From Rhodothermales bacterium (lineage in GTDB: Bacteria; Bacteroidota; Rhodothermia; Rhodothermales; Bin80): DNA of 64,000 nucleotides. The notes under the pieces are model-generated. The model was given only the letters and a program-made list of their open reading frames with translations, was not told the DNA's origin and did not search any database. The position numbers and the translations under genes are program-made. The DNA lies in NCBI GenBank assembly GCA_965218495.1, contig OZ244626.1:223886-287885 (forward strand). The letters run 5' to 3'. Below, one piece after another: positions 1 to 64,000 of this stretch (position 1 is the first letter of the stretch; the number at the start of each line of letters is the position of its first letter).

Positions 1-1495
1 TGACCAAAAGCCATAGCGTGGTCGACACGCTCACGACGACGAAAAGGTTTGTCGGAAATCCTGCGCCAAGCCCGGGCACGGGGACGCCGCACAACTCCAG
101 CACTACCAGGATGATAGGAGTAAGCGTAGCTACCAGTTCACTCCACGCGTTAATGCGCCACCAGTACCACCGGAAGATCAGGACCATGCCAAGCCCCGCA
201 GATGCCGTCAAAATCAACTGCCATGCCCCGCTGATGGAGTCCAGCCGCGTTGCCACGACAATGCTGACTAGGCCAAGTGCAAACGTCAGAACCCTGGAAA
301 GCGTGACGTAGTAGCGCTCGGACCGGCTGCGCGCAACAAACCGGCGCCAGCCGTCATGTACCAGGTACGAAACGCCCCAGTTGAGCTGGGTTGACACGGT
401 GCTCATGAATGCGGCCAGAAATGCTGCCAGCACCAAGCCCAAGAGTCCGGAAGGCAGCACATCGCGCATCACAAGCACAAATCCTTCGCGCGTGTCCGCG
501 AGGTCAGGGTAGAGCACGAGCGAAGCCAGCGCGACCAGAATCCATGGCCATGGTCGCAGGCAGTAGTGCGCAATAGTGTATGAAAGCGTTGCCAGCAGCG
601 CGTGCCGCTCGTCCTTGGCGCTCATCATGCGCTGCGCGATGTAGCCTCCGCCACCTGGTTCGGAGCCAGGGTACCAGCTTGACCACCACTGGATGCCAAT
701 GAAGGCAACAAAGGCCGGGATAGTGAGGGTCATGGCGGCCGCACCCTGGGCGGCATTGCCGAGCGTGGGCAAAAAGTTGAAGGTGCTGGCTGGAAGCTGT
801 GCCTTTAGCCCGGAAATGCCGCCCACATCCGGGTGCTGAAGCACCAACACCGCCATGAGAATAGATCCGCCCATCGCAAGGAAAAACTGGAAGGCATCGG
901 TGACCATCACGCCCCAAAGGCCAGCTAGCAGAGCATACACAGAAACCACCATTACCAACACGCTGACCAGGACCAGGGCGCTGCTGATCTCAAGGCCCAG
1001 GACCACAAACGACCGCCGCCCAAACAGCGCCAACTCTGGAAACAGCACCTGAATCACCGTCTCCATGGCCAGTGAGACCCAGCCAATGATGACCACGTTC
1101 ATCACCAGCCCGAAATACACCGCCTTGATTCCGCGCAGCAAGGCGGCCGGCTTGCCCGTGTAGCGCAATTCCACAAACTCGACATCGGTCTGGATTCCGC
1201 TGCGCCGCCAGAGGCGCGCAAAAAAGATGGCCGTACACATGCCGCCAAAGGCAAAGCTCCACCACAGCCAGTTACCGGCGATGCCGTTAGCGGCGACGAG
1301 CTCTGTGACAGCCAGCGGCGTATCGGCAGCAAAGGTCGTCGCAACCATGCTCGTACCCGCAAGCCACCACGGCATACTGCGCCCACTGAGAAAGAAGTCC
1401 GAAGTGCTCTTTCCAGCCCGGCGGCTGTAGTAAACCGCTATTAAAAAGGTGAAGAGGAAGTAAAGCCCTACTAGTGACCAGTCGAATGGCGTCAT
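1..1495 (-). CDS. Sodium:solute symporter family protein (runs off window start)
   Basis: Not in the ORF track because it is truncated. Manual translation from the ATG at 1495 gives MTPFDWSLVGLYFLFTFLIAVYYSRRAGKSTSDFFLSGRSMPWWLAGTSMVATTFAADTPL, a typical SSS N-terminus followed by hydrophobic segments. Confidence 0.9.
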   Translation of the reverse strand, partial: MTPFDWSLVGLYFLFTFLIAVYYSRRAGKSTSDFFLSGRSMPWWLAGTSMVATTFAADTPLAVTELVAANGIAGNWLWWSFAFGGMCTAIFFARLWRRSGIQTDVEFVELRYTGKPAALLRGIKAVYFGLVMNVVIIGWVSLAMETVIQVLFPELALFGRRSFVVLGLEISSALVLVSVLVMVVSVYALLAGLWGVMVTDAFQFFLAMGGSILMAVLVLQHPDVGGISGLKAQLPASTFNFLPTLGNAAQGAAAMTLTIPAFVAFIGIQWWSSWYPGSEPGGGGYIAQRMMSAKDERHALLATLSYTIAHYCLRPWPWILVALASLVLYPDLADTREGFVLVMRDVLPSGLLGLVLAAFLAAFMSTVSTQLNWGVSYLVHDGWRRFVARSRSERYYVTLSRVLTFALGLVSIVVATRLDSISGAWQLILTASAGLGMVLIFRWYWWRINAWSELVATLTPIILVVLELCGVPVPGLGAGFPTNLFVVVSVSTTLWLLV

Positions 1496-1600
1496 GGATA
1501 ATCTTCAGTCAAGTAGCCACTCCCAGGGCGCGAGTTCAGAGGGTGCGGCTGCAAAGGTAGGGCGCACGGAGCAGCCTAACGCCTAATCTAGGGATGGGGC

Positions 1601-2362
1601 CTAAAGCGGGCGGAGTTTGTCCGGATAGGTCTCGCGGATCAGGGCGCGCGCCAGAGCACGCGCAGGATCGACAATCGTGGGGTCGCTAATATCCTCAACG
1701 GCGAGCGGCAGTTCGGTACAGCCCAGGATGATGATTTCCGCACCACGCTCTCTCAGGTGCTTCATGGCGTCGCGGACCATCTCGGACGCCCGAGCAGTAA
1801 CGGGTGAGGACTGCGCCTTGATGCCAAATGTCGGGTCATAAATCGCGCGATGTACTACCCTGTCCTGCACCTCCTCTGTAGGCATGACGGGCTCCAGTCC
1901 TGCGGCTTTTATCGCTTTTTCATAGACGCCCTGGCGAAAAGTCCCCAGCGTCGACAGCGGCCCGATGCGCCTGGCCCGTGGTAGCGCCACCTGCACGTGC
2001 CGTATCGTCTCGTGAATGAGGTGCAGAATTCGGATGCGGTGTCCGCCGCTGCGTAGCCGCTCCATCAAAACGTCAAAGATGGGCGGCATATGCGCGGAGT
2101 TGCAGGACATGCCCGCAACGGTAGCACCCAGCCTATCCAATTTGATGGCTACAGCTGCAATCGCGATGCCGGGATTCTCCTCGATGCGACCGAGCACGTA
2201 TGCACTGCGATCCTGAATCGTGTGCCCATAGGAGAGAAGGGCCACTGGAAGGTGATCCTGATCTGAGCCGGCAATGGTCTCAGAGAGGACCTTGCTTACG
2301 AGATCCAGTCCGGCAAACGGACCCATACCGCCCAAAACGCCGATTACCGGCTCCCGCTTCAT
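1601..2362 (-). CDS. Aspartate/glutamate racemase family protein
   Basis: IGVLGGMGP N-terminal motif and both catalytic Cys motifs (SCNSAH, LGCTELP). Confidence 0.9.
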   Translation of the reverse strand: MKREPVIGVLGGMGPFAGLDLVSKVLSETIAGSDQDHLPVALLSYGHTIQDRSAYVLGRIEENPGIAIAAVAIKLDRLGATVAGMSCNSAHMPPIFDVLMERLRSGGHRIRILHLIHETIRHVQVALPRARRIGPLSTLGTFRQGVYEKAIKAAGLEPVMPTEEVQDRVVHRAIYDPTFGIKAQSSPVTARASEMVRDAMKHLRERGAEIIILGCTELPLAVEDISDPTIVDPARALARALIRETYPDKLRPL

Positions 2363-2499
2363 GGCATCACGCGTTAAAACCGTACTTTACCAGAAGTGTT
2401 AAACGGTGTTTCTTGTGCCTCTTGGCGGAATGCAGCCATTCTTCCTTTACCGCAATGCTCCCGCACTTGGTGCTATCAGGCTGAAGCGCCGCGCCTTGA

Positions 2500-2570
2500 T
2501 GCCCGGTAGTCTAATGGCAGGACAGCGGCCTTTGGAGCCGTTGGTGGAGGTTCGAATCCTCCCCGGGCAA
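2500..2570 (+). tRNA. tRNA-Gln (anticodon TTG)
   Basis: Acceptor stem TGCCCGG/CCGGGCA, anticodon arm GCGGC-CTTTGGA-GCCGT and T-arm GGAGG-TTCGAAT-CCTCC. Lies in the usual position upstream of prs. CCA is not encoded. Confidence 0.95.
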
Positions 2571-2629
2571 CACTATCGGAGCCTTAGCCAGCTCAGTATT
2601 CCCACTCTTCGAATCTGATTTACTTACTG

Positions 2630-3568
2630 ATGGTCAGGGATTTACCTATTGGCCTGTTTACAGGCGGCAGTAATCCACAGTTGGCGGCGCGCATCGCCCG
2701 CTTGTTTGGACAAGAGCTCGGGCAGCTAACCAGCAAGGTGTTCTCCGATGGCGAAATTTACTGTCGTTACGAGGAGTCCATCCGGGGCATGGACGTGTTC
2801 ATCATCCAGAGCACGTTTCCCAATGCCGACAACTGGATGGAGCTCCTGCTGCTTATTGACGCCGCCAAGAGGGCTTCCGCTGCGCGCATCACTGCAGTGG
2901 TCCCGTACTTTGGCTATGCCAGGCAGGAGCGCAAGGACCAGCCGCGTGTCTCAATCGCTGCCAAGCTGATGGCGGACATGCTGACGACGGCGGGGATCGA
3001 TCGCCTGCTCACTATGGACCTGCACGCGTCCCAGATCCAAGGATTCTTCGATGTTCCGGTGGATCATTTGTACGCGTCCGTAGTTTTTACGGATCATTTT
3101 CGGCAACTAGATCTAGAGAACTTGGTCGTAGTCGCCCCGGATGTCGGGGCAATCAAGATGGCGAGAGCCTACGCCAACCGGCTCGACTCGGATCTGGCTG
3201 TTATCGACAAGCGGCGCCCTAGCCAGAATCAGGCAGAAGTAGTGAACATCATTGGCGAAGTGAACGGCAAGAACGTGCTGCTCATTGACGACCTCATTGA
3301 CACGGCCGGGACGCTTACCAATGCGGCCAATGCGCTGCGACGGGCTGGTGCGCGCGACATACAGGCTGCATGCACCCACGCGCTGTTGTCAGGACCGGCC
3401 TACGAACGCATTGAGGCCTCGGCCCTAAGTAGAGTCGTAGTATCCGACAGCGTCCCGCTAAAGCGTTCCTCGGACTCCGTGCAGGTAGTCAGTGTGGCGG
3501 GCTTGTTTGCCGAAGCCATTCAGCGTATCACCACTGATGCCTCAGTGTCCACGCTCTTCATGACGTAA
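2630..3568 (+). CDS. prs: Ribose-phosphate pyrophosphokinase
   Basis: FSDGE, PYFGYARQ, DLHASQIQGFFD and LLIDDLIDTAGT motifs. Confidence 0.97.
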   Translation: MVRDLPIGLFTGGSNPQLAARIARLFGQELGQLTSKVFSDGEIYCRYEESIRGMDVFIIQSTFPNADNWMELLLLIDAAKRASAARITAVVPYFGYARQERKDQPRVSIAAKLMADMLTTAGIDRLLTMDLHASQIQGFFDVPVDHLYASVVFTDHFRQLDLENLVVVAPDVGAIKMARAYANRLDSDLAVIDKRRPSQNQAEVVNIIGEVNGKNVLLIDDLIDTAGTLTNAANALRRAGARDIQAACTHALLSGPAYERIEASALSRVVVSDSVPLKRSSDSVQVVSVAGLFAEAIQRITTDASVSTLFMT

Positions 3569-3584
3569 AGCCCACCGGTTTCTA

Positions 3585-4190
3585 ATGAACATCATTTCGC
3601 TAACGGCGGAATCGCGACAGCTTGGCAGAAGCGCCGCGCGCGCCACACGGCGCGCTGGCAATGTGCCTTGCATCCTCTATGGGCGTCACGTTGACGCTGT
3701 CCCTTTTAGCGCCTCCGAAAAGAGTCTGCTTCCGCTCATCCACACGGCCGAGGCCCACTTGGTGCGAATCGCCATGGGCGATGCGTCGTGGGAGTGCATC
3801 CTGAAAGACATGGCATTCCATCCGGTCACGGATCGTCCCATGCACGCAGATTTTCAGGTCCTGCAGGCAGGAGAAGCCGTAACCCTGACAGTGCCGGTTC
3901 GCTACGCGGGACCGTCAATAGGCCAGTCTCGCGGTGGCCGCGTGCAATTTGCGATCACGGAGCTCACCGTGTCGTGCCTCCCGAAACACATCCCGACGCA
4001 AATTGACGTCAACGTCACGGATGTCGACATTGGTGACGCGATCCACGTACGAGATCTCAAGGTGGAGAACCTTGAAATTGGTGCACCGGGCGACCAGATT
4101 CTGATGTCCGTTGAGCGGCCGCGCGCCCAGATTGAAGTGGATGAAGAAGACGAGGACGAGGGCATTGAAGAGGCCCCGCAGGACGAATAG
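3585..4190 (+). CDS. rplY: 50S ribosomal protein L25 / Ctc
   Basis: RRAGNVPCILYG and HPVTDRPMHADF motifs, Ctc C-terminal domain, acidic tail, and prs-rplY-pth synteny. Confidence 0.95.
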   Translation: MNIISLTAESRQLGRSAARATRRAGNVPCILYGRHVDAVPFSASEKSLLPLIHTAEAHLVRIAMGDASWECILKDMAFHPVTDRPMHADFQVLQAGEAVTLTVPVRYAGPSIGQSRGGRVQFAITELTVSCLPKHIPTQIDVNVTDVDIGDAIHVRDLKVENLEIGAPGDQILMSVERPRAQIEVDEEDEDEGIEEAPQDE

Positions 4191-4207
4191 CACGTGCAGT
4201 TTGTGCC

Positions 4208-4846
4208 ATGGCGGGAACGCGGAGGCTCATAGTCGGGCTCGGTAACCCGACTCCGCAATACGCGGCTACTCGCCACAACGTAGGCTTTGAGGTGCTGGAT
4301 CGCCTAATCGGAAAGGGGTCATTTCGCTCTGATGGCCGTGCTCAGGCGCTCGTGGCCGACCGGCGGCTCCGCGGCCGCCCCGTAGTCCTGGCTAAGCCGC
4401 AGGCTTTCATGAACAGGAGCGGCAATGCCGTCAGGAGTCTGGCGCAACGGTACTCCTTGCAATCCGAAGCCATCATGGTAGTTGTGGACGACCTTAACCT
4501 GCCGCTGGGCATGATTCGCGTGCGAGCGCAAGGCAGCGCAGGCGGCCACAACGGGTTGCAGGATATCATCGATCACCTGGAAACGAACGCCTTTGCACGA
4601 GTTCGTGTTGGCATCGGAGGCGAGTTTGAGAACGGGCAGCAGAGTCGCTACGTACTCGCGTCCTTTGCGGTTGCCGAGTTGCCGGTGATTGAAGAGGCGA
4701 TTGGACGCGCCGCAGAGGCGGTGACAGCCTATGTAACCGATGGCATCACAACGGCGATGAATCGCTTTAATCGCCGCGCCGCGAAAACGACTCAGCCAGA
4801 CCAGTCCAGCGATCAGCAGACGGGGACACAAGGAGCACCGTCGTGA
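4208..4846 (+). CDS. pth: Peptidyl-tRNA hydrolase
   Basis: LIVGLGNP, TRHNVGF, KPQAFMNRSG and GSAGGHNGL motifs. Confidence 0.96.
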   Translation: MAGTRRLIVGLGNPTPQYAATRHNVGFEVLDRLIGKGSFRSDGRAQALVADRRLRGRPVVLAKPQAFMNRSGNAVRSLAQRYSLQSEAIMVVVDDLNLPLGMIRVRAQGSAGGHNGLQDIIDHLETNAFARVRVGIGGEFENGQQSRYVLASFAVAELPVIEEAIGRAAEAVTAYVTDGITTAMNRFNRRAAKTTQPDQSSDQQTGTQGAPS

Positions 4847-5002
4847 TGTCTATGAGCTTGAATTCTTCGCGCAATCGCACTGCGCACTCATCCCGATTGT
4901 ACCCTGACATACGCTGAGCCGTTGTAGGAACCTTGCAAGCGATTCTATAGCTATTGCTTTTCCCGGCGTGTGCTTTTGCCGGACACCTCACTAGTCAACG
5001 CG

Positions 5003-7123
5003 ATGAATTACCAACTGGTCACGATTCTTGTCCCCGCAGCGGGCGTCATAGCACTTTTGTTCGCACTTATGCGTGCGCGCTGGATCCAAAAACAAGATCC
5101 CGGCACCGAGGCTATGGTTGAGATCGCGGGTGCCATCTCGCGTGGTGCGCGTGCATTCCTTCGACGTGAGTATCGCGTCCTGGCCATCTTTGTCCTCGCC
5201 GTGGCCGCGCTTCTGCTCTTCGTTAACCTGCAGGAGCGGCAGATGGGTGGGGAGGTCGTCAACTCTCCGCTTCTGGCAGTGTCGTTTCTGGTCGGTGCCT
5301 TGTGCTCTGGACTCGCCGGTTTTATTGGGATGACTGTCGCAACGCGCGCCAACGTGCGTACTACGCATGCAGCGCGCACGGGCTTGGCGCCAGCATTGAA
5401 CGTAGCGTTTTCAGGCGGGCTCGTTATGGGCCTGAGCGTCGTAGGCCTAGGTGTGTTGGGGCTTGGAGTGCTGCTATTGGCCTACGATAACCTGACGGAC
5501 TGGACGCCGACACGCATCGTTAACGTGATAGCGAGCTTTTCGCTGGGTGCTTCCTCCATCGCGCTGTTTGCGCGCGTAGGGGGCGGCATTTATACCAAGG
5601 CGGCGGATGTCGGGGCGGACCTCGCTGGCAAGGTTTATGAAGGCATTCCGGAAGATGACCCGCGCAACCCCGCGACGATTGCGGACAATGTCGGTGACAA
5701 TGTCGGGGATGTGGCCGGTATGGGAGCAGACCTCTTTGAAAGCTACGTCGGCTCCATCATCGGCACCATGATATTGGGCACGGGCTTCCTGACCGTCTTT
5801 GAGGGTTTTGACCTGCCAACGGGGGCGTTGGGCCCTGTGCTGCTTCCGCTCGTACTCGCTGCCACCGGTATCCTGGTGTCCGTGGCCGGGTCCTTTCTTG
5901 TTCGAACGAGGGAGGGTGGTAGCCCGCAACGGGCGCTCAACTTCGGCGAGTTCGGCGCCAGTGCCATCATGGCGGTGGTTGCATTTTTTGTTATACGATG
6001 GATGCTTCCTGAATCTTGGGCCGCCACCACGCCCATCGTTGGTGAATTCAGCTACACGTCGCTGGGTGTATTCTGGGCCGTCCTGATTGGACTGACGGCT
6101 GGTGTCCTTATTGGTCTGGCAACCGAGTACTTCACTTCTACGCATACGCGGCCAACCTTTGAAATCGCGCGGCAAAGCATCACGGGGCCGGCAACCAACA
6201 TCATCTCAGGCCTCGGGTTTGGAATGTATTCTACGGGCCTGCCGGCGCTGATTCTTGCGGGCGCCATAATTGGGGCCCACGCAGTTGCTGGACTCTACGG
6301 CGTGGCAATTGCGGCGGTGGGGATGCTCTCAGTCACCGGAATCCAACTTGCCGTGGATGCCTATGGCCCTATTTCCGATAACGCCGGCGGAATCGCCGAG
6401 ATGGCCAAGCTGCCGCCGGAGGTCCGCGAACGGACCGACAAGCTTGATGCAGTTGGCAACACAACGGCAGCGATAGGAAAAGGCTTTGCCATCGGCTCTG
6501 CTGCGCTGACCGCGCTGGCGCTGTTTGCGGCCTTTATGCAGCAGGCCGGCATGGAGACCATCAACGTGGCTAAGCCACACATTCTGGCCGGATTGCTGAT
6601 AGGTGCAGCCCTGCCATACGTGTTTAGCGCCATGGCGATGGCAGCGGTAGGGCGTGCGGCGTCCGACATGATTACCGAGGTCGGGCGTCAGTTTAAAGAA
6701 ATTCCCGGGCTCCGCGAGGGCAAGGCCGTTGCTGAGTACGCGCGATGCGTTGACATCGCAACAGCCGCAGCTATCCGCGAAATGATTGCACCGGGCCTGC
6801 TAGCGCTGGTCGTTCCGGTCACCATCGGATTCATCAGCAAAGATATGCTGGGTGGACTGTTGGTCGGCGTGACGGTGTCCGGCGTGCTGCTGGCCATCTT
6901 CCAGTCGAACGCCGGTGGCGCTTGGGACAATGCCAAGAAGCGCATCGAATCCGGGATGGAGATCGGCGGCAAGGCGCTGTACAAAGGCACCGAAGCTCAC
7001 AAAGCTGCCGTGGCGGGCGACACCGTTGGCGATCCGTTTAAAGATACCTCCGGGCCAAGCCTGAACATACTTATCAAGCTGATCGCAGTTGTAGCACTAG
7101 TAATAGCGCCACTTCTAGCCTAG
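5003..7123 (+). CDS. hppA: Membrane-bound pyrophosphatase, K+-dependent, probably Na+-translocating
   Basis: [33 protein letters not shown] and [14 protein letters not shown] motifs. GNTTAA indicates K+ dependence. ATG 5003 preferred over the track's 4970. Confidence 0.95.
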
Positions 7124-7198
7124 GGTCACGTGATGCGGAATACTCTACAGGGCCCAAAGCCGTACCTTTCCATGTTTCAAGGAGGACGGAGGTAACTG

Positions 7199-8791
7199 AT
7201 GGCCACGGTAGACGTTCTTATGCCCAAGATGGGCGAGAGCATCACGGAAGGGACCGTCATCGCCTGGCACAAGAAGGTCGGCGAGGAGGTAGAGCTGGAT
7301 GAGATTCTCCTGGAGATCGGCACCGACAAGGTAGACACAGAGATTCCAGCTTCCAGCGCAGGAGTGCTGGCGGAGATTATTGTGGAAGAAGGCGCAACGG
7401 TGGATGTCGGTACGGCGATTGCAAGGATACGAACGGGCGCGGCTGCGGCTGAGCCAGCGCCGCCGGTGCCCCCTGCTGCATCCGCCGAGACTCCTCCGTC
7501 CGTTTCCGGAGGAGCCAAAGTCAACGTGATCATGCCCAAGATGGGCGAAAGCATCACCGAGGGTACCGTAATCGCGTGGCATAAGAAGGTCGGAGACGCA
7601 GTCGCACTGGATGAGACGATCCTTGAGATTGGCACGGACAAGGTGGATACTGAAGTGCCGTCGCCGGCCGCAGGCACGTTGGCGGAAATCCTGGTGCCCG
7701 AAGGCGCAACCGTGGATGTCGGCGTCACCCTGGCGCTTATCGCCACTGGTAAAGGAAAGCTGGTCTCGAGTGTACCCACTCCGGCTCCAACTGCACCAAC
7801 AGCCGAGCCCATCGCTGTGCCGGAAGAAGACACTGCCGCTTCAGCACGGCACCTTAGCGATGGCCGCTTCCTGACTCCCTTGGTGCGAGCCATTGCGCAG
7901 AAGGAGGGGGTCACTACGGGTGAGCTCGAGGGTATCAGCGGCTCTGGCAGTCGAGGTCGCATCAACAAGCGGGACATCCTCGAATACCTCCAGACGCGCG
8001 AGCGCCTGGAGGCATCACCCAAGCCCCCGCCAAAGCCGCTACGCGTCGAGGCGCCGGAGGAATCCCCCGCTCCCGGGACCCGTGAAGAGGTCATTGAGAT
8101 GGACCGGGTCCGGCAACTGGTAGCGCACCACATGACGCTGTCGCGCAGAACCGCCGCCCATGTTACCTCGTTTGCAGAGGTTGATGCTACCAACCTGGTG
8201 CGTCTGCGCGAAGCAAACAAACATTCGTTTTTTGAGCGTGCGGGGATAAAGCTGACCTACACGCCGTTTCTGGTGTATGCGGCAGTGGAGGCCCTGCGTG
8301 AACATCCGATTCTGAATTCCTCCGTTGACGGGACACGAATAATCCTCAAGAAGGACTTTCATATCGGCATAGCGGTCAACATTGACAACACTGGTCTGAT
8401 TGTTCCGGTCATCATGCATGCCGGGCGTCAGCGCGTGGCGGGGCTCGCGCACGCCGCGAATGACCTGGCCCAGCGGGCACGGTCCAGCGACCTTCAGCCG
8501 GACGATCTGCAGGGTGGCACCTTTACCATTACCAACCTGGGGTCACTGGGCTCGATCATGGGGACTCCCATCATCCTGCAGCCGCAGGTCGCGATCCTCG
8601 CTACGGGATCAATAAGAAAGCGCCCAGTGGTAGTGGAAGACCCGGTCCTAGGGGACGTGATTGCCATCCGGCACATGATGTACCTGTCGCTTTCGTATGA
8701 TCACCGTATCATCGATGGCGCAATGGGAATCTCGTTTCTTCGTAAATTCGCAGCAGTCATTGAGAATTTCGACTCCACGGCTGAGGTCTGA
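7199..8791 (+). CDS. 2-oxoacid dehydrogenase E2 (dihydrolipoamide acyltransferase, SucB-like) with two lipoyl domains
   Basis: Two MPKMGESITEGT...EIGTDKVDTE lipoyl domains, an E3-binding domain (GSGSRGRINKRD) and the catalytic DHRIIDG motif. Confidence 0.93.
   Translation: MATVDVLMPKMGESITEGTVIAWHKKVGEEVELDEILLEIGTDKVDTEIPASSAGVLAEIIVEEGATVDVGTAIARIRTGAAAAEPAPPVPPAASAETPPSVSGGAKVNVIMPKMGESITEGTVIAWHKKVGDAVALDETILEIGTDKVDTEVPSPAAGTLAEILVPEGATVDVGVTLALIATGKGKLVSSVPTPAPTAPTAEPIAVPEEDTAASARHLSDGRFLTPLVRAIAQKEGVTTGELEGISGSGSRGRINKRDILEYLQTRERLEASPKPPPKPLRVEAPEESPAPGTREEVIEMDRVRQLVAHHMTLSRRTAAHVTSFAEVDATNLVRLREANKHSFFERAGIKLTYTPFLVYAAVEALREHPILNSSVDGTRIILKKDFHIGIAVNIDNTGLIVPVIMHAGRQRVAGLAHAANDLAQRARSSDLQPDDLQGGTFTITNLGSLGSIMGTPIILQPQVAILATGSIRKRPVVVEDPVLGDVIAIRHMMYLSLSYDHRIIDGAMGISFLRKFAAVIENFDSTAEV
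7220..7722 (+). repeat. Intragenic direct repeat encoding the duplicated lipoyl domain (about 7220-7410 and 7532-7722)
   Basis: Both copies begin ATGCCCAAGATGGGCGA and differ mostly at synonymous sites; offset is 312 nt. Confidence 0.85.
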
Positions 8792-8819
8792 GCAGCAGTT
8801 AGGAGCAGGCAAACTGACT

Positions 8820-9758
8820 ATGCAGGAATTCATTGCCACAACAGCGAGAGCAAGCGGGCAGGGCGCCCAGGTGCTAACTGTGGGCGAGTTGCACCACCGG
8901 CAGCAGGTGTTTCTGACGGAGTACCTTCGAGACAAAGCCAAAGCTACGAAGGGGACATACGACCGGTGCCTCAACGAGTTTGGCCGATGGCTGGACGAGC
9001 AGGGTGGCTACTGCCCAATGACGCCGGCGGCCATGGACGACTATCAGGACTACCTGACCGTGGAGCGAGCCTTAAGCGCAAGGACTGTGGCCACCTATCT
9101 GACGGCGTTGCGGCAGTTTTCCAAGTACCTAGTGGAAACCGGGTTTCTGACCGAGAATCCCACGGTTCACCTCAAGACCGTCTATCAACCAGCAGCACAC
9201 GCAACACAGGCGCTTTTCGAGCAGGAGATCCTCGGGCTACTAAGCGTGGTGGACACGGATACCCGTATGGGCAAACGCGATATGGCCATCATCTACGGGA
9301 TGCTCTATGCAGGCCTGACTGAGACGGATATCGAGCGGGCGAACGTGGCAGATATGGAGCGGACCTTGATGGGGATCCATATACGGGTACAGGGCAAGGG
9401 GAGCCCCAAGAAATCGGAGACGGTTCCGCTAGACGACCTTGTGATGCGGAAGTTCGCGGAGTATCTGGAGACACGTCCCGCCCATGGTCCCGAGGATCCG
9501 CTGTTCTTGTCGCAGTCCCATAGGAGTAAGGGCGGACGGCTTGACGCGCGATCAATTCGACGCAGGATAACCACCTATCTCTCCAAAGCCGGCCTTCGGC
9601 GCCCAGGCGTGACCACGCAGAGTCTGACACTGACAGCACTCATGCTGTGGCTGAACGACGGGATGAGTATGGCCGACATAAAGCTGCGAGTCCGCGGCCG
9701 AGGTCTCAAGGCGAAGGTGGCGCACCTTCGGGCAAGTGGCCTGCTCCTGCACGGCTAA
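8820..9758 (+). CDS. XerC/XerD-like tyrosine recombinase homologue, catalytic residues degenerate
   Basis: Core-binding domain (LSARTVATYLTALRQFSKYL...ENP), RDMAII and VQGKG are present. Box I reads AGLTETD, box II reads TTQSLTLT, and there is no Tyr after box II. ATG 8820 chosen. Confidence 0.85.
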   Translation: MQEFIATTARASGQGAQVLTVGELHHRQQVFLTEYLRDKAKATKGTYDRCLNEFGRWLDEQGGYCPMTPAAMDDYQDYLTVERALSARTVATYLTALRQFSKYLVETGFLTENPTVHLKTVYQPAAHATQALFEQEILGLLSVVDTDTRMGKRDMAIIYGMLYAGLTETDIERANVADMERTLMGIHIRVQGKGSPKKSETVPLDDLVMRKFAEYLETRPAHGPEDPLFLSQSHRSKGGRLDARSIRRRITTYLSKAGLRRPGVTTQSLTLTALMLWLNDGMSMADIKLRVRGRGLKAKVAHLRASGLLLHG

Positions 9759-10723
9759 AGCCGCGCGCCTACCGTGAATTGGTGCAAGCCGGCAAAGGAC
9801 CAGGACGAGTACGCGTAGTCCAACGCAAACCCCCTTATCCGCAAGCCAAACCCCATCCCGGCTCCCGCAATATCCAGACGGCTGCCCGAAGAGAGGTTTT
9901 GGTGCCGCCGGTGATTGTAGCCCAGTCGAAGCGTGAAGGCAGTAATCACTCTAAACTCCATTCCAATGATGGTATGCGATGCAATGTCGCTGAAGGTGCT
10001 GCCGCCGGGTGGCATACCCCCGATGTCGTGGAGGTTGTAGGCCGTAAGTGTGGCGTATAGTGGCACGTAGCGCAATCCCTTGCCTACGCTTACCCGAAGA
10101 TCCATAGGAACCTCGTCGGCAACATTGCCAAGCGAGCTTAGCACCAAGCCCAAATTGTTGACCGACGCGCTGGCCGTAAACTGGCGTGCTGGCTCGTGGT
10201 ACACCACGCCTGCATCAAACAGCATCGCAGTTGCGCTGTATTCATCCACGCCCGAGTACACTACGTGCAAGCTGGCGCCGTAGCGCACATTTCCGCGGTA
10301 GGCCCTGCCCATGCCGAGCGTCAGTACCAAGTCAGATGCGGTAAAAGTGCCGCTGCGCATGCCGGTCTGGTCGACCCGCTCGAAGTCGCCATAGTGCAAA
10401 AAGCGCAGACCCACGGCTGCGCTACCGAAGCCCTCAAAGTGGCGGCCGTATGCCGCAAACCCCGCGTTCAGGTCGTGAAGATGATTCAGATACGATGCTG
10501 ACAGTAATCCGTCAATGGAAGCGCTAAGCAGCGCAGGGTTGTGGAAAAACGCGCCCAGATCATCGCAACACACTGCGGAAAGGCTGCCGCCCAAGGCTGC
10601 TGCGCGCGCAGACGGCTCTACACGCATGAATGCAAATCCCGTCACCGGCCCGGGCTGAGCAGCGGCCGGAAGGCATACTGTGGCAAGTAGAATAGCGGCC
10701 GTACAAAGGCGATGAAGTCGCAT
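9755..10723 (-). CDS. Type IX secretion PorV/PorQ family outer-membrane beta-barrel protein
   Basis: Signal peptide, then PSARAAALGG and FFHNPALL, and LRLGYNHRR near the C-terminus, as in PorQ-like proteins. Confidence 0.8.
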   Translation of the reverse strand: MRLHRLCTAAILLATVCLPAAAQPGPVTGFAFMRVEPSARAAALGGSLSAVCCDDLGAFFHNPALLSASIDGLLSASYLNHLHDLNAGFAAYGRHFEGFGSAAVGLRFLHYGDFERVDQTGMRSGTFTASDLVLTLGMGRAYRGNVRYGASLHVVYSGVDEYSATAMLFDAGVVYHEPARQFTASASVNNLGLVLSSLGNVADEVPMDLRVSVGKGLRYVPLYATLTAYNLHDIGGMPPGGSTFSDIASHTIIGMEFRVITAFTLRLGYNHRRHQNLSSGSRLDIAGAGMGFGLRIRGFALDYAYSSWSFAGLHQFTVGARL

Positions 10724-10880
10724 GGCGTGGTTTCCTGATGCAGTGGTCAAACCCCTAGCCAGGGGGAACGGATCCACAGCCAATGCCTTTAATTGCCAGA
10801 CCCGCTGACATAAGAATCGGCCTGCTCCACGTGCTAGTTCCCACCTCCATAGCCTCACGCGGGAGCATCAAAAACAGTCT

Positions 10881-13800
10881 ATGCCCAACGTTTTTACGCA
10901 AGTCTATTCCAGCCTCTTTGGTGACAAGAATCAGCGTCTGATTGATAAGCACTATCAGCCTGTCGTTGACCAAATTCTGAGCTTTGAGCACAAGGTGCGC
11001 AACCTGTCCGATGAAAAGCTGCGTGCTAAGACGGATGTGTTCAAGGCGTTGATTCAGGAAAATGTCGCAGAAATTGAAGCGCGCCAGCGGGAGATAAACA
11101 ACATACTCCGCGGCGTCAGAACGCCGACTGGAGTCAACGGCCAAGAGAGTTCCGCTGCACAGGAGCTGTCACTCAAAGATCGCCAGGATTTTTTTGAGGA
11201 ACTTGATGAGTTGGAAGACGAATGGTTGGACGTCGTCCGGGGGACGTTGGATGACATCCTGCCTGAGGTCTACGCGGTCGTGAAAGAGGTTTGCCGCCGC
11301 TTCGCGAATAAGGGTGGACTTACAGTTAAGGCAACTGACCATGACCTGGCGGCAAACAAGAAGCGGGGCTACCCCACAATTCAGGGATCGGCGGCCCGTT
11401 GGACGAACACGTGGGAAGCTGGCGGCACGAAGATTACGTGGGAGATGGTGCCCTATGACGTACAGCTTCTTGGGGGCGTCGTACTGCATCGCGGCAACAT
11501 AGCTGAGATGAAGACCGGCGAGGGAAAAACGCTTGTGGCGGTGGCGCCCGTTTATCTCAACGCATTGGTAGGGCGGGGCGTGCACTTGGTGACCGTGAAC
11601 CCGTATCTGGCCCAGCGCGATGCGGAGTGGATGGGGCCGATCTTCGAGTTTCTGGGGCTGACGGTGGATGTCATTGATGGCCACGATCCGCATTCCCCTG
11701 GGCGTCGCAACGCATACCGCGCCGACATTACCTATGGTACCAACAATGAGTTTGGGTTCGACTACCTAAGGGACAACTCGTTTGTTACGGATCCAGAGCA
11801 GCTGGTGCAGCGAGATCACTTTTACACTATCGTAGACGAGGTGGACTCGGTGCTCGTTGACGAGGCACGGACGCCGCTGATCATTTCCGGCCCGGTACCG
11901 ACGGCCAGCCAGAGCCGCTTTGATGAGCTGAAGCCGGCAGTAGAACGCATGGTGCAGAAACAGAAGCGCATAGTAGCCGGGTTTGCATCCGATGCGGAAC
12001 GCCTGCTCAAGGAGCGAGATGAGGCCTTGGCACGCGAAGATGCCAAGGCGGTCAAGGAGTTGGAGCAAGAAGCAGGCCTTGCGTTGTTACGAGCTTCGCG
12101 CGGGTTTCCGCGCAACAAGAAGCTTATTAAGGTGCTACAGGAGCCCGGGGTAGCGCAGCTCCGGCAGAAAACGGAGTACTTCTACCTGCAGGACAACGCG
12201 AAGAACATGCCGTTGGTTGATGAGGTGCTGAACTACGCGTTGGATGAGAAGCAGCACGCCATTGAGCCAACAAACCAAGGGCGGACTTTTGTGGCCAGTG
12301 CCGCAAAAGCGGAGGTGGATCTGTTCATTCTGCCGGATGTTGGCGAAGAGACGGCAAGTTTCGAGCAGGAATACGAAGAACAGAAGCATGCGCTCTACGA
12401 CGAGATCAAAGCGCGCCCGGACTTGACCGAGGAAAAGCGCGAAAACAAGATCCAGAATGACCTGCGCGTCCTCAAGAACAGGCTCGAAGACCAGAAGCGT
12501 GAGCTCTATAACACGTACGCGGATCGGGCGGAGCGTCTGCATGCCATAGAGCAGTTGCTAAAAGCCTATACCCTCTACGAGCGTGACACCGAATACATCG
12601 TCGAGAACGGCAAAGTCCAGATTGTAGACAAGCACACCGGGCGCGCACTGCCCGGCAGGCGCTATTCCGACGGGCTGCACCAGGCGATAGAGGCCAAAGA
12701 AGGCGTCAAGGTGCAGGCGGCTACGCAGACGTATGCTACCATCACGCTCCAGAATTACTTCCGTATGTACACCAAGCTCGCCGGCATGACGGGAACGGCA
12801 GAGACGGAAGCGGAAGAATTCCACAAGATTTACGATATGGACGTCGTGGTCGTGCCCACCAATGAGCCTATTGCGCGCGCAGATAAGGACGACCTTATTT
12901 TCCGTTCACGCCGTGAAAAATACCGGGCGGTAGTCAAGAAGATCGTGGAATATCACGCGTCCGGGCAGCCCGTCCTTGTGGGTACCACCTCAGTGGATGT
13001 GTCGGAGACGCTGAGTCGCGCGCTTAAACGCAACAGCATCCCGCACAACGTACTCAACGCCAAGCGGGACCGGGCGAAGCAGGAATCCCTAATAGTAGCC
13101 CAGGCTGGGCAGCGTGGCGCTGTCACCATCGCCACCAACATGGCAGGTCGCGGCACGGACATCAAGTTGGCGCCCGGCGTCAAAGATCGCGGATTGGCCA
13201 TCATCGGAACGGAACGTCACGAGAGCCGGCGCATCGACCTGCAGCTGCGCGGGCGATCGGGCAGACAGGGCGACCCTGGAGTAAGTCAGTTTTATATCTC
13301 GCTTGAAGATAACCTCATGCGCCTGTTTGGTCCAGACCGCGTGGCGAGCGTGATGGACCGCATGAAGGTTGAAGATGAAGCGGTGATTACGCACAGCTGG
13401 ATTACCAAGAGTATTGAGCGCGCGCAAAAGAAGGTGGAGCAGAACAACTTCGCGATCCGCAAGCGGCAGCTGGAGTACGACGATGTGCTCAACTCTCAGC
13501 GCGAGGTTATCTATGACCGTCGCATGCATGCCCTCAAGGGTGAACGCATGCAAGGGGAGGTCCTGGAAATGCTGCGCAAGGTCGTCGAAGAGATTGTCTA
13601 CAAGCACCATGGCGAGGGCAATGTAGAAGAGATGCGCATGGACCTTCGACGCCTCTTCGCACTCGAATTCGAGATTGACCGAGAACGATTCTTTGCGCTG
13701 GGCGAGGAAGGAGTTTGCGAAGAGGTGTTCGAGCGGGCTGTAGACTTCTACGATCGCAAGCGGAGGGCATTGGCCGAGCCGTTTTATCGCTCTATTGAAG

Positions 13801-14411
13801 AGGTCACCGAACGTGATACCGAAGGCAAGCTTGAGCGCGTCTATGTGGACTTTAGCGACGGGCACCGGCGGATTCGTTCGGTAGTTAGGATCAAGGATGT
13901 TTTGGCCACACGCGGTCAGGAGATCACCAATGGATTGGAGCGCAGCACGATGCTCACGCTCATTGATGAGCGGTGGACTGAGCACCTTCGCTCGCTAGAC
14001 GAGGTAAAGGAAGGCATAGGGCTGCGTGCATATGGCCAGCGAGATCCGCTTGTCGAATACAAGATGGAGGCCTACAAATTGTTTGCGGATGTGATGGAGC
14101 AAATCAGCCGCGATGTCGTGACGTTCATCTTCCGGGCGGGTCCTCTGGTAGAACGATCCGAGAAGGGTCGGCGGCCTCTGGTCGCAAGTGCCGCTGCACG
14201 GCGCCGCACCATGTTGGATCGGCAACGTGCCAAAACGCACAAAGACGCGCCGACATCCAACTTTGGGGTGGCTGGCCCGCGGCAGAGTGCGGCAGGGCGC
14301 GATCCCTCGGCCCGTAAGCAGCCCGTGACAGCCGGCGAGCGCATCGGGCGCAACAGCATGTGCCCTTGCGGAAGCGGCAAGAAATACAAGTACTGCCATG
14401 GACGCACGTAG
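10881..14411 (+). CDS. secA: Preprotein translocase subunit SecA
   Basis: EMKTGEGKT, IVDEVDSVLVDEARTPLIISG, IATNMAGRGTDI, QLRGRSGRQGDPG and the C-terminal CPCGSGKKYKYCHG zinc motif. Confidence 0.98.
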   Translation: MPNVFTQVYSSLFGDKNQRLIDKHYQPVVDQILSFEHKVRNLSDEKLRAKTDVFKALIQENVAEIEARQREINNILRGVRTPTGVNGQESSAAQELSLKDRQDFFEELDELEDEWLDVVRGTLDDILPEVYAVVKEVCRRFANKGGLTVKATDHDLAANKKRGYPTIQGSAARWTNTWEAGGTKITWEMVPYDVQLLGGVVLHRGNIAEMKTGEGKTLVAVAPVYLNALVGRGVHLVTVNPYLAQRDAEWMGPIFEFLGLTVDVIDGHDPHSPGRRNAYRADITYGTNNEFGFDYLRDNSFVTDPEQLVQRDHFYTIVDEVDSVLVDEARTPLIISGPVPTASQSRFDELKPAVERMVQKQKRIVAGFASDAERLLKERDEALAREDAKAVKELEQEAGLALLRASRGFPRNKKLIKVLQEPGVAQLRQKTEYFYLQDNAKNMPLVDEVLNYALDEKQHAIEPTNQGRTFVASAAKAEVDLFILPDVGEETASFEQEYEEQKHALYDEIKARPDLTEEKRENKIQNDLRVLKNRLEDQKRELYNTYADRAERLHAIEQLLKAYTLYERDTEYIVENGKVQIVDKHTGRALPGRRYSDGLHQAIEAKEGVKVQAATQTYATITLQNYFRMYTKLAGMTGTAETEAEEFHKIYDMDVVVVPTNEPIARADKDDLIFRSRREKYRAVVKKIVEYHASGQPVLVGTTSVDVSETLSRALKRNSIPHNVLNAKRDRAKQESLIVAQAGQRGAVTIATNMAGRGTDIKLAPGVKDRGLAIIGTERHESRRIDLQLRGRSGRQGDPGVSQFYISLEDNLMRLFGPDRVASVMDRMKVEDEAVITHSWITKSIERAQKKVEQNNFAIRKRQLEYDDVLNSQREVIYDRRMHALKGERMQGEVLEMLRKVVEEIVYKHHGEGNVEEMRMDLRRLFALEFEIDRERFFALGEEGVCEEVFERAVDFYDRKRRALAEPFYRSIEEVTERDTEGKLERVYVDFSDGHRRIRSVVRIKDVLATRGQEITNGLERSTMLTLIDERWTEHLRSLDEVKEGIGLRAYGQRDPLVEYKMEAYKLFADVMEQISRDVVTFIFRAGPLVERSEKGRRPLVASAAARRRTMLDRQRAKTHKDAPTSNFGVAGPRQSAAGRDPSARKQPVTAGERIGRNSMCPCGSGKKYKYCHGRT

Positions 14412-14426
14412 CCCGGGAGGCCTCGT

Positions 14427-16145
14427 GTGCTGAGGACGCTCCACATCCGCGACTACGCACTGATCGAATCTCTCGAGGTAGACTTTGAAAGCGGGCTGAA
14501 CATCCTGACCGGCGAGACGGGGGCGGGCAAATCTATCATCATAGGTGCTCTGAAGATGATTCTGGGCGAGCGGGCCTGGACTGGCGTCGTACGCACGGGC
14601 GCGCGCCGCGCCGTCATAGAAGGATTCTTCGACGAGGTGACATCGCCATCGGTACAAGCGCTCTTGTCTGAGCACAGTCTGGAACCGAACTCGCATCTGA
14701 TCCTGCGGCGAGAGATAGCCTCCAGCTATAGCCGAGCCTTTATCAACGATTCACCTACGACCCTCCCCGTCATCCGCGAGATAGCAGCCCACCTCATCGA
14801 CCTGCATGGGCAGCACGAGCATCAATCGCTGCTGCGGACCGATACGCACCTAGAACTCCTGGATCACTTCGGCAGCCTGGGTGGCTTACGAATTGACTAT
14901 GCACGGCGCTACGAAGCAACGAGCGCGTTACTGATGCGACGCGCGGAAATGGAGCAGCAGCAGAGCCAATCCCACGCGCTAAAGGAGCGTCTGGCGTACG
15001 AAATCAGGGAGATTGATGCCGTAAACCCGCAATTGGATGAAGAACTGGCCCTGGTAGATGAGCAGCGCAGGCTGGAGAATGCCGAGCGTCTTTACAGTGC
15101 GACCGCCTCGCTCTATGAGATGCTCTACGCACGTGACGGGGCCACTGGAGATCAGTTGATCGTGGCGCGCAACGAGCTGCAGGCCTTGGCACGTATTGAC
15201 AAGGTGTTCTCGGCAGCCTGCGAAGAGATACGGTCCGCGCAGATTGTCGTGGCGGATGTGGCTGCGCTGCTGCAGGACTATAACGCGCGCATTGAATTTA
15301 ACCCAAACCGCCTGGAGGTTATTCGGGAGCGGCTGGGCGAGCTCGATCGTCTGAAGCGAAAGTATGGCGGCACAGTGCAGGCTGTTGTGGAGTATCGAGC
15401 CAAGATCGGAGATCAGTACGACCTGATCGTAAACTATAAGGAAGCGCTCAGGCAACTGCTTCAAGCAATACAAGAGCAACAAGCATTGTTATCGGACGCT
15501 GCTTTGCGGCTGAGCAGCAAGCGACATGAGGTCGGCGAGCGTATAGAGCGGGCGGCCGCCTCCGAGCTTGACCGTCTCGGCATGCCAGATGCCAAACTCA
15601 CGGTAAGCTTTAAGCGGCGTTCCGATGACGAAGGCTGGATTTGGCTACCCAGCGTGGGTCGGCGTGCCAAGCGCTATAGAGCATTCCGTCACGGAATGGA
15701 TGAGGTGGAATTTCGTGTTGCAACGAACCAGGGAGAGGTGCCGAGGAGCCTCGGGCGCATTGTCTCCGGGGGTGAGATCAGCCGCATCATGCTGGCGCTC
15801 AAGACCATCCTTGCCAAGAGCGAGAGCCTGCCGATTCTGGTGTTTGACGAGATTGACAGCGGGGTTTCCGGGGGCATTGCGCGCAAGGTGGGCAGAAGTA
15901 TGGCGGAGCTCGGCCGCTACCATCAGATCATCGCCATTACCCACCTTCCGCAGATTGCAGCCCTCGGGCAGGCCCATTTCGTGGTGGAAAAGCGTGTAGA
16001 GGAGGGGCGCGCCAAGACCTATCTGCGCCGCTTGATGGATGAAGAGCGGGCGGAACACGTTGCGAGGCTGTTTTCGGGTACAGAGGTAACCGACGCCATG
16101 CGGGAGAGCGCGCGCGAATTGATGGACACGGGCGACATGAGCTAA
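14427..16145 (+). CDS. recN: DNA repair protein RecN
   Basis: LTGETGAGKS, IDLHGQHEHQSLL, SGGEISRIMLALK, FDEIDSGVSG and ITHLPQIAA motifs. Confidence 0.97.
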   Translation: MLRTLHIRDYALIESLEVDFESGLNILTGETGAGKSIIIGALKMILGERAWTGVVRTGARRAVIEGFFDEVTSPSVQALLSEHSLEPNSHLILRREIASSYSRAFINDSPTTLPVIREIAAHLIDLHGQHEHQSLLRTDTHLELLDHFGSLGGLRIDYARRYEATSALLMRRAEMEQQQSQSHALKERLAYEIREIDAVNPQLDEELALVDEQRRLENAERLYSATASLYEMLYARDGATGDQLIVARNELQALARIDKVFSAACEEIRSAQIVVADVAALLQDYNARIEFNPNRLEVIRERLGELDRLKRKYGGTVQAVVEYRAKIGDQYDLIVNYKEALRQLLQAIQEQQALLSDAALRLSSKRHEVGERIERAAASELDRLGMPDAKLTVSFKRRSDDEGWIWLPSVGRRAKRYRAFRHGMDEVEFRVATNQGEVPRSLGRIVSGGEISRIMLALKTILAKSESLPILVFDEIDSGVSGGIARKVGRSMAELGRYHQIIAITHLPQIAALGQAHFVVEKRVEEGRAKTYLRRLMDEERAEHVARLFSGTEVTDAMRESARELMDTGDMS

Positions 16146-16155
16146 CGGACGACGT

Positions 16156-17739
16156 ATGAACGCGAGCGCTGCAGAGGCTCTTGATGTCGACAGGCTGATA
16201 GCGGCCTACTTTACGCGTGGGCACGGCCGCGTGAAGTTTGGCACCTCGGGGCACCGGGGTTCTTCGGCTCTAGGGACTTTTAACGAAAACCATGTCTTAG
16301 CAATCTGCCAGGCAATCTGCGACCTGCGAGCGAATGGTGGGCCGCTATTTCTAGGAATGGACACGCACGCGTTGTCGGCGCCGGCGTTTGCGACCGCACT
16401 TGAGGTCTTTGCGTGCAATGGCGTAGATGTTGTTGCGCAGGAGGGTGGGGGCTTCACTCCGACTCCTGTCCTTTCCCATGCGGTGTTGACATACAATGCC
16501 GGCCGGCGGGCGCACATGGCGGATGCAGTTATCCTTACGCCGTCCCACAACCCGCCCGCTGATGGCGGGCTCAAGTACAACCCGCCTAGTGGTGGGCCAG
16601 CCGGCAGCGGGATCACGGGTGCCATTGAGGCGCGCGCCAACGCATTGTTGGCGGATGGTCTGCGGGGTGTTCAGCGTAGCCGCAGGGGTGCTGCCCGGCA
16701 GGTTGACTGGCAGACAGCGTACATCGAAGATTTGGATCGCGTACTAGACATGGATGCAATCTCCAAATCTGGCCTGAAAGCCGCGGTCGATCCTATGGGC
16801 GGGGCAGCGGTCCGCGCCTGGGCACCTATCGCGGAGAGGTACTGTCTGGATCTGGAGGTGGTCAACAAGGCTGTCGATCCCGCGTTTAGTTTCATGCCGC
16901 CAGATCATGACGGCAAGATCAGGATGGACTGCTCCTCCCCAGACGCGATGGCCAACCTGATCCGGCTAGCTGACGGGTTCGATATCGCCTTTGGCAATGA
17001 TCCAGATGTGGACCGCCACGGCATTGTGACGCGCGCCGCCGGCCTGATGAACCCCAATCACTACCTGTCAGTAGCAGCGGACTACCTCTTTGCGCACCGT
17101 TCCGCGTGGCCTGTAGCAACAGCAGTCGCGAAAACACTTGTGACGAGCGCAATGATAGATCGAGTCGCTTCCAGTCTCAAGAGGCCGCTAGTAGAGGTGC
17201 CTGTCGGATTCAAGTGGTTTGTGGATGGGCTTTCGGGTGGGGCTTACGGCCTTGCTGTTGAAGAAAGCGCGGGAGCTACATTTCTCCGGCAGGAAGGCAG
17301 CGTGTGGACAACAGACAAAGACGGGATCGTGATGGCGCTACTTGCAGCCGAAATAACTGCCGTAACTGAGCGTGATCCCAGTGAGCACTATCGTACGCTG
17401 GAAGAGCGGCATGGGCGGGCTTACTATCGGCGCGAAGATGCGCCAGCTACTGACGACGAGAAGGCGGTCCTGTGCAGCCTTTCACCAGCTATGGTGGAGG
17501 CCGAAACGCTGGCGGGAGACAAAATAATACGCACGCTCACGCGGGCGCCTGGCAACGATGCCCCAATAGGAGGGCTTAAGGTGGAAACGGGCAGCGGGTG
17601 GTTTGCCGCGCGGCCTTCCGGCACCGAGGCGATATACAAGATCTATGGCGAGAGTTTCAGGAGTGCGGACCACCTCAATGCCATCCTTGAAGAGGCGCGC
17701 GCATTGGTTGCCCAGGCGCTGGAGGCCGCGGGAATATGA
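16156..17739 (+). CDS. pgm: Phosphoglucomutase (alpha-D-glucose-1,6-bisphosphate-dependent, Pgm type)
   Basis: FGTSGHRGS, TPSHNPP, DGKIRMDCSS, NDPDVDRHG and ARPSGTE motifs. Confidence 0.93.
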   Translation: MNASAAEALDVDRLIAAYFTRGHGRVKFGTSGHRGSSALGTFNENHVLAICQAICDLRANGGPLFLGMDTHALSAPAFATALEVFACNGVDVVAQEGGGFTPTPVLSHAVLTYNAGRRAHMADAVILTPSHNPPADGGLKYNPPSGGPAGSGITGAIEARANALLADGLRGVQRSRRGAARQVDWQTAYIEDLDRVLDMDAISKSGLKAAVDPMGGAAVRAWAPIAERYCLDLEVVNKAVDPAFSFMPPDHDGKIRMDCSSPDAMANLIRLADGFDIAFGNDPDVDRHGIVTRAAGLMNPNHYLSVAADYLFAHRSAWPVATAVAKTLVTSAMIDRVASSLKRPLVEVPVGFKWFVDGLSGGAYGLAVEESAGATFLRQEGSVWTTDKDGIVMALLAAEITAVTERDPSEHYRTLEERHGRAYYRREDAPATDDEKAVLCSLSPAMVEAETLAGDKIIRTLTRAPGNDAPIGGLKVETGSGWFAARPSGTEAIYKIYGESFRSADHLNAILEEARALVAQALEAAGI

Positions 17740-19130
17740 AGCGCGAAGCAATTCGATTCGGCACCGACGGCTGGCGCGCCGTTGTTGCGCGGGAATTCAC
17801 ATTTGCCAACCTTACGTGCGTTGCGCGTGCCACGGCATCGTGGTTGCATGGCATTGCTGCCAATCCCACTGTGGTGATCGGGCACGATGCCCGCTTTATG
17901 GGGGATCGCTTTGCACAGCATGTTGCGCAGGCGATGGCATGGGACGGCATACGTGTCATACTTGCCGAAGGCATCACACCGACTCCAGCGATCAGTTGGG
18001 CCACCAAAGCCTACGGCGCTGATGCCGGCGTAGTTATCACAGCCAGTCACAACCCGGCTCACTACAACGGATTCAAGATCAAGGCGTCCTTTGGCGGTCC
18101 CGCCACGCCTGCAATAACGGCCGCGGTAGAGCGCGCCCTGCCTCTGGTAGAGGCGAAGGCGCTGGCGGACGAGCCGGGTGCGATCGTAGCTGCAAATGTG
18201 CATTCGGACTATGCCGGCTACCTCCGTGAAAAGTTCGATATGGCCGCGCTGCGCCGATCTGGACTCAAGATGGCGCACGATGCTATGTATGGGGCGGGCC
18301 AGGGATTCTTCAGCATGTTTCTGGGCAAGGAGAATGTTGTGGAATTGCACAACACGCAGAACCCCAGCTTTGGCGGCCTCGCGCCGGAGCCCATAGGGCG
18401 CAACCTGGGCCCATTCATGTCGCTTGTGGCCAGGTCGCAGGTGGCTATTGGCATAGCAAACGATGGAGACGCAGACCGCATTGGCGTGGTCAATGAGCTG
18501 GGCCACGAGGTAACCAGCCACCTGGTGATGGCGCTTTTGGTGAAGTACCTGTACAAGGAGTGCGGCCTGCGCGGGTCAGTCGTAAGGACTTTTGCAACCT
18601 CCGCAATCCTGGAGAAGATGGGCCGCGCCTATGGCCTGCCGGTGGAGACGCTGCCCATAGGATTCAAGTATGTGGCGCCGCGCATAGTGGAGAGCAATGT
18701 GCTATTGGGGGGCGAGGAGTCCGGCGGTATCGCGCTGAAGGGACATATCTGCGAGCGCGACGGAATCTACGTGGGCTTAGTGCTGCTGGAAATGCTCTTG
18801 CGGCGAGGAAAGCCTCTATCCGGCCTGGTGCAAGAGCTATATGACGAGTTCGGGCCCCACGAATACTATCGGTCGGATGTGCGCACGACCGAGCAGCGGG
18901 CGATCATCGCGCGTCTGCGGACCGAGGGGGGCTTAAAGTATATCGCCGGAAGCCCCGTCGTTAGTCTTGACGCGCTTGACGGGTTTAAGCATATCACCAA
19001 GGAGGGTTGGCTCCTGGTCCGGCCGTCCGGCACCGAGCCGGTTCTGCGAATCTATGCTGAAGCACCCTCCAAGGCTCGTGCCAAGGAATATGTAGCGGAT
19101 GTAGCCAAGCAGTTTGGCCTCAAGGTATAG
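17736..19130 (+). CDS. Phosphoglucomutase/phosphomannomutase family protein
   Basis: FGTDGWR, TASHNP, DGDADR, GGEESGG and RPSGTEP motifs; ATGA overlap with pgm. Confidence 0.92.
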   Translation: MKREAIRFGTDGWRAVVAREFTFANLTCVARATASWLHGIAANPTVVIGHDARFMGDRFAQHVAQAMAWDGIRVILAEGITPTPAISWATKAYGADAGVVITASHNPAHYNGFKIKASFGGPATPAITAAVERALPLVEAKALADEPGAIVAANVHSDYAGYLREKFDMAALRRSGLKMAHDAMYGAGQGFFSMFLGKENVVELHNTQNPSFGGLAPEPIGRNLGPFMSLVARSQVAIGIANDGDADRIGVVNELGHEVTSHLVMALLVKYLYKECGLRGSVVRTFATSAILEKMGRAYGLPVETLPIGFKYVAPRIVESNVLLGGEESGGIALKGHICERDGIYVGLVLLEMLLRRGKPLSGLVQELYDEFGPHEYYRSDVRTTEQRAIIARLRTEGGLKYIAGSPVVSLDALDGFKHITKEGWLLVRPSGTEPVLRIYAEAPSKARAKEYVADVAKQFGLKV

Positions 19131-19392
19131 GTCCATTCTGCGCCCTGCACTGAATTCTGCGTTTCTGTGCAAAGAGCATGCATTGGTCAGGGTGCTCCAA
19201 TCAGCAAGTCATGGAGCGCAGGGCCGCTGTCTGATCTACCTCCCCGCCGCCAGTGGATGCCCTCGCCCGGTTTGAGCTGCCTGAGGGCTTGATCACGGAT
19301 GCCGCGCGCAGCGTTTAGGCCACGATCTAGCACCCTGCCACACACTTAGCAAACGTATGTGCGCATCGCACCGGCGTCTCTGGACTGGGGGG

Positions 19393-20280
19393 TCAGTGAA
19401 GGTGCTCGTTAAAGAATGCGACCGTTCGCTCCCAGGCAAGCTGCGCAGCCTCCTCGCTATAGCGAGGTGTGGTGTCGTTATGAAAGCCGTGATGCACACC
19501 CGGGTACAAGTGCGCGGTGAATTCTTTGTCGTGGCCCTTAAGGGCGGCTTCATATTCCGGCCAGCCCGCGTTGACGCGCGTGTCGAGCTCTGCAAAATGC
19601 AGTAGTAGTGGCGCCTGAATAGCGGGCACATCACTTGCAGGGGCAGCCCCGCCATAGAACGGTACGGCCGCACCGAGTTCTGGCAAACGCGTCGCCATAA
19701 GGTTGGCGATTGCGCCGCCAAAGCAAAACCCCACTACTCCAATGCGGCCGGTGCACCGTGTATCGGTCCGGAGCGCTTCGTAGGCCGCAATGAAGTCCTC
19801 CAGCATCACGCCGCGGTCTCGGCTCCGCTGCATGGCGCGCCCGTCGTCGTCATTGCCCGGGTATCCGCCGAGCGGCGAAAGCATATCCGGTGCAATGGCC
19901 AGGAATCCCGCGAGCGCCGTCCTGCGACACACGTCCTCTATGTGCAGGTTGAGTCCTCGGTTTTCGTGCACCACGACTACGCCTGGCAGCGGAGTGGTTG
20001 TATCTGACGGCCAGGCAAGTAGCGCGCGTATCGTACCTCCACCTTTGGGGGAAGCGTACTCTATGTATTCTTCATCAAGCCGCGGGTCACCGGCTGTAGT
20101 CTGCTGGGCGGTGGCATAGCGTGGCGAAAGGTACTCCAGGATGGCAGCTACGGTAAGCCCTCCGACCGCATATGCGCTCAGCTGGCTCACGAATTCACGT
20201 CGGCTGATTTGGCTGTGTACGTATCGATCGAAAAGCCTGAATACCGCCGGGTGGAGATCCTCGTTGTTGACGTCGGCCAT
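19393..20280 (-). CDS. Dienelactone hydrolase family protein (YghX-like)
   Basis: VVHENRGLN, nucleophile motif GFCFGG and HGFHNDTTPRY. Confidence 0.9.
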   Translation of the reverse strand: MADVNNEDLHPAVFRLFDRYVHSQISRREFVSQLSAYAVGGLTVAAILEYLSPRYATAQQTTAGDPRLDEEYIEYASPKGGGTIRALLAWPSDTTTPLPGVVVVHENRGLNLHIEDVCRRTALAGFLAIAPDMLSPLGGYPGNDDDGRAMQRSRDRGVMLEDFIAAYEALRTDTRCTGRIGVVGFCFGGAIANLMATRLPELGAAVPFYGGAAPASDVPAIQAPLLLHFAELDTRVNAGWPEYEAALKGHDKEFTAHLYPGVHHGFHNDTTPRYSEEAAQLAWERTVAFFNEHLH

Positions 20281-20362
20281 TGAGTGTAGTTGGTTGGGCA
20301 GGATTTGTCTTTTGTGACTGACACGCGGTGCATGGCTGCTGCAACCTAAGGCCCGCCCAATG

Positions 20363-20388
20363 GTAACAAGATTTTTTCCTCTTACGAC
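20363..20388 (+). promoter_or_regulatory. Candidate ECF-type promoter (GTAAC-N17-CGAC) upstream of the DsbA-like gene
   Basis: Resembles the motifs upstream of the ECF sigma gene and the DUF5916 gene; would give a nearly leaderless transcript. Confidence 0.3.
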
Positions 20389-20393
20389 GCAAC

Positions 20394-21329
20394 ATGACTA
20401 GGTTCCACCGTGCTTCTCTGCTTCTAATCCTTGCGCCCATGTGCGCGCTGGTCTCCTTGGGGCAGGATCTTCCGTCCGATGAGCAAATCATTACGAACCT
20501 CCGATTTCAGATTCCCGAGCTGCGGGAAGCGGACCTCGTGATGCAGCCAATGGTCGCGAGCGCCTTCGAGGGATTTCACCAGGGGGTCGTGGTGGTCAAT
20601 GAGTCGCAGCAGCTGCATTTCCTCATCGAAGACAAGACTGCGCACGTGCTACTGCTGCTGTCACCCGTTCCCATTGATGTTGGGCTGTCGCCAGACCAGG
20701 TGGCAGCGCTCCAGGAAGAAGAAGATCAGGCAGCCAAGGTCGCCAATGAGGAGCGGCATCAGGCACTTTTGCGATTCTCGGAAGGCATGTCGTCACGGGG
20801 GCCCAGCGAAGCGCCGGTTACCATCTTTGAATTCTCCGACTTCCAGTGTTCGTACTGCGCGCACGGATTCTCAACGATAGAGGAACTGCTTAAGCTGTAC
20901 CCGGACAAGGTCCGCTTTGTTTACCTGCATCTGCCCTTACCGAACCACAACTGGGCCAAGCCGGCAGCGATCGCCGCTGTGTGTGCGGCAGACCAGGCCG
21001 ACAGGGCATTTTGGATGTTGCATGACAGTTACTTCCGCAATCAGAGCCAGGTCTCGCTCGGCAACGTAATCGAGTTAAGTCAAAGTTACCTTGAAGACAG
21101 CGGCATTGACATGGATGTGTGGACAAAGTGTGCGAGCGATAGGAAATCGGCGGATTATATGAATGCAGCTGCAAAAGTAGAGGCATCCATTGCGTCGGCT
21201 GAGTCTGTGTTCGGCGTGTCTGGTACGCCCGGGTTCTTCGTCAATGGCCAGTTTTTGAATGGCGCCCATCCCGTCGAAACCTTTGAGGCGCTCATTGAAG
21301 AGCTTACGAGCTCTCAAATCTCACAATAG
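20394..21329 (+). CDS. DsbA-family thioredoxin-domain protein, exported
   Basis: Signal peptide, GPSEAPVTIFEFSDFQCSYC (CxxC) and GVSGTPGFFVNG cis-Pro loop. Confidence 0.88.
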   Translation: MTRFHRASLLLILAPMCALVSLGQDLPSDEQIITNLRFQIPELREADLVMQPMVASAFEGFHQGVVVVNESQQLHFLIEDKTAHVLLLLSPVPIDVGLSPDQVAALQEEEDQAAKVANEERHQALLRFSEGMSSRGPSEAPVTIFEFSDFQCSYCAHGFSTIEELLKLYPDKVRFVYLHLPLPNHNWAKPAAIAAVCAADQADRAFWMLHDSYFRNQSQVSLGNVIELSQSYLEDSGIDMDVWTKCASDRKSADYMNAAAKVEASIASAESVFGVSGTPGFFVNGQFLNGAHPVETFEALIEELTSSQISQ

Positions 21330-21331
21330 GG

Positions 21332-22150
21332 CTAGATGCCTAGTCCGCCGGTTACCTCCAGCGTGTGACCGGTGACGTAGTTTGCTAGCGGTGAGGCAAG
21401 CAGAAGAATGGCGCCGGCCGCCTCTGCAGCAGTGCCATATCGCTGTAGCGGGATCTGGGCCATGATGGAGGGGCGCAGCTTCGCCGGAATGCCGAGCACT
21501 ACCTCTTGGCCTGCCACCGAGAATGTGTTCCCGTGCTCTGCAGGCCTCGTCAGGCGCGTGTCGATCATGCCAAAGGCCACAGCATTGCACCGGATGCCAA
21601 AGGGACCCCACTCTTTGGCAACCGTTTTGGTTAGCCCGACGATACCCATCTTGGCCGTGGCATAATTGATCTGGCCGATGTTGCCATGCAAGCCTGTGGT
21701 GGATGAGACGTTGACGATGCAGCGCCGGACATGGGTTCCGGTTGCCACCTCCGCCTTGGCAGCCGGGCGCCAGTTCGCTGCTGCCGCACGAATGAGCCGA
21801 AACGGCGCCAACGTATGTACATCCTGGATGCGCTGCCACTGCTCATCGGTCATCTTGTGGAGCATTCCGTCCCACAGAAATCCTGCGTTGTTTACTAGCA
21901 CATTCAGTCCGCCGTAGACCTCGTAGGCGCGAGCGATCAGCTGCTCTGCCATCCCGTCGCGTGTGACGTCACCAGATGCCGCATGCGCCACACCGCCCGC
22001 TGAGGTGATGGCGTTGGCTACCACTTCGCAGTGCTTCGCCGTTAGGTCGTTTACGACGACCGAAGCGCCGTGCGCTGCAAACTGCTGTGCTGCAGCAGCG
22101 CCGATGCCGCGCCCGGCCCCCGTAATCAGAACTACTTCGCCCTCAAACAT
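21332..22150 (-). CDS. Short-chain dehydrogenase/reductase (3-oxoacyl-ACP reductase-like)
   Basis: TGAGRGIG, VNNAG and YATAK catalytic motif. Confidence 0.9.
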   Translation of the reverse strand: MFEGEVVLITGAGRGIGAAAAQQFAAHGASVVVNDLTAKHCEVVANAITSAGGVAHAASGDVTRDGMAEQLIARAYEVYGGLNVLVNNAGFLWDGMLHKMTDEQWQRIQDVHTLAPFRLIRAAAANWRPAAKAEVATGTHVRRCIVNVSSTTGLHGNIGQINYATAKMGIVGLTKTVAKEWGPFGIRCNAVAFGMIDTRLTRPAEHGNTFSVAGQEVVLGIPAKLRPSIMAQIPLQRYGTAAEAAGAILLLASPLANYVTGHTLEVTGGLGI

Positions 22151-22649
22151 GTGTTTTGGCTCGAAATGGTAGGTCGCAGTAAAGCTTCAGCGGACCGATG
22201 CGTTCCACCAAGGACGCAGTGGATGGTCAATTTGCTCGTAATGCCAGTCTAAGCGCCGAATTGCCCGCCGTAAATGCCAGGGGTAGCAAAAGTGGCAGCG
22301 TGGTGCCACTTGCCAGGGCTGCTGCATGCAATGGTCAGGTCCAATTGCGACGGAAATTTCAGTAGTGCGGGCGTCGGGCGCAGCAGTCGCCCGTGCACTG
22401 GGTTTTCGCTTGCGCTAATTCGCGCGACATGCGGCTCGCTCTTGACGTTTCCTCAGGCGCGATGCAGCGACATGCTATGCGCTGTAACAAAGCCGATGTC
22501 ACATCACTCGCGAACTAGTAAGGAGGTATCACAGCCATTGCAGCTTTGGCCGAGGTGACATCTGGAGCCAGGCGCCAAACGCGATGGGCCCGCGCAAATG
22601 GCGCACAGGACCGAGCCGGATTTCACGCCAGCTACAGCGTCTCACCAGC

Positions 22650-22675
22650 GTAACAACTAGTGTTGCTGATACGTA
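22650..22675 (+). promoter_or_regulatory. Candidate ECF-type promoter (GTAAC-N17-CGTA) upstream of the DUF5916 gene
   Basis: AGCGTAAC...CGTA matches the motif upstream of the ECF sigma gene; about 50 nt before the ATG at 22727. Confidence 0.4.
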
Positions 22676-22726
22676 GCGGTTACGGCACTTGGGAGACCTC
22701 TTCAGCTCATCACTGCAACGCGCATC

Positions 22727-25042
22727 ATGAATCGCCTGTTTGGAACGCTCTTCGTGTTGTTATTCTTCTCAATCACTCTGACGGCACGCGTAAGTGCCAT
22801 TCAGACGATTCAAGCGGGTGCTAACGCGGAATTGGCGGTAACCCCTGCATTTGAGCCCAACATTTTGCCTTCGCTGAATGTGCGCCCCGCCACTACGCCC
22901 ATCGTGGTGGATGGAGAAGTCAATGAGCAGGCCTGGCACTTCGCCGCACAGGTGCAAAACTTCTCCGAGGTGTTTCCAGGTGATCAGTCAAAGCCGCCCA
23001 TCGGCGTCGTGGCGTACATGACCTACGACGCAGACAACCTGTACGTTGCCTTCAGTATAGAGGACGATCCGGCGCACATCCGGGCCAACCTGAGCGATCG
23101 GGATGCCCTGTGGCAGGACGACTACGTTGGTATTGTCCTGGATCCGAATCAGGACGGCCAGTCCCTCTACTTCATAGCATCCAACCCGCTTGGCATCCAG
23201 GGCGACACCAGAATTTCTGTCAATAACGAGGATGACGGATTCAACCTGATTTATTCCAGTGAAGCGACCATTACCGATACAGGGTACGAAGTGGAAATGG
23301 CGATCCCGTTCAAGAGCTTGCGCTTTCCCAACAGGAATGTGCAGACGTGGCGGGGAACCTTCTGGGTCACACATCCACGTGCCAGCCGTAACCAGTACTC
23401 CTGGGCGGCAATGGATCGGGACAACCCATGTTGGCCCTGTCAACTGGGTACGATCACGGGCATACAGGGTGTGCATGCAGGGCGCAACCTGGAAATCCTC
23501 CCCGCACTCACGGGCGCCAGCGCCGGTGCGCTGCGCGATGCGAATGACCCGGCAGGGGGATTTGACAATGATCGTATCGCGCTGGAGCCATCACTGAACG
23601 TCAAGTATGGACTTACCTCTGAGCTAACCGCGGACGTCACCCTCAATCCCGACTTTAGCCAGATCGAAGCGGACGTCGCTCAGATTGATGTAAACTCCAC
23701 TTTTGCGCTTTCCTACGACGAACGGCGCCCGTTTTTCCAGGAGGGGTCGGATCTGTTCAGGACGGAGATCCGGACGGTTTACACGCGCAGCATTAACGAT
23801 CCCATCGTAGCCAGCAAGCTTACTGGGCGTTGGGGAGATACGGATGTCGCCTACATCGGCGCGCGGGATAATACATCGCCGCTGCTCTTGCCATTTGAGG
23901 AAGAGAGCAGGCTGCTGAGCGCTGGAAAGAGCGTGTCGAACATCTTGCGGATCAAGCACAACTTTCCGGGAAACTCGTACGTCGGAGCACTGCTGACCGA
24001 CAGGCGCCTGGACATTGGAGGCGCCGGCAGTACCATCGGGGTTGACGGCCAGGTCCGATTCTTCAAGAAGTATCGGCTCAGTGGCCAGCTGGTTGCCAGT
24101 CGCACGGCGGAGCCGATCGATAAAGAGCGGTCCAAAGAGGTGGCGGGTATCACTTTCGGCCCAAGAGACTATACGGCGGAGCTGGACGGGGAGCGCTTTG
24201 GCGGACTAGCTGCCACGCTTGAGTTGGATCGGGAGGGGCGCTACTGGAGCTTTGAGGCCGGCTATGAGCAAAGCTCCCCTACCTTTCGGGCCGCAAATGG
24301 GTTCGTTCGCCAAAACAGTGTACGGCGCTTCTTTATATGGCAGGGAGCTACGTTGTACCCGGAGGCGGTCGTACCCTTTATCGATCGTGTCCGGCCCAAT
24401 ATCGCGGCCGGTCGCCGGTGGAACTACCACGGTTTGCACAAGAACGACTTCGTTTCGCCCGGCATCGGCATTCAGATGAAGGGTCAGACCAACGTGCAGG
24501 CGCGCTATACGTTTGAGCGGGAGCGTTTTGCAGGTGCTATCTTCGACGGCATCCAGCGCTTTAGCGTGGACGCATTCAGCAACTTCAGCGAATTCGCGAG
24601 CCTGTCTGCGGAGGTTGCCGTCGGGCGCGACATCGCGCGATTCCTTGAGGAGCCTGTGCTTGGCAAGAGCCTGGACTTGTCGATTTCCGGGTCGCTACGC
24701 CCCAACCAGCACCTGGCCCTGCAGCCGATGTTTGCCTACTCACGTCTGAAACAAACGGCCACTGGAGAAAACTACTTCAGCGGCTACATTGCGCGTGTGC
24801 GAATAAAGTACCAGTTCACGCGAAGCTTCTTCTTCCGAACCGTGGTGCAGTACAACGATTTTCGCAATGCGCTCGAATTCGATCCGCTACTCACCTATAG
24901 GCTCAATGCCTTTACTGCACTACACTTGGGCTCCACGCACAATCTGGGCCAGTATGCGCGTGTGCGGGACGACGCGTCACACTATTTTCGGGAGAGCAGC
25001 CGACAGGTATTCTTCAAGTTTCAATACTTGGTACGTACCTGA
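22727..25042 (+). CDS. Exported CBM9-like/DUF5916 domain protein (probable outer-membrane beta-barrel)
   Basis: Signal peptide, IVVDGEVNEQAW, EMAIPFKSLRF, LNPDFSQIEAD and ERRPFFQEG; alternating beta-strand C-terminus FFKFQYL. Confidence 0.8.
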   Translation: MNRLFGTLFVLLFFSITLTARVSAIQTIQAGANAELAVTPAFEPNILPSLNVRPATTPIVVDGEVNEQAWHFAAQVQNFSEVFPGDQSKPPIGVVAYMTYDADNLYVAFSIEDDPAHIRANLSDRDALWQDDYVGIVLDPNQDGQSLYFIASNPLGIQGDTRISVNNEDDGFNLIYSSEATITDTGYEVEMAIPFKSLRFPNRNVQTWRGTFWVTHPRASRNQYSWAAMDRDNPCWPCQLGTITGIQGVHAGRNLEILPALTGASAGALRDANDPAGGFDNDRIALEPSLNVKYGLTSELTADVTLNPDFSQIEADVAQIDVNSTFALSYDERRPFFQEGSDLFRTEIRTVYTRSINDPIVASKLTGRWGDTDVAYIGARDNTSPLLLPFEEESRLLSAGKSVSNILRIKHNFPGNSYVGALLTDRRLDIGGAGSTIGVDGQVRFFKKYRLSGQLVASRTAEPIDKERSKEVAGITFGPRDYTAELDGERFGGLAATLELDREGRYWSFEAGYEQSSPTFRAANGFVRQNSVRRFFIWQGATLYPEAVVPFIDRVRPNIAAGRRWNYHGLHKNDFVSPGIGIQMKGQTNVQARYTFERERFAGAIFDGIQRFSVDAFSNFSEFASLSAEVAVGRDIARFLEEPVLGKSLDLSISGSLRPNQHLALQPMFAYSRLKQTATGENYFSGYIARVRIKYQFTRSFFFRTVVQYNDFRNALEFDPLLTYRLNAFTALHLGSTHNLGQYARVRDDASHYFRESSRQVFFKFQYLVRT

Positions 25043-25070
25043 ACGGCCTACTGGAAGCGAAGCGATAGAG

Positions 25071-25110
25071 CGCCCGGCGGGGAATCTTCCCTTGCCGGGC
25101 GTTTTGCTTT
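25071..25110 (+). terminator. Rho-independent terminator
   Basis: GC-rich 12-bp stem (CGCCCGGCGGGG / CCTTGCCGGGCG with two G-U pairs) followed by TTTTGCTTT, just after the stop at 25042. Confidence 0.7.
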
Positions 25111-25261
25111 GCGACGCCAGGGATTCGACCAATGATTGATGACCTGCTTGGGCACAGGGCGAATCGCTCTCGGGGAGTGTGTTCCAGTTTCCGCTTTGCA
25201 CATGCCCGTGCAAAATAAGCACGCCATAGTGTATCTTGAAGCCACAACAACGGAGATTGCT

Positions 25262-26581
25262 ATGAACATTGATCGCAGGACATTCCTTATGCAGGCCTCG
25301 GTCGCGAGCGTTGGTATCGGCGTGCTGGGCGCAGGCCGAGCGTACGCGTCACCAAATAACAAACTTGTTGCTGCGGTAATGGGAGTGAACAGCCGCGGCC
25401 ATGTCCTTGCGCAATCATTTGCGAATGCGGAAAACTGCGAGGTCGCGTACGTATGCGACGTGGATTCGCGAGCGATAGCCAGAACCATCGCAGGTGTGCA
25501 GGAGGTCATGCCGCTGGCCGTGCCGAAGGGAGAAGAGGACGTACGACGCATCCTTGAGGATGACGATGTCGACATCCTTGTAATCGCAGCACCCGATCAC
25601 TGGCATGCGCCGGCTGCGATAATGGCCGCACAGGCGGGCAAGCACGTCTATGTAGAAAAGCCGTGCAGCTACAATCCGGGCGAAGGTGAGATGCTAGTTG
25701 CGGCACAGGCGCGCTACAACCGCGTCATTCAGATGGGCAACCAGCAGCGTTCCTCGGCCGAATCAGCGCAGATCATTCAGGCCATTCGCGAAGGCATCAT
25801 AGGGCGCGCCTACTACGCGCGGGCATGGTACGCGAACACACGCGGCTCTATTGGGCGCGGCAAGACGGCGCCTGTGCCGAGTTGGCTCAACTACGACCTC
25901 TGGCAGGGCCCGGCGCCACGCGTCCCCTACAAGGACAACTACATTCACTACAACTGGCACTGGTTTCGGCACTGGGGCACCGGTGAGCTCTGCAACAACG
26001 GGGCGCACGAAGTCGACATCGCACGCTGGGCCCTAGGTGTCGACTATCCTGCGAGGGTTACCTCAGCCGGAGGACGATTCCATTTTGACGACGACTGGGA
26101 GTTCTTCGACACGCAGATTGCTACGTTTAATTTCGACGGTAACGTAGCCATCACTTGGGACGGGAGAAGCTGCAACGGGCGCCCCGTCGAAGGTCGCGGC
26201 CGTGGCACGGCCATCCATGGTGAGTACGGTACGGTCATAATGGATCGGTCCGGCTACGTGGTCTATGACCTGGATAACAAGGAGATCTGGAAACGGTCGC
26301 GCGCCTCAAGTCAGGAAGCAGCGCTGGACATCAGAGGCGGCGGTGGTCTCACGGATCGGCATATCGCAAACTTCCTTGCGGTGATACGAGATGGTGCGCC
26401 GCAGGCGTCGCCTATCAATGAGGGTCACAAGAGCACGCTACTGTGCCACCTAGGCAACATCGCGCAGATGACGGGGCGAACCCTAGAGTGTGACCCTACT
26501 AATGGTCACGTCCTACGTGATGAAGAAGCCATGGCATACTGGAATCGGTCCTACGAGCCTGGCTGGGAACTGGCAACCTAA
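25262..26581 (+). CDS. Gfo/Idh/MocA family oxidoreductase, Tat-exported
   Basis: Twin-arginine DRRTFL, APDHWHA, GKHVYVEKP and YDLWQGPAP motifs; ATG 25262 chosen. Confidence 0.9.
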   Translation: MNIDRRTFLMQASVASVGIGVLGAGRAYASPNNKLVAAVMGVNSRGHVLAQSFANAENCEVAYVCDVDSRAIARTIAGVQEVMPLAVPKGEEDVRRILEDDDVDILVIAAPDHWHAPAAIMAAQAGKHVYVEKPCSYNPGEGEMLVAAQARYNRVIQMGNQQRSSAESAQIIQAIREGIIGRAYYARAWYANTRGSIGRGKTAPVPSWLNYDLWQGPAPRVPYKDNYIHYNWHWFRHWGTGELCNNGAHEVDIARWALGVDYPARVTSAGGRFHFDDDWEFFDTQIATFNFDGNVAITWDGRSCNGRPVEGRGRGTAIHGEYGTVIMDRSGYVVYDLDNKEIWKRSRASSQEAALDIRGGGGLTDRHIANFLAVIRDGAPQASPINEGHKSTLLCHLGNIAQMTGRTLECDPTNGHVLRDEEAMAYWNRSYEPGWELAT

Positions 26582-26599
26582 TGCCCGCAAGGTGTATCC

Positions 26600-27943
26600 A
26601 TGGTTAGCGTTACTCGTCGCAACTTCCTGAAAACCAGCGGAACTGCTGCAGCGACCTCCGTCTTGGTCGGACCAAACATTCTGGCGGCAGAGCAGCGAAA
26701 GAAGATGCGCGTTGCACTGGTGGGGACCGGAATTCGGGGTATCGGCATGTGGGGCCGCAGCGTAGCCAGAGATTACGCAGATGTGGTGGAATTCGCGGGC
26801 CTCTGCGACATCAACCCCGGAAGGCTGGCGTATGCCAAAGAGCAGATCGGAGTCGACTGCCCGACCTTCACGGACTTTGACGAGATGCTGCGCATGACGA
26901 AGCCGGATACGGTCATAGTCACCACCACGGATGCCTTCCACCATGAGTTCATCATCAAGGCGATGCGCGCGGGCTGTGATGTGATCACCGAAAAGCCCAT
27001 GACCACCGATGCCGCCAAATGCCAGGCGATCCTGGATGCCCAGGCGGTCACGCGCAAGAATGTAACTGTCACCTTTAACTACCGGTATTCGCCGCACCGT
27101 CAGCGGATGAAGGAACTGCTGATGGCAGGCCGCATCGGGCAGGTCCGGTCGGTGGACTTTCACTGGTACCTTGATGTTTACCATGGTGCCAGCTATTTCC
27201 GGCGGTGGCACGGCAAGGAGCGCTTTGGCGGCACCTTGTTCGTGCACAAGGCGACACATCATTTTGACCTCCTGAACTGGTGGCTGGAGTCAGAACCGGA
27301 GGAAGTGTTTGCCTTTGGTGCCTTGGAGTACTATGGCCACAACAATGGTTTCAGGCACACCAACTGCCGCGGATGTCCCTTTGCAAGTCAGTGCAGGCAC
27401 TATTGGGACATCACGGGGAGGGAGTCGCTCATGAACCTGTATGTGACGCACGAACATCACGACGGATACCTGCGTGATGGGTGCGTGTGGAGCGATGAGA
27501 TCGACATCTTCGACAAGATGTCGGCTCAGATCAAGTACTCCAACGGCATCCATGTAAGCTATTCCCTGACGACGTATTCGCCCTACGAAGGGTATCGCAT
27601 CGCGTTCAATGGCACCAAGGGGCGCCTTGAGGCGTGGATCAAGGGCCGGCAGCCGTGGAAGGCACCAGCGTATGACGAGATACGGGTGACGGACAATTTC
27701 GGCGAAACGGAACTTATCCAGGTTCCCCACGGCGGTGGAGGACACGGCGGTGGAGATGCTCGCCTGAAGGATCGTATATTCAGGAACCCTGAGATGCCGG
27801 ACCCGCTCCGGCTGGCGGCGGGGTCGCGAGATGGCGCGATGTCTATCCTGATTGGCATAGCAGCGAGGGAGAGCGTGAAGACAGGAGAACCGGTCAGGAT
27901 CGGTGCGCTTACATCGCTGAAACCCCGCGCAATACGACCGTAG
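26600..27943 (+). CDS. Gfo/Idh/MocA family oxidoreductase, Tat-exported
   Basis: TRRNFLK, VGTGIRG, ITEKPM, HGASYFRRWH and HKATHHFD motifs. Confidence 0.9.
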   Translation: MVSVTRRNFLKTSGTAAATSVLVGPNILAAEQRKKMRVALVGTGIRGIGMWGRSVARDYADVVEFAGLCDINPGRLAYAKEQIGVDCPTFTDFDEMLRMTKPDTVIVTTTDAFHHEFIIKAMRAGCDVITEKPMTTDAAKCQAILDAQAVTRKNVTVTFNYRYSPHRQRMKELLMAGRIGQVRSVDFHWYLDVYHGASYFRRWHGKERFGGTLFVHKATHHFDLLNWWLESEPEEVFAFGALEYYGHNNGFRHTNCRGCPFASQCRHYWDITGRESLMNLYVTHEHHDGYLRDGCVWSDEIDIFDKMSAQIKYSNGIHVSYSLTTYSPYEGYRIAFNGTKGRLEAWIKGRQPWKAPAYDEIRVTDNFGETELIQVPHGGGGHGGGDARLKDRIFRNPEMPDPLRLAAGSRDGAMSILIGIAARESVKTGEPVRIGALTSLKPRAIRP

Positions 27944-27965
27944 CAGCTAGCTAGCCTTCTTGCTC

Positions 27966-28394
27966 ATGTTATTTGCCTCTCTGCGCCCGGCCTGCGCATT
28001 TCTTCTGGCCCTATTGATTGCCGGCTGTGCCGGCTCTGGCAAAACCGCCATGGACTCCGAGCCACCGCCACACCCGCTGGCTGGTGACTGGATGTACTCG
28101 GTTGACACGCCGCAAGGCATGTACACCGGAACTGTCAAATTCAGCACGGAAGGGGACTCGCTCGTAGGGGCGGTCGTGATGGACATGGCGCCCGAAGACG
28201 AGATTCCATTTGGCGCGGTCTACGACGACGAAACGGGGCAGGTCAGTTTCTCGTTCGATAGCGGCGAGTTTGGTGTCATGGATGTAGAATTGTTGTTGGA
28301 GGACGGTGCGCTTGCAGGGCAGCAGTTCGTCCGCGACTACAGCATGCATCTGGATGTGACGGCCACGCGTAAAGAAGAGTCCGCATCGCAGTAA
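27966..28394 (+). CDS. Hypothetical lipoprotein
   Basis: Lipobox LIAGC followed by an acidic beta-rich domain (LAGDWMYSVDTPQG). Confidence 0.7.
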   Translation: MLFASLRPACAFLLALLIAGCAGSGKTAMDSEPPPHPLAGDWMYSVDTPQGMYTGTVKFSTEGDSLVGAVVMDMAPEDEIPFGAVYDDETGQVSFSFDSGEFGVMDVELLLEDGALAGQQFVRDYSMHLDVTATRKEESASQ

Positions 28395-28424
28395 CGCGCG
28401 CCCTGGTAAGGTACCTGTGCAGTC

Positions 28425-28697
28425 ATGTACCACCTGATCGGCAAGCGCGTCAAAGTGTATCTCTACACTCGGGAGGGGGCTATGCTGGGTGAGATCAGTG
28501 GACGCGTAGCAGATGTCGCGAAAGAGGTCGAAGTGGCAGCCGGCATGAAGAAGGACCTTGCGTACGTCGTCGACATCGAAACGGGCAACCCCGAGGTGCG
28601 ATACCAAAACACGTCGGGTACGGAAAACGAAGGCTGGTTTGCAATCCAAGACATGGAGGTGATTAATGACAATGGCCCGCGGTGGTTTGTCAATTAG
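28425..28697 (+). CDS. Small hypothetical protein, possible Sm/LSm-like fold
   Basis: 90 aa with coding-like codon usage; LIGKRVKVYL...EISGRVADV resembles the Sm1 pattern. Confidence 0.65.
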   Translation: MYHLIGKRVKVYLYTREGAMLGEISGRVADVAKEVEVAAGMKKDLAYVVDIETGNPEVRYQNTSGTENEGWFAIQDMEVINDNGPRWFVN

Positions 28698-29814
28698 TGC
28701 TATCGGTGTTCTGTGCCTCATGGCCTCATGCCAACTGGAGCTGGGCTCACTAATGGTGGGGAGCAGTCGCATTGGAATGGTGCCCGAACAAGGTGAGGTA
28801 GAGCTTTTCACGATGCGGAATGTCCGCGGAGCGGAGGTTAACATCATGACCTATGGGGCCACCGTCACGTCGATTCGGGTGCCCGATAGGGATGGCGAAA
28901 TGGAGGACGTAGTTCTCGGATTCGAGTCGCTCGGAGGGTATCTGAGCGATAACCCATACTTCGGATCCATTGTCGGCCGCTACGGCAATCGCATCGCGAA
29001 CGGAATGTTCACGCTTGACGGCGAATCCTATACGCTCGCGCGCAACAATGGACCAAATCACTTGCATGGCGGGCTGGTGGGCTTTGACAAGGTCATCTGG
29101 GATGGACGGGTGTCCGCCTACGACGACAACGCGGTAGCCGAGTTTACGTATGTAAGCGAAGATGGAGAGGAAGGTTACCCCGGCACGCTTTCCGTGAAGG
29201 TCACCTATACGCTCACGCCTGACAATGAACTCATCGTCAATTACGAAGCTACGACGACCAAGGCCACACCGGTCAACTTGACCCAGCACTCCTATTTCAA
29301 CCTAGGTGGTGACGGAGCCGGTGACGTCTTGGACCATGAGCTCTCCCTGAACGCGAGCTATTTCACGCCCGTTGACTCTACGCTGATTCCGACGGGCGAG
29401 CTACGAAGCGTGGTAGGGACGCCCTTTGACTTCAAGAGTGCTCCCGTGCCGATTGGTGCTCGCATTGACGACGATGACCCGCAGCTGGTGATCGGCGGCG
29501 GTTACGACCACAACTTTGTGCTTGATGGCGGGGGAGGGTCGCTGGCACTGGCCGCCAGTGTATACCATCCTGCTTCCGGCCGAACCATGGATGTTTACAC
29601 CACCGAGCCCGGTGTCCAGCTCTACACAGGTAACTTTCTGAATGGGCTGCCCGGCAAGGATTTTCACCTCTATGGCCGCCATGCCGGCTTCTGCCTGGAG
29701 ACGCAGCACTATCCGGATTCGCCAAACCAACCGAACTTTCCGTCCACGATCCTGAGGCCCGGAGAGCGCTATACGTCGCAAACCAGGTTTACCTTTGGGA
29801 CGCGCCGCCGCTAG
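28666..29814 (+). CDS. galM: Aldose 1-epimerase (galactose mutarotase); start uncertain, possible lipoprotein signal
   Basis: GRYGNRIA, NHLHGG, EEGYPG, NLTQHSYFNL, GYDHNF and CLETQHYPDSPN motifs. Confidence 0.93.
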   Translation: MTMARGGLSISAIGVLCLMASCQLELGSLMVGSSRIGMVPEQGEVELFTMRNVRGAEVNIMTYGATVTSIRVPDRDGEMEDVVLGFESLGGYLSDNPYFGSIVGRYGNRIANGMFTLDGESYTLARNNGPNHLHGGLVGFDKVIWDGRVSAYDDNAVAEFTYVSEDGEEGYPGTLSVKVTYTLTPDNELIVNYEATTTKATPVNLTQHSYFNLGGDGAGDVLDHELSLNASYFTPVDSTLIPTGELRSVVGTPFDFKSAPVPIGARIDDDDPQLVIGGGYDHNFVLDGGGGSLALAASVYHPASGRTMDVYTTEPGVQLYTGNFLNGLPGKDFHLYGRHAGFCLETQHYPDSPNQPNFPSTILRPGERYTSQTRFTFGTRRR

Positions 29815-30944
29815 GTGAGCGCTTGCTCAAAGTCTGCGATAAGGTCGTCAGCGGCTTCGATGCCGACGGAGATCCGAACTAGGTCATCCGAAATCCCGAT
29901 CTGAGCACGCTCTTCGGGCGTGAGCGAGGCGTGGGAACTCATCGCAGGGCGTGTGACCAAGGATTCTACCCCGCCTAGGCTTGGCGCAAAGAGGGGCAGA
30001 TGCAGGTGCTCCACCAAATGACCGGCGGCCGGAAGCCCACCGGACAGCTCAATGCTGATCATTCCGCCAAAGCCTTTGAAGAGCCGTTTGGCCCTGGCGT
30101 GACGGAGATGGGTAGCCAGCCCCGGATAGTTAACCTTTGACACGGCAGCATGCCCTTCAAGGAAGTCCGCCAAGGCTAGGGCATTCTCATTGTGGGCGCG
30201 CATCCTGAGCGCGAGTGTCTGCAGACCGCGGTTTAGCAGGAAGCAGGCATGCGGATCCAGTGCGCCGCCCAAGTGCTTGAGCGTATGCTTGGCCCGCTGA
30301 ACCAGGTCTGCGCGTCCAACAATGGCACCGGCAACGATGTCCGAATGGCCGTTGAGGTACTTGGTCGCGCTATGCAGCGAAAGGTCAAACCCGTGTTCCG
30401 GCGCACGGTAGTTGAAAGGCGACGCAAATGTGTTGTCTATGAGCGACACCAAGCCCCTTGCCTGGGCAAATGTTACCACGGCCTCAAGGTCGCACACCTC
30501 CAGGAGTGGGTTGGTGATCGACTCCACGTAGATGGCGCGCGTACGAGGCATGAGGAACTGCTCCCATGTGTCCGGCTGATCTGCGTCAATGAAGGTGACG
30601 CCAATATCAAAGTCGCGCAAAAGGGACGTGGCGAAACTGTGCGTGCCGCCGTAGAGGCTGGCCTGCGCCAACAGGTGGTCCCCGGGTCTGAGGACCGACA
30701 GCAGGGCGCCCGAGATGGCGGTCATGCCGCTACCAGTGACCAGCGCTGCTTCCGCTCCTTCAATTGAGGCAAGCTTCGTATTGATTGCCTGCTGATTGGG
30801 CGTGTTGTTGTACCGGATGTAGCGCAGAGGACCTTCGTCATGCGCAAACATGGCAGTCTGGAAGATGGGTAGGCGCACCGCGCCGTCCACGCGCTGGTCA
30901 CTCTCCCCTGCGTGGACGAGGATTGTGTCAATAGCTTGTTTCAT
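29811..30944 (-). CDS. Cys/Met metabolism PLP-dependent enzyme (cystathionine gamma-synthase/lyase family)
   Basis: GSGMTAI, ESITNP, IDNTFASP, HSATKYLNGHSD and SLGGVESL motifs. Confidence 0.92.
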   Translation of the reverse strand: MKQAIDTILVHAGESDQRVDGAVRLPIFQTAMFAHDEGPLRYIRYNNTPNQQAINTKLASIEGAEAALVTGSGMTAISGALLSVLRPGDHLLAQASLYGGTHSFATSLLRDFDIGVTFIDADQPDTWEQFLMPRTRAIYVESITNPLLEVCDLEAVVTFAQARGLVSLIDNTFASPFNYRAPEHGFDLSLHSATKYLNGHSDIVAGAIVGRADLVQRAKHTLKHLGGALDPHACFLLNRGLQTLALRMRAHNENALALADFLEGHAAVSKVNYPGLATHLRHARAKRLFKGFGGMISIELSGGLPAAGHLVEHLHLPLFAPSLGGVESLVTRPAMSSHASLTPEERAQIGISDDLVRISVGIEAADDLIADFEQALT

Positions 30945-31022
30945 GGCAGAAAGTATTCCAGAATTAGTCTGTTGGCGGGTCCATTCACAATCAGCGGCGC
31001 AGCACAGTGGGCGTGCTGATTA

Positions 31023-31898
31023 TCAAAGCGTAAGTGTTCCGCGTATAACAGTGACGGCGCTGCCGCCTACCTTTACCGCTTCAATGTCGCAGGGTGGGCC
31101 GATAACCTCCACTGACGCCAAGCCGGGCCGTCCCATCCATTCACCCTGTTCGGCGGAGAAGGCGGGCTGCGGGATAAGCCCGAAGTGCCACAGGAATGCG
31201 CCCATGCCTCCAGTGGCAGACCCCGTGATCGGGTCTTCGAATTCGGGCGCGAAGTGGCGCGCAAAGGTTGATATGCCGCCATCCTGCACGCAGAAAAGGT
31301 GGGCACTGAAGAACTTGGCCCTTTTGCCAAGCGCCGCGAGTTCACGATACCGGACGTTCAGTCCCCGAAGCGAGCGTTGCTCACGTACGCAGACCATGAG
31401 TTGCGGCGTGCCGGTGCTTACGACCTGCACGGGTACGTCGCTATGCAGGTCGTCGAGCTCCAGGCCAAAAATGGGACAGATACGCTCAGCTGAGAGTTCG
31501 GTCAAGAATCGTGGCTTGAGCTGCGTCATTACCACGCGTTCGGGAGTGCCACCGCTACTGTAGATTTCTACCGGAATGGTTCCAGCCGACAGCTCCAGCC
31601 TGATGGTAGAGTAGGGGGGCTGTATTGGTAGACGGTTGGTTTCGGCCAGCGCGTGAATGGTAGCAATAGTCGGGTGCCCAGCAAGCGGGATCTCTGCCAA
31701 AGGCGTAAAGTAGCGGGCGCGTACATCGGCCACGGTGGAGTGCAGCACAAAAGCGGTTTCGGAAAGGTTTTGCTCCTGCGCGATGGCTTGCATCTCTTGC
31801 GCACACAGGCCATCTGCCTCAAACACGATTGCGCACGGGTTGCCACCGAGCGCCCTGGAGGTAAAGGCATCAACCTGCATAAACGGGAAGGTTCGCAT
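31023..31898 (-). CDS. PhzF family isomerase/epimerase
   Basis: VDAFTSRALGGNP, NLSETAFV, EIPLAGHPT, EDPITGSA and QGEWMGRP motifs. Confidence 0.92.
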   Translation of the reverse strand: MRTFPFMQVDAFTSRALGGNPCAIVFEADGLCAQEMQAIAQEQNLSETAFVLHSTVADVRARYFTPLAEIPLAGHPTIATIHALAETNRLPIQPPYSTIRLELSAGTIPVEIYSSGGTPERVVMTQLKPRFLTELSAERICPIFGLELDDLHSDVPVQVVSTGTPQLMVCVREQRSLRGLNVRYRELAALGKRAKFFSAHLFCVQDGGISTFARHFAPEFEDPITGSATGGMGAFLWHFGLIPQPAFSAEQGEWMGRPGLASVEVIGPPCDIEAVKVGGSAVTVIRGTLTL

Positions 31899-31997
31899 GG
31901 AATAAAGTGGGGATAACGTTCAGCGGCTTGTACGCGCGCCAACAAATTCGGCGCCCTGGAGTAGCAGTATGAGTCATTTACGGGGCCGTGCCCATCG

Positions 31998-34181
31998 GTG
32001 TATCCAACAACTCTGCACGCTATGCAACGTCTCGGCGCCATCGCTTCGCTCGCATTTGCTTCGCTCTTTTGCGCAGCCTGCAGCCAACCAGGGGAGGAAT
32101 TGCCGGAGCCCTCGCGCCTTGTAGCTATGAATCTGGCAGCGCATCCAGACGACGAGGACGGTGCGACCATGCACTACTATCGGCAGGCCAAGAACTACCG
32201 CGTATACAGCGTCATCTTTACCCGTGGAGAGGGCGGGCAGAACGAGATAGGCCCCGAGCTCTATGAGGCGCTGGGAGCGATTCGTTCCGAAGAGACCGAA
32301 AAAGCTGCACGAAGTCTGGGCACCCAAGTACATTTCTTGAATTTCTATGACTTCGGGTACTCCAAGACCGCTGAAGAGACGTTCGAGGCATGGGGTGGCC
32401 GCGAAAAGGTAACCGCTGAGCTTGTGCATATCATACGCCGGTTGCGGCCGGATGTGATCTTTACCAACCACGACACGGTGACAGTAGGCCCGGCGCGGCA
32501 GCATGGGCATCACCAGGCTGTCGGTATCGCTGCGTATGATGCATTCGCGCTGGCAGCAGATTCCGGATTCTATCTGGAGCAGTTGGAGGCTCCCAGCGTG
32601 GAGGTTTGGCAGCCCAGACGTTTGTACCTGCGGCACTGGCGCATGCCGGAGTCATACGATGCTATCGTACCTGTGGGAGACCGCAACCCGACTGCAGGAG
32701 ACTCCTATGCCGCGGGTGCCGCGGATGCGATTGGGTTTCATGCGTCGCAGGGGATGGGGCAATTCGCCGAGCGCGTTGCCGGGCTAAGCGCCAACCACTT
32801 TTCCCTATTGCGATCTGTTGACACACCGCCGGCAGGCGGTGACCTCTTCGCGGCGCTGGTGCCTCAGGCGTCGATAGCTCCGCATATTACCTATATGATA
32901 GATTCTGGGCGCATCGAGCCTCTTGCTACAGATCTGCTCACCGTTAATGACGCGCTCGTGGTCCGGGGCCAGGAGGTTTCGCTGACGTGGGCGGCGACTG
33001 AAGATGCACGCTTGGAACTTACCGGCGCCCTAGATACGGTGCTAACGACGAGTCCTGTCACGCTTCGCATTCCGCGCGATGCCCACTCTACCCGACCGGC
33101 GAAAGTGTATCAATACGGCAGGCAAAAGAATCATCCGCCCCTAGTCTACAAGGTTTTTGAGGATGACGTGCCTTCGCCCGCGTACGCCGGATATCTTCCG
33201 CTCCACATTGCACCGCCGGTTCATATAGAGCCCGCCAATGCGGTTGTACGCCTTAGACCCGGGGACAACCAGGTACCGTATCGTGCGCACGTTTTAGACG
33301 AAAAGCTGGAGGAGATCCGGATTTCGATCAGTGTTTCCCGCCAAGGTTCCACTTTGCCGCTTTACGAAGGCTCTGTCCGTCTGACCGCGAGGCCAAAAAT
33401 GGAAGGCTCCTTGGGCGTGCCGCTGCCCGGCGATCTTCCACACGGGGACTATGCCATAAATGTGCGCGGTCCCGGCGACGCCGGCTTCAGCATTGTCGGG
33501 CGCGTTTTCGAAGTGCAGGTGGCGCCGGGGCTTAAGGTCGGAGTGGTAACTAGCTACGACGATACCCTGCCGGCGGCGCTTGAAGCGCTCGGTGTGGACT
33601 TCGTCATGCTTGACTCCATGGCGCTGGCCACAGCCGCTTTTGAGGGTCTCCATACCATCATTCTGGACATCCGGAGCTACCTCGTGAGGACGGACTTGCG
33701 GCAAAGCAACGATGCGCTAATTGGCTGGGTCCATGGCGGTGGACACCTGATGGTCAACTACCACAAGACGTTTGAATGGAACAGCCAGGACGGCTCCTCG
33801 CTGGCGCCGCTCAGGCTGGAGCTCGGGCGCAGTCGCGTCACTCGCGAAGATGCCCCGGTCCGGGTACAGAACCCCAGCCATCCCGTGATGCGCTGGCCCA
33901 ACGTGATTGGGCCGGACGCGTGGGACGGATGGGTGCAAGAGCGTGGCTTGTACTTTCCTGAGACATGGGATCCTGCGTACGAGGAGCTCTTTTGTATGAA
34001 TGACCCGGGCGAGCCATCCCACTGTGGTTCGACGCTGCTAGCCTCAGTAGGAAAAGGGACGTACCTCTATACCGCATTGGGATTGTACCGGCAGCTTAAG
34101 GTGCATCATCCCGGAGCTTATGCCCTATTCGCAAACATGATTAGCCTTCCGCGGGCTCGCCATGAATTGAGCAATTTCTGA
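31998..34181 (+). CDS. PIG-L family deacetylase, exported/lipoprotein, with a C-terminal glutamine-amidotransferase-like domain
   Basis: AAHPDDED, TRGEGGQN, DFGYSKT, HGHHQ and WVQERGLYF motifs. Confidence 0.88.
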   Translation: MYPTTLHAMQRLGAIASLAFASLFCAACSQPGEELPEPSRLVAMNLAAHPDDEDGATMHYYRQAKNYRVYSVIFTRGEGGQNEIGPELYEALGAIRSEETEKAARSLGTQVHFLNFYDFGYSKTAEETFEAWGGREKVTAELVHIIRRLRPDVIFTNHDTVTVGPARQHGHHQAVGIAAYDAFALAADSGFYLEQLEAPSVEVWQPRRLYLRHWRMPESYDAIVPVGDRNPTAGDSYAAGAADAIGFHASQGMGQFAERVAGLSANHFSLLRSVDTPPAGGDLFAALVPQASIAPHITYMIDSGRIEPLATDLLTVNDALVVRGQEVSLTWAATEDARLELTGALDTVLTTSPVTLRIPRDAHSTRPAKVYQYGRQKNHPPLVYKVFEDDVPSPAYAGYLPLHIAPPVHIEPANAVVRLRPGDNQVPYRAHVLDEKLEEIRISISVSRQGSTLPLYEGSVRLTARPKMEGSLGVPLPGDLPHGDYAINVRGPGDAGFSIVGRVFEVQVAPGLKVGVVTSYDDTLPAALEALGVDFVMLDSMALATAAFEGLHTIILDIRSYLVRTDLRQSNDALIGWVHGGGHLMVNYHKTFEWNSQDGSSLAPLRLELGRSRVTREDAPVRVQNPSHPVMRWPNVIGPDAWDGWVQERGLYFPETWDPAYEELFCMNDPGEPSHCGSTLLASVGKGTYLYTALGLYRQLKVHHPGAYALFANMISLPRARHELSNF

Positions 34182-34339
34182 TCCAAGTGGTAGCAGTGGA
34201 TGCCTAAGAACGTATTGGTCGAGCCAGTGGCAATTGCCTCACGATTGGTTTGAAAGCGCCTCTGGTTGCGTGTATTCTGAGCCGCGAACCGCGATTGTGC
34301 GAGCCAGCCCGTCCTAATTGTCCATGCGTCCAGTACAAT

Positions 34340-35200
34340 CGTTTCCTGGGTGGATTCTCGCGTACGTTGTAGAAGCTGGCCTGCGTAAACAGGGCATGAA
34401 ACAGATTGGCGTTTTTCGTCTGGCACAGACCGCGTGTCTGGCGGTGGCCTCAGAGGTACTTTACAACCTCGAGCGCACGCCCCGCCCGTGCACGGATTCG
34501 ATTGATCGCTTTGTCGAATTGCTGGGCCTTATTCGTTAACGCTCACGCGGGAGGTTTTACGCAACGTGCTTCGCGCCTCGATTTATCATTGTTGCGTGCG
34601 GTCTTCATGCACGACCCTTGACGCGGCAGGTCATTCCTTGTTGCGCAGGATCTGCACCATTATCGCCGCGTCATCTAGGTTGGTAGGCGACACCCCAACA
34701 ATGTGGACGTTTGCATTGCTGTCGGTGCCAATGGGGCCCTTCATTCGATGATTCCTCTTTTGGTGGGTCTCGTCCTGGGATCCCTTCGCCGCGCCATGTG
34801 CTTCGCCCTTTGCGGCACCGCAGTGATGGCTGCTTTCTCTGCTGCGAGCCCGCGTACCGCTAACCCATGTGTCTCCGAGTGCTCCTGACCGAGACTGGGC
34901 GGCTCTCTGGTAAATTCAGGCAGCTGCAGCCAGTGCCTAAATGTGCAGATCATGGCGTCTGCGGGAGCAACGTCCTACCGCAGTCCAGAAAAGCGGCACA
35001 GAGTTAAGTTGTCGCATTGGACATCGTCCATGCCTGGGTACACCTAGCAAGGCCGGTGCAGCAGGAAGCCTACCCGCAGAATCAGCTCGAGAAATATGAG
35101 CGGCGCCCGCTGTCTCTCTTCTGATAGCGTGACGTAGCTCCGCAAGTACTATTCTCAGCGGCAATGCGCGCTTGGTGCACCGGCCGATGCACTCGGGTAA
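34340..35200 (-). pseudogene. Degraded IS5-family transposase relic (boundaries approximate)
   Basis: Colinear fragments across frames on the minus strand: LELILRVGFL..*VYPGMDD, MICTFRHWLQ, GLAVRG...AITAVPQRAK...RRDPRTRPTKRG, MKGPIGTD...VHIVGVSPTNLDD, RIRARAGRALEVVKYL*GHRQTRGLCQTKNANLFHALF. These follow the IS5 motif order LRIHFLQ, TILNFR, RDPEMHQTKKG, MKAHIGVD, RARVEHPF...RYRGLAKN. Confidence 0.8.
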
Positions 35201-35826
35201 TTTGATCTAGAGATGATAGGTACGGTCAAGAGTTGGCGCACCGAAGCCAATTGTACGTCAAGGGATCCTTCCGAATGGTTCAAATACTTGAACCTGCACT
35301 GCTTGTGGACTCTATTGCTCGTGTGGTGGGGCGCGACTTTTTTGAATTGCGCATCGGCGCAATCAGGCAGGCGAGGGTACCCAGGCCTGAACCGCTCCAA
35401 CAGGACGAATTCCACGCTACGTTGGTCCGTTGCCTCACTGTTGTCAGGGGCAGCGCGTTGGCTGCGTAGGTAAGGAAGATCGCACCGCCCGTCGATTGTC
35501 CAAGTGCGGGCTGCGTTCGGATGCGCGTTCCGGATCTTTGCACACCGCATGAGCACCGCTCTTGAGAATCAGGAATGGCGAGCATTGTGAGGGCCTAATC
35601 TCGGAGCGTTTCTTCGATCATTTCACAGGGCTTGGCCCGGATGCGTCGCTGATGTGGCTGGCGGCCGGGAACCGGCCGTCGCACAGGGAAAACTGCGAAG
35701 AGACTGTTGGCACAATGATAGTGCAGGGTATGCGGCAGGGGAGTAGCGCTGCAAGATGAATCGACAACGATTCTAGACAGTGAGCCTCAGGTGTGGTATT
35801 TTGGGACTGTGCCAACAGCACCTGCC

Positions 35827-35922
35827 ATGAACCGGAAGCAAAAAAGAGACCTGATAATGGCTTTGGGCATCCTGGCTGTCGTAACGGTAGTGATCGTCAT
35901 CGCCGTGCGCCTAATAGGGTAG
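35827..35922 (+). CDS. Putative 31-aa single-pass membrane protein
   Basis: MNRKQKRDLIMALGILAVVTVVIVIAVRLIG*: basic N-terminus followed by a 19-residue uncharged hydrophobic stretch; below the ORF track cut-off. Confidence 0.45.
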   Translation: MNRKQKRDLIMALGILAVVTVVIVIAVRLIG

Positions 35923-36486
35923 TTTTGCCCACTGGCCGAAGGGGCATATTGAATGCAGGCGTTCTCTCGGATACGTCGGGGGCTGCCAAGACCTCTTGTA
36001 GCCGTTTCTCCGGTTATCTGAGTGGTGTTCGCGCAACACTTTCGCGGGTTCTCCGCCCGCAGGCGATCTCTGCTGCTTTTAGCAAAGTGCGCAAATCCAG
36101 CAGTGAGTTCCCTTTAGCACGTAGCGGGGCGGCTGCGACCATGCTGCCTGCACGGTCACAGGCTTCGCTGCAAAGTGCAGGGTATGCCATAGGAAACTCT
36201 CCAGTACTCGCAGCACGCCGAAATCGGCGTTGGAAGATGGTCTGCAGTGTGCTAATCGACAGCGTGGCAGAAACGCCAATGCTGCCCTATTGGGGAATGC
36301 CGCTCTAGTTCAGCGTGCCCATGAGGCGTCTGGTGGGAGCTGCGCCCTACTTGAGCCATCGGATTGACGCCGTGTAGCCTTCCAGATGGGGAACATGAGT
36401 CCACGACATATTCTGCGGTGCAGTCTCATGGTCGTTACAGCCGCCATTATGGCCAGGCCCGGTGGTGTGCGCCTGAATGGGTAGGC

Positions 36487-36837
36487 CTAGCAGCACTGGT
36501 CGCACGGGCACATCGCACGCAGCCGACCCCATGTGTATATGCCGCTGTTGTGGCCATCATCCCATGTGAGGCGCAGTCCGATGCTGCCAGCCACCTCAAC
36601 CTTGACCCTGCGCCATTGTACAAGTGCCGGGACCCGAAAGATGGCCGGGTCCGGCAGCAAATGCATCTTCTCGTGGCCTTGGCACCCGGCACATGGGCAC
36701 GCGCGCCGCAGCCCGTCCAACGGGAATGTGCCTATGTGACCATCCTTCCAGGATATGACAAACTCCTGCGCCCCGTGATCTACGGTGATGCGCGCAGGTG
36801 TGTGCGAAGGTTGCAGCGGTGCGCCGCGAGAACGCAC
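36487..36837 (-). CDS. DUF971 / gamma-butyrobetaine hydroxylase N-terminal-like protein
   Basis: ISWKDGH, LRRACPCAGCQGH and WDDGHNSGIYTW motifs. Confidence 0.88.
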   Translation of the reverse strand: MRSRGAPLQPSHTPARITVDHGAQEFVISWKDGHIGTFPLDGLRRACPCAGCQGHEKMHLLPDPAIFRVPALVQWRRVKVEVAGSIGLRLTWDDGHNSGIYTWGRLRAMCPCDQCC

Positions 36838-36841
36838 AGTC

Positions 36842-37522
36842 CTAATGAGAGACTTCGGCTTCCTCCTCTTCGGCCCAGAACGGGTAGATGTCCTTTAAGA
36901 GCCCCTGAAGTTTTGTACGGCCACGGTTTATGCGGCTTTTAACCGTGCCCATCGGCAGGCCTGTGATGGAAGCGATCTCTTCATAGGATAGCTGCTGAAC
37001 ATCGCGCAGCACAACCACCTCGCGGAAGTTGGGCGGGATCCGGTTCAGGGCTTCCTGAATGTACTTATCCTGCAACGTGCTTTCAGTGTGTTTGTCTGGG
37101 GAAAATGACTCGTCAGGAATGGCCATTTCGTACTCTTCGTTGTCGCGGTTTACAGACTGGATTGAGTACATGCGACGGCGCTTGCGCTTACGGTATTCGC
37201 TACGCGCAAGGTTTCCTGCTATCGTGTACAGCCACGTGGAAAACTTCGCGATTCGCACATAGGAATGGCGATTGCGGTGAACGCGCATGTACGTCTCCTG
37301 CAGAAGGTCCTCACAGCGCTTCGTGTCGCCAAGAAAACTGTACAGATAGTGCATCAGGCGCTCACTGTAGCGGTCGAAGAGGATCTTGAATGCGTCCTCC
37401 GTACCCGCCTGGAAGTACTCCATCAGATCCTCGTCCGGCATGAGCTGGAGCTGCTCCAGCCGAGTCAAGGCCTTCCGTTGGCGATCTTCCGTCGACTTGC
37501 GTATGATACGTGCTATGGCCAT
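36842..37522 (-). CDS. ECF RNA polymerase sigma-70 factor (SigW/RpoE-like)
   Basis: Region 2 (CEDLLQET...KFSTWLYTIAGN) and region 4 (LSYEEIASITGLPMGTVKSRINRGR). Confidence 0.95.
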   Translation of the reverse strand: MAIARIIRKSTEDRQRKALTRLEQLQLMPDEDLMEYFQAGTEDAFKILFDRYSERLMHYLYSFLGDTKRCEDLLQETYMRVHRNRHSYVRIAKFSTWLYTIAGNLARSEYRKRKRRRMYSIQSVNRDNEEYEMAIPDESFSPDKHTESTLQDKYIQEALNRIPPNFREVVVLRDVQQLSYEEIASITGLPMGTVKSRINRGRTKLQGLLKDIYPFWAEEEEAEVSH

Positions 37523-37585
37523 TCTACTATTGGTGTCGAATTTAATTGTCTCTGCCTACAAGGATTACCACTTATCCGATAGCAG

Positions 37586-37610
37586 TACGCAAAACCGCGA
37601 ACTTCGTTAC
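37586..37610 (-). promoter_or_regulatory. Candidate autoregulatory ECF promoter (GTAAC-N16-CGTA)
   Basis: Minus strand reads AGCGTAAC-GAAGTTCGCGGTTTTG-CGTA about 64 nt upstream of the sigma ATG; AAC and CGT cores are typical of ECF -35/-10 elements. Confidence 0.55.
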
Positions 37611-37633
37611 GCTCTACATGTACCATTAGATTG

Positions 37634-38071
37634 TCATCGCTTGTAGACAGTAAATATAAGGCCGCGCCGGCAAAAGAGGCTCTGTAGACTTGTCCCTTCA
37701 CAAATCTTTGCGTTGCTACGGGCCTTCTGCTTTTCGAAATTGCCGGGCGCAAGGTTGTCTGGTGTAGAGTACAGCCACGCACAATATGTGTCGCTGCGCC
37801 GATAGGTCTGGTAGTTTCGGCAAACGAGCGAGAGTGTCTGCTGCGGAAATTTCTTGCTGCACTTCGTACTATGCAAGAAGCCGTACAACAAGGCCGTCAG
37901 GCGCTCGTTGAAGCGTCTGGTGTGGACGGTAACCCCGCCCTGCGTGCCCGCCTGGCCGTTCACCGTCAGGTCCTCGTCCCTTACCAGCTGGAGCCCGTCG
38001 TGCCAACGGGAGGCGCTGTGCTGCATCTTTTCCGTCAATTCGAGCACGAATGCCTGTTGTAGGAGCTGCAT
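37634..38071 (-). other. Truncated tandem paralogue of the adjacent ECF sigma factor (region 2 only); small CDS or pseudogene
   Basis: Gapless manual alignment to the downstream sigma gives 41 of 106 identities (LQLVRDEDL/LQLMPDEDL, QAGT, ERL..LY.FL, WLY....NLA). No region 4. Confidence 0.8.
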
Positions 38072-38447
38072 TACGTGGTACCTGCTTGCAAGCTTTGCCT
38101 TTTTGCGCCGGTAGTATGCAAGAGCGTGAACTTCCTTGCTCTCTCCGCATTGAAACGGGTTGCCGCGCATTTTAGTACGTCAAATCTAAAAAGCGCACTA
38201 TTGTCGTCGCTCGAATTTCCCTCTAATTCTGTGCCAAGATTTGGCACAGTAAAAGCTACGGCTTTGTAGCGACAAAGCCTTGAAGAGCAAGGTTGTTAGG
38301 CTACGGGCGCCATGCGCGATACCAATCTGGCATAGAAGCCCGCTTGTCTCTGTCCCCGATGGGGTTTTGGGCGCAGAAGGTGCTGCATGTGGCCCGATCT
38401 TTGCCGTTGGTTCCGGTAACGCATTCCACTCCAAACAAAGTAATGTC

Positions 38448-38966
38448 ATGCAACGACCAATGGTTATAGGAATTGCGGCTATCCTGCTGGCCGGCTGCGT
38501 AGAAGCTGTTGGCCCTGTTGGCCCTCCGGGCAACGCGAACGTTCATTCGGTAACAATCAGCTTTTCGCTCCAGGATGCGGCCCTCAACGGCAGCGTTGCA
38601 TCCCAAGGATACCAGGTGCCGGACATAACCCCGTCAGTGGTGGATCGCGGCGCGGTACTTGTGTACTTCAGGGACCAGCGCACATGGACGGCGCTACCGT
38701 TCACGGTTGGCATTGAGAGTTCCGATGTAGTGGCGGTCGACTATACCTTTACTATGGGGTATGCCTACGACGATGGCTTCGTGGAGATCTTTATTGAGGC
38801 CTCCACAGATGACGAAGTCATCTGGAGCGACATCGTGAACCTGCTGCCAGAGGAGTACATCATGAAGGTGGTCGTAATCGATGGATTCGACGCGGCGCGA
38901 GAGGCCGGGCTTGATCCAGCGGACTACGGGGCAGTCCAGGCGTTCTACGGTCTTGATGCACATTGA
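38448..38966 (+). CDS. Hypothetical lipoprotein with a short GPxGPxG motif
   Basis: Lipobox LLAGC, then GPVGPPGNANV and GAVLVYFR...WTALPF; ATG 38448 chosen. Confidence 0.75.
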   Translation: MQRPMVIGIAAILLAGCVEAVGPVGPPGNANVHSVTISFSLQDAALNGSVASQGYQVPDITPSVVDRGAVLVYFRDQRTWTALPFTVGIESSDVVAVDYTFTMGYAYDDGFVEIFIEASTDDEVIWSDIVNLLPEEYIMKVVVIDGFDAAREAGLDPADYGAVQAFYGLDAH

Positions 38967-39009
38967 CGGGTTTTGGTGCTAGCGCCTTCGTGCTAACTGA
39001 CCAGGTGCC

Positions 39010-39288
39010 ATGGTCGATCCCCTTGCATATCCAATCGACGGCGTGCTTGATTTGCATGTCTTCAGTCCACGCGAGGCCCGTAGTGTCGTTCAGGAATACC
39101 TCAGGGAGTGTCGGGCGCGTGGCATTCTGCGAGTGCGGATTATCCACGGCAAGGGGCGCTCCGTGTTGCGGGGCATGGTGCACCGCCTGTTCGACGCGGA
39201 CCCGGCGGTGCTGGAGTACCACGCCGCAGGGGACCGAAGCGGCTGGGGCGCGACAATCGTCTACCTATCACCCTTGGAAGGTGGCTGA
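39010..39288 (+). CDS. Stand-alone Smr/MutS2 domain protein
   Basis: LDLH, RIIHGKG and GWGATIVYL motifs. Confidence 0.92.
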   Translation: MVDPLAYPIDGVLDLHVFSPREARSVVQEYLRECRARGILRVRIIHGKGRSVLRGMVHRLFDADPAVLEYHAAGDRSGWGATIVYLSPLEGG

Positions 39289-39292
39289 CGAC

Positions 39293-40237
39293 CTACTGCT
39301 GGCTGCTTTGGATTCGTCGCAGGGCATCCAAGTTCGAGCGAACGTGTGATGCTGATTGGCGCAGGAGTGTGCTTTCTTCGCTACTTAGCTCGACCTCAAT
39401 GATGTCCTCCACGCCATTTCGGCCGAGGCGTACGGGCACCCCTATGAAGAGGTCGTTATAGCCGTATTCGCCTTTAAGCATGACGGCGCAGGGTAAGATG
39501 CGCTTGGAATCCTTGACGACAGCTTCGACCATCTCGGCGGCCCCGGCACCGGGAGCGTACCATGCTGAAGTGCCCATCAGCTTCACGAGTTCGCCACCTC
39601 CTTTCTTGACCCGCTCGATGATAGCGTGCGTACGGTCTGCGTCCAGGAGCTCGGCCAAGGGAATCCCGCCAACAGTAGTGTAACGGGGTAGTGGGACCAT
39701 GGTATCGCCATGGCCTCCCATCAAGAGCGCCTGAATGTCCTTCACGGAGACGCGCAGCTCCGTCGAAAGGAAGCAGCGGAAGCGTGCTGTATCGAGCACT
39801 CCAGCCATACCCATGATACGGTGGCTCGGGAAACCGCTAGCCATGTATGCCACGTAGGCCATGACATCCAGTGGATTCGAAACCACGATGATGATGGCAT
39901 CCGGGCTCTGTGCCGCAATGGCCTCCGTAACCGAGCGAACGATCTTTGCGTTGATGGACAAGAGGTCGTCGCGGCTCATTCCGGGCTTCCGGGGTACGCC
40001 CGACGTAATGACGCAGATGTCGGATCCGGCAGTCGCGGAATAGTCACTCGTCGACCCTGTCACGCGCGTGTCGAAGCCGTGAATCGGCGCCGATTCTGCA
40101 AGGTCCAGTGCCTTGCCCTCGGACAGCCCGGGCTTAATGTCAATGAGAACAACCTCGTTGACCATGTCTTTTCGCGCTACGCACTCCGCCACGGTCGCAC
40201 CGACGTTGCCTGCCCCTACTACGGTTACCTTGCTCAT
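39293..40237 (-). CDS. mdh: Malate dehydrogenase
   Basis: VVGAGNVG, RKPGMSRDDLL, VSNPLD, GVLDTARF and GGHGDTMVP motifs. Confidence 0.96.
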   Translation of the reverse strand: MSKVTVVGAGNVGATVAECVARKDMVNEVVLIDIKPGLSEGKALDLAESAPIHGFDTRVTGSTSDYSATAGSDICVITSGVPRKPGMSRDDLLSINAKIVRSVTEAIAAQSPDAIIIVVSNPLDVMAYVAYMASGFPSHRIMGMAGVLDTARFRCFLSTELRVSVKDIQALLMGGHGDTMVPLPRYTTVGGIPLAELLDADRTHAIIERVKKGGGELVKLMGTSAWYAPGAGAAEMVEAVVKDSKRILPCAVMLKGEYGYNDLFIGVPVRLGRNGVEDIIEVELSSEESTLLRQSASHVRSNLDALRRIQSSQQ

Positions 40238-40409
40238 GCCAACTCCGGCTATTGATGAGTAGTCCGAAAATACCAAATTCCAGCTTCAGCACCCCTGGGC
40301 GCAAGAGCGTGCAGGCCCGCTGCGGTGGCATATCCCATACCTTAAGCCACTATGCTATCGGCGAAGCTGGTGAGGTTCGGCCTAAAATCCGTCCGGCAGT
40401 GACACACTG

Positions 40410-42137
40410 TTGTCAGCGGTGCAGGCTAAAATGACAGGAAGAGCGCCACTTGTAAGCCATGAGCTTCCCATGCTCCTAGATGACGCAACCTTCGTCGCTG
40501 TGGATACTGAAACTACAGGGTTGCGCTCCAGCAGAGACCGCATTATCGAGGTCGCCGCCGTCAAAGCTCGCAAGGGCAAGGTGGTTGACCGGTTTGTGAC
40601 CCTCATCAACCCTATGGAGCCGATACCGACGCGCATAACCAGGATCACCGGCATTAATAGTCATATGGTGACGCATGCGCCACTGGCTTGCGAGGTACTG
40701 CCTACATTCGTAGAGTTCCTGGGTGACGCCGTGGTTGTGATGCACAATGTGCGCTTCGATCTGAGCTTTATTAATGCCGAGCTCAAGCGTGCCGGCCTGT
40801 CGCCGCTTGCCAACGAGACAGTTTGCACCGTTAGGCTGGCGCGCCGACTGCTGCGAGGGCTGCCCTCGAAATCGCTTGCTAGCTTGAAGGCGTATTTCGG
40901 CATTGAGGTTGATGCCGCGCACCGCGCTCTCCCCGACGCCATTGCCAGCTTCGAAATTCTCCTGCACCTGATCGCGCGCCTGAAGACAGAGCGGGACTTG
41001 AACACCGTCGGCGCGCTGATCAGATTCCAGCGCCGCACGTACAGAAAGACGGGCGGCACGCCCAAGAACATTCAGGCGCTGCGTGAAACGGTCCTGCACA
41101 CAGTACCCCATTCGCCCGGCGTGTACTTTTTTCGCGACAAGGCGGGCAAGCTGCTGTACATCGGCAAGGCCAAGGACTTGGCACGGCGCGTCAGAAGCTA
41201 CTTTGCCGGCACTGAAGGGAAGGACCAGTGGACGCGGCAGTTGGTCCAGGCAGTACACAGCGCTACATGGACCGAAACGAAGACGGAACTCGCAGCCATG
41301 CTTCTTGAGCTCCGACTTCGCAAAGAGCACCAACCACCGTTTAATCGGGCGGACAAAAGCACGAGCAACAAGCGGTTTTCGGCCCCGCCATTCCTTCGCA
41401 TAGGCACGTGTCACACAGACCGCCGAATCACGGTGGTGCGACATATCCGTGATGATGGCGCGGAGTACTTTGGTCCGTTTTCCAGCGATAAGAGGGCCGA
41501 TACCATAGCAAAGGCGTTCTTCGCCGTATACGGTGAGCGCCGGAGGCCAACGCTCGAAGGCCAATTTGCGAGCCTGCGATCAGCACATCTGGGTGGCACG
41601 CTGACAGCGCATGGCCTTGTCGAGGCACGCGCATTTCTGCGAGCGCCCCGCGCGGAGGTGCTGCTACGCTTGGAGAAGCTCATGACAGAGGCGTCGCACG
41701 CGCTGGATTTTGAGCGTGCCGCAGAGTATCGCAACTGGCTTGGGGTGCTCATGGACCTGAGCCGGAAACGCTTTGTTGACGGCGAACCCGTACACGACCG
41801 CAACGCTGTAATTGTCGTGCCGCATGCCACGGCCACCGAAGTGCACTTCGTGCGCTTTGGCCTGCCGGTTGATGAGATGGTTGTTTCGAACCCGATACGG
41901 CCTGCCGAGGTAGCCGTCGTGCACGTGCATGTAGCGAAGCATTTCTTCGGAGGTACGGCTCGCCCTCGGCGATACACATTTCAGGAATCTGATGAGATCC
42001 GGCTCTTGTCCGCGTGGTTACACCGGGAGCAGAGCACGGTGACGGTGATTCCCTGGGATAGCAAGACGGAGCCAGCCGCATTCGCGCGTGAGATTACCGC
42101 CGCCGTCGAAAGGCACGAAGGTGTTGTGGCTGTATGA
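40410..42137 (+). CDS. DEDDh exonuclease (DnaQ-like) fused to GIY-YIG/UVR (UvrC-like) domains; start uncertain
   Basis: VAVDTETTGL, HNVRFD, HRALPDA, PGVYFF...LYIGKAKDL..RVRSYF and LDFERAAEYRN motifs. Confidence 0.88.
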   Translation: MSAVQAKMTGRAPLVSHELPMLLDDATFVAVDTETTGLRSSRDRIIEVAAVKARKGKVVDRFVTLINPMEPIPTRITRITGINSHMVTHAPLACEVLPTFVEFLGDAVVVMHNVRFDLSFINAELKRAGLSPLANETVCTVRLARRLLRGLPSKSLASLKAYFGIEVDAAHRALPDAIASFEILLHLIARLKTERDLNTVGALIRFQRRTYRKTGGTPKNIQALRETVLHTVPHSPGVYFFRDKAGKLLYIGKAKDLARRVRSYFAGTEGKDQWTRQLVQAVHSATWTETKTELAAMLLELRLRKEHQPPFNRADKSTSNKRFSAPPFLRIGTCHTDRRITVVRHIRDDGAEYFGPFSSDKRADTIAKAFFAVYGERRRPTLEGQFASLRSAHLGGTLTAHGLVEARAFLRAPRAEVLLRLEKLMTEASHALDFERAAEYRNWLGVLMDLSRKRFVDGEPVHDRNAVIVVPHATATEVHFVRFGLPVDEMVVSNPIRPAEVAVVHVHVAKHFFGGTARPRRYTFQESDEIRLLSAWLHREQSTVTVIPWDSKTEPAAFAREITAAVERHEGVVAV

Positions 42138-42209
42138 TTCGACGGCGCTAACCGTTATTTGGAGCCGCCTACACGAATCAGGCGCTGCGACGTGGCGAGG
42201 CTCAGACCT

Positions 42210-43674
42210 ATGCTCCAATCGGCAACCTTGATAACGCACGGACTTCTGGACCTATTCTGTGCACAGCTACCCAGGCATAGGACGTCTCAACGCACAAGCA
42301 GGCCGCGCTGGATGCCACAGAGGCGCTGGCTGGCGAGATCTGCCACGTGTCTGTGGCGCTGGGGGATTGCCCGGAAACCGCGCGGAGGGAGATGCAGTCC
42401 GCCGAGCTGCTGATTGGTATTCAGGAGTGCTACGGATTCGCCATTGAGCGTGGAGTAGCGGGCATGCCAGCCGCATTTATGGCCCGGTACGGCCAAGGCC
42501 GCCCCGTCATCGGGGTCCTGGCTGAATACGACCCACCCCCGGGGTGGGCAGCGCCGTGGGGTCTGCTCGGCAGCCACGCGCCGATGGGGTTACCGCGGGG
42601 CAGGGCTGTGGCCACAACCTCTTTGAGGCGACCTCCGTTGGCGCCGTGCTGGGCTTTGGGCGTGTCACGGAAGACGAAGGGCTACCAGGTTCGGTCGAAG
42701 TCTGCGGCACTCCTGCCGATGAGGCGTCATCGGGAAAGTGTATATGGCCCGGGATGGCCTTTTCAATGACGGCGAGGCCGAGTTGGGCTGGCACTTTGGC
42801 TTCAGAGTCGAGGTTTGGAGCCAGCCGGGTCGCGCAATGCAATTTTTGTGGCAGAGTTTTTCGGGCAGGCGGCACATGCCTCCACGGAGCCGAGGAACGG
42901 GTGCAGCGCGCTGAACGCAGTGGAGCTTATGAACGACGGCGTCAACCTTTTTCGCGAGCGCGTGAGGCCAACCACGCGCATTCATTATGTCATGCCGAGC
43001 GGGACAAAGGCAGCGAATGTTGTGCCGAAATATGCCATGGTGTGGTACTTCGTGCGCGATACTGACCGCGAAGGCGCTGACCGCCGGTACGCGTGGATTC
43101 TTGACAGTGCCAGCGGTGCCCCAGAGAGCACTCGCGCTTCGCACCAATTCTTTTTGGCAACTGGTGTCCGCCAGTATAACCTCAACCAGCCGCTCCAGGA
43201 AGCGCTGCAGGCAAATCTTAAACTGGTCGGCCCCGCCCAGTGCGTAAAAGAACAGCAAACCTCTGCACGGGCGCTGCAGGCGCACCTGGAAAATGAAGAA
43301 AGGGGCTACAACCCCGACACGAAGCCACTGGCTTCCGAGGTGCAGCTGGTTCGGGGAAGGCCCACCGATGTGGCTGAGGTGAGCTTTGTTTCGCCCACTG
43401 CAGGCTTCAGCGTCACGGCTGCGGCAGCAGGCGTGCCATCGCATAGCTGGGCCACCTTGGCCAGACGTGGCACGGAATCGGCCGTAGAGGGCGCGATGGT
43501 TGCAGCGAAGGTTTTGGCCGCGACGTGCAGTGATCTGCTTACTAATACCAGTCTGCTGACTTGAGCTCAGGCGCACGTCCAAGAAAAGACCGCCGGCAAC
43601 CTGCACCAGTCGCCGTTACCGGACGGACGGGCCGTACCGCAAACGACGGAAACAGGCCAACAGGGGAGCCCTTA
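42210..43674 (+). pseudogene. Frameshifted M20 amidohydrolase (AbgB-like); boundaries approximate
   Basis: Motifs are split over three frames: GVAGMPAAFMARYGQGRPVIGVLAEYD (42347 ORF), GQGCGHNL and GTPADE (42544 ORF), SALNAVELMN...RIHYV...NVVP (42815 ORF); premature stop at 43564. Confidence 0.85.
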
Positions 43675-43779
43675 ACGCGATCTTTTCTTTCGCTTGCCAT
43701 GCAATTTTATGTAAATTAGCGGGTCACTTGTCTGCTATGCACCGACGCACAACAACACGGCTCGCCTTCTGTCTTGTTC

Positions 43780-44283
43780 ATGCTAGCTGAGTCGCTTTTC
43801 ATCCTTCTGGGCGGTGTATCGGTGGTCGGAGCGCTGGGGATGGTGATCGCGCGCAGCCCGGTGACGAGTGCGCTGTGGTTGATTCTGACACTCTTCTGCG
43901 TGGCAGGGTTATTCTTGACTCTAGGCGCTGAATTCATTGCCGTTGTACAGGTGCTCGTATACGCGGGTGCCATCATGGTGCTGTTCCTTTTTGTCATCAT
44001 GTTGCTCAACTTGGGCTCATTGCCACTGTTGGACACGATGGACTGGAAGAAGGCGGTGGGGTTTGTTTTGTGCGTGATTGTGCTGACGCAACTGGTGTTT
44101 GTGGCCACAACAGGCCTTCAGCTGCTCCCCGAGCCCACAGTGGTTGAAGCGGATACAGGTTCGGCAACAACCATCGCCAAAGAGCTCTTTACCCGTTACG
44201 CACTCGCATTCGAGGTAATTGGGGCATTATTACTGGTGGCCACTGTGGGTGCGGTCATGCTGGCAAAACGCAGATTCGTCTAG
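43780..44283 (+). CDS. nuoJ: NADH-quinone oxidoreductase subunit J
   Basis: [27 protein letters not shown] motif. Confidence 0.95.
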
Positions 44284-44288
44284 ATCAT

Positions 44289-44594
44289 ATGGAAGTTGCA
44301 CTCAGCTGGTATCTCACGCTAAGTGCGGTGCTGTTCGCCATTGGCGTGATGGGTGTCCTGTTCAGGAGCAACCTGATTGTCATCCTCATGTCGATCGAAC
44401 TCATGCTCAATGCCGTCAATGTGACGCTGGTGGCACTTAGCCAGTCAATGGGAGAGGTGTCGGGCCAGATTCTGGTGTTCTTTGTAATGTCGGTGGCAGC
44501 CGCGGAAGCGGCTATCGGACTGGCCATCGTCATTGCCATTTTTCGCAATAAGCTTACCGTCGACATCAATAATATCAACCTATTCAAGTGGTAG
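44289..44594 (+). CDS. nuoK: NADH-quinone oxidoreductase subunit K
   Basis: [11 protein letters not shown] and [12 protein letters not shown] motifs. Confidence 0.96.
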
Positions 44595-44621
44595 CTGCTG
44601 CCTAATAGCAGGCTGCAATAG

Positions 44622-46616
44622 ATGAACGCTGATCTTCTGATTCTCTTGATTGTGCTGCTTCCCGCTGTGGGTGCGGTGCTGAATGGGCTCTTGCCCTTGT
44701 TCTGGCCGCACCTCAGGCGGAGCGAAGCGCTTATTGGCACGGTAGGAACAGCCATGGTGGCGGTGCCCTTTTGCCTCACCATAGCGCTCTTCTTGCAGGG
44801 ATTCGATGAGGCTCAAGTGACCACATTCTACACGTGGATGGGGGCCGGCGGCTTTAGCGTGTCAGTGGCATATCGCATTGATCACCTTTCGCTGATCATG
44901 ACGCTCGTGGTTACGGGCGTGGGTGCGTTGATACACCTCTACTCGATCGGTTACATGCATGGTGATCGATCTTTCTGGAAGTTTTTTGCGTACCTGAACC
45001 TCTTCATTTTCATGATGCTCAACTTGGTACTGGCAGACAATCTGCTAGTACTATTCTTGGGCTGGGAAGGGGTAGGGCTGTGCTCGTTTCTTCTCATAGG
45101 GTTCTGGTACGAAGACCTGAAAAACAGCGCGGCAGCTACGAAGGCTTTTGTGGTCAACCGCATAGGAGATTTCGCTTTTTTGCTGGCGATGTTCATCCTG
45201 GTGCGCGAGGTTGGCAGCCTAAGCTTCGCTGAAGTGTTTGCGGGCGCGAGCGAGATGTCCCAAGGCACGCTTAATGCAGTGGTCTTACTTCTCTTTATTG
45301 GAGCCACAGGCAAGAGTGCACAGATTCCGCTTTTTGTCTGGCTGCCTGATGCCATGGCAGGCCCGACTCCCGTATCGGCACTCATTCACGCGGCCACGAT
45401 GGTAACCAGTGGCCTGTACCTGCTCGCCAGGATGTCGTCGGTGGTGCTGTTGGCGCCGACCATAATGGGGCTTATCGCGGTGGTTGGTGCCCTGACGGCG
45501 CTGGTAGCCGCGTCTATTGCGATTGCCCAAACTGATATCAAGCGGGTCCTGGCCTATTCTACCGTGTCACAGTTGGGTTTCATGTTCATGGCGACGGGTG
45601 TCGGGGCCTTCTTTGTTGCCATCTTTCACGTGGCTATGCATGCGTTCTTCAAAGCCTGTCTATTCTTGGGCTCTGGAAGCGTGATCCATGGAATGCACCA
45701 TGTCGAACATGAGTTGCGCGACAAAGGATATGAAGGGGAATTCGACGCGCAGGACATGCGCACGATGGGCGGCCTGAAGCAATATATGCCGCGCACACGA
45801 TGGACATACCTGATTGCCACGCTGGCGATCAGTGGGATACCGCTAACGGCCGGGTTCTTTTCCAAGGACGAAATTCTGTTCAAGGCATTTGAGTTCGGCT
45901 TCGACGGGCATGTCTTTGCATGGTTTGTATGGGCGGTAGGCATTGGAACGGCGCTGCTGACGGCATTCTACATGACGCGGTCGTACATGCTCACTTTCGA
46001 AGGCACCGTACGGTGGCCCCGGGCCCAGGAGGTGCACCCGCATGAGTCGCCATGGACCATCACGTTTCCGCTGGTAGTGTTGGCGTCACTCTCGCTGGTA
46101 GGCGGGTTCATCGGGCTGCCAAAGCTGGCCGAGAAGGTGGGCCTGCACAGCTGGATTCACGGCTACTTGGTGGGCCATGGGGAGCACCATGGTCCGGTGG
46201 CGGAGGCTGCGACAAGCACACACGTAAGTGTGGGGATGGAAGTGGGGCTGATACTGTTGGGCTCTCTCATCGCCGTCGGTGGTGTCTGGTGGGCGTGGCG
46301 CTTCTTTGCACGCTATGAGTTGTCGGGCGACGAGCTGATTCGCGGGCGATTTGGCGTGTTATACCAGTGGTGGAAGCGTAGCTATTTCTGGGACGAATTC
46401 TATCAGAAGGTGGTGGTTAGGCCTGTTGTCGGCGCCGCGGAAAACGTGTTGGCGCCTTTCGACAACCGCATCATTGACGGCTTGGTTAATGCGGTCGCCC
46501 GTACGGCGCAAGGCATTAGTAGCATGGTGCGATATCTGCAGACGGGCGTGGTGCAGGTATATGCCTTGGCGATTGTATTCGGGGTCGTGGTAGTGATCGC
46601 ACTGATGGTGTTTTAG
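44622..46616 (+). CDS. nuoL: NADH-quinone oxidoreductase subunit L
   Basis: GWEGVGLCS, GKSAQIPL.VWLPDAMAGPTPVSALIHAATMV and GFFSKDEI motifs. Confidence 0.97.
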   Translation: MNADLLILLIVLLPAVGAVLNGLLPLFWPHLRRSEALIGTVGTAMVAVPFCLTIALFLQGFDEAQVTTFYTWMGAGGFSVSVAYRIDHLSLIMTLVVTGVGALIHLYSIGYMHGDRSFWKFFAYLNLFIFMMLNLVLADNLLVLFLGWEGVGLCSFLLIGFWYEDLKNSAAATKAFVVNRIGDFAFLLAMFILVREVGSLSFAEVFAGASEMSQGTLNAVVLLLFIGATGKSAQIPLFVWLPDAMAGPTPVSALIHAATMVTSGLYLLARMSSVVLLAPTIMGLIAVVGALTALVAASIAIAQTDIKRVLAYSTVSQLGFMFMATGVGAFFVAIFHVAMHAFFKACLFLGSGSVIHGMHHVEHELRDKGYEGEFDAQDMRTMGGLKQYMPRTRWTYLIATLAISGIPLTAGFFSKDEILFKAFEFGFDGHVFAWFVWAVGIGTALLTAFYMTRSYMLTFEGTVRWPRAQEVHPHESPWTITFPLVVLASLSLVGGFIGLPKLAEKVGLHSWIHGYLVGHGEHHGPVAEAATSTHVSVGMEVGLILLGSLIAVGGVWWAWRFFARYELSGDELIRGRFGVLYQWWKRSYFWDEFYQKVVVRPVVGAAENVLAPFDNRIIDGLVNAVARTAQGISSMVRYLQTGVVQVYALAIVFGVVVVIALMVF

Positions 46617-46620
46617 CGCT

Positions 46621-48312
46621 GTGCAAATGCCAGATCTCCTGTCAATAGTCATCTTTCTGCCGCTGCTGGGCGCGCTGTTTACGATGGCAGCGCACAGTGC
46701 ACAGGCAATCCGCGTAGTGGCACTGGTTGTGACTACCATCACGTTCGCGATTTCAGTGCTACTGTGGACTGGATTCAGTGTCCAGGACGCGGCCGACCTG
46801 CAGTTCGCCAGTGGCGGATTCAGTCTGATCAGTGAGGCGTACGACATAAAGTATCTCGTGGGCATTGACGGTATCAGCCTGCTGCTAGTACTGCTTACGA
46901 CGCTTCTGGGGCCGATCGTGGTGCTTTCTTCGTGGAAGTACATTGGCCAGCACGTCAAGGGCTATTACACCCTGCTACTTGTCCTGCAGACCGGTATGAC
47001 CGGAGTGTTCTGCGCCTTTGATGTCGTACTGTTCTACATCTTTTTTGAGCTAACCCTGATTCCAATGTATTTCTTGATCGGAATCTGGGGCGGTGAGGAG
47101 CGGATTTACGCCGCAGTAAAGTTTGTCATATACACAATGGTCGGATCGCTACTAATGCTAGTAGCGATTCTTTACTTGGGCCATGTGGCGGGGCAGGCCG
47201 TAAATGGCGGCGTTTTTACCACGGATTACTTCAAGCTTCTGGAATTTAATGTCCCCATCAGTACGCAGGCGTGGCTCTTTGTGCTGTTTGCCTTCGCTTT
47301 TGCCATCAAAGTGCCGATGTTTCCGTTCCATACCTGGCTGCCGGACGCCCATGTCCAGGCTCCAACGGGTGGCTCGGTGATTCTGGCCGGTGTTTTGCTG
47401 AAGATGGGTACCTATGGTCTGATCCGGTTCTGTTTGCCGTTTTTTCCGAATGCTGCTGCCGAGCATGCTGTGCTTTTTGGGACGCTGGCCGTTATTGGGA
47501 TCGTCTACGGCGCGCTCGTGTCTAGGGCCCAGCCTGACGCCAAGAAGCTGGTGGCTTACTCCAGCGTAAGCCACCTCGGCTTTGTTGTTCTGGGGATCTT
47601 TGCGTTTACGCTCACAAGCCTGCAGGGCGCGATGATTCAGATGATCAACCATGGCTTGTCTACGGGTGCCTTGTTTCTCTTGGTTGGGATGCTCTACGAA
47701 AGGCGACATACGCGCAAGATGTCTGACTATGGCGGCATTGCCCGCAGCGTGCCACTGCTTACGTTCTTCATGGCGCTATCGGTGCTGGCATCGGCCGGCT
47801 TGCCCGGGCTCAACGGATTCGTGGGAGAATTCCTTATCCTGGTAGGGTCGTTTGGCAGCAGCACGCCCGGAATGCCGATACTCACCGTGGTGGCTACGAC
47901 GGGGGTAATTCTCGCTGCGGTGTATCTCCTGTGGATGCTAAGCCGAATGTTTTTTGGGCCGGTCGATAAGGAGGAAAACCGGTCCATACCCGACCTTAGT
48001 CGTCGGGAGATTGTTACGCTGGCGCCACTTGCGCTGCTGATGATCATCCTGGGCGTGATGCCGCAGCCGTTTCTCAAGCGAAGTGAGCCCGCGACGGCAC
48101 ATTTGCTTGCGTTGATTCAGGAGAAGCAGGCTGCGGCTCCGGCGAAACCCGTGCCCTGGATTCCAAGGGAAGTGCCCAAAACTCCGCAGCAGGAGGGAGA
48201 GACCCAGGCGACGTTGGAGGCGCAGGTGAGCTACCCTGGCTACCAAAGTCAGGCGGCCAGCGCCAACGCTGGCATTGTTTCTGTCCAGGCGGGGGATCCC
48301 CAACAATTCTAA
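46621..48312 (+). CDS. nuoM: NADH-quinone oxidoreductase subunit M
   Basis: KVPMFPFHTWLPDAHVQAPT, LLKMGTYG, AYSSVSHLG and GLPGLNGFVGE motifs; low-complexity C-terminal extension. Confidence 0.96.
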   Translation: MQMPDLLSIVIFLPLLGALFTMAAHSAQAIRVVALVVTTITFAISVLLWTGFSVQDAADLQFASGGFSLISEAYDIKYLVGIDGISLLLVLLTTLLGPIVVLSSWKYIGQHVKGYYTLLLVLQTGMTGVFCAFDVVLFYIFFELTLIPMYFLIGIWGGEERIYAAVKFVIYTMVGSLLMLVAILYLGHVAGQAVNGGVFTTDYFKLLEFNVPISTQAWLFVLFAFAFAIKVPMFPFHTWLPDAHVQAPTGGSVILAGVLLKMGTYGLIRFCLPFFPNAAAEHAVLFGTLAVIGIVYGALVSRAQPDAKKLVAYSSVSHLGFVVLGIFAFTLTSLQGAMIQMINHGLSTGALFLLVGMLYERRHTRKMSDYGGIARSVPLLTFFMALSVLASAGLPGLNGFVGEFLILVGSFGSSTPGMPILTVVATTGVILAAVYLLWMLSRMFFGPVDKEENRSIPDLSRREIVTLAPLALLMIILGVMPQPFLKRSEPATAHLLALIQEKQAAAPAKPVPWIPREVPKTPQQEGETQATLEAQVSYPGYQSQAASANAGIVSVQAGDPQQF

Positions 48313-48315
48313 AGC

Positions 48316-49872
48316 ATGACCATTGCATCTAGGGCTTGTCAGCTAACGCTGGTGCTGCTGTTGGTATGTGCTGCCCCAGTCATGGCGCAGGACGCGCACG
48401 ACGGCACGGTGGCAACCGACCAGGCGCAAGAAGAAATTGAGGCTGCGGACGTTGCTACAGTAGACGGCCACGAGCAGGAAGGAGCCACCGATCGCGAGCC
48501 ATCCGACGAGCGCCAGCAGCACAGCCTAGCGGCAGCGCAACATGGCACGGTGCCACCTTTGTGGCTGGTCGTCCCGTTTATCGGGCTGCTGCTAATGATA
48601 GCCACAGGCCCGCTGCTATACTTGCACCACTGGCATCATCACTACCCGAAGTACGCGTTGGGATTTGGGCTTATCGTGACGCTGTACTACGTCTTCGTGT
48701 TGCAGGATGCAATCTCGATGATGCATGCGCTCCAGGAGTTCCTGTCATTTATTGCGTTGGTTGCTTCACTGTTTATCGCTGCTAGCGGCATCTTCCTCAA
48801 GGTGAATGCACGCGGTACACCACTGGTCAATGTAGGGCTGCTTTCGGTAGGTGCCGTTGTGGCAAACCTTATCGCCACGACCGGGGCCGCGATGCTTTTC
48901 ATCAGGCCCTACATGCGGCTGAACAAAGGCCGCCTGAAGGCCTATCACATCGTCTTCTTCATCTTCATCGTAGCAAATGTCGGCGGTGCGCTGACCCCTA
49001 TCGGCGATCCACCGCTTTTTCTGGGCTTCTTGCGCGGCGTGCCTTTTTTCTGGACCGCGACGCATGTGTGGTACGTGTGGGCGCCGACGATGCTCGTGCT
49101 GCTGGGCATCTTCTTTGTTATGGATTCCCGCAACAAGGCCACCAGCTCTACGGAGCTGACAAAGGGAAAGGTGGTAGAGCTGGAGGGGAACCGGAGCTTT
49201 ATTTTTGTGCTCATCATCATCCTCTCAGTCTTCGTTGATCCCAATGTCTTCACGGGCATGAAGGGTACGCCGCTGGATTTCGTAGGCTCGTACCACCTCC
49301 CGTTTGGCTTGCGCGAGGTGATCATGTTTTCGATGTGCTACGTGGGCTACCGGTTCTGCAAGAAGGAAGCGCTGCTCAAGAACGAGTTTTCTTTTGAGCC
49401 CATTCGCGAGGTGGGCTGGCTTTTCCTCGGTATTTTTGCTTGCATGGTACCGGCTCTGGCGCTGATCTCCAATTATGCCAGCGAGAATTCCGACACACTT
49501 ACTACTGGCGTATTCTATTGGGGGACCGGTTTCCTCTCTGCCGTACTGGACAACGCACCAACGTACCTTAACTTTCTTGCGGCTGCGATGGGCAAGTTCG
49601 GTTTAGATGTCAACGTAGCTGAAAATGTCAAAATGTTCGCCGCCGCAGAGGAGTCCTTGCTGTACCTGCAGGCGATTTCGGTCGCGGCCGTGTTCTTTGG
49701 TGCCATGACCTATATCGGTAATGCCCCCAACTTCATGGTGAAGGCCATTGCGGAGTCCAATAACGTGGACGCGCCGTCGTTCGCAGGCTACCTCTTCAAG
49801 TACGCGCTTCCGATCCTGGTTCCAGTGTACTTTGTAGTGTGGTTGGTTTTTTATTCGGGCTGGGTGCTCTGA
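48316..49872 (+). CDS. Putative Na+/H+ antiporter (NhaD/IT superfamily)
   Basis: ANVGGALTPIGDPPLFLGFL, LSAVLDNAPTY and GAMTYIGNAPN motifs; multiple TM segments. Confidence 0.85.
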   Translation: MTIASRACQLTLVLLLVCAAPVMAQDAHDGTVATDQAQEEIEAADVATVDGHEQEGATDREPSDERQQHSLAAAQHGTVPPLWLVVPFIGLLLMIATGPLLYLHHWHHHYPKYALGFGLIVTLYYVFVLQDAISMMHALQEFLSFIALVASLFIAASGIFLKVNARGTPLVNVGLLSVGAVVANLIATTGAAMLFIRPYMRLNKGRLKAYHIVFFIFIVANVGGALTPIGDPPLFLGFLRGVPFFWTATHVWYVWAPTMLVLLGIFFVMDSRNKATSSTELTKGKVVELEGNRSFIFVLIIILSVFVDPNVFTGMKGTPLDFVGSYHLPFGLREVIMFSMCYVGYRFCKKEALLKNEFSFEPIREVGWLFLGIFACMVPALALISNYASENSDTLTTGVFYWGTGFLSAVLDNAPTYLNFLAAAMGKFGLDVNVAENVKMFAAAEESLLYLQAISVAAVFFGAMTYIGNAPNFMVKAIAESNNVDAPSFAGYLFKYALPILVPVYFVVWLVFYSGWVL

Positions 49873-49880
49873 ATTGAACT

Positions 49881-50177
49881 ATGAAGCGCAAGCCGTTAAA
49901 CAGCAGCCAAATTGAGTCGGCGCTTGAAGAGCTCCCGGGCTGGGCATTCAGCGATGACAGGCTTAGCAAAGCCTTCCGGTTTGGCAACTACCGCGAGACC
50001 ATCAGCTTCGTGATTCGCATAGCCTTTGAGGCGGAGGCGGCCGATCATCATCCCACACTGGTGGTAGGCTACAATCAGCTCTCTGTCACAACCTGCACGC
50101 ACGATGCGGGCAACAAGGTTACGGCGATGGATGTGGCGCTTGCGGCGTCCATCGAGGCATGCACTATCAAGGTATAG
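49881..50177 (+). CDS. Pterin-4-alpha-carbinolamine dehydratase family protein
   Basis: LPGW, AEAADHHP and THDAGNKVTAMD motifs. Confidence 0.9.
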   Translation: MKRKPLNSSQIESALEELPGWAFSDDRLSKAFRFGNYRETISFVIRIAFEAEAADHHPTLVVGYNQLSVTTCTHDAGNKVTAMDVALAASIEACTIKV

Positions 50178-50191
50178 ATCAAGCCGCATCC

Positions 50192-51688
50192 ATGGAACTG
50201 GGCGGAGCCTACGACAGCATCCTGTTTGACCTGGCCGGGGGATTCTCACTGATTCTGCTCTTGGTCGCCGGCATCATATGCATCGTCTGGGACATCTACC
50301 AGAATGACGATCCGGTGCTGCCAGCCGTTGCTGCGATGGCGTGCGTGGTGGCGATAGGGTGGGAGGTGCGCAACCTTGATGCTGGGGGCACCACAGCGTT
50401 TTACCGCCTGATACGTGCGTACGGGCTCGCCTCGTTCGTCAACATCACGATTCTGCTTAGCGCTTTGGCTACGGTGATCTTGAGCGTGCCATATCTGAAG
50501 CGCATTAAGCGCGGATATGGTGAGGTCTATGCGCTCATACTGTTTGCCACCGCGGGCGCGGTGATGCTGGGCAACGCGAACAGCCTGGTGACGGTGTTTG
50601 TAGGTCTGGAAACCATGTCCATTTCATTGTACATCTTGGCAGGCTTGGTCCACAACGACGAAGGAGGTATCGAGAGCGCGCTTAAGTACTTTCTGCTTGG
50701 CGCTTTTTCTACAGGTTTTTTTCTGTACGGCATCGCGCTGCTCTTCGGGGCAACGGGGACGATGTACCTGCCGGAGCTCGCCGCGGGCTATGCCGCGCGC
50801 GGGAGCCTGACGCTTCTGTTCTGGGCGGGCGTCGCTCTCTTCCTGGTTGGGTTTTTGTTCAAGGTCAGTGCAGTGCCATTCCACATGTGGACACCCGATG
50901 TCTACCAGGGGGCGCCTACTCCGCTGACAGGGTACATGTCGACGGCGTCTAAGGCAGCGGCCTTTGCTGCGCTGGTTCTGGTGCTCTACTATGGCCTTGC
51001 GGACATGCCCGTAGCCGAGTGGCAAACAGCGCTGGCTTTGGTGGCGCTGGTGACGATGGTAATGGGTAACCTTCTGGCCCTGGTGCAGAACAATGTCAAA
51101 CGTATGCTTGCGTATTCGTCAATTGCACACGCCGGCTACGTGCTTGTGGCGCTTGCGGCTGGTACCAGTGAGGGATATGCCGGCGCGGTGTACTATCTGC
51201 TCATTTACTCGGTCATGAATATTGGGGCCTTTGGGGTGATGGCGTTGCTCGAGTGGGATGGCAAGGAAGGGCGTTTGCAGACGATTGACTCGCTTTCGGG
51301 CATTGGCTTTCGCAAGCCCATTCTTGGCGTAACCATGGGCATTTTTATGTTCAGCCTAATTGGATTCCCGCCCTTTGGGGGTTTCTTCGGCAAGGTCGCA
51401 GTCTTTACGCCCGCAATACAAGCCGGCTATACGTGGCTGGCGATCGTTGGCGTGCTCGCCAGCGCGCTATCCGGGTATTACTATCTGCGTGTACTTTACG
51501 TATTCTGGATGCGACCCAGTGAAGGGGTAGCGCCCAGTATGCGCGATCGTGCCTTTCCAGTAACGATACCTTCGGCGAGCGTGCTGGTCACGTGCGCGCT
51601 GGTGCTGATAGTTATCGGATTCGTGCCATTCGTGCGCGACTTAACGCTTGGCTATTTTGGCGTATTCGCACTAGCTACAGTGCCGTAG
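50192..51688 (+). CDS. nuoN: NADH-quinone oxidoreductase subunit N
   Basis: ESALKYFLLG, FKVSAVPFHMWTPDVYQGAP, KRMLAYSSIAHAGY and YYYLRV motifs; ATG 50192 chosen. Confidence 0.96.
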   Translation: MELGGAYDSILFDLAGGFSLILLLVAGIICIVWDIYQNDDPVLPAVAAMACVVAIGWEVRNLDAGGTTAFYRLIRAYGLASFVNITILLSALATVILSVPYLKRIKRGYGEVYALILFATAGAVMLGNANSLVTVFVGLETMSISLYILAGLVHNDEGGIESALKYFLLGAFSTGFFLYGIALLFGATGTMYLPELAAGYAARGSLTLLFWAGVALFLVGFLFKVSAVPFHMWTPDVYQGAPTPLTGYMSTASKAAAFAALVLVLYYGLADMPVAEWQTALALVALVTMVMGNLLALVQNNVKRMLAYSSIAHAGYVLVALAAGTSEGYAGAVYYLLIYSVMNIGAFGVMALLEWDGKEGRLQTIDSLSGIGFRKPILGVTMGIFMFSLIGFPPFGGFFGKVAVFTPAIQAGYTWLAIVGVLASALSGYYYLRVLYVFWMRPSEGVAPSMRDRAFPVTIPSASVLVTCALVLIVIGFVPFVRDLTLGYFGVFALATVP

Positions 51689-51823
51689 CCAGCTTGCCGC
51701 GTGCGAATTGGCTGCAGGCCTGATGATTTCATAGTCTGAGCGGCCCGTATCTTTCGAGACGGCAACGCGTACACACAGTCCAACATTCAGCAAGTTAGGC
51801 CGCGTCATGGCGGTGCCTGCTCT

Positions 51824-52246
51824 ATGCCGGTGGAAGCTCTGGTCAAAGAATTGATTCCGCACGCACCGAATTTGGGCGTGTACGTACATCCGCACATTCC
51901 GGACAAGCTTCTGCGCAATGCAATTGAGGACTATGCGCCCGAGATGGCCGCGCAGAAAGTAATGGCACTCCTGGATCTCACCTTCTTGAAGAACGCGAAG
52001 GACGGGGCGCTACTTGGAGCTGATCGGATGGTGTTTCAGAATACCGATCTTGCGGCTCCGCAGATGGTCCAGTACCGCGACATCGTAGGCGTAGAGAAAA
52101 AGCGCAAGATATTTAGCTGCAAGCTGCATCTGGATGTCAATAGTGGGCGCGCGACATTCAGGGTCACGATCGACTTTGCAGGCAAAGAGAAGGCCATCGG
52201 CTATTTTCATAAATTCTTTCAGGAAGCCATGCTCGCCTCAGACTAA
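51824..52246 (+). CDS. Hypothetical protein (possible PH-like fold)
   Basis: 140-aa ORF with coding-like codon usage; DLTFLKNAKDGALL...YRDIVGVE pattern. Confidence 0.7.
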   Translation: MPVEALVKELIPHAPNLGVYVHPHIPDKLLRNAIEDYAPEMAAQKVMALLDLTFLKNAKDGALLGADRMVFQNTDLAAPQMVQYRDIVGVEKKRKIFSCKLHLDVNSGRATFRVTIDFAGKEKAIGYFHKFFQEAMLASD

Positions 52247-52390
52247 GGAAGGCGAGGATCCCAAGGGTGCCTGCGCTTGTTCTGGCCGGCTGCACTACTA
52301 GGATCGCGGGGCCATTGTGCTCTACCTGGAAACCAACTAGAGCTCTTCACAGTTAAGCGTCCCTATTTCACCAAATTGACCCATATCACG

Positions 52391-53032
52391 ATGGCTTTTG
52401 AACTGCCGGACCTTCCGTACGCCTATGACGCACTCGAGCCCTACATTGATGCGCGAACTATGGAAATCCACCATACGAAGCATCACCAGGGCTACACGAA
52501 CAAGCTCAACGCTGCTCTAAAGGGAACGGAGCAGGAAGGTGCGGCCAGCGGAATTGCCACTATCCTGCACAGCGCCAGCCAAGCGGCACAAAGTAACGGT
52601 ACGGTAGTCCCGGCCGGGCTGCGCAATAACGGGGGCGGCTTTGCCAACCACTGCCTTTTCTGGAACGTTATGGGGGCGGGCTGCGGCGGGGATCCCATCG
52701 GAGACCTTGCGACCGCCATCAAGAAGGACTTCGGATCTGTGGACAAGTTTCGTGCCCTGTTTAGCAACGCTGCTGCAACCCAGTTTGGCAGCGGCTGGGC
52801 ATGGCTGGTCTACGACCCGGTTGGCGCAAGACTTGAGGCCTATTCCACGGCAAATCAAGACAGCCCGTATATGGGTGGCCATGTACCGTTGCTTGGGCTC
52901 GACGTTTGGGAGCACGCCTACTATCTGAATTATCAGAACCGTCGGCCGGACTATATCAAGGCATTCTGGAATGTGGTGAATTGGGCGGCGGTGGCAGACA
53001 ACTTCGCTGCGGCGCCAGACGTCAGGTTCTGA
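52391..53032 (+). CDS. sodA: Superoxide dismutase, Mn/Fe family (Mn-like signature)
   Basis: [37 protein letters not shown] and DVWEHAYY motifs; ATG 52391. Confidence 0.93.
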
Positions 53033-53073
53033 ATCTGCCCGGTAGCGTTAGTTCTCTGTCCCAGGTAGTCGGT

Positions 53074-53697
53074 ATGGAATTGCCGCCGGACATCGATATC
53101 CGGTGGGCCGAGGTAGTCGAAGGGTCGGAAGTGTCGCAGCTGTCTCTCTTGTCGGCTGCAGAGCGCATGCGGTTTCAAGGGATTCGGCACCCTCGAACGC
53201 GGCAGCACTTCCTGCTGGGGCGTGTGGCACTTCGTTCGCTACTGGCCGAGCGGCTCTCGATGCAAGCGGCAGCGGTACCTCTGGTCGTAGCGCCCGATGG
53301 CGGCGTTGATGTGGCTACCAGTCCTGTACGCGTGAGCATTGCTCATTCTGGCCAGCGCGCGGTGGCCGTCGCTGCGCTGCGCACGATCGGTGTTGATCTG
53401 GAGCACATCCGGCCGAGATCGGAGGACGTGTCAGACTTCATACTCCATGCATCTGAGCGTTGCGATTACGAAGCACTAACGCTGGACCCGACGCGCCGCC
53501 TCATCCTGTATTGGACGCTAAAAGAGGCGGTGCTCAAAGCGTTGCGTGCCGGCCTCAGGCGTTCGCCCAAGACTATCCGTCTGGCTATCAACGTATCGTA
53601 TGGCTCTGGCTTGGCCTTCCTGGACGACCGGGCACCTTTCGAACTGCGCTTTCAGGAGCACGATGGGTTCTACGTGTCGGTGGCGTATGAGCGGTAG
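53074..53697 (+). CDS. 4'-phosphopantetheinyl transferase (Sfp type)
   Basis: SIAHS, IGVDLE and WTLKEAVLKA motifs. Confidence 0.9.
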   Translation: MELPPDIDIRWAEVVEGSEVSQLSLLSAAERMRFQGIRHPRTRQHFLLGRVALRSLLAERLSMQAAAVPLVVAPDGGVDVATSPVRVSIAHSGQRAVAVAALRTIGVDLEHIRPRSEDVSDFILHASERCDYEALTLDPTRRLILYWTLKEAVLKALRAGLRRSPKTIRLAINVSYGSGLAFLDDRAPFELRFQEHDGFYVSVAYER

Positions 53698-53811
53698 CTA
53701 GTTGGTGATGGCGTCTATCGTCAACGCGAGCTACCTTGCAAACGCGGGCGCCTTGCGGCTCGACTGCAGAGTTGTAAAGGCCAATAGTGTGGCGGATCCA
53801 ATAGCTGCCAG

Positions 53812-54179
53812 TCAGTTGACCAGATCCTTGATAGTGACACGACCTACCCGGTTGGAACTGCTCTGGTGAATGAGCAACTCGCCGTTGCGGGTTACCCAGA
53901 CGTGTCGGATGATACCCACACCCGAAGGGATAGCCCAGCTTTGAAACGTCTCTGTCTCGGGGTCGAACCGCACTAGCGCGTCAGGACGCATGCCCGACTC
54001 ATTGTACCAGATTTTGTCGTTTATGACCGCCAGTGCATAAGGGTGCGAACGGGGTCCGCTCGGCGACTCCCACTCCTTGATCTCACCCGTGGCGGGGTTG
54101 AGCCGCCCAAGGCGCCCCATAGTCGAGTTGACAAACCACACCATTCCGTCGCTTGAGATGCCCAAGCGTCGCACGCGGC
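53812..54179 (-). pseudogene. 3' fragment of the IS-disrupted cytochrome c/Vgb-family gene
   Basis: RRLGISSDGMVWFVNSTMGRLGRLNPATGEIKEW... continues in frame from the 5' fragment once the IS and one TSD copy are removed. Confidence 0.9.
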
Positions 54180-54259
54180 GGGATCGCACAAATTCAAGTT
54201 GGGAATTGGAGAGTTGCTGTGGAGGTGGACCCTGGTCTCCACCATTCCTTTCCAACCAT

Positions 54260-55228
54260 ATGAACCCCTCACAGCCTGTCTTGGGGAGGGCTGAGGCGCC
54301 TGCAGACGCCCAGATCAATCCCTCCGGTGACTCGCGGCGGCTTCTGATGAAGCTCTGCACGCACATACTGCAACAATTGACCACCGACTGGCCCATTCCG
54401 GCAGCGCATCAGCAGCCGGTGCCACCGCCCGTAGTGATCAAGGCCTCTGCTGCGGCCCAGGACACAAAGCCGGACTCGGCGCAGTTGAATGAAGCGTGGC
54501 AGCTGTTGCATTCGCGCAGTCTGCAAGACGACCCGATCGTTGCGATCTGGCTGCGCGGGCTGTGCCCACGCGGCGTTAACATCGTTCTTGGAGCGGGTCT
54601 GACCATCACGGGCTATCGCCGCATACTTGGCCTGGTAGCGTGCTACCCTGAAAACGTCTCTGCTCTTACGTCCTTTGTGCAGTCGCTGTCCGATCGTGGT
54701 CTTTCGGCCGCCTCCGGGCTGCTCTGTGTGCTGCCCAGCAGTACGGGACTGCAATCGGCGGTGCGCCAGGTGTTCGGCCCCAGGGTCGCTATACAGCGCT
54801 GTCTCAATACGCTGTTGGATCAAGTCACCTGTGGTCTTCCGGAAGACCTTGTTCCTGTGTGTCGCAATCGCCTCCGCCAGGCATGGAATGGGTTCGATGC
54901 CCGGGAAGCTGAACGCGCACTCACCCGTATTCACCAGGACTTGACGCGCGTCAATCGGTCCGCAGCGAAGGTTCTATGGGAGGGCCTGGAGCAATCTCTG
55001 ACGATTCAACGCACGGGCATGCTGCTCAAGCTCGACAGGGGGCTGCGCGTGATGCGCTTCATGGATGCCATCGGTCGCAGGTTGCAGGCCCCGGCCAGCG
55101 CCGTTTTCCAGCAACGCGAACAGATGGCACTGGCGCTGTTGGAACACGAGGCTCAGCTGCGCCGTGTGGCCCATGCGGCCTATCTGCCACAACTTCGTGA
55201 GACTCTCATCAACCTCAACGCCGTATGA
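54260..55228 (+). CDS. IS256 transposase homologue with degenerate catalytic motifs (322 aa)
   Basis: Aligns along the neighbouring transposase (EN, RG, GL, VFG, QRC, AW, EGLE) but reads WLRG, LPSSTGL, QRCLNT and FMDAI at the DDE and CxxH positions. Confidence 0.8.
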   Translation: MNPSQPVLGRAEAPADAQINPSGDSRRLLMKLCTHILQQLTTDWPIPAAHQQPVPPPVVIKASAAAQDTKPDSAQLNEAWQLLHSRSLQDDPIVAIWLRGLCPRGVNIVLGAGLTITGYRRILGLVACYPENVSALTSFVQSLSDRGLSAASGLLCVLPSSTGLQSAVRQVFGPRVAIQRCLNTLLDQVTCGLPEDLVPVCRNRLRQAWNGFDAREAERALTRIHQDLTRVNRSAAKVLWEGLEQSLTIQRTGMLLKLDRGLRVMRFMDAIGRRLQAPASAVFQQREQMALALLEHEAQLRRVAHAAYLPQLRETLINLNAV

Positions 55229-56541
55229 TGACCCATACCCCTATGCTGGATCAATCACTCATCGAGGACCTTCACGGGCTTGCGCAGAGGAATTTCATCG
55301 GCCTGGCCAGCTGCCTTGGATATCTCGATGATCTTCTTACCAAGATGGCCACATGGGTCATGGAAGCCGAAGCCCGCTTCATTTGCGGCGCACGTGGGAA
55401 GCACCGTAAGACCGGCTTTCAGCGCTGGGGGACGAATCCGGGTTCCATCCGCGTCGGTTTGGAGCGCATTGCGGTCCGCGTTCCGCGCGTACGGAATGTA
55501 CGAACCCGAAAGGAGCGTCCTCTGCAAACGTACCGCCTCTTGCGCAAGCGTGGGCTTATGGACCGGGAAAGCGTGACCAGGGGGTTGCTGTGTGGACTCT
55601 CGCGGCGCAATTACAGGCAGGCGGCCCAGGTCTTCACCGATAGTATGGGGTTGAGTGCCAGCAGCATAGGCAACGTCTTCGTTACGCAGACGGCAGCGCT
55701 ACTGAAGGAATTCGAGACGCGCCGATTCGATCAGCACACCTTTGCGGTGCTCCTGCTTGATGGCAAGTATTTGGCTGGTGTGCAGATGATCGTAGCGATG
55801 GGCATCACGACCGAGGGCGAGAAGGTCGTCCTGGGCTTTGCGGAAAGTCGTACCGAGAACAGTGCGCAGGTGCAGTCGCTGTTGCAGGATTTGTTGCGTC
55901 GGGGCTTCACCCATACCGACAAGCTGTTGGTACAGGTGGACGGCAGCCGCGGGCTTCGCAAGGGGATCAGTGCGGTGTTTGGGGATGCGGTCGTATTCCA
56001 GCGCTGCCAATGGCACAAGCGTACCAATGTGACGCGTCACATCAAGAGCGAGCCAGCGGCCACGCAAATGAAGCGTCGGCTTCAGGCGGCATGGGAACTG
56101 CCCACGTACAAGGAGGCACGGGCGGCGCTTGTGTCGCTGCATGGAGCGCTGCAGCGATCGTGTCCGAAGGCCGCGCGCAGTCTGGAGGAGGGTTTGGAGG
56201 ATACGCTGACGCTTCACCGGTTGGGGGTGCGGAACCAGGCTGTCAGAGACAGTCTGAAGACGACGAACATCATCGAGAACCTCAACAGCATTATAGCGAA
56301 CCGATCACGGAACGTGAAGCGCTGGGGATCATCGGGGATGCGTCAGCGCTGGTGCGGAGCGATATTCATGCAGTACGAGTCGAATCTGAAGCCGATACGC
56401 CGGGAGGACATGAAGGAGCTGACCCAGGCGTTGACCACCTCCGGGGGTCGAGGGGCTAGTGGGGATTCGGTCTGCCAGCCCCAAAGGACTGCAAAGGCAA
56501 CACCTGGCGCTCAATGCCCGCGCGCAGTAGTGCGCTGCTGA
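55225..56541 (+). CDS. IS256 (Mutator-type) transposase
   Basis: VRVPRVR, GLSRR, LLLDGK (D1), VQVDGSRGL (D2), QRCQWHK (CxxH) and TTNIIENLN (E). Confidence 0.92.
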   Translation: MMTHTPMLDQSLIEDLHGLAQRNFIGLASCLGYLDDLLTKMATWVMEAEARFICGARGKHRKTGFQRWGTNPGSIRVGLERIAVRVPRVRNVRTRKERPLQTYRLLRKRGLMDRESVTRGLLCGLSRRNYRQAAQVFTDSMGLSASSIGNVFVTQTAALLKEFETRRFDQHTFAVLLLDGKYLAGVQMIVAMGITTEGEKVVLGFAESRTENSAQVQSLLQDLLRRGFTHTDKLLVQVDGSRGLRKGISAVFGDAVVFQRCQWHKRTNVTRHIKSEPAATQMKRRLQAAWELPTYKEARAALVSLHGALQRSCPKAARSLEEGLEDTLTLHRLGVRNQAVRDSLKTTNIIENLNSIIANRSRNVKRWGSSGMRQRWCGAIFMQYESNLKPIRREDMKELTQALTTSGGRGASGDSVCQPQRTAKATPGAQCPRAVVRC

Positions 56542-56844
56542 CGCTGGCATAAGCAAAACCCGCAGCTGTCCGGACGCTCTGAGGCGCTGCACCCTGCCAA
56601 GATCGCCGCTTACGCGTGCAATCAGAGGATTCCTGCGGGATTTCGTGCCCGAGAAGTCACTCCACGAGCCTGCCTGCGCCCGAAAATCCGCGTGTGAGCA
56701 CGCAATTGGGCCCATATAAGCTTGCACCGTCCCATTTGCACCCACACACTCGGCCCGTAGCGCCATCTATTGCCAAAAGATATCTACTTTGAGGGCCCAT
56801 CTCGGCAGAAGCTGCCGAAACCCAACTTAAAAATGTGCAATCCC

Positions 56845-57723
56845 CACGCGGCTACCAGGATCAGGGAGGGTATAGTAACGAACTTCCATGGATTCGGGGT
56901 TGAGCGCGCCCAGCTTGTTGGTGCCATTGTAGGCTACCCAAATCGTTTCGTCCTGGGCCACCACGATGCCATACGGACGCTGCTCCGTATCAACCTCGGT
57001 GAGTTCGCCGGTGCTCGGGTCCAGTCGGCCCAGCATGCCAGCCCGCTGCGAGGAAAAATATAGCTTTCCGTTGGGGTGCCAGGTCATCGTATGCGGATCG
57101 CCCGCTTCAGTCTTGTATTCGGTTATCTCCCCTGTTGCTGGGTCAAGTTTGCCAATGGTTCCGTTGCTGTTGCCCGTGTACCAGATGTGCCCCTGCTCAT
57201 CTGGCACGATGCTGTGCGGCTTGGCGGATGGCGGAAGCGGAAATTCCTCCATCTCACCGGTTACAGGGTCCAGGCGGCCGACCAGGCTGGCCCACATTCC
57301 GGTCCACCAGATCGATCCGTCCGGTGCCTCAATAGGGTCTCGAGAGCGCTGCCCAAGTGTCGGCACCATCCATTCTTCAAACTGTATCTCCACGGGGCCG
57401 TCGATGAGGTTAGGCCTGCGCTCCTTCTGCTCCGGAAAATGTTCGGCCAAATAGTCCGCAATTGCGTTAGCCTCGGCTTCTGACAGTTGTACCATGGAAG
57501 CCGACACGGCTTTCCATGCTTCCAGAGTGTTGTAGCCGGCCGATCGGTTTATAGTGCGGGCCGTATGGCAGCTTGTGCAGTAGCCCTCTACAAGCGCTTT
57601 GGCAGGTCCGTCTGGGAGCGTAGCGGTGCCGCCGCGCTCCTGAGCCTGCGCGGCCTGGTAGCAGCAGACAAGCATGGCAAAGACAAGTAGGGTGCGAATA
57701 GTGAAGTCCTCGTGTTGGCGCAT
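56845..57723 (-). pseudogene. 5' fragment of a cytochrome c + virginiamycin B lyase (Vgb)-like beta-propeller gene, disrupted by the IS
   Basis: Signal peptide, heme motif CTSCH and repeated GRLDP.TGE..E propeller blades; ends PDPGSRV at the IS junction. Confidence 0.88.
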
Positions 57724-57752
57724 TGGGCGGCGATAGGGGAGCTTTGGTGGCC

Positions 57753-59990
57753 TCATTGGATGAAGGTGTAGGTGTACTTCAAGAGCAACGTGCGGCTTTC
57801 CAGTGCGGGGAGCACAGGATCCACCCCGTACCGATCAGTGTTGCGGCCCTCGTTGAATACTATCCAGAGGTCGTTGCCCTCGCGGAAGTTATAGCGGAAT
57901 CGCAGGTTGGCCAGAAAGTTGTCGGTTGAGGCATTGTACTGCAAAAACGCGTTGAGGGACATCTTGGTCGAAAGGCCGATCTGCGTACGAATGCGCCCGA
58001 TGTGGACACTGAATCCGTCGTTGCGCACCGGAAAGCGAACACGGTTAAACTGGTAGGCGGCCCCGAGCTCCAGAAACCGGGTCACATTCCACGTGGGCTC
58101 GATTTCTAGGCCAACATTGCTGCCGTCGTAGAAGGTCCCCGCGGTGGCCGTCGCATTGGTGCGCAGCAGATGGCCATCGCTCATCTCGTAGCTCCACTCC
58201 ACCACTGCGTACCGATAGTGCCCTTCCGGAACGACAGTATTTTCGGGAAGCTCAAGCGGCTCACGGAAGTCCTCAACGTTTACTTCTAGGGTGGCGGCAT
58301 GCAGGTCCCCATCCTTGAGCGCGATTGGGACTTCAAAGCGATAAAAGGCCCAATCCAAGCTTCGATCATCGTCCCTGAAGTAGTGGGTCATCAGAAACTC
58401 TCCCCGATAGGACAGCACACGAGAGGTCTCCTTGGCAAACCAGCCATACCCGACGATAAAGAAAGGGTTGAGAAAGCCCGCCCGCGACAGGAACCCAATT
58501 CCCGGCAGAAAGTCGCGGCCCTGCCACGTACCTGAAAGCGTGTAGCTGAGGCCGATTTGCGTTCGACGCTCCAGCCGAATGCGTGCAAAACCGCTGGATC
58601 CAGCCTCAAATGGGTCCAGACCTGTATCGTCGGAAAGCACTTGGGCCCACTTTAAGATCAGGTAGTTGCTTGGCGAGAATCGTAGCTGGCTGTCGAATCC
58701 ATAGACGTGGTTGTAGGATCGGTCCCACCCGATGCGCGTGGTGACTATCCCGCCGACAAAAGAATTGGCGTTGAATACATCTCTGCGTAGCCGATAAACG
58801 CCAAAATTCTCTCCGGGCAGCCCGCCCGCCTTTGCTGTCTGCATGTTGAGCATGCCCACATCCCAATGCCCTACGCGGCCGACCAAGCGAACTCCGCCGA
58901 TGATTGGCACCGTCTGGCCCTCATGAAGGCCGATCCTCCGAGAATGGAAAATACGGCCAAACCGGCCTAGCGTACGAAACTCAAAGATGCCCGCCCGCTC
59001 CTGAAAGAACTGGCGCTTCTCTGGAAAAAACAGCGGGAACCGCGAGAGGTTGACCTGCTGATCGTCCGCTTCTGCTTGCGCAAAGTCGGTATTAAGTGTG
59101 ACATCCAGCGTAAGGTTGTTCGTTAGGTTGTACTTGAGATCAAGGCCTAAATCCCCATCCAGGTCATCACTTGCCTCGTAACGGTCCCCTGCCTCCGTCA
59201 GCTCATTAAGGCGGGAGGCGCCACTTGCCACGTAGGGGGTAATGTACAAGGGGCGGTTGGATACGGCACCTTCAAAGCGTACGCGAGCGTACTGAGAGGG
59301 CTTTGCGTACCCCATATCCCAGTTAGGCGGAATGGCTGGGAAAACATGGGTCTCTGCTTTGCTGGGGATCCATCGCCCCAATGCCATGCCCATCTCCACT
59401 GTCCCGTCCTGGTCCTGAAAGCTCAGGCTGGAAAACGGGATACGGATCTCGGCAAACCAGCCTTCACTCGTACGTGTTGTAGCTGCGTCCCAGTACGTAT
59501 TCCAGCTCTGGTTAATGACGCGATCGAATGGGTCACCCCCGCCAAACTCCAGATCGTTGGAGATGGCATAGTCCATTCGAACGCCATTGGGATTGGTGGA
59601 AAACCAAAGCCCATGCTGCTGATCGTTGAATGTGTCCAGGAAAACCGAGAATACATCGTCTCCACTATAGCGGTCACGGTACATCGAGTTGGCGCGCATG
59701 TCAGCAACATCATCGTAATAGAATTTTGCCGACGCGTAGATATAGTCATTGTCGTACCCAACGCGAATCTCGGTGCGCTCGGTTGCCTCTCCCAGGAATA
59801 CCGGTTCGTACATCACCATCGGTATGGGATCCAACGTTTCCCACACAGGATCGTCTAGCACGCCGTCCAAATGGATGTGCCCAGTGACGCGTTGCAGGTA
59901 GTAGATGTCCTGCGCACGAATATTTTTCGCGTAGATGAGCGAAAGCGAGACGAAAACGAACACGGCAAAGGCCTCCCGGCGCAATCTCAT
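57753..59990 (-). CDS. Exported CBM9-like/DUF5916 domain protein (second paralogue)
   Basis: IHLDGVLDDPVW, EIRIPFSSL, LNTDFAQAEAD and PEKRQFFQE motifs; C-terminal LKYTYTF. Confidence 0.8.
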   Translation of the reverse strand: MRLRREAFAVFVFVSLSLIYAKNIRAQDIYYLQRVTGHIHLDGVLDDPVWETLDPIPMVMYEPVFLGEATERTEIRVGYDNDYIYASAKFYYDDVADMRANSMYRDRYSGDDVFSVFLDTFNDQQHGLWFSTNPNGVRMDYAISNDLEFGGGDPFDRVINQSWNTYWDAATTRTSEGWFAEIRIPFSSLSFQDQDGTVEMGMALGRWIPSKAETHVFPAIPPNWDMGYAKPSQYARVRFEGAVSNRPLYITPYVASGASRLNELTEAGDRYEASDDLDGDLGLDLKYNLTNNLTLDVTLNTDFAQAEADDQQVNLSRFPLFFPEKRQFFQERAGIFEFRTLGRFGRIFHSRRIGLHEGQTVPIIGGVRLVGRVGHWDVGMLNMQTAKAGGLPGENFGVYRLRRDVFNANSFVGGIVTTRIGWDRSYNHVYGFDSQLRFSPSNYLILKWAQVLSDDTGLDPFEAGSSGFARIRLERRTQIGLSYTLSGTWQGRDFLPGIGFLSRAGFLNPFFIVGYGWFAKETSRVLSYRGEFLMTHYFRDDDRSLDWAFYRFEVPIALKDGDLHAATLEVNVEDFREPLELPENTVVPEGHYRYAVVEWSYEMSDGHLLRTNATATAGTFYDGSNVGLEIEPTWNVTRFLELGAAYQFNRVRFPVRNDGFSVHIGRIRTQIGLSTKMSLNAFLQYNASTDNFLANLRFRYNFREGNDLWIVFNEGRNTDRYGVDPVLPALESRTLLLKYTYTFIQ

Positions 59991-60001
59991 CCAGGCTCCG
60001 T

Positions 60002-60922
60002 CTAGTATTGGTGGAATGCCTGGGAGATGAATTCAAGTACGACGGGCAGGCTATGGCGCCAATACGTCCAGGTGTGGCCGCCATCGCGAATCCGAAACTC
60101 GTGCGGGATCTCGCGCTTCCGCATAACGATGTGCGCGAGCGAGTTACCCTCATACAGGGAGTCGTCATCCCCGCAGTCTATGAACCAGCGAACTGACTTG
60201 ATGTCATCTTCGGGCAGGGATTCCAGTAGCTTGACGGCATTGTGGCGCGATACATAGGCGTCCATGTCTTCGTCACTCACGTCTGCCACTTCGTTACCCC
60301 AGCGACGCATGGTGTTTCGCAATTGCTCTCCAGAGTCGGGCCCGACCCAGGCGCTTAGTGGCGCAGCTGACGAGAAGAGGTCCGGGCGGTGTAGGGCATA
60401 CAAAAAGGAGCCACCTCCGCCCATGGACAGGCCCGCGACAGCGCGGTAGCGCTTCTGGCTCTTGATCCTGAACTTCTCCTCGACATACGGCATCAATTCG
60501 TCAAAGAAAAAGTCCTCATAGCGCCACTGGTAGGCCACGTCATTGAAATACCCACGCACGCCGGTGTTGGCATCGGGCATGATGATGACCATTGGCGTGG
60601 CCTTGCCTTCTGCGATCGCCTTGTCAGCAATATGCTGGACCTCTCCAAACTGCACCCAGCCCGTTTGGTCGTCCCCTGCTCCATGGAGCAGGTACAGCAC
60701 CGGATAGCTGCGCTCGGAGGTTTCGTAGCCGGGTGGGAGGTATACGGCGTACTTGCGGGCCGAGTCGAGGATTTCGCTGTTCATCTCCAGCGCATCGTGC
60801 ACCACGGAATGCTGCGCCTGTGCGGATGCCGCCAACGCTGTGGCAAGAAGAAGCAGAGTTGCGAGGTAGCGGCGCGCGCCTAGAACGAGACAAGGTGGCA
60901 CCTTGCTGTAGTTGTGGGCCAT
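60002..60922 (-). CDS. Exported putative esterase (alpha/beta hydrolase)
   Basis: VYLPPGY, YPVLYLLHG, GLSMGG nucleophile elbow and GGHTWTYW. Confidence 0.9.
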   Translation of the reverse strand: MAHNYSKVPPCLVLGARRYLATLLLLATALAASAQAQHSVVHDALEMNSEILDSARKYAVYLPPGYETSERSYPVLYLLHGAGDDQTGWVQFGEVQHIADKAIAEGKATPMVIIMPDANTGVRGYFNDVAYQWRYEDFFFDELMPYVEEKFRIKSQKRYRAVAGLSMGGGGSFLYALHRPDLFSSAAPLSAWVGPDSGEQLRNTMRRWGNEVADVSDEDMDAYVSRHNAVKLLESLPEDDIKSVRWFIDCGDDDSLYEGNSLAHIVMRKREIPHEFRIRDGGHTWTYWRHSLPVVLEFISQAFHQY

Positions 60923-61090
60923 AAGGGCTTCGTTTGATGGAACTATTCTAAAGTACGATGGAGGCCGAATTTAAAGTACATGATTTTAGACCCAGGCTAC
61001 TCACACGCTTGAGCAGCCGCAGCGGCCAAAGACAGAGATACAAACAATGCCGCAAGGATTGGCGTACACACGACTAGACACCTTGGACAT

Positions 61091-64000
61091 ATGACGCCTG
61101 CAAATAATTCCGCGCCGTATCGGGCCCAAAACACGGTGCGATTTGTTACGGCTGCAAGCCTCTTTGACGGTCACGATGCTGCTATCAACATCATCCGGCG
61201 CGTACTGCAAGCATCTGGTGCCGAGGTTGTTCACCTTGGCCACAACCGCTCTGTCCGCGAGGTCGTTTCTACAGCGATCCAGGAAGACGCACACGGCATC
61301 GCCGTGTCCTCGTATCAGGGGGGACATCAGGAGTATTTCCGGTACATGATTGAGCAGCTGCGCAAGCGGCAGGCGCAGCATGTCCGGGTCTACGCGGGAG
61401 GAGGTGGCGTGATCACGGCCCCGGAGGTGGCTGTCATGGAGGCGTACGGAGTCTCCAAGGTCTTCACGGCGCAGGATGGCATGCACATGGGGCTGCAGGG
61501 TATGATCAACCTGATGCTGGAGCAGTGCGACTTTTGCGTGGCAAGTAGCGACGCCACGACGCCGGCTGTGGCCCTCCCGCGTCAACTCTCTCGCCTGGAA
61601 GCTGGAATTGAGTCGATGCCAGCGCTGCGTGATCGTTCGCGGTCCCTGACTCTGGGCATCACCGGTACTGGTGGTGCCGGAAAGTCTACGTTGACGGACG
61701 AATTCGTGCTGCGATTTCTCAGGGACTTTGCCGACCTGAAGGTGGCAGTGCTATCGGTGGATCCCACGCGGCATCGTACGGGTGGCGCACTACTCGGTGA
61801 CCGCATTCGCATGAATGCTATGTATGGCGAACATGGACAAGATCCGGTGGGCGACCAGCGGGTTTTTATGCGCAGCCTGGCCACGCGCAGGGCGCACCGG
61901 TCTATCAGCGGAAAACTGCGCGCCTGTATTGATGCCTGCCAGATTGCGGGGTTCGACTTGGTCATCGTGGAGACGGCCGGGATCGGCCAGAGCGATACAG
62001 AAATAGAGGAGATGGTCGATGTGTCGCTGTACGTCATGACGGGTGACTATGGCGCGGGCACGCAATTAGAAAAGATTGGCATGCTGGATGCTGCGGACTT
62101 CGTGGTACTAAACAAGTTTGACCGCCGCGGCAGCCGCGATGCTCTTCGCGACATCCGAAAGCAAGTTCAGCGCAACCGTTTGGCCTTTGGGCAACGACCG
62201 GAAAAGATGCCCGTCTACCCGACTATGGCGTCGCGATTCGATGATCCTGGTGTGTCGCGCCTATACGTGCATGTGATGGAAGCGCTGCACCGAACGCATG
62301 GCTTCGAGCGAAAATCCACGCTTGAAGTACCCAGCGAGGAGCCAGTGGATGATCTCATCATCCCCGCGAGGCGGCAGCGCTACCTTGGAGAAATCGTAGA
62401 AACCTGTCGCAATTACCGCGAATGGGCCGAAGCTCAGATTAAATATGCACGCAAGTGGGGCGAAGCGGTAGGCGTGCGTGAACAGGTAGCCGAGTGGGCA
62501 CCCGAGGACGCTCGGCAGCTCACTTTGCGGCTCGACACTATGGTGTCGCACTGGTGGAAGCGACTCGCGCTGCGCAGCAAAGACATCTTAGAGCATTGGG
62601 ACAGCCGCAGCGCGGAGTACCAGCAGGAGACGTATTCCTACGCGGTGCGAGGCAAGGACATTCGCGTGCCGCTTTTTCAAACGACCCTTTCAGAGCTCAA
62701 AGTGCCGCGTGTAGCACTGCCGCAAGTGCAGGATGCGGGACAGCGTCTCCGCTTTGCGCTTCTGGAAAACCTGCCCGGGTACTTCCCTTTTGCCGCGGGT
62801 GTCTACCCATTCAAGCGTACGCAGGAGGATGCGATACGGATGTTCGCGGGTGAAGGCAGCCCTGAGCGAACGAATCGGCGGTTTCATCTGGTATCGACTG
62901 GCATGCCGGCACGCCGCTTGTCGACCGCTTTCGATTCTCCAACACTGTATGGTTTTGACCCTGACGAGCGACCCGACATCTATGGCAAGGTCGGCAATGC
63001 GGGTGTGTCGATCTGCACGCTGGATGACATGAAAAAGCTGTACAGCGGATTTGACCTGGTCGATCCCCGTACTAGTGTATCCATGACGATCAACGGTCCT
63101 GCGCCGATGATCCTGGCCATGTTCTTGAACACGGCAATCGACCAGGCGACCGAGCGCTTCTTGCGTGCGGAAGGCCGGTGGAACATGGCCGCACGCGTCA
63201 TCGCGGAACAGCTCGACCCGCATCGGCCTGCATACGTGCCATATGGCCCAGATGGCGAAGAGGATGCCCTACCTCCTACGCACGACGGTAGCGGGCTCGG
63301 GCTTCTGGGGTGCTCCTCTGCGGACCTGGTTGGCTGGAAGGTGATTTCCGATGAGGAATATCGGTCGATAAAGACGCGCGTGTTGTCCACGGTGCGGGGT
63401 ACGGTACAGGCGGACATACTAAAGGAAGATCAGGCGCAGAACACGTGTATCTTCTCCACGGAGATGGCGCTTCGCATGATGGGCGACATTCAGCAGTACT
63501 TCGTCGACTATGGCGTTCGCAACTTCTATTCGGTCTCGATTTCCGGGTACCATATTGCAGAAGCGGGCGCCAACCCTCTTACGCAGTTGGCGTTCACGCT
63601 AGCCAACGGCTTCACATTCGTCGAGTACTATCTGGGCCGTGGCATGGCCATTGACGACTTTGCGCCGAACCTGTCTTTCTTTTTCTCCAATGGAATGGAC
63701 CCCGAGTATAGCGTCATAGGCCGTGTGGCGCGGCGCATTTGGGCGGTTACCATGCGGAACAAGTTCGGCGCGAATGAGCGAAGCCAGAAACTCAAGTATC
63801 ACATCCAGACCTCGGGTCGCAGTCTGCACGCGCAAGAGATTGAATTTAACGACATCCGCACTACGCTGCAGGCGCTGTATGCGATCTACGACAACTGCAA
63901 TAGCCTGCACACCAATGCCTACGACGAGGCCATCACAACGCCTACCGAGGAAAGTGTGAGGCGCGCCATGGCTATCCAGCTCATTATCAACCGTGAGCTC
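61091..64000 (+). CDS. icmF: Fused isobutyryl-CoA/methylmalonyl-CoA mutase-GTPase (IcmF); runs off window end
   Basis: Manual translation gives RFVTAASLFDGHDAAINI (B12-binding), GITGTGGAGKS and GDRIRMN (MeaB GTPase), and RMFAGEG, VRGTVQADILKEDQAQNTCIFS and KYHIQTSGRSLHAQEI (mutase). Confidence 0.92.
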   Translation, partial: MTPANNSAPYRAQNTVRFVTAASLFDGHDAAINIIRRVLQASGAEVVHLGHNRSVREVVSTAIQEDAHGIAVSSYQGGHQEYFRYMIEQLRKRQAQHVRVYAGGGGVITAPEVAVMEAYGVSKVFTAQDGMHMGLQGMINLMLEQCDFCVASSDATTPAVALPRQLSRLEAGIESMPALRDRSRSLTLGITGTGGAGKSTLTDEFVLRFLRDFADLKVAVLSVDPTRHRTGGALLGDRIRMNAMYGEHGQDPVGDQRVFMRSLATRRAHRSISGKLRACIDACQIAGFDLVIVETAGIGQSDTEIEEMVDVSLYVMTGDYGAGTQLEKIGMLDAADFVVLNKFDRRGSRDALRDIRKQVQRNRLAFGQRPEKMPVYPTMASRFDDPGVSRLYVHVMEALHRTHGFERKSTLEVPSEEPVDDLIIPARRQRYLGEIVETCRNYREWAEAQIKYARKWGEAVGVREQVAEWAPEDARQLTLRLDTMVSHWWKRLALRSKDILEHWDSRSAEYQQETYSYAVRGKDIRVPLFQTTLSELKVPRVALPQVQDAGQRLRFALLENLPGYFPFAAGVYPFKRTQEDAIRMFAGEGSPERTNRRFHLVSTGMPARRLSTAFDSPTLYGFDPDERPDIYGKVGNAGVSICTLDDMKKLYSGFDLVDPRTSVSMTINGPAPMILAMFLNTAIDQATERFLRAEGRWNMAARVIAEQLDPHRPAYVPYGPDGEEDALPPTHDGSGLGLLGCSSADLVGWKVISDEEYRSIKTRVLSTVRGTVQADILKEDQAQNTCIFSTEMALRMMGDIQQYFVDYGVRNFYSVSISGYHIAEAGANPLTQLAFTLANGFTFVEYYLGRGMAIDDFAPNLSFFFSNGMDPEYSVIGRVARRIWAVTMRNKFGANERSQKLKYHIQTSGRSLHAQEIEFNDIRTTLQALYAIYDNCNSLHTNAYDEAITTPTEESVRRAMAIQLIINREL

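Follow-up and report, generated by a model that had tools for sequence, protein, structure and literature searches.

A mobile IS256-family element carrying an intact transposase and a conserved, catalytically altered transposase paralogue

Results

Organization of the element

The sequence analysed here, referred to as the window, is a 64,000-nt stretch of Rhodothermales bacterium DNA (contig OZ244626.1, positions 223,886 to 287,885). Window positions 54180–56844 are occupied by a 2665 bp element of the IS256 family that carries two genes in the same orientation, ORF1 and ORF2. The features of the locus are as follows:

53812–54179, minus strand: C-terminal part of the host gene, a Vgb_lyase-family propeller, split by the insertion of the element
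54172–54179: left copy of the target site duplication, CACGCGGC, identical to the 8 bp at 56845–56852
54180–54209, plus strand: left terminal inverted repeat, tip GGGATCGCACAAAT, the same end as in 35 full copies
54260–55228, plus strand: ORF1, 322 aa, type T1 transposase paralogue (ATG at 54260, TGA at 55226–55228)
55225–55228, plus strand: ATGA, in which the ORF1 stop overlaps with the ORF2 start
55225–56541, plus strand: ORF2, 438 aa, complete IS256-family DDE transposase
56542–56814, plus strand: non-coding region 3' of ORF2, with more variation than in the ORFs
56815–56844, minus strand: right terminal inverted repeat, tip GGGATTGCACATTT (minus strand)
56845–56852: right copy of the target site duplication, CACGCGGC
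56845–57756, minus strand: N-terminal part of the same split host gene

As the preliminary description had stated, the element is bounded by one pair of terminal inverted repeats and a perfect 8-bp target site duplication. The repeats are imperfect, with 30-nt arms that are 80% complementary. Members of the IS256 family typically have terminal inverted repeats and duplicate ≈8–9 bp of the target. Classical IS256 elements are ≈1.2–1.5 kb long and have a single transposase ORF, whereas the present element has two ORFs in 2665 bp. An empty site was found in the public run X1, where a contig joins position 54171 to 56845, with 8 letters shared. The interrupted Vgb_lyase-family gene has a CTSCH motif of the heme-binding type near its N-terminus, according to a by-eye reading.

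ORF2 matched Pfam PF00872 (Transposase_mut) with an E-value of 1.5e-34 and NCBIfam NF033543 with 195.6 bits, where the cut-off is 150. The full IS256 catalytic set previously ascribed to ORF2 is in place: the DDE triad consists of D179, D239 and E351, the C/DxxH motif of C261xxH264, and there is a helix–turn–helix (HTH) motif, G124-L-S-R-R128.

The ATGA stop/start overlap between the co-oriented ORFs is also present as described. A second in-frame ATG, at 55228, shares one base with the ORF1 stop codon. In the copies from a related genome, CTG replaces the first ATG of ORF2 and the second ATG is kept. The coupling is not conserved in other lineages, in which roughly 10 to 100 nt lie between the two genes. 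A fusion of ORF1 with ORF2 by programmed frameshifting was considered and rejected: inspection by eye revealed no slippery site ahead of the ORF1 stop, and relatives differ in the distance between the genes. Nor does the pair have the frameshift-fused OrfA–OrfB organization of the IS1, IS3 or ISMich2 type, as ORF2 by itself covers Pfam positions 16–375 of 379.

The region downstream of ORF2 is the more variable part of the element, with π = 0.054 at element positions 2363–2665, compared to 0.024 and 0.031 in the ORFs. A search of the element against Rfam returned no RNA family at E-values up to 1, and a scan for promoters and terminators found about as many as expected from shuffled sequence. 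An antisense ORF of 145 aa (56329–56766) was dropped from consideration; it has an internal 1-nt indel at element position 2373 that varies between copies. No circle junction with abutted ends was found among the assembled contigs listed, which could miss one. Five short contigs from two RNA libraries matched the element at ≥95%, with a depth of 2–6, and one of them crosses the ORF1/ORF2 junction. Because DNA carry-over is possible, these contigs are not counted as proof of transcription, and regions of the element that no RNA contig covers carry no weight either.

ORF1 is a transposase paralogue without catalytic residues or DNA-binding domains

The 322-residue reading frame of ORF1 is uninterrupted, as had been claimed, but its ATG at 54260 is one base away from the start implied in the preliminary description. 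ORF1 aligned with ORF2 by BLASTP at 31% identity over 173 aa (E = 2e-20). It matched PF00872 with 44 bits (gathering cut-off 21; E = 1.8e-11), residues 106–248 corresponding to profile positions 181–320 of 379, and scored 63.7 bits against NF033543, under the equivalog cut-off of 150 and over residues 75–249 only. The five best PDB matches of an AlphaFold2 model of ORF1 (mean pLDDT 81) were all chains of the ISCth4 transposase (probability 1.0, TM 0.55–0.57). The alignment, the Pfam match and the predicted fold bear out the proposed relationship to ORF2 along the catalytic and insertion domains.

At the positions of D179, D239, C261, H264 and E351 of ORF2, ORF1 reads R, P, C, T and D, respectively, so that every one of the substitutions initially listed (D1>R, D2>P, CxxH>CLNT and E>D) is present. 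The altered motifs are WLRGL, VLPSS, CLNT and FMDAI. The acidic triad and the CxxH histidine of an active DDE transposase are not present in ORF1. Where ORF2 has about 100 residues, among them G124-L-S-R-R128, that align to the NDB and HTH of ISCth4, ORF1 has a Pro/Ala-rich linker instead. Such a swap had been suspected for the GLSxR region; it is seen in the alignment, and AlphaFold2 leaves the linker (residues 44–68) disordered. ORF1 is a paralogue of ORF2 without any catalytic residue or the two DNA-binding domains.

What is left of the transposase architecture is an N-terminal helix (residues ≈21–42), followed by the linker and by an RNase H-like core with a four-helix insertion domain (residues 73–317). 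ISCth4 is a 1503 bp element with a single ORF, for which structures of TnpA (PDB 6xg8, 6xgw, 6xgx) have been described (PMC7780238). The N-terminal helix of the ORF1-type proteins is collinear with residues 26–65 of a standard IS256 transposase (E ≈1e-3, with only 10 sequences searched), and in ORF1 it aligns with the region described as forming the ISCth4 dimerization domain. In the model, the invariant residues N232-R233-S234 form the turn between the third and fourth helices of the insertion domain. At the site of ISCth4 loop II, ORF1 of the window type is six residues shorter; the missing residues include an R-W pair that is invariant in the partner transposases. Conversely, the ORF1 family has invariant residues that are absent from the partner transposases, including several arginines (G118-x-R120-R121 and R301-R302), and near the C-terminus its residues 293–312 form a conserved motif.

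The two-gene unit is mobile

Thirty-five full copies of the element were found in the genome from which the window is taken, 19 of them flanked by perfect, mutually different 8- or 9-bp duplications. Five other genomes contain two-gene units of 2279–2664 bp with their own ends. By eye, about 11 of the 15 copies from these genomes have target duplications, and their ORF1 is only 30–44% identical. The two-gene unit is mobile as a whole, and the concern that other mobile copies might lack ORF1 did not materialize.

After filtering, 29 ORF2-type matches were retained in the window's genome, 21 of which have an ORF1-type gene immediately upstream. Seven of the other eight are copies that were interrupted by insertions or truncated, and the last is preceded by an ORF1-type gene with 39% identity. 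No relative of the ORF2 clade that lacks ORF1 was seen among these 29 matches. A tblastn search with ORF1 of 72,556 plasmid records matched 51 records, none covering 80% of ORF1. All matches listed start at ORF1 residue 61 or later, which identifies them as ordinary IS256 transposases. In a metagenome scan with the most basal ORF1-type representative, the only match covered 68 residues at the end of a contig; the genomic context of that subgroup was taken from the window's genome.

ORF1 is conserved by selection

A protein without catalytic residues might be no more than a functionless relic of an older IS256 copy, next to which a second copy landed, so that both are now carried between the current ends. 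Identity between ORF1 and the ORF2 of the same element (31%) is indeed no higher than between ORF1 and an unrelated IS256 transposase encoded as a single gene (40% over 186 aa), which makes an origin from a different copy or lineage possible. However, the reading frame has been preserved: ORF1 was open, with its start codon conserved, in all 35 full copies in the window's genome, was likewise open in all 40 full-length matches from the related genome, and remains open down to ≈30% identity in many lineages. The frameshifted homologues expected of a decaying gene were not seen. Over eight pairs, dN/dS was 0.15–0.29 for ORF1, well away from 1, and 0.13–0.32 for ORF2, and the constraint on ORF1 between the window copy and L023 was significant at p = 1e-22 (Fisher). 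All three indels inside the ORF bodies were multiples of 3, and the non-coding indels were of 1 nt. Within ORF1, pN was 0.093 in residues 71–322 and 0.181 in residues 1–70. Finally, a nested old IS between the two ORFs was looked for by scanning the element for the tip motif, which was confined to the two outer ends; there were no internal IS ends between the ORFs, which overlap by 4 nt.

Intact ORF1 within a single genome may just reflect young copies, as ORF2 is also whole in 34 of the 35. Across the sequences compared, the dN/dS values indicate that ORF1 is under purifying selection, like ORF2. On these comparisons, the relic reading is highly improbable and already contradicted by the selection data.

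Apart from tail variants, in which seven copies have a one-base difference only, within the last 8 codons, one of the 35 ORF2 copies has an internal stop. In the related genome, ORF2 is truncated in 6 of 42 copies. ORF1 was unbroken in every copy with a truncated or stop-bearing ORF2 in both genomes.

ORF1-type proteins form a single clade

In a phylogenetic tree, all 38 sequences without the second aspartate fell in one clade (support 1.0; SH-aLRT 100), attached to the rest of the tree by a long branch. The residue at the catalytic glutamate position varies within this clade (D, N, K, A, T and others). The division of the clade into two main subclades is mirrored by the partner transposases, which form two supported groups (98 and 99). 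The tree indicates that the ORF1-type proteins have a single origin and diversified in parallel with their partners, which strengthens the earlier suggestion of an unusual IS256 subtype. ORF1 may stem from a tandem duplication of ORF2 or from another IS256 copy that was captured.

Whether such an arrangement had already been catalogued was also considered. No description of a two-gene IS256 element with a dead paralogue was found in the printed literature, a search that did not extend to ISfinder or to the supplementary tables of papers (e.g., PMC3942029). The idea that ORF1 is a retained non-catalytic gene is supported, and none of the observations named in advance as speaking against it was made.

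Possible roles of ORF1

We tentatively propose that the element is an autonomous insertion sequence with a two-gene transposition machinery, in which ORF1 pairs with ORF2 as the non-catalytic subunit of a heteromeric transposase. ORF2 is the catalytic, DNA-binding transposase. ORF1 is derived from a transposase gene that has lost the DDE and CxxH residues and the end-binding NDB and HTH; it still has an N-terminal helix, an RNase H-like core and a helical insertion domain. The proteins would pair through the N-terminal helix and the insertion domains, giving a heteromer with one active site and one set of end-binding domains, and this pairing would be required for, or would favour, the spread of the element. 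Long constraint over saturating divergence in a selfish element, together with a loss that was never seen, would be easier to explain if the element needs ORF1.

Copy-out/paste-in is described as the main mobility route of bacterial insertion sequences, and poses the puzzle of how one enzyme carries out an asymmetric and then a symmetric reaction (PMC7780238). In ISCth4, only one catalytic domain cuts and the other only shapes the DNA; the protomer with the purely architectural catalytic domain also provides the NDB and HTH that hold the end; loop II is a DNA-bending element; and a loop at the position of the ORF1 N232-R233-S234 turn helps to form the ID–ID interface (PMC7780238). The asymmetry that the ISCth4 homodimer reaches by symmetry breaking would, in the proposed heteromer, be fixed in two genes. 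Without NDB and HTH, ORF1 could not substitute 1:1 for either ISCth4 protomer, as described there, unless the complex is rearranged, and the missing loop II residues in window-type ORF1 count against an ISCth4-like architectural, DNA-contacting role. A complex prediction from the ORF2 and ORF1 alignments scored 0.15 against a mark of 0.32, which is neutral as to binding.

A stronger and more doubtful version is that the active subunit and the dead paralogue, both encoded by the element, are obligate partners in a heteromeric transposase, which would be the first of its kind in a bacterial IS. The asymmetric dimer that IS256-type enzymes require for one-sided copy-out would then be hard-wired into two genes, with the single active site enforcing cleavage at one end. 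A widespread, highly active IS256 lineage with a dead partner gene would offer a handle on the purpose of the non-cutting subunit of the dimer, and the ORF1/ORF2 pair may help to show how labour is divided between two transposase subunits.

The main rival, which we consider somewhat unlikely, is that ORF1 is a built-in dominant-negative regulator that dimerizes with ORF2 through the N-terminal helix and damps transposition according to copy number. ORF1–ORF2 complexes could neither bind the ends with both subunits nor cut with both sites, and transposition would be reduced. Tn5 Inh and the P-element KP repressor follow the same dominant-negative logic; ORF1 would be a separate gene. A protein that has kept the N-terminal helix and lost both DNA-binding domains, the catalytic residues and part of loop II (the last in window-type ORF1) is what such a regulator might look like, and as it stands it fits neither of the protomer roles described for ISCth4. 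Moreover, since ORF1 lies upstream and overlaps the ORF2 start, its output would probably at least equal that of ORF2, and the copies with broken ORF2 and unbroken ORF1 fit with tolerated or favoured repressor-only copies. Nevertheless, an inhibitor made in trans from 35–40 copies would shield any single copy from selection, yet ORF1 has dN/dS values of 0.15–0.29 along element lineages. A poison subunit would need only the dimerization helix, whereas the whole 250-residue core is constrained, as seen from pN. The lack of any ORF1-less relative of the ORF2 clade in the window's genome is also difficult to reconcile with an inhibitor, and the element nonetheless attained at least 35 copies per genome. 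To our knowledge, inhibitors of this kind in transposons come from the transposase gene itself, as alternative products, or from recurrent deletions; they are not long-conserved separate genes. Should ORF1 act as an inhibitor, the element would be a rare example of an IS that has long conserved a separate gene for self-restraint.

Alternatively, ORF1 could act unpaired by binding DNA, the target or a host factor, for example in target choice, in binding the circle junction, or in modulating host replication or repair during copy-out/paste-in. Its own invariant arginines and the C-terminal motif suggest a surface with a new function. Still, we regard this as quite unlikely: ORF1 has no recognizable DNA-binding domain, the helix that it retained matches the part that dimerizes in ISCth4, and its strict linkage to ORF2 and their parallel diversification point to joint action. 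We lean towards the heteromeric subunit over the inhibitor.

Comparison with known systems

ORF2 resembles the transposases of IS256 and ISCth4 in its full-length model match and in its DDE, CxxH and HTH (G-x-S-x-R) motifs, and the element has the inverted ends and 8-bp duplications of these systems. The predicted fold of ORF1 is also nearest to ISCth4 TnpA. The element differs from them in its length of 2665 bp and in having a second conserved gene, a dead paralogue without NDB and HTH. The Inh protein of Tn5/IS50 is made from the transposase gene itself, lacks only the N-terminal DNA-binding part, keeps the catalytic residues and can form mixed multimers with the transposase. ORF1 is likewise related to a transposase and lacks a DNA-binding part, but it is a separate, diverged gene (31% to ORF2) with replaced catalytic residues, and is not an Inh in this sense.

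In Paramecium, PiggyMac is an active DDE/DDD enzyme that cooperates with conserved, dead PiggyMac-like paralogues. This combination of active enzyme and dead paralogue is similar to that of ORF2 and ORF1, but the PiggyMac genes are domesticated eukaryotic host genes, and the genes described here are on a mobile bacterial IS. IS21 (IstA/IstB), Harbinger with its Myb-like protein, and MuDR (MURA/MURB), a member of the Mutator superfamily related to IS256, also encode a conserved second protein. Those helpers are unrelated in fold to the transposase, whereas ORF1 is a degenerate transposase copy. Two consecutive overlapping ORFs also occur in IS1 and IS3 (OrfA–OrfB) and in the ISMich2 group, where they are joined by programmed frameshifting. 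In these elements each ORF encodes half of a single transposase, whereas ORF1 and ORF2 are both whole paralogues.

ORF1-type genes are currently annotated just as "transposase", a label that inflates the count of active transposases in the genomes that carry them.

Organization of the Element

The two-gene IS256-family insertion sequence in the window was found within a minus-strand host gene encoding a Vgb_lyase-family propeller protein, which it splits. Its ends are imperfect inverted repeats of ≈30 nt, flanked on both sides by the octamer CACGCGGC, in agreement with the terminal repeats and perfect 8-bp duplication given in the preliminary description.

Features of the element and its flanks (window coordinates)
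54180–56844: two-gene IS256 element, 2665 bp, inserted within the host gene
54172–54179 and 56845–56852: target duplication CACGCGGC
54260 (ATG) to 55226–55228 (TGA), + strand: ORF1, 322 aa
55225 (ATG) to 56541, + strand: ORF2, 438 aa

The co-oriented ORF1 and ORF2 occupy most of the element and overlap by ATGA; a second ATG at 55228 likewise overlaps the ORF1 stop. The 322-residue length of ORF1 and the overlap at 55225–55228 were as previously described, but the ORF1 start implied there was off by one base. Within the element, a 14-nt tip motif was confined to the two outer ends, with no internal IS ends between the ORFs. The ≈300 bp 3′ of ORF2 contained no conserved ORF and no Rfam match.

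The leader, where the element varies most (π 0.074), contains a stem-loop at 54219–54242, with an 8-bp stem and an 8-nt loop, 18 nt upstream of the ORF1 start. By eye, no purine-rich ribosome-binding motif was seen upstream of either ORF in any lineage (window 54242–54259 and loci L022–L035); these stretches are pyrimidine- or A/T-rich. The lack of such a motif is usual in hosts of the Bacteroidota–Rhodothermota group.

An Active Transposase and a Catalytically Dead Paralogue

ORF2 covered the whole Pfam Transposase_mut profile (E 1.5e-34), scored above the NCBIfam IS256 equivalog cut-off (195.6 bits vs. 150) and aligned with the solved ISCth4 transposase over residues 73–365. The full catalytic set previously ascribed to it is present (D179, D239, C261-x-x-H264 and E351), as is a helix–turn–helix (HTH) motif, G124-L-S-R-R128.

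ORF1 matched ORF2 by BLASTP with 31% identity over 173 aa (E 2e-20), and by its sequence is a paralogue of ORF2. It scored above the cut-off for Transposase_mut (E 1.8e-11) and below that of the NCBIfam IS256 model (63.7 bits). The five catalytic positions read R, P, C, T and D, bearing out the substitutions reported earlier. The replacement of the HTH region by a Pro/Ala-rich linker was also borne out: the linker stands for ≈100 ORF2 residues that match the DNA-binding NDB and HTH domains of ISCth4. The structural paper on ISCth4 gives domain limits of 1–56 (dimerisation domain), 56–108 (NDB), 108–165 (HTH) and 261–325 (insertion domain) (PMC7780238).

An AlphaFold2 model of ORF1, built from ten family members (mean pLDDT 81), comprised an N-terminal helix (residues 21–42), a disordered linker (44–68), an RNase H-like core of five strands and an insertion domain of four helices. 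The top five PDB matches of the model were all ISCth4 transposase chains (probability 1.0, TM 0.55–0.57). The N-terminal helix of ORF1-type proteins aligned collinearly with residues 26–65 of an ordinary IS256 transposase, an alignment that is weak on its own, since its E value of ≈1e-3 came from searching just ten sequences. The most striking invariant motif of ORF1, N232-R233-S234, falls in the model at the turn that links insertion-domain helices three and four.

Mobility of the Two-Gene Unit

The window's genome (4.6 Mb, one contig) contained 35 full-length copies of the element with 95–100% identity, plus fragments and interrupted copies. Perfect target duplications, all different, flanked 19 of the 35 (18 of 8 bp and one of 9 bp); several of the other 16 had 6–7-bp matches by eye. 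An assembled contig from a public sequencing run (X1) joins 54171 to 56845, skipping 2673 bases (2665 + 8) with 8 bases shared. This contig is an empty site carrying the uninterrupted host gene; the insertion is therefore polymorphic among related populations. The two-gene unit is what moves.

Among the 35 copies, the left-end tip variants GGGATCGCACAAAT, GGGATTGCACATTT and GGGAATGCACAAAT tended to co-occur with particular right-end variants (the ends of the window's copy being 54180–54193 and 56831–56844), which suggests either subfamilies or pairing of the ends in an abutted junction. A 2955-bp IS110-family element, whose 422-aa ORF matches Pfam PF01548 and PF02371, was found inside ORF2 at element position 1501/1504, the same point in at least four copies, and ≈0.85 kb derivatives with an internal deletion were found there as well. 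These insertions are at G000:C1:708900–712100 (locus L108) and near 980305–983272, 641923–642808 and 2951685–2952505 of the same contig. It looks as if one IS targets the other site-specifically.

Selection on Both Reading Frames

ORF1 had its ATG start and an open frame in all 35 copies, with in-frame indels of 6 and 9 nt in two of them. ORF2 was open in 34 and had an internal stop in one; in seven copies, a gain or loss of one base within its last eight codons (around window 56516–56517, element 2337/2338) produced alternative C-terminal tails. The three ORF-body indels were multiples of three, and the non-coding indels were single bases. Nucleotide diversity was 0.074 in the 5′ leader, 0.024 in ORF1, 0.031 in ORF2 and 0.054 in the 3′ non-coding part. 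The variable sites of ORF1 were distributed 34/23/52 over codon positions 1/2/3 (chi-square p = 0.003).

A related genome had 43 loci, which are possibly from the same genome as the one labeled G001 and were counted once. ORF1 was 322 aa in 40 of 40 full-length matches, the other three being partial; ORF2 was 438 aa in 36 and shortened in six, and one locus was an element fragment only. Pairwise Nei–Gojobori dN/dS over eight element pairs, from 2% to saturating divergence, was 0.15–0.29 for ORF1 and 0.13–0.32 for ORF2. Between the ORF1 genes of the window and locus L023, there were 81 changes at 717 non-synonymous sites vs. 102 at 249 synonymous sites (p = 1e-22), and the core was under tighter constraint than the N-terminal 70 residues (pN 0.093 vs. 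0.181).

Pairing of the Two Genes in Relatives

We searched 61 genomes surrounding that of the window. Many members of its family had ORF1-type open frames of ≈320–340 aa, usually more than one copy each, with identities from 79% to ≈33%. An ORF1-type gene was directly followed by an ORF2-type gene in 10 of 14 fetched loci; one of the rest had both genes broken, one was an ordinary single transposase, and two had no visible ORF2, one of these being cut by a contig end. The pair was also present in 18 of 20 further copies from six genomes (the ORF2 match being partial in four), and one of the two unpaired copies was interrupted by an insertion. Comparison of copies in five other genomes gave element lengths of 2664 bp (G010), 2325 bp (G029), about 2596 bp (G028), about 2300 bp (G016) and 2279 bp (G015), with inverted ends of ≈30–35 nt in each. 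Duplications of 7–8 bp were seen by eye in about 11 of 15 relatives' copies, four of which need the boundary moved by one base.

The window's genome has two additional, diverged two-gene lineages, with ORF1-type genes 57% and 39% identical to ORF1. The former has an ORF2-type gene 49% identical to that of the window, and its two full copies (G000:C1 around 2391936–2392922 and 1650809–1651795) share 2211 bp. In the latter (around 1802514–1804500), the ORF2-type gene (44%) is interrupted by a stop. Of 29 filtered ORF2-type matches in this genome, 21 had an ORF1-type gene directly upstream, seven were interrupted or truncated copies and one was the 39% lineage; no ORF1-less derivative that had multiplied was seen among them.

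Possible Function of the Pair

According to the ISCth4 report (PMC7780238), the dimer is held together by the N-terminal helices, and the one end that it binds is contacted by the NDB and HTH of a single protomer, A. The catalytic domain of protomer A serves purely for tip bending, via loops I and II, and cleavage falls to the active site of protomer B. When the strand-transfer complex forms, the two insertion domains meet via the helix 8–9 and 10–11 loops. Like these protomers, ORF1 retains the N-terminal helix and the insertion domain, but it has no NDB or HTH, which in ISCth4 come from the architectural protomer. This absence, together with the loss from window-type ORF1 of six residues at loop II, including an R-W invariant in the partner transposases, speaks against a simple architectural role and for the main rival explanation, that ORF1 is a poison subunit restraining transposition. 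However, an inhibitor supplied in trans by dozens of copies would be expected to evade selection in any one element lineage, whereas ORF1 was as constrained as ORF2 and its loss was not seen. For this reason, and because the helix and insertion domain are retained in ORF1, with N232-R233-S234 placed in the model where it would fit a contact with the partner insertion domain, we favor, by a narrow margin over the poison subunit, a heteromer of ORF1 and ORF2, which would combine a single active site with a single set of end-binding domains.

Extent and History of the ORF1 Family

A profile of ten ORF1-type proteins gave 6123 matches (E up to 0.001) in 1.84 billion representative sequences, and signatures were compared in the best 150 of these plus 19 matches from another search. 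Among the matches listed, all sequences without the second aspartate were short and aligned from the N-terminus; the remainder were ordinary transposases of ≈405–460 aa with DDCHE. A FastTree analysis over 250 profile columns took in 156 of the 190 aligned sequences, those having 200 or more core positions filled. In this tree, the 38 listed sequences lacking the second aspartate formed one clade (support 1.0) with no DDE sequences inside, and a quick IQ-TREE of a hand-picked subset of 59 gave the same split (SH-aLRT 100). One subclade, x-P-C-T-x, has lost all catalytic residues (window, G010, G029, G016 and G015); the other, D-P-C-H-x, which includes G020 and G028, still has the first aspartate and in many cases also the histidine. 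These two main subclades mirror two groups of partner transposases (support 98 and 99). We read this history as a single ancient inactivation, after which the two genes diversified together, with the remaining catalytic residues being lost stepwise. Over 186 aa, ORF1 shared 40% identity with a single-gene transposase from another genome, vs. 31% with its own ORF2. It may have originated by duplication or by capture of another copy, as the trees do not place the attachment of the ORF1 clade to the active transposases.

Among 301 genomes sampled across the phylum, no ORF1-type frames were found outside the window's family, and three other matches were ordinary transposases with open frames of 390–442 aa. 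ORF1-type genes were not found among the plasmid records searched, and the range of the family looks narrow. Their sole name in the sources is "transposase". In full-text searches of published papers, no description of an IS256-type element carrying a conserved dead paralogue turned up. In the accessible portion of a 2014 survey of prokaryotic Mutator-type transposases, the IS256-family elements found have ordinary IS organization, and the two-ORF cases all belong to another group, their ORFs being the halves of one frameshifted transposase.

One protein, P0004 (435 aa, from one contig), shared 91% identity with ORF1 along 72% of its length and had the signature R-D-C-H-E. Its N-terminal part appears to come from ORF1 and its C-terminal part from ORF2, as would result from recombination between the two paralogous cores.
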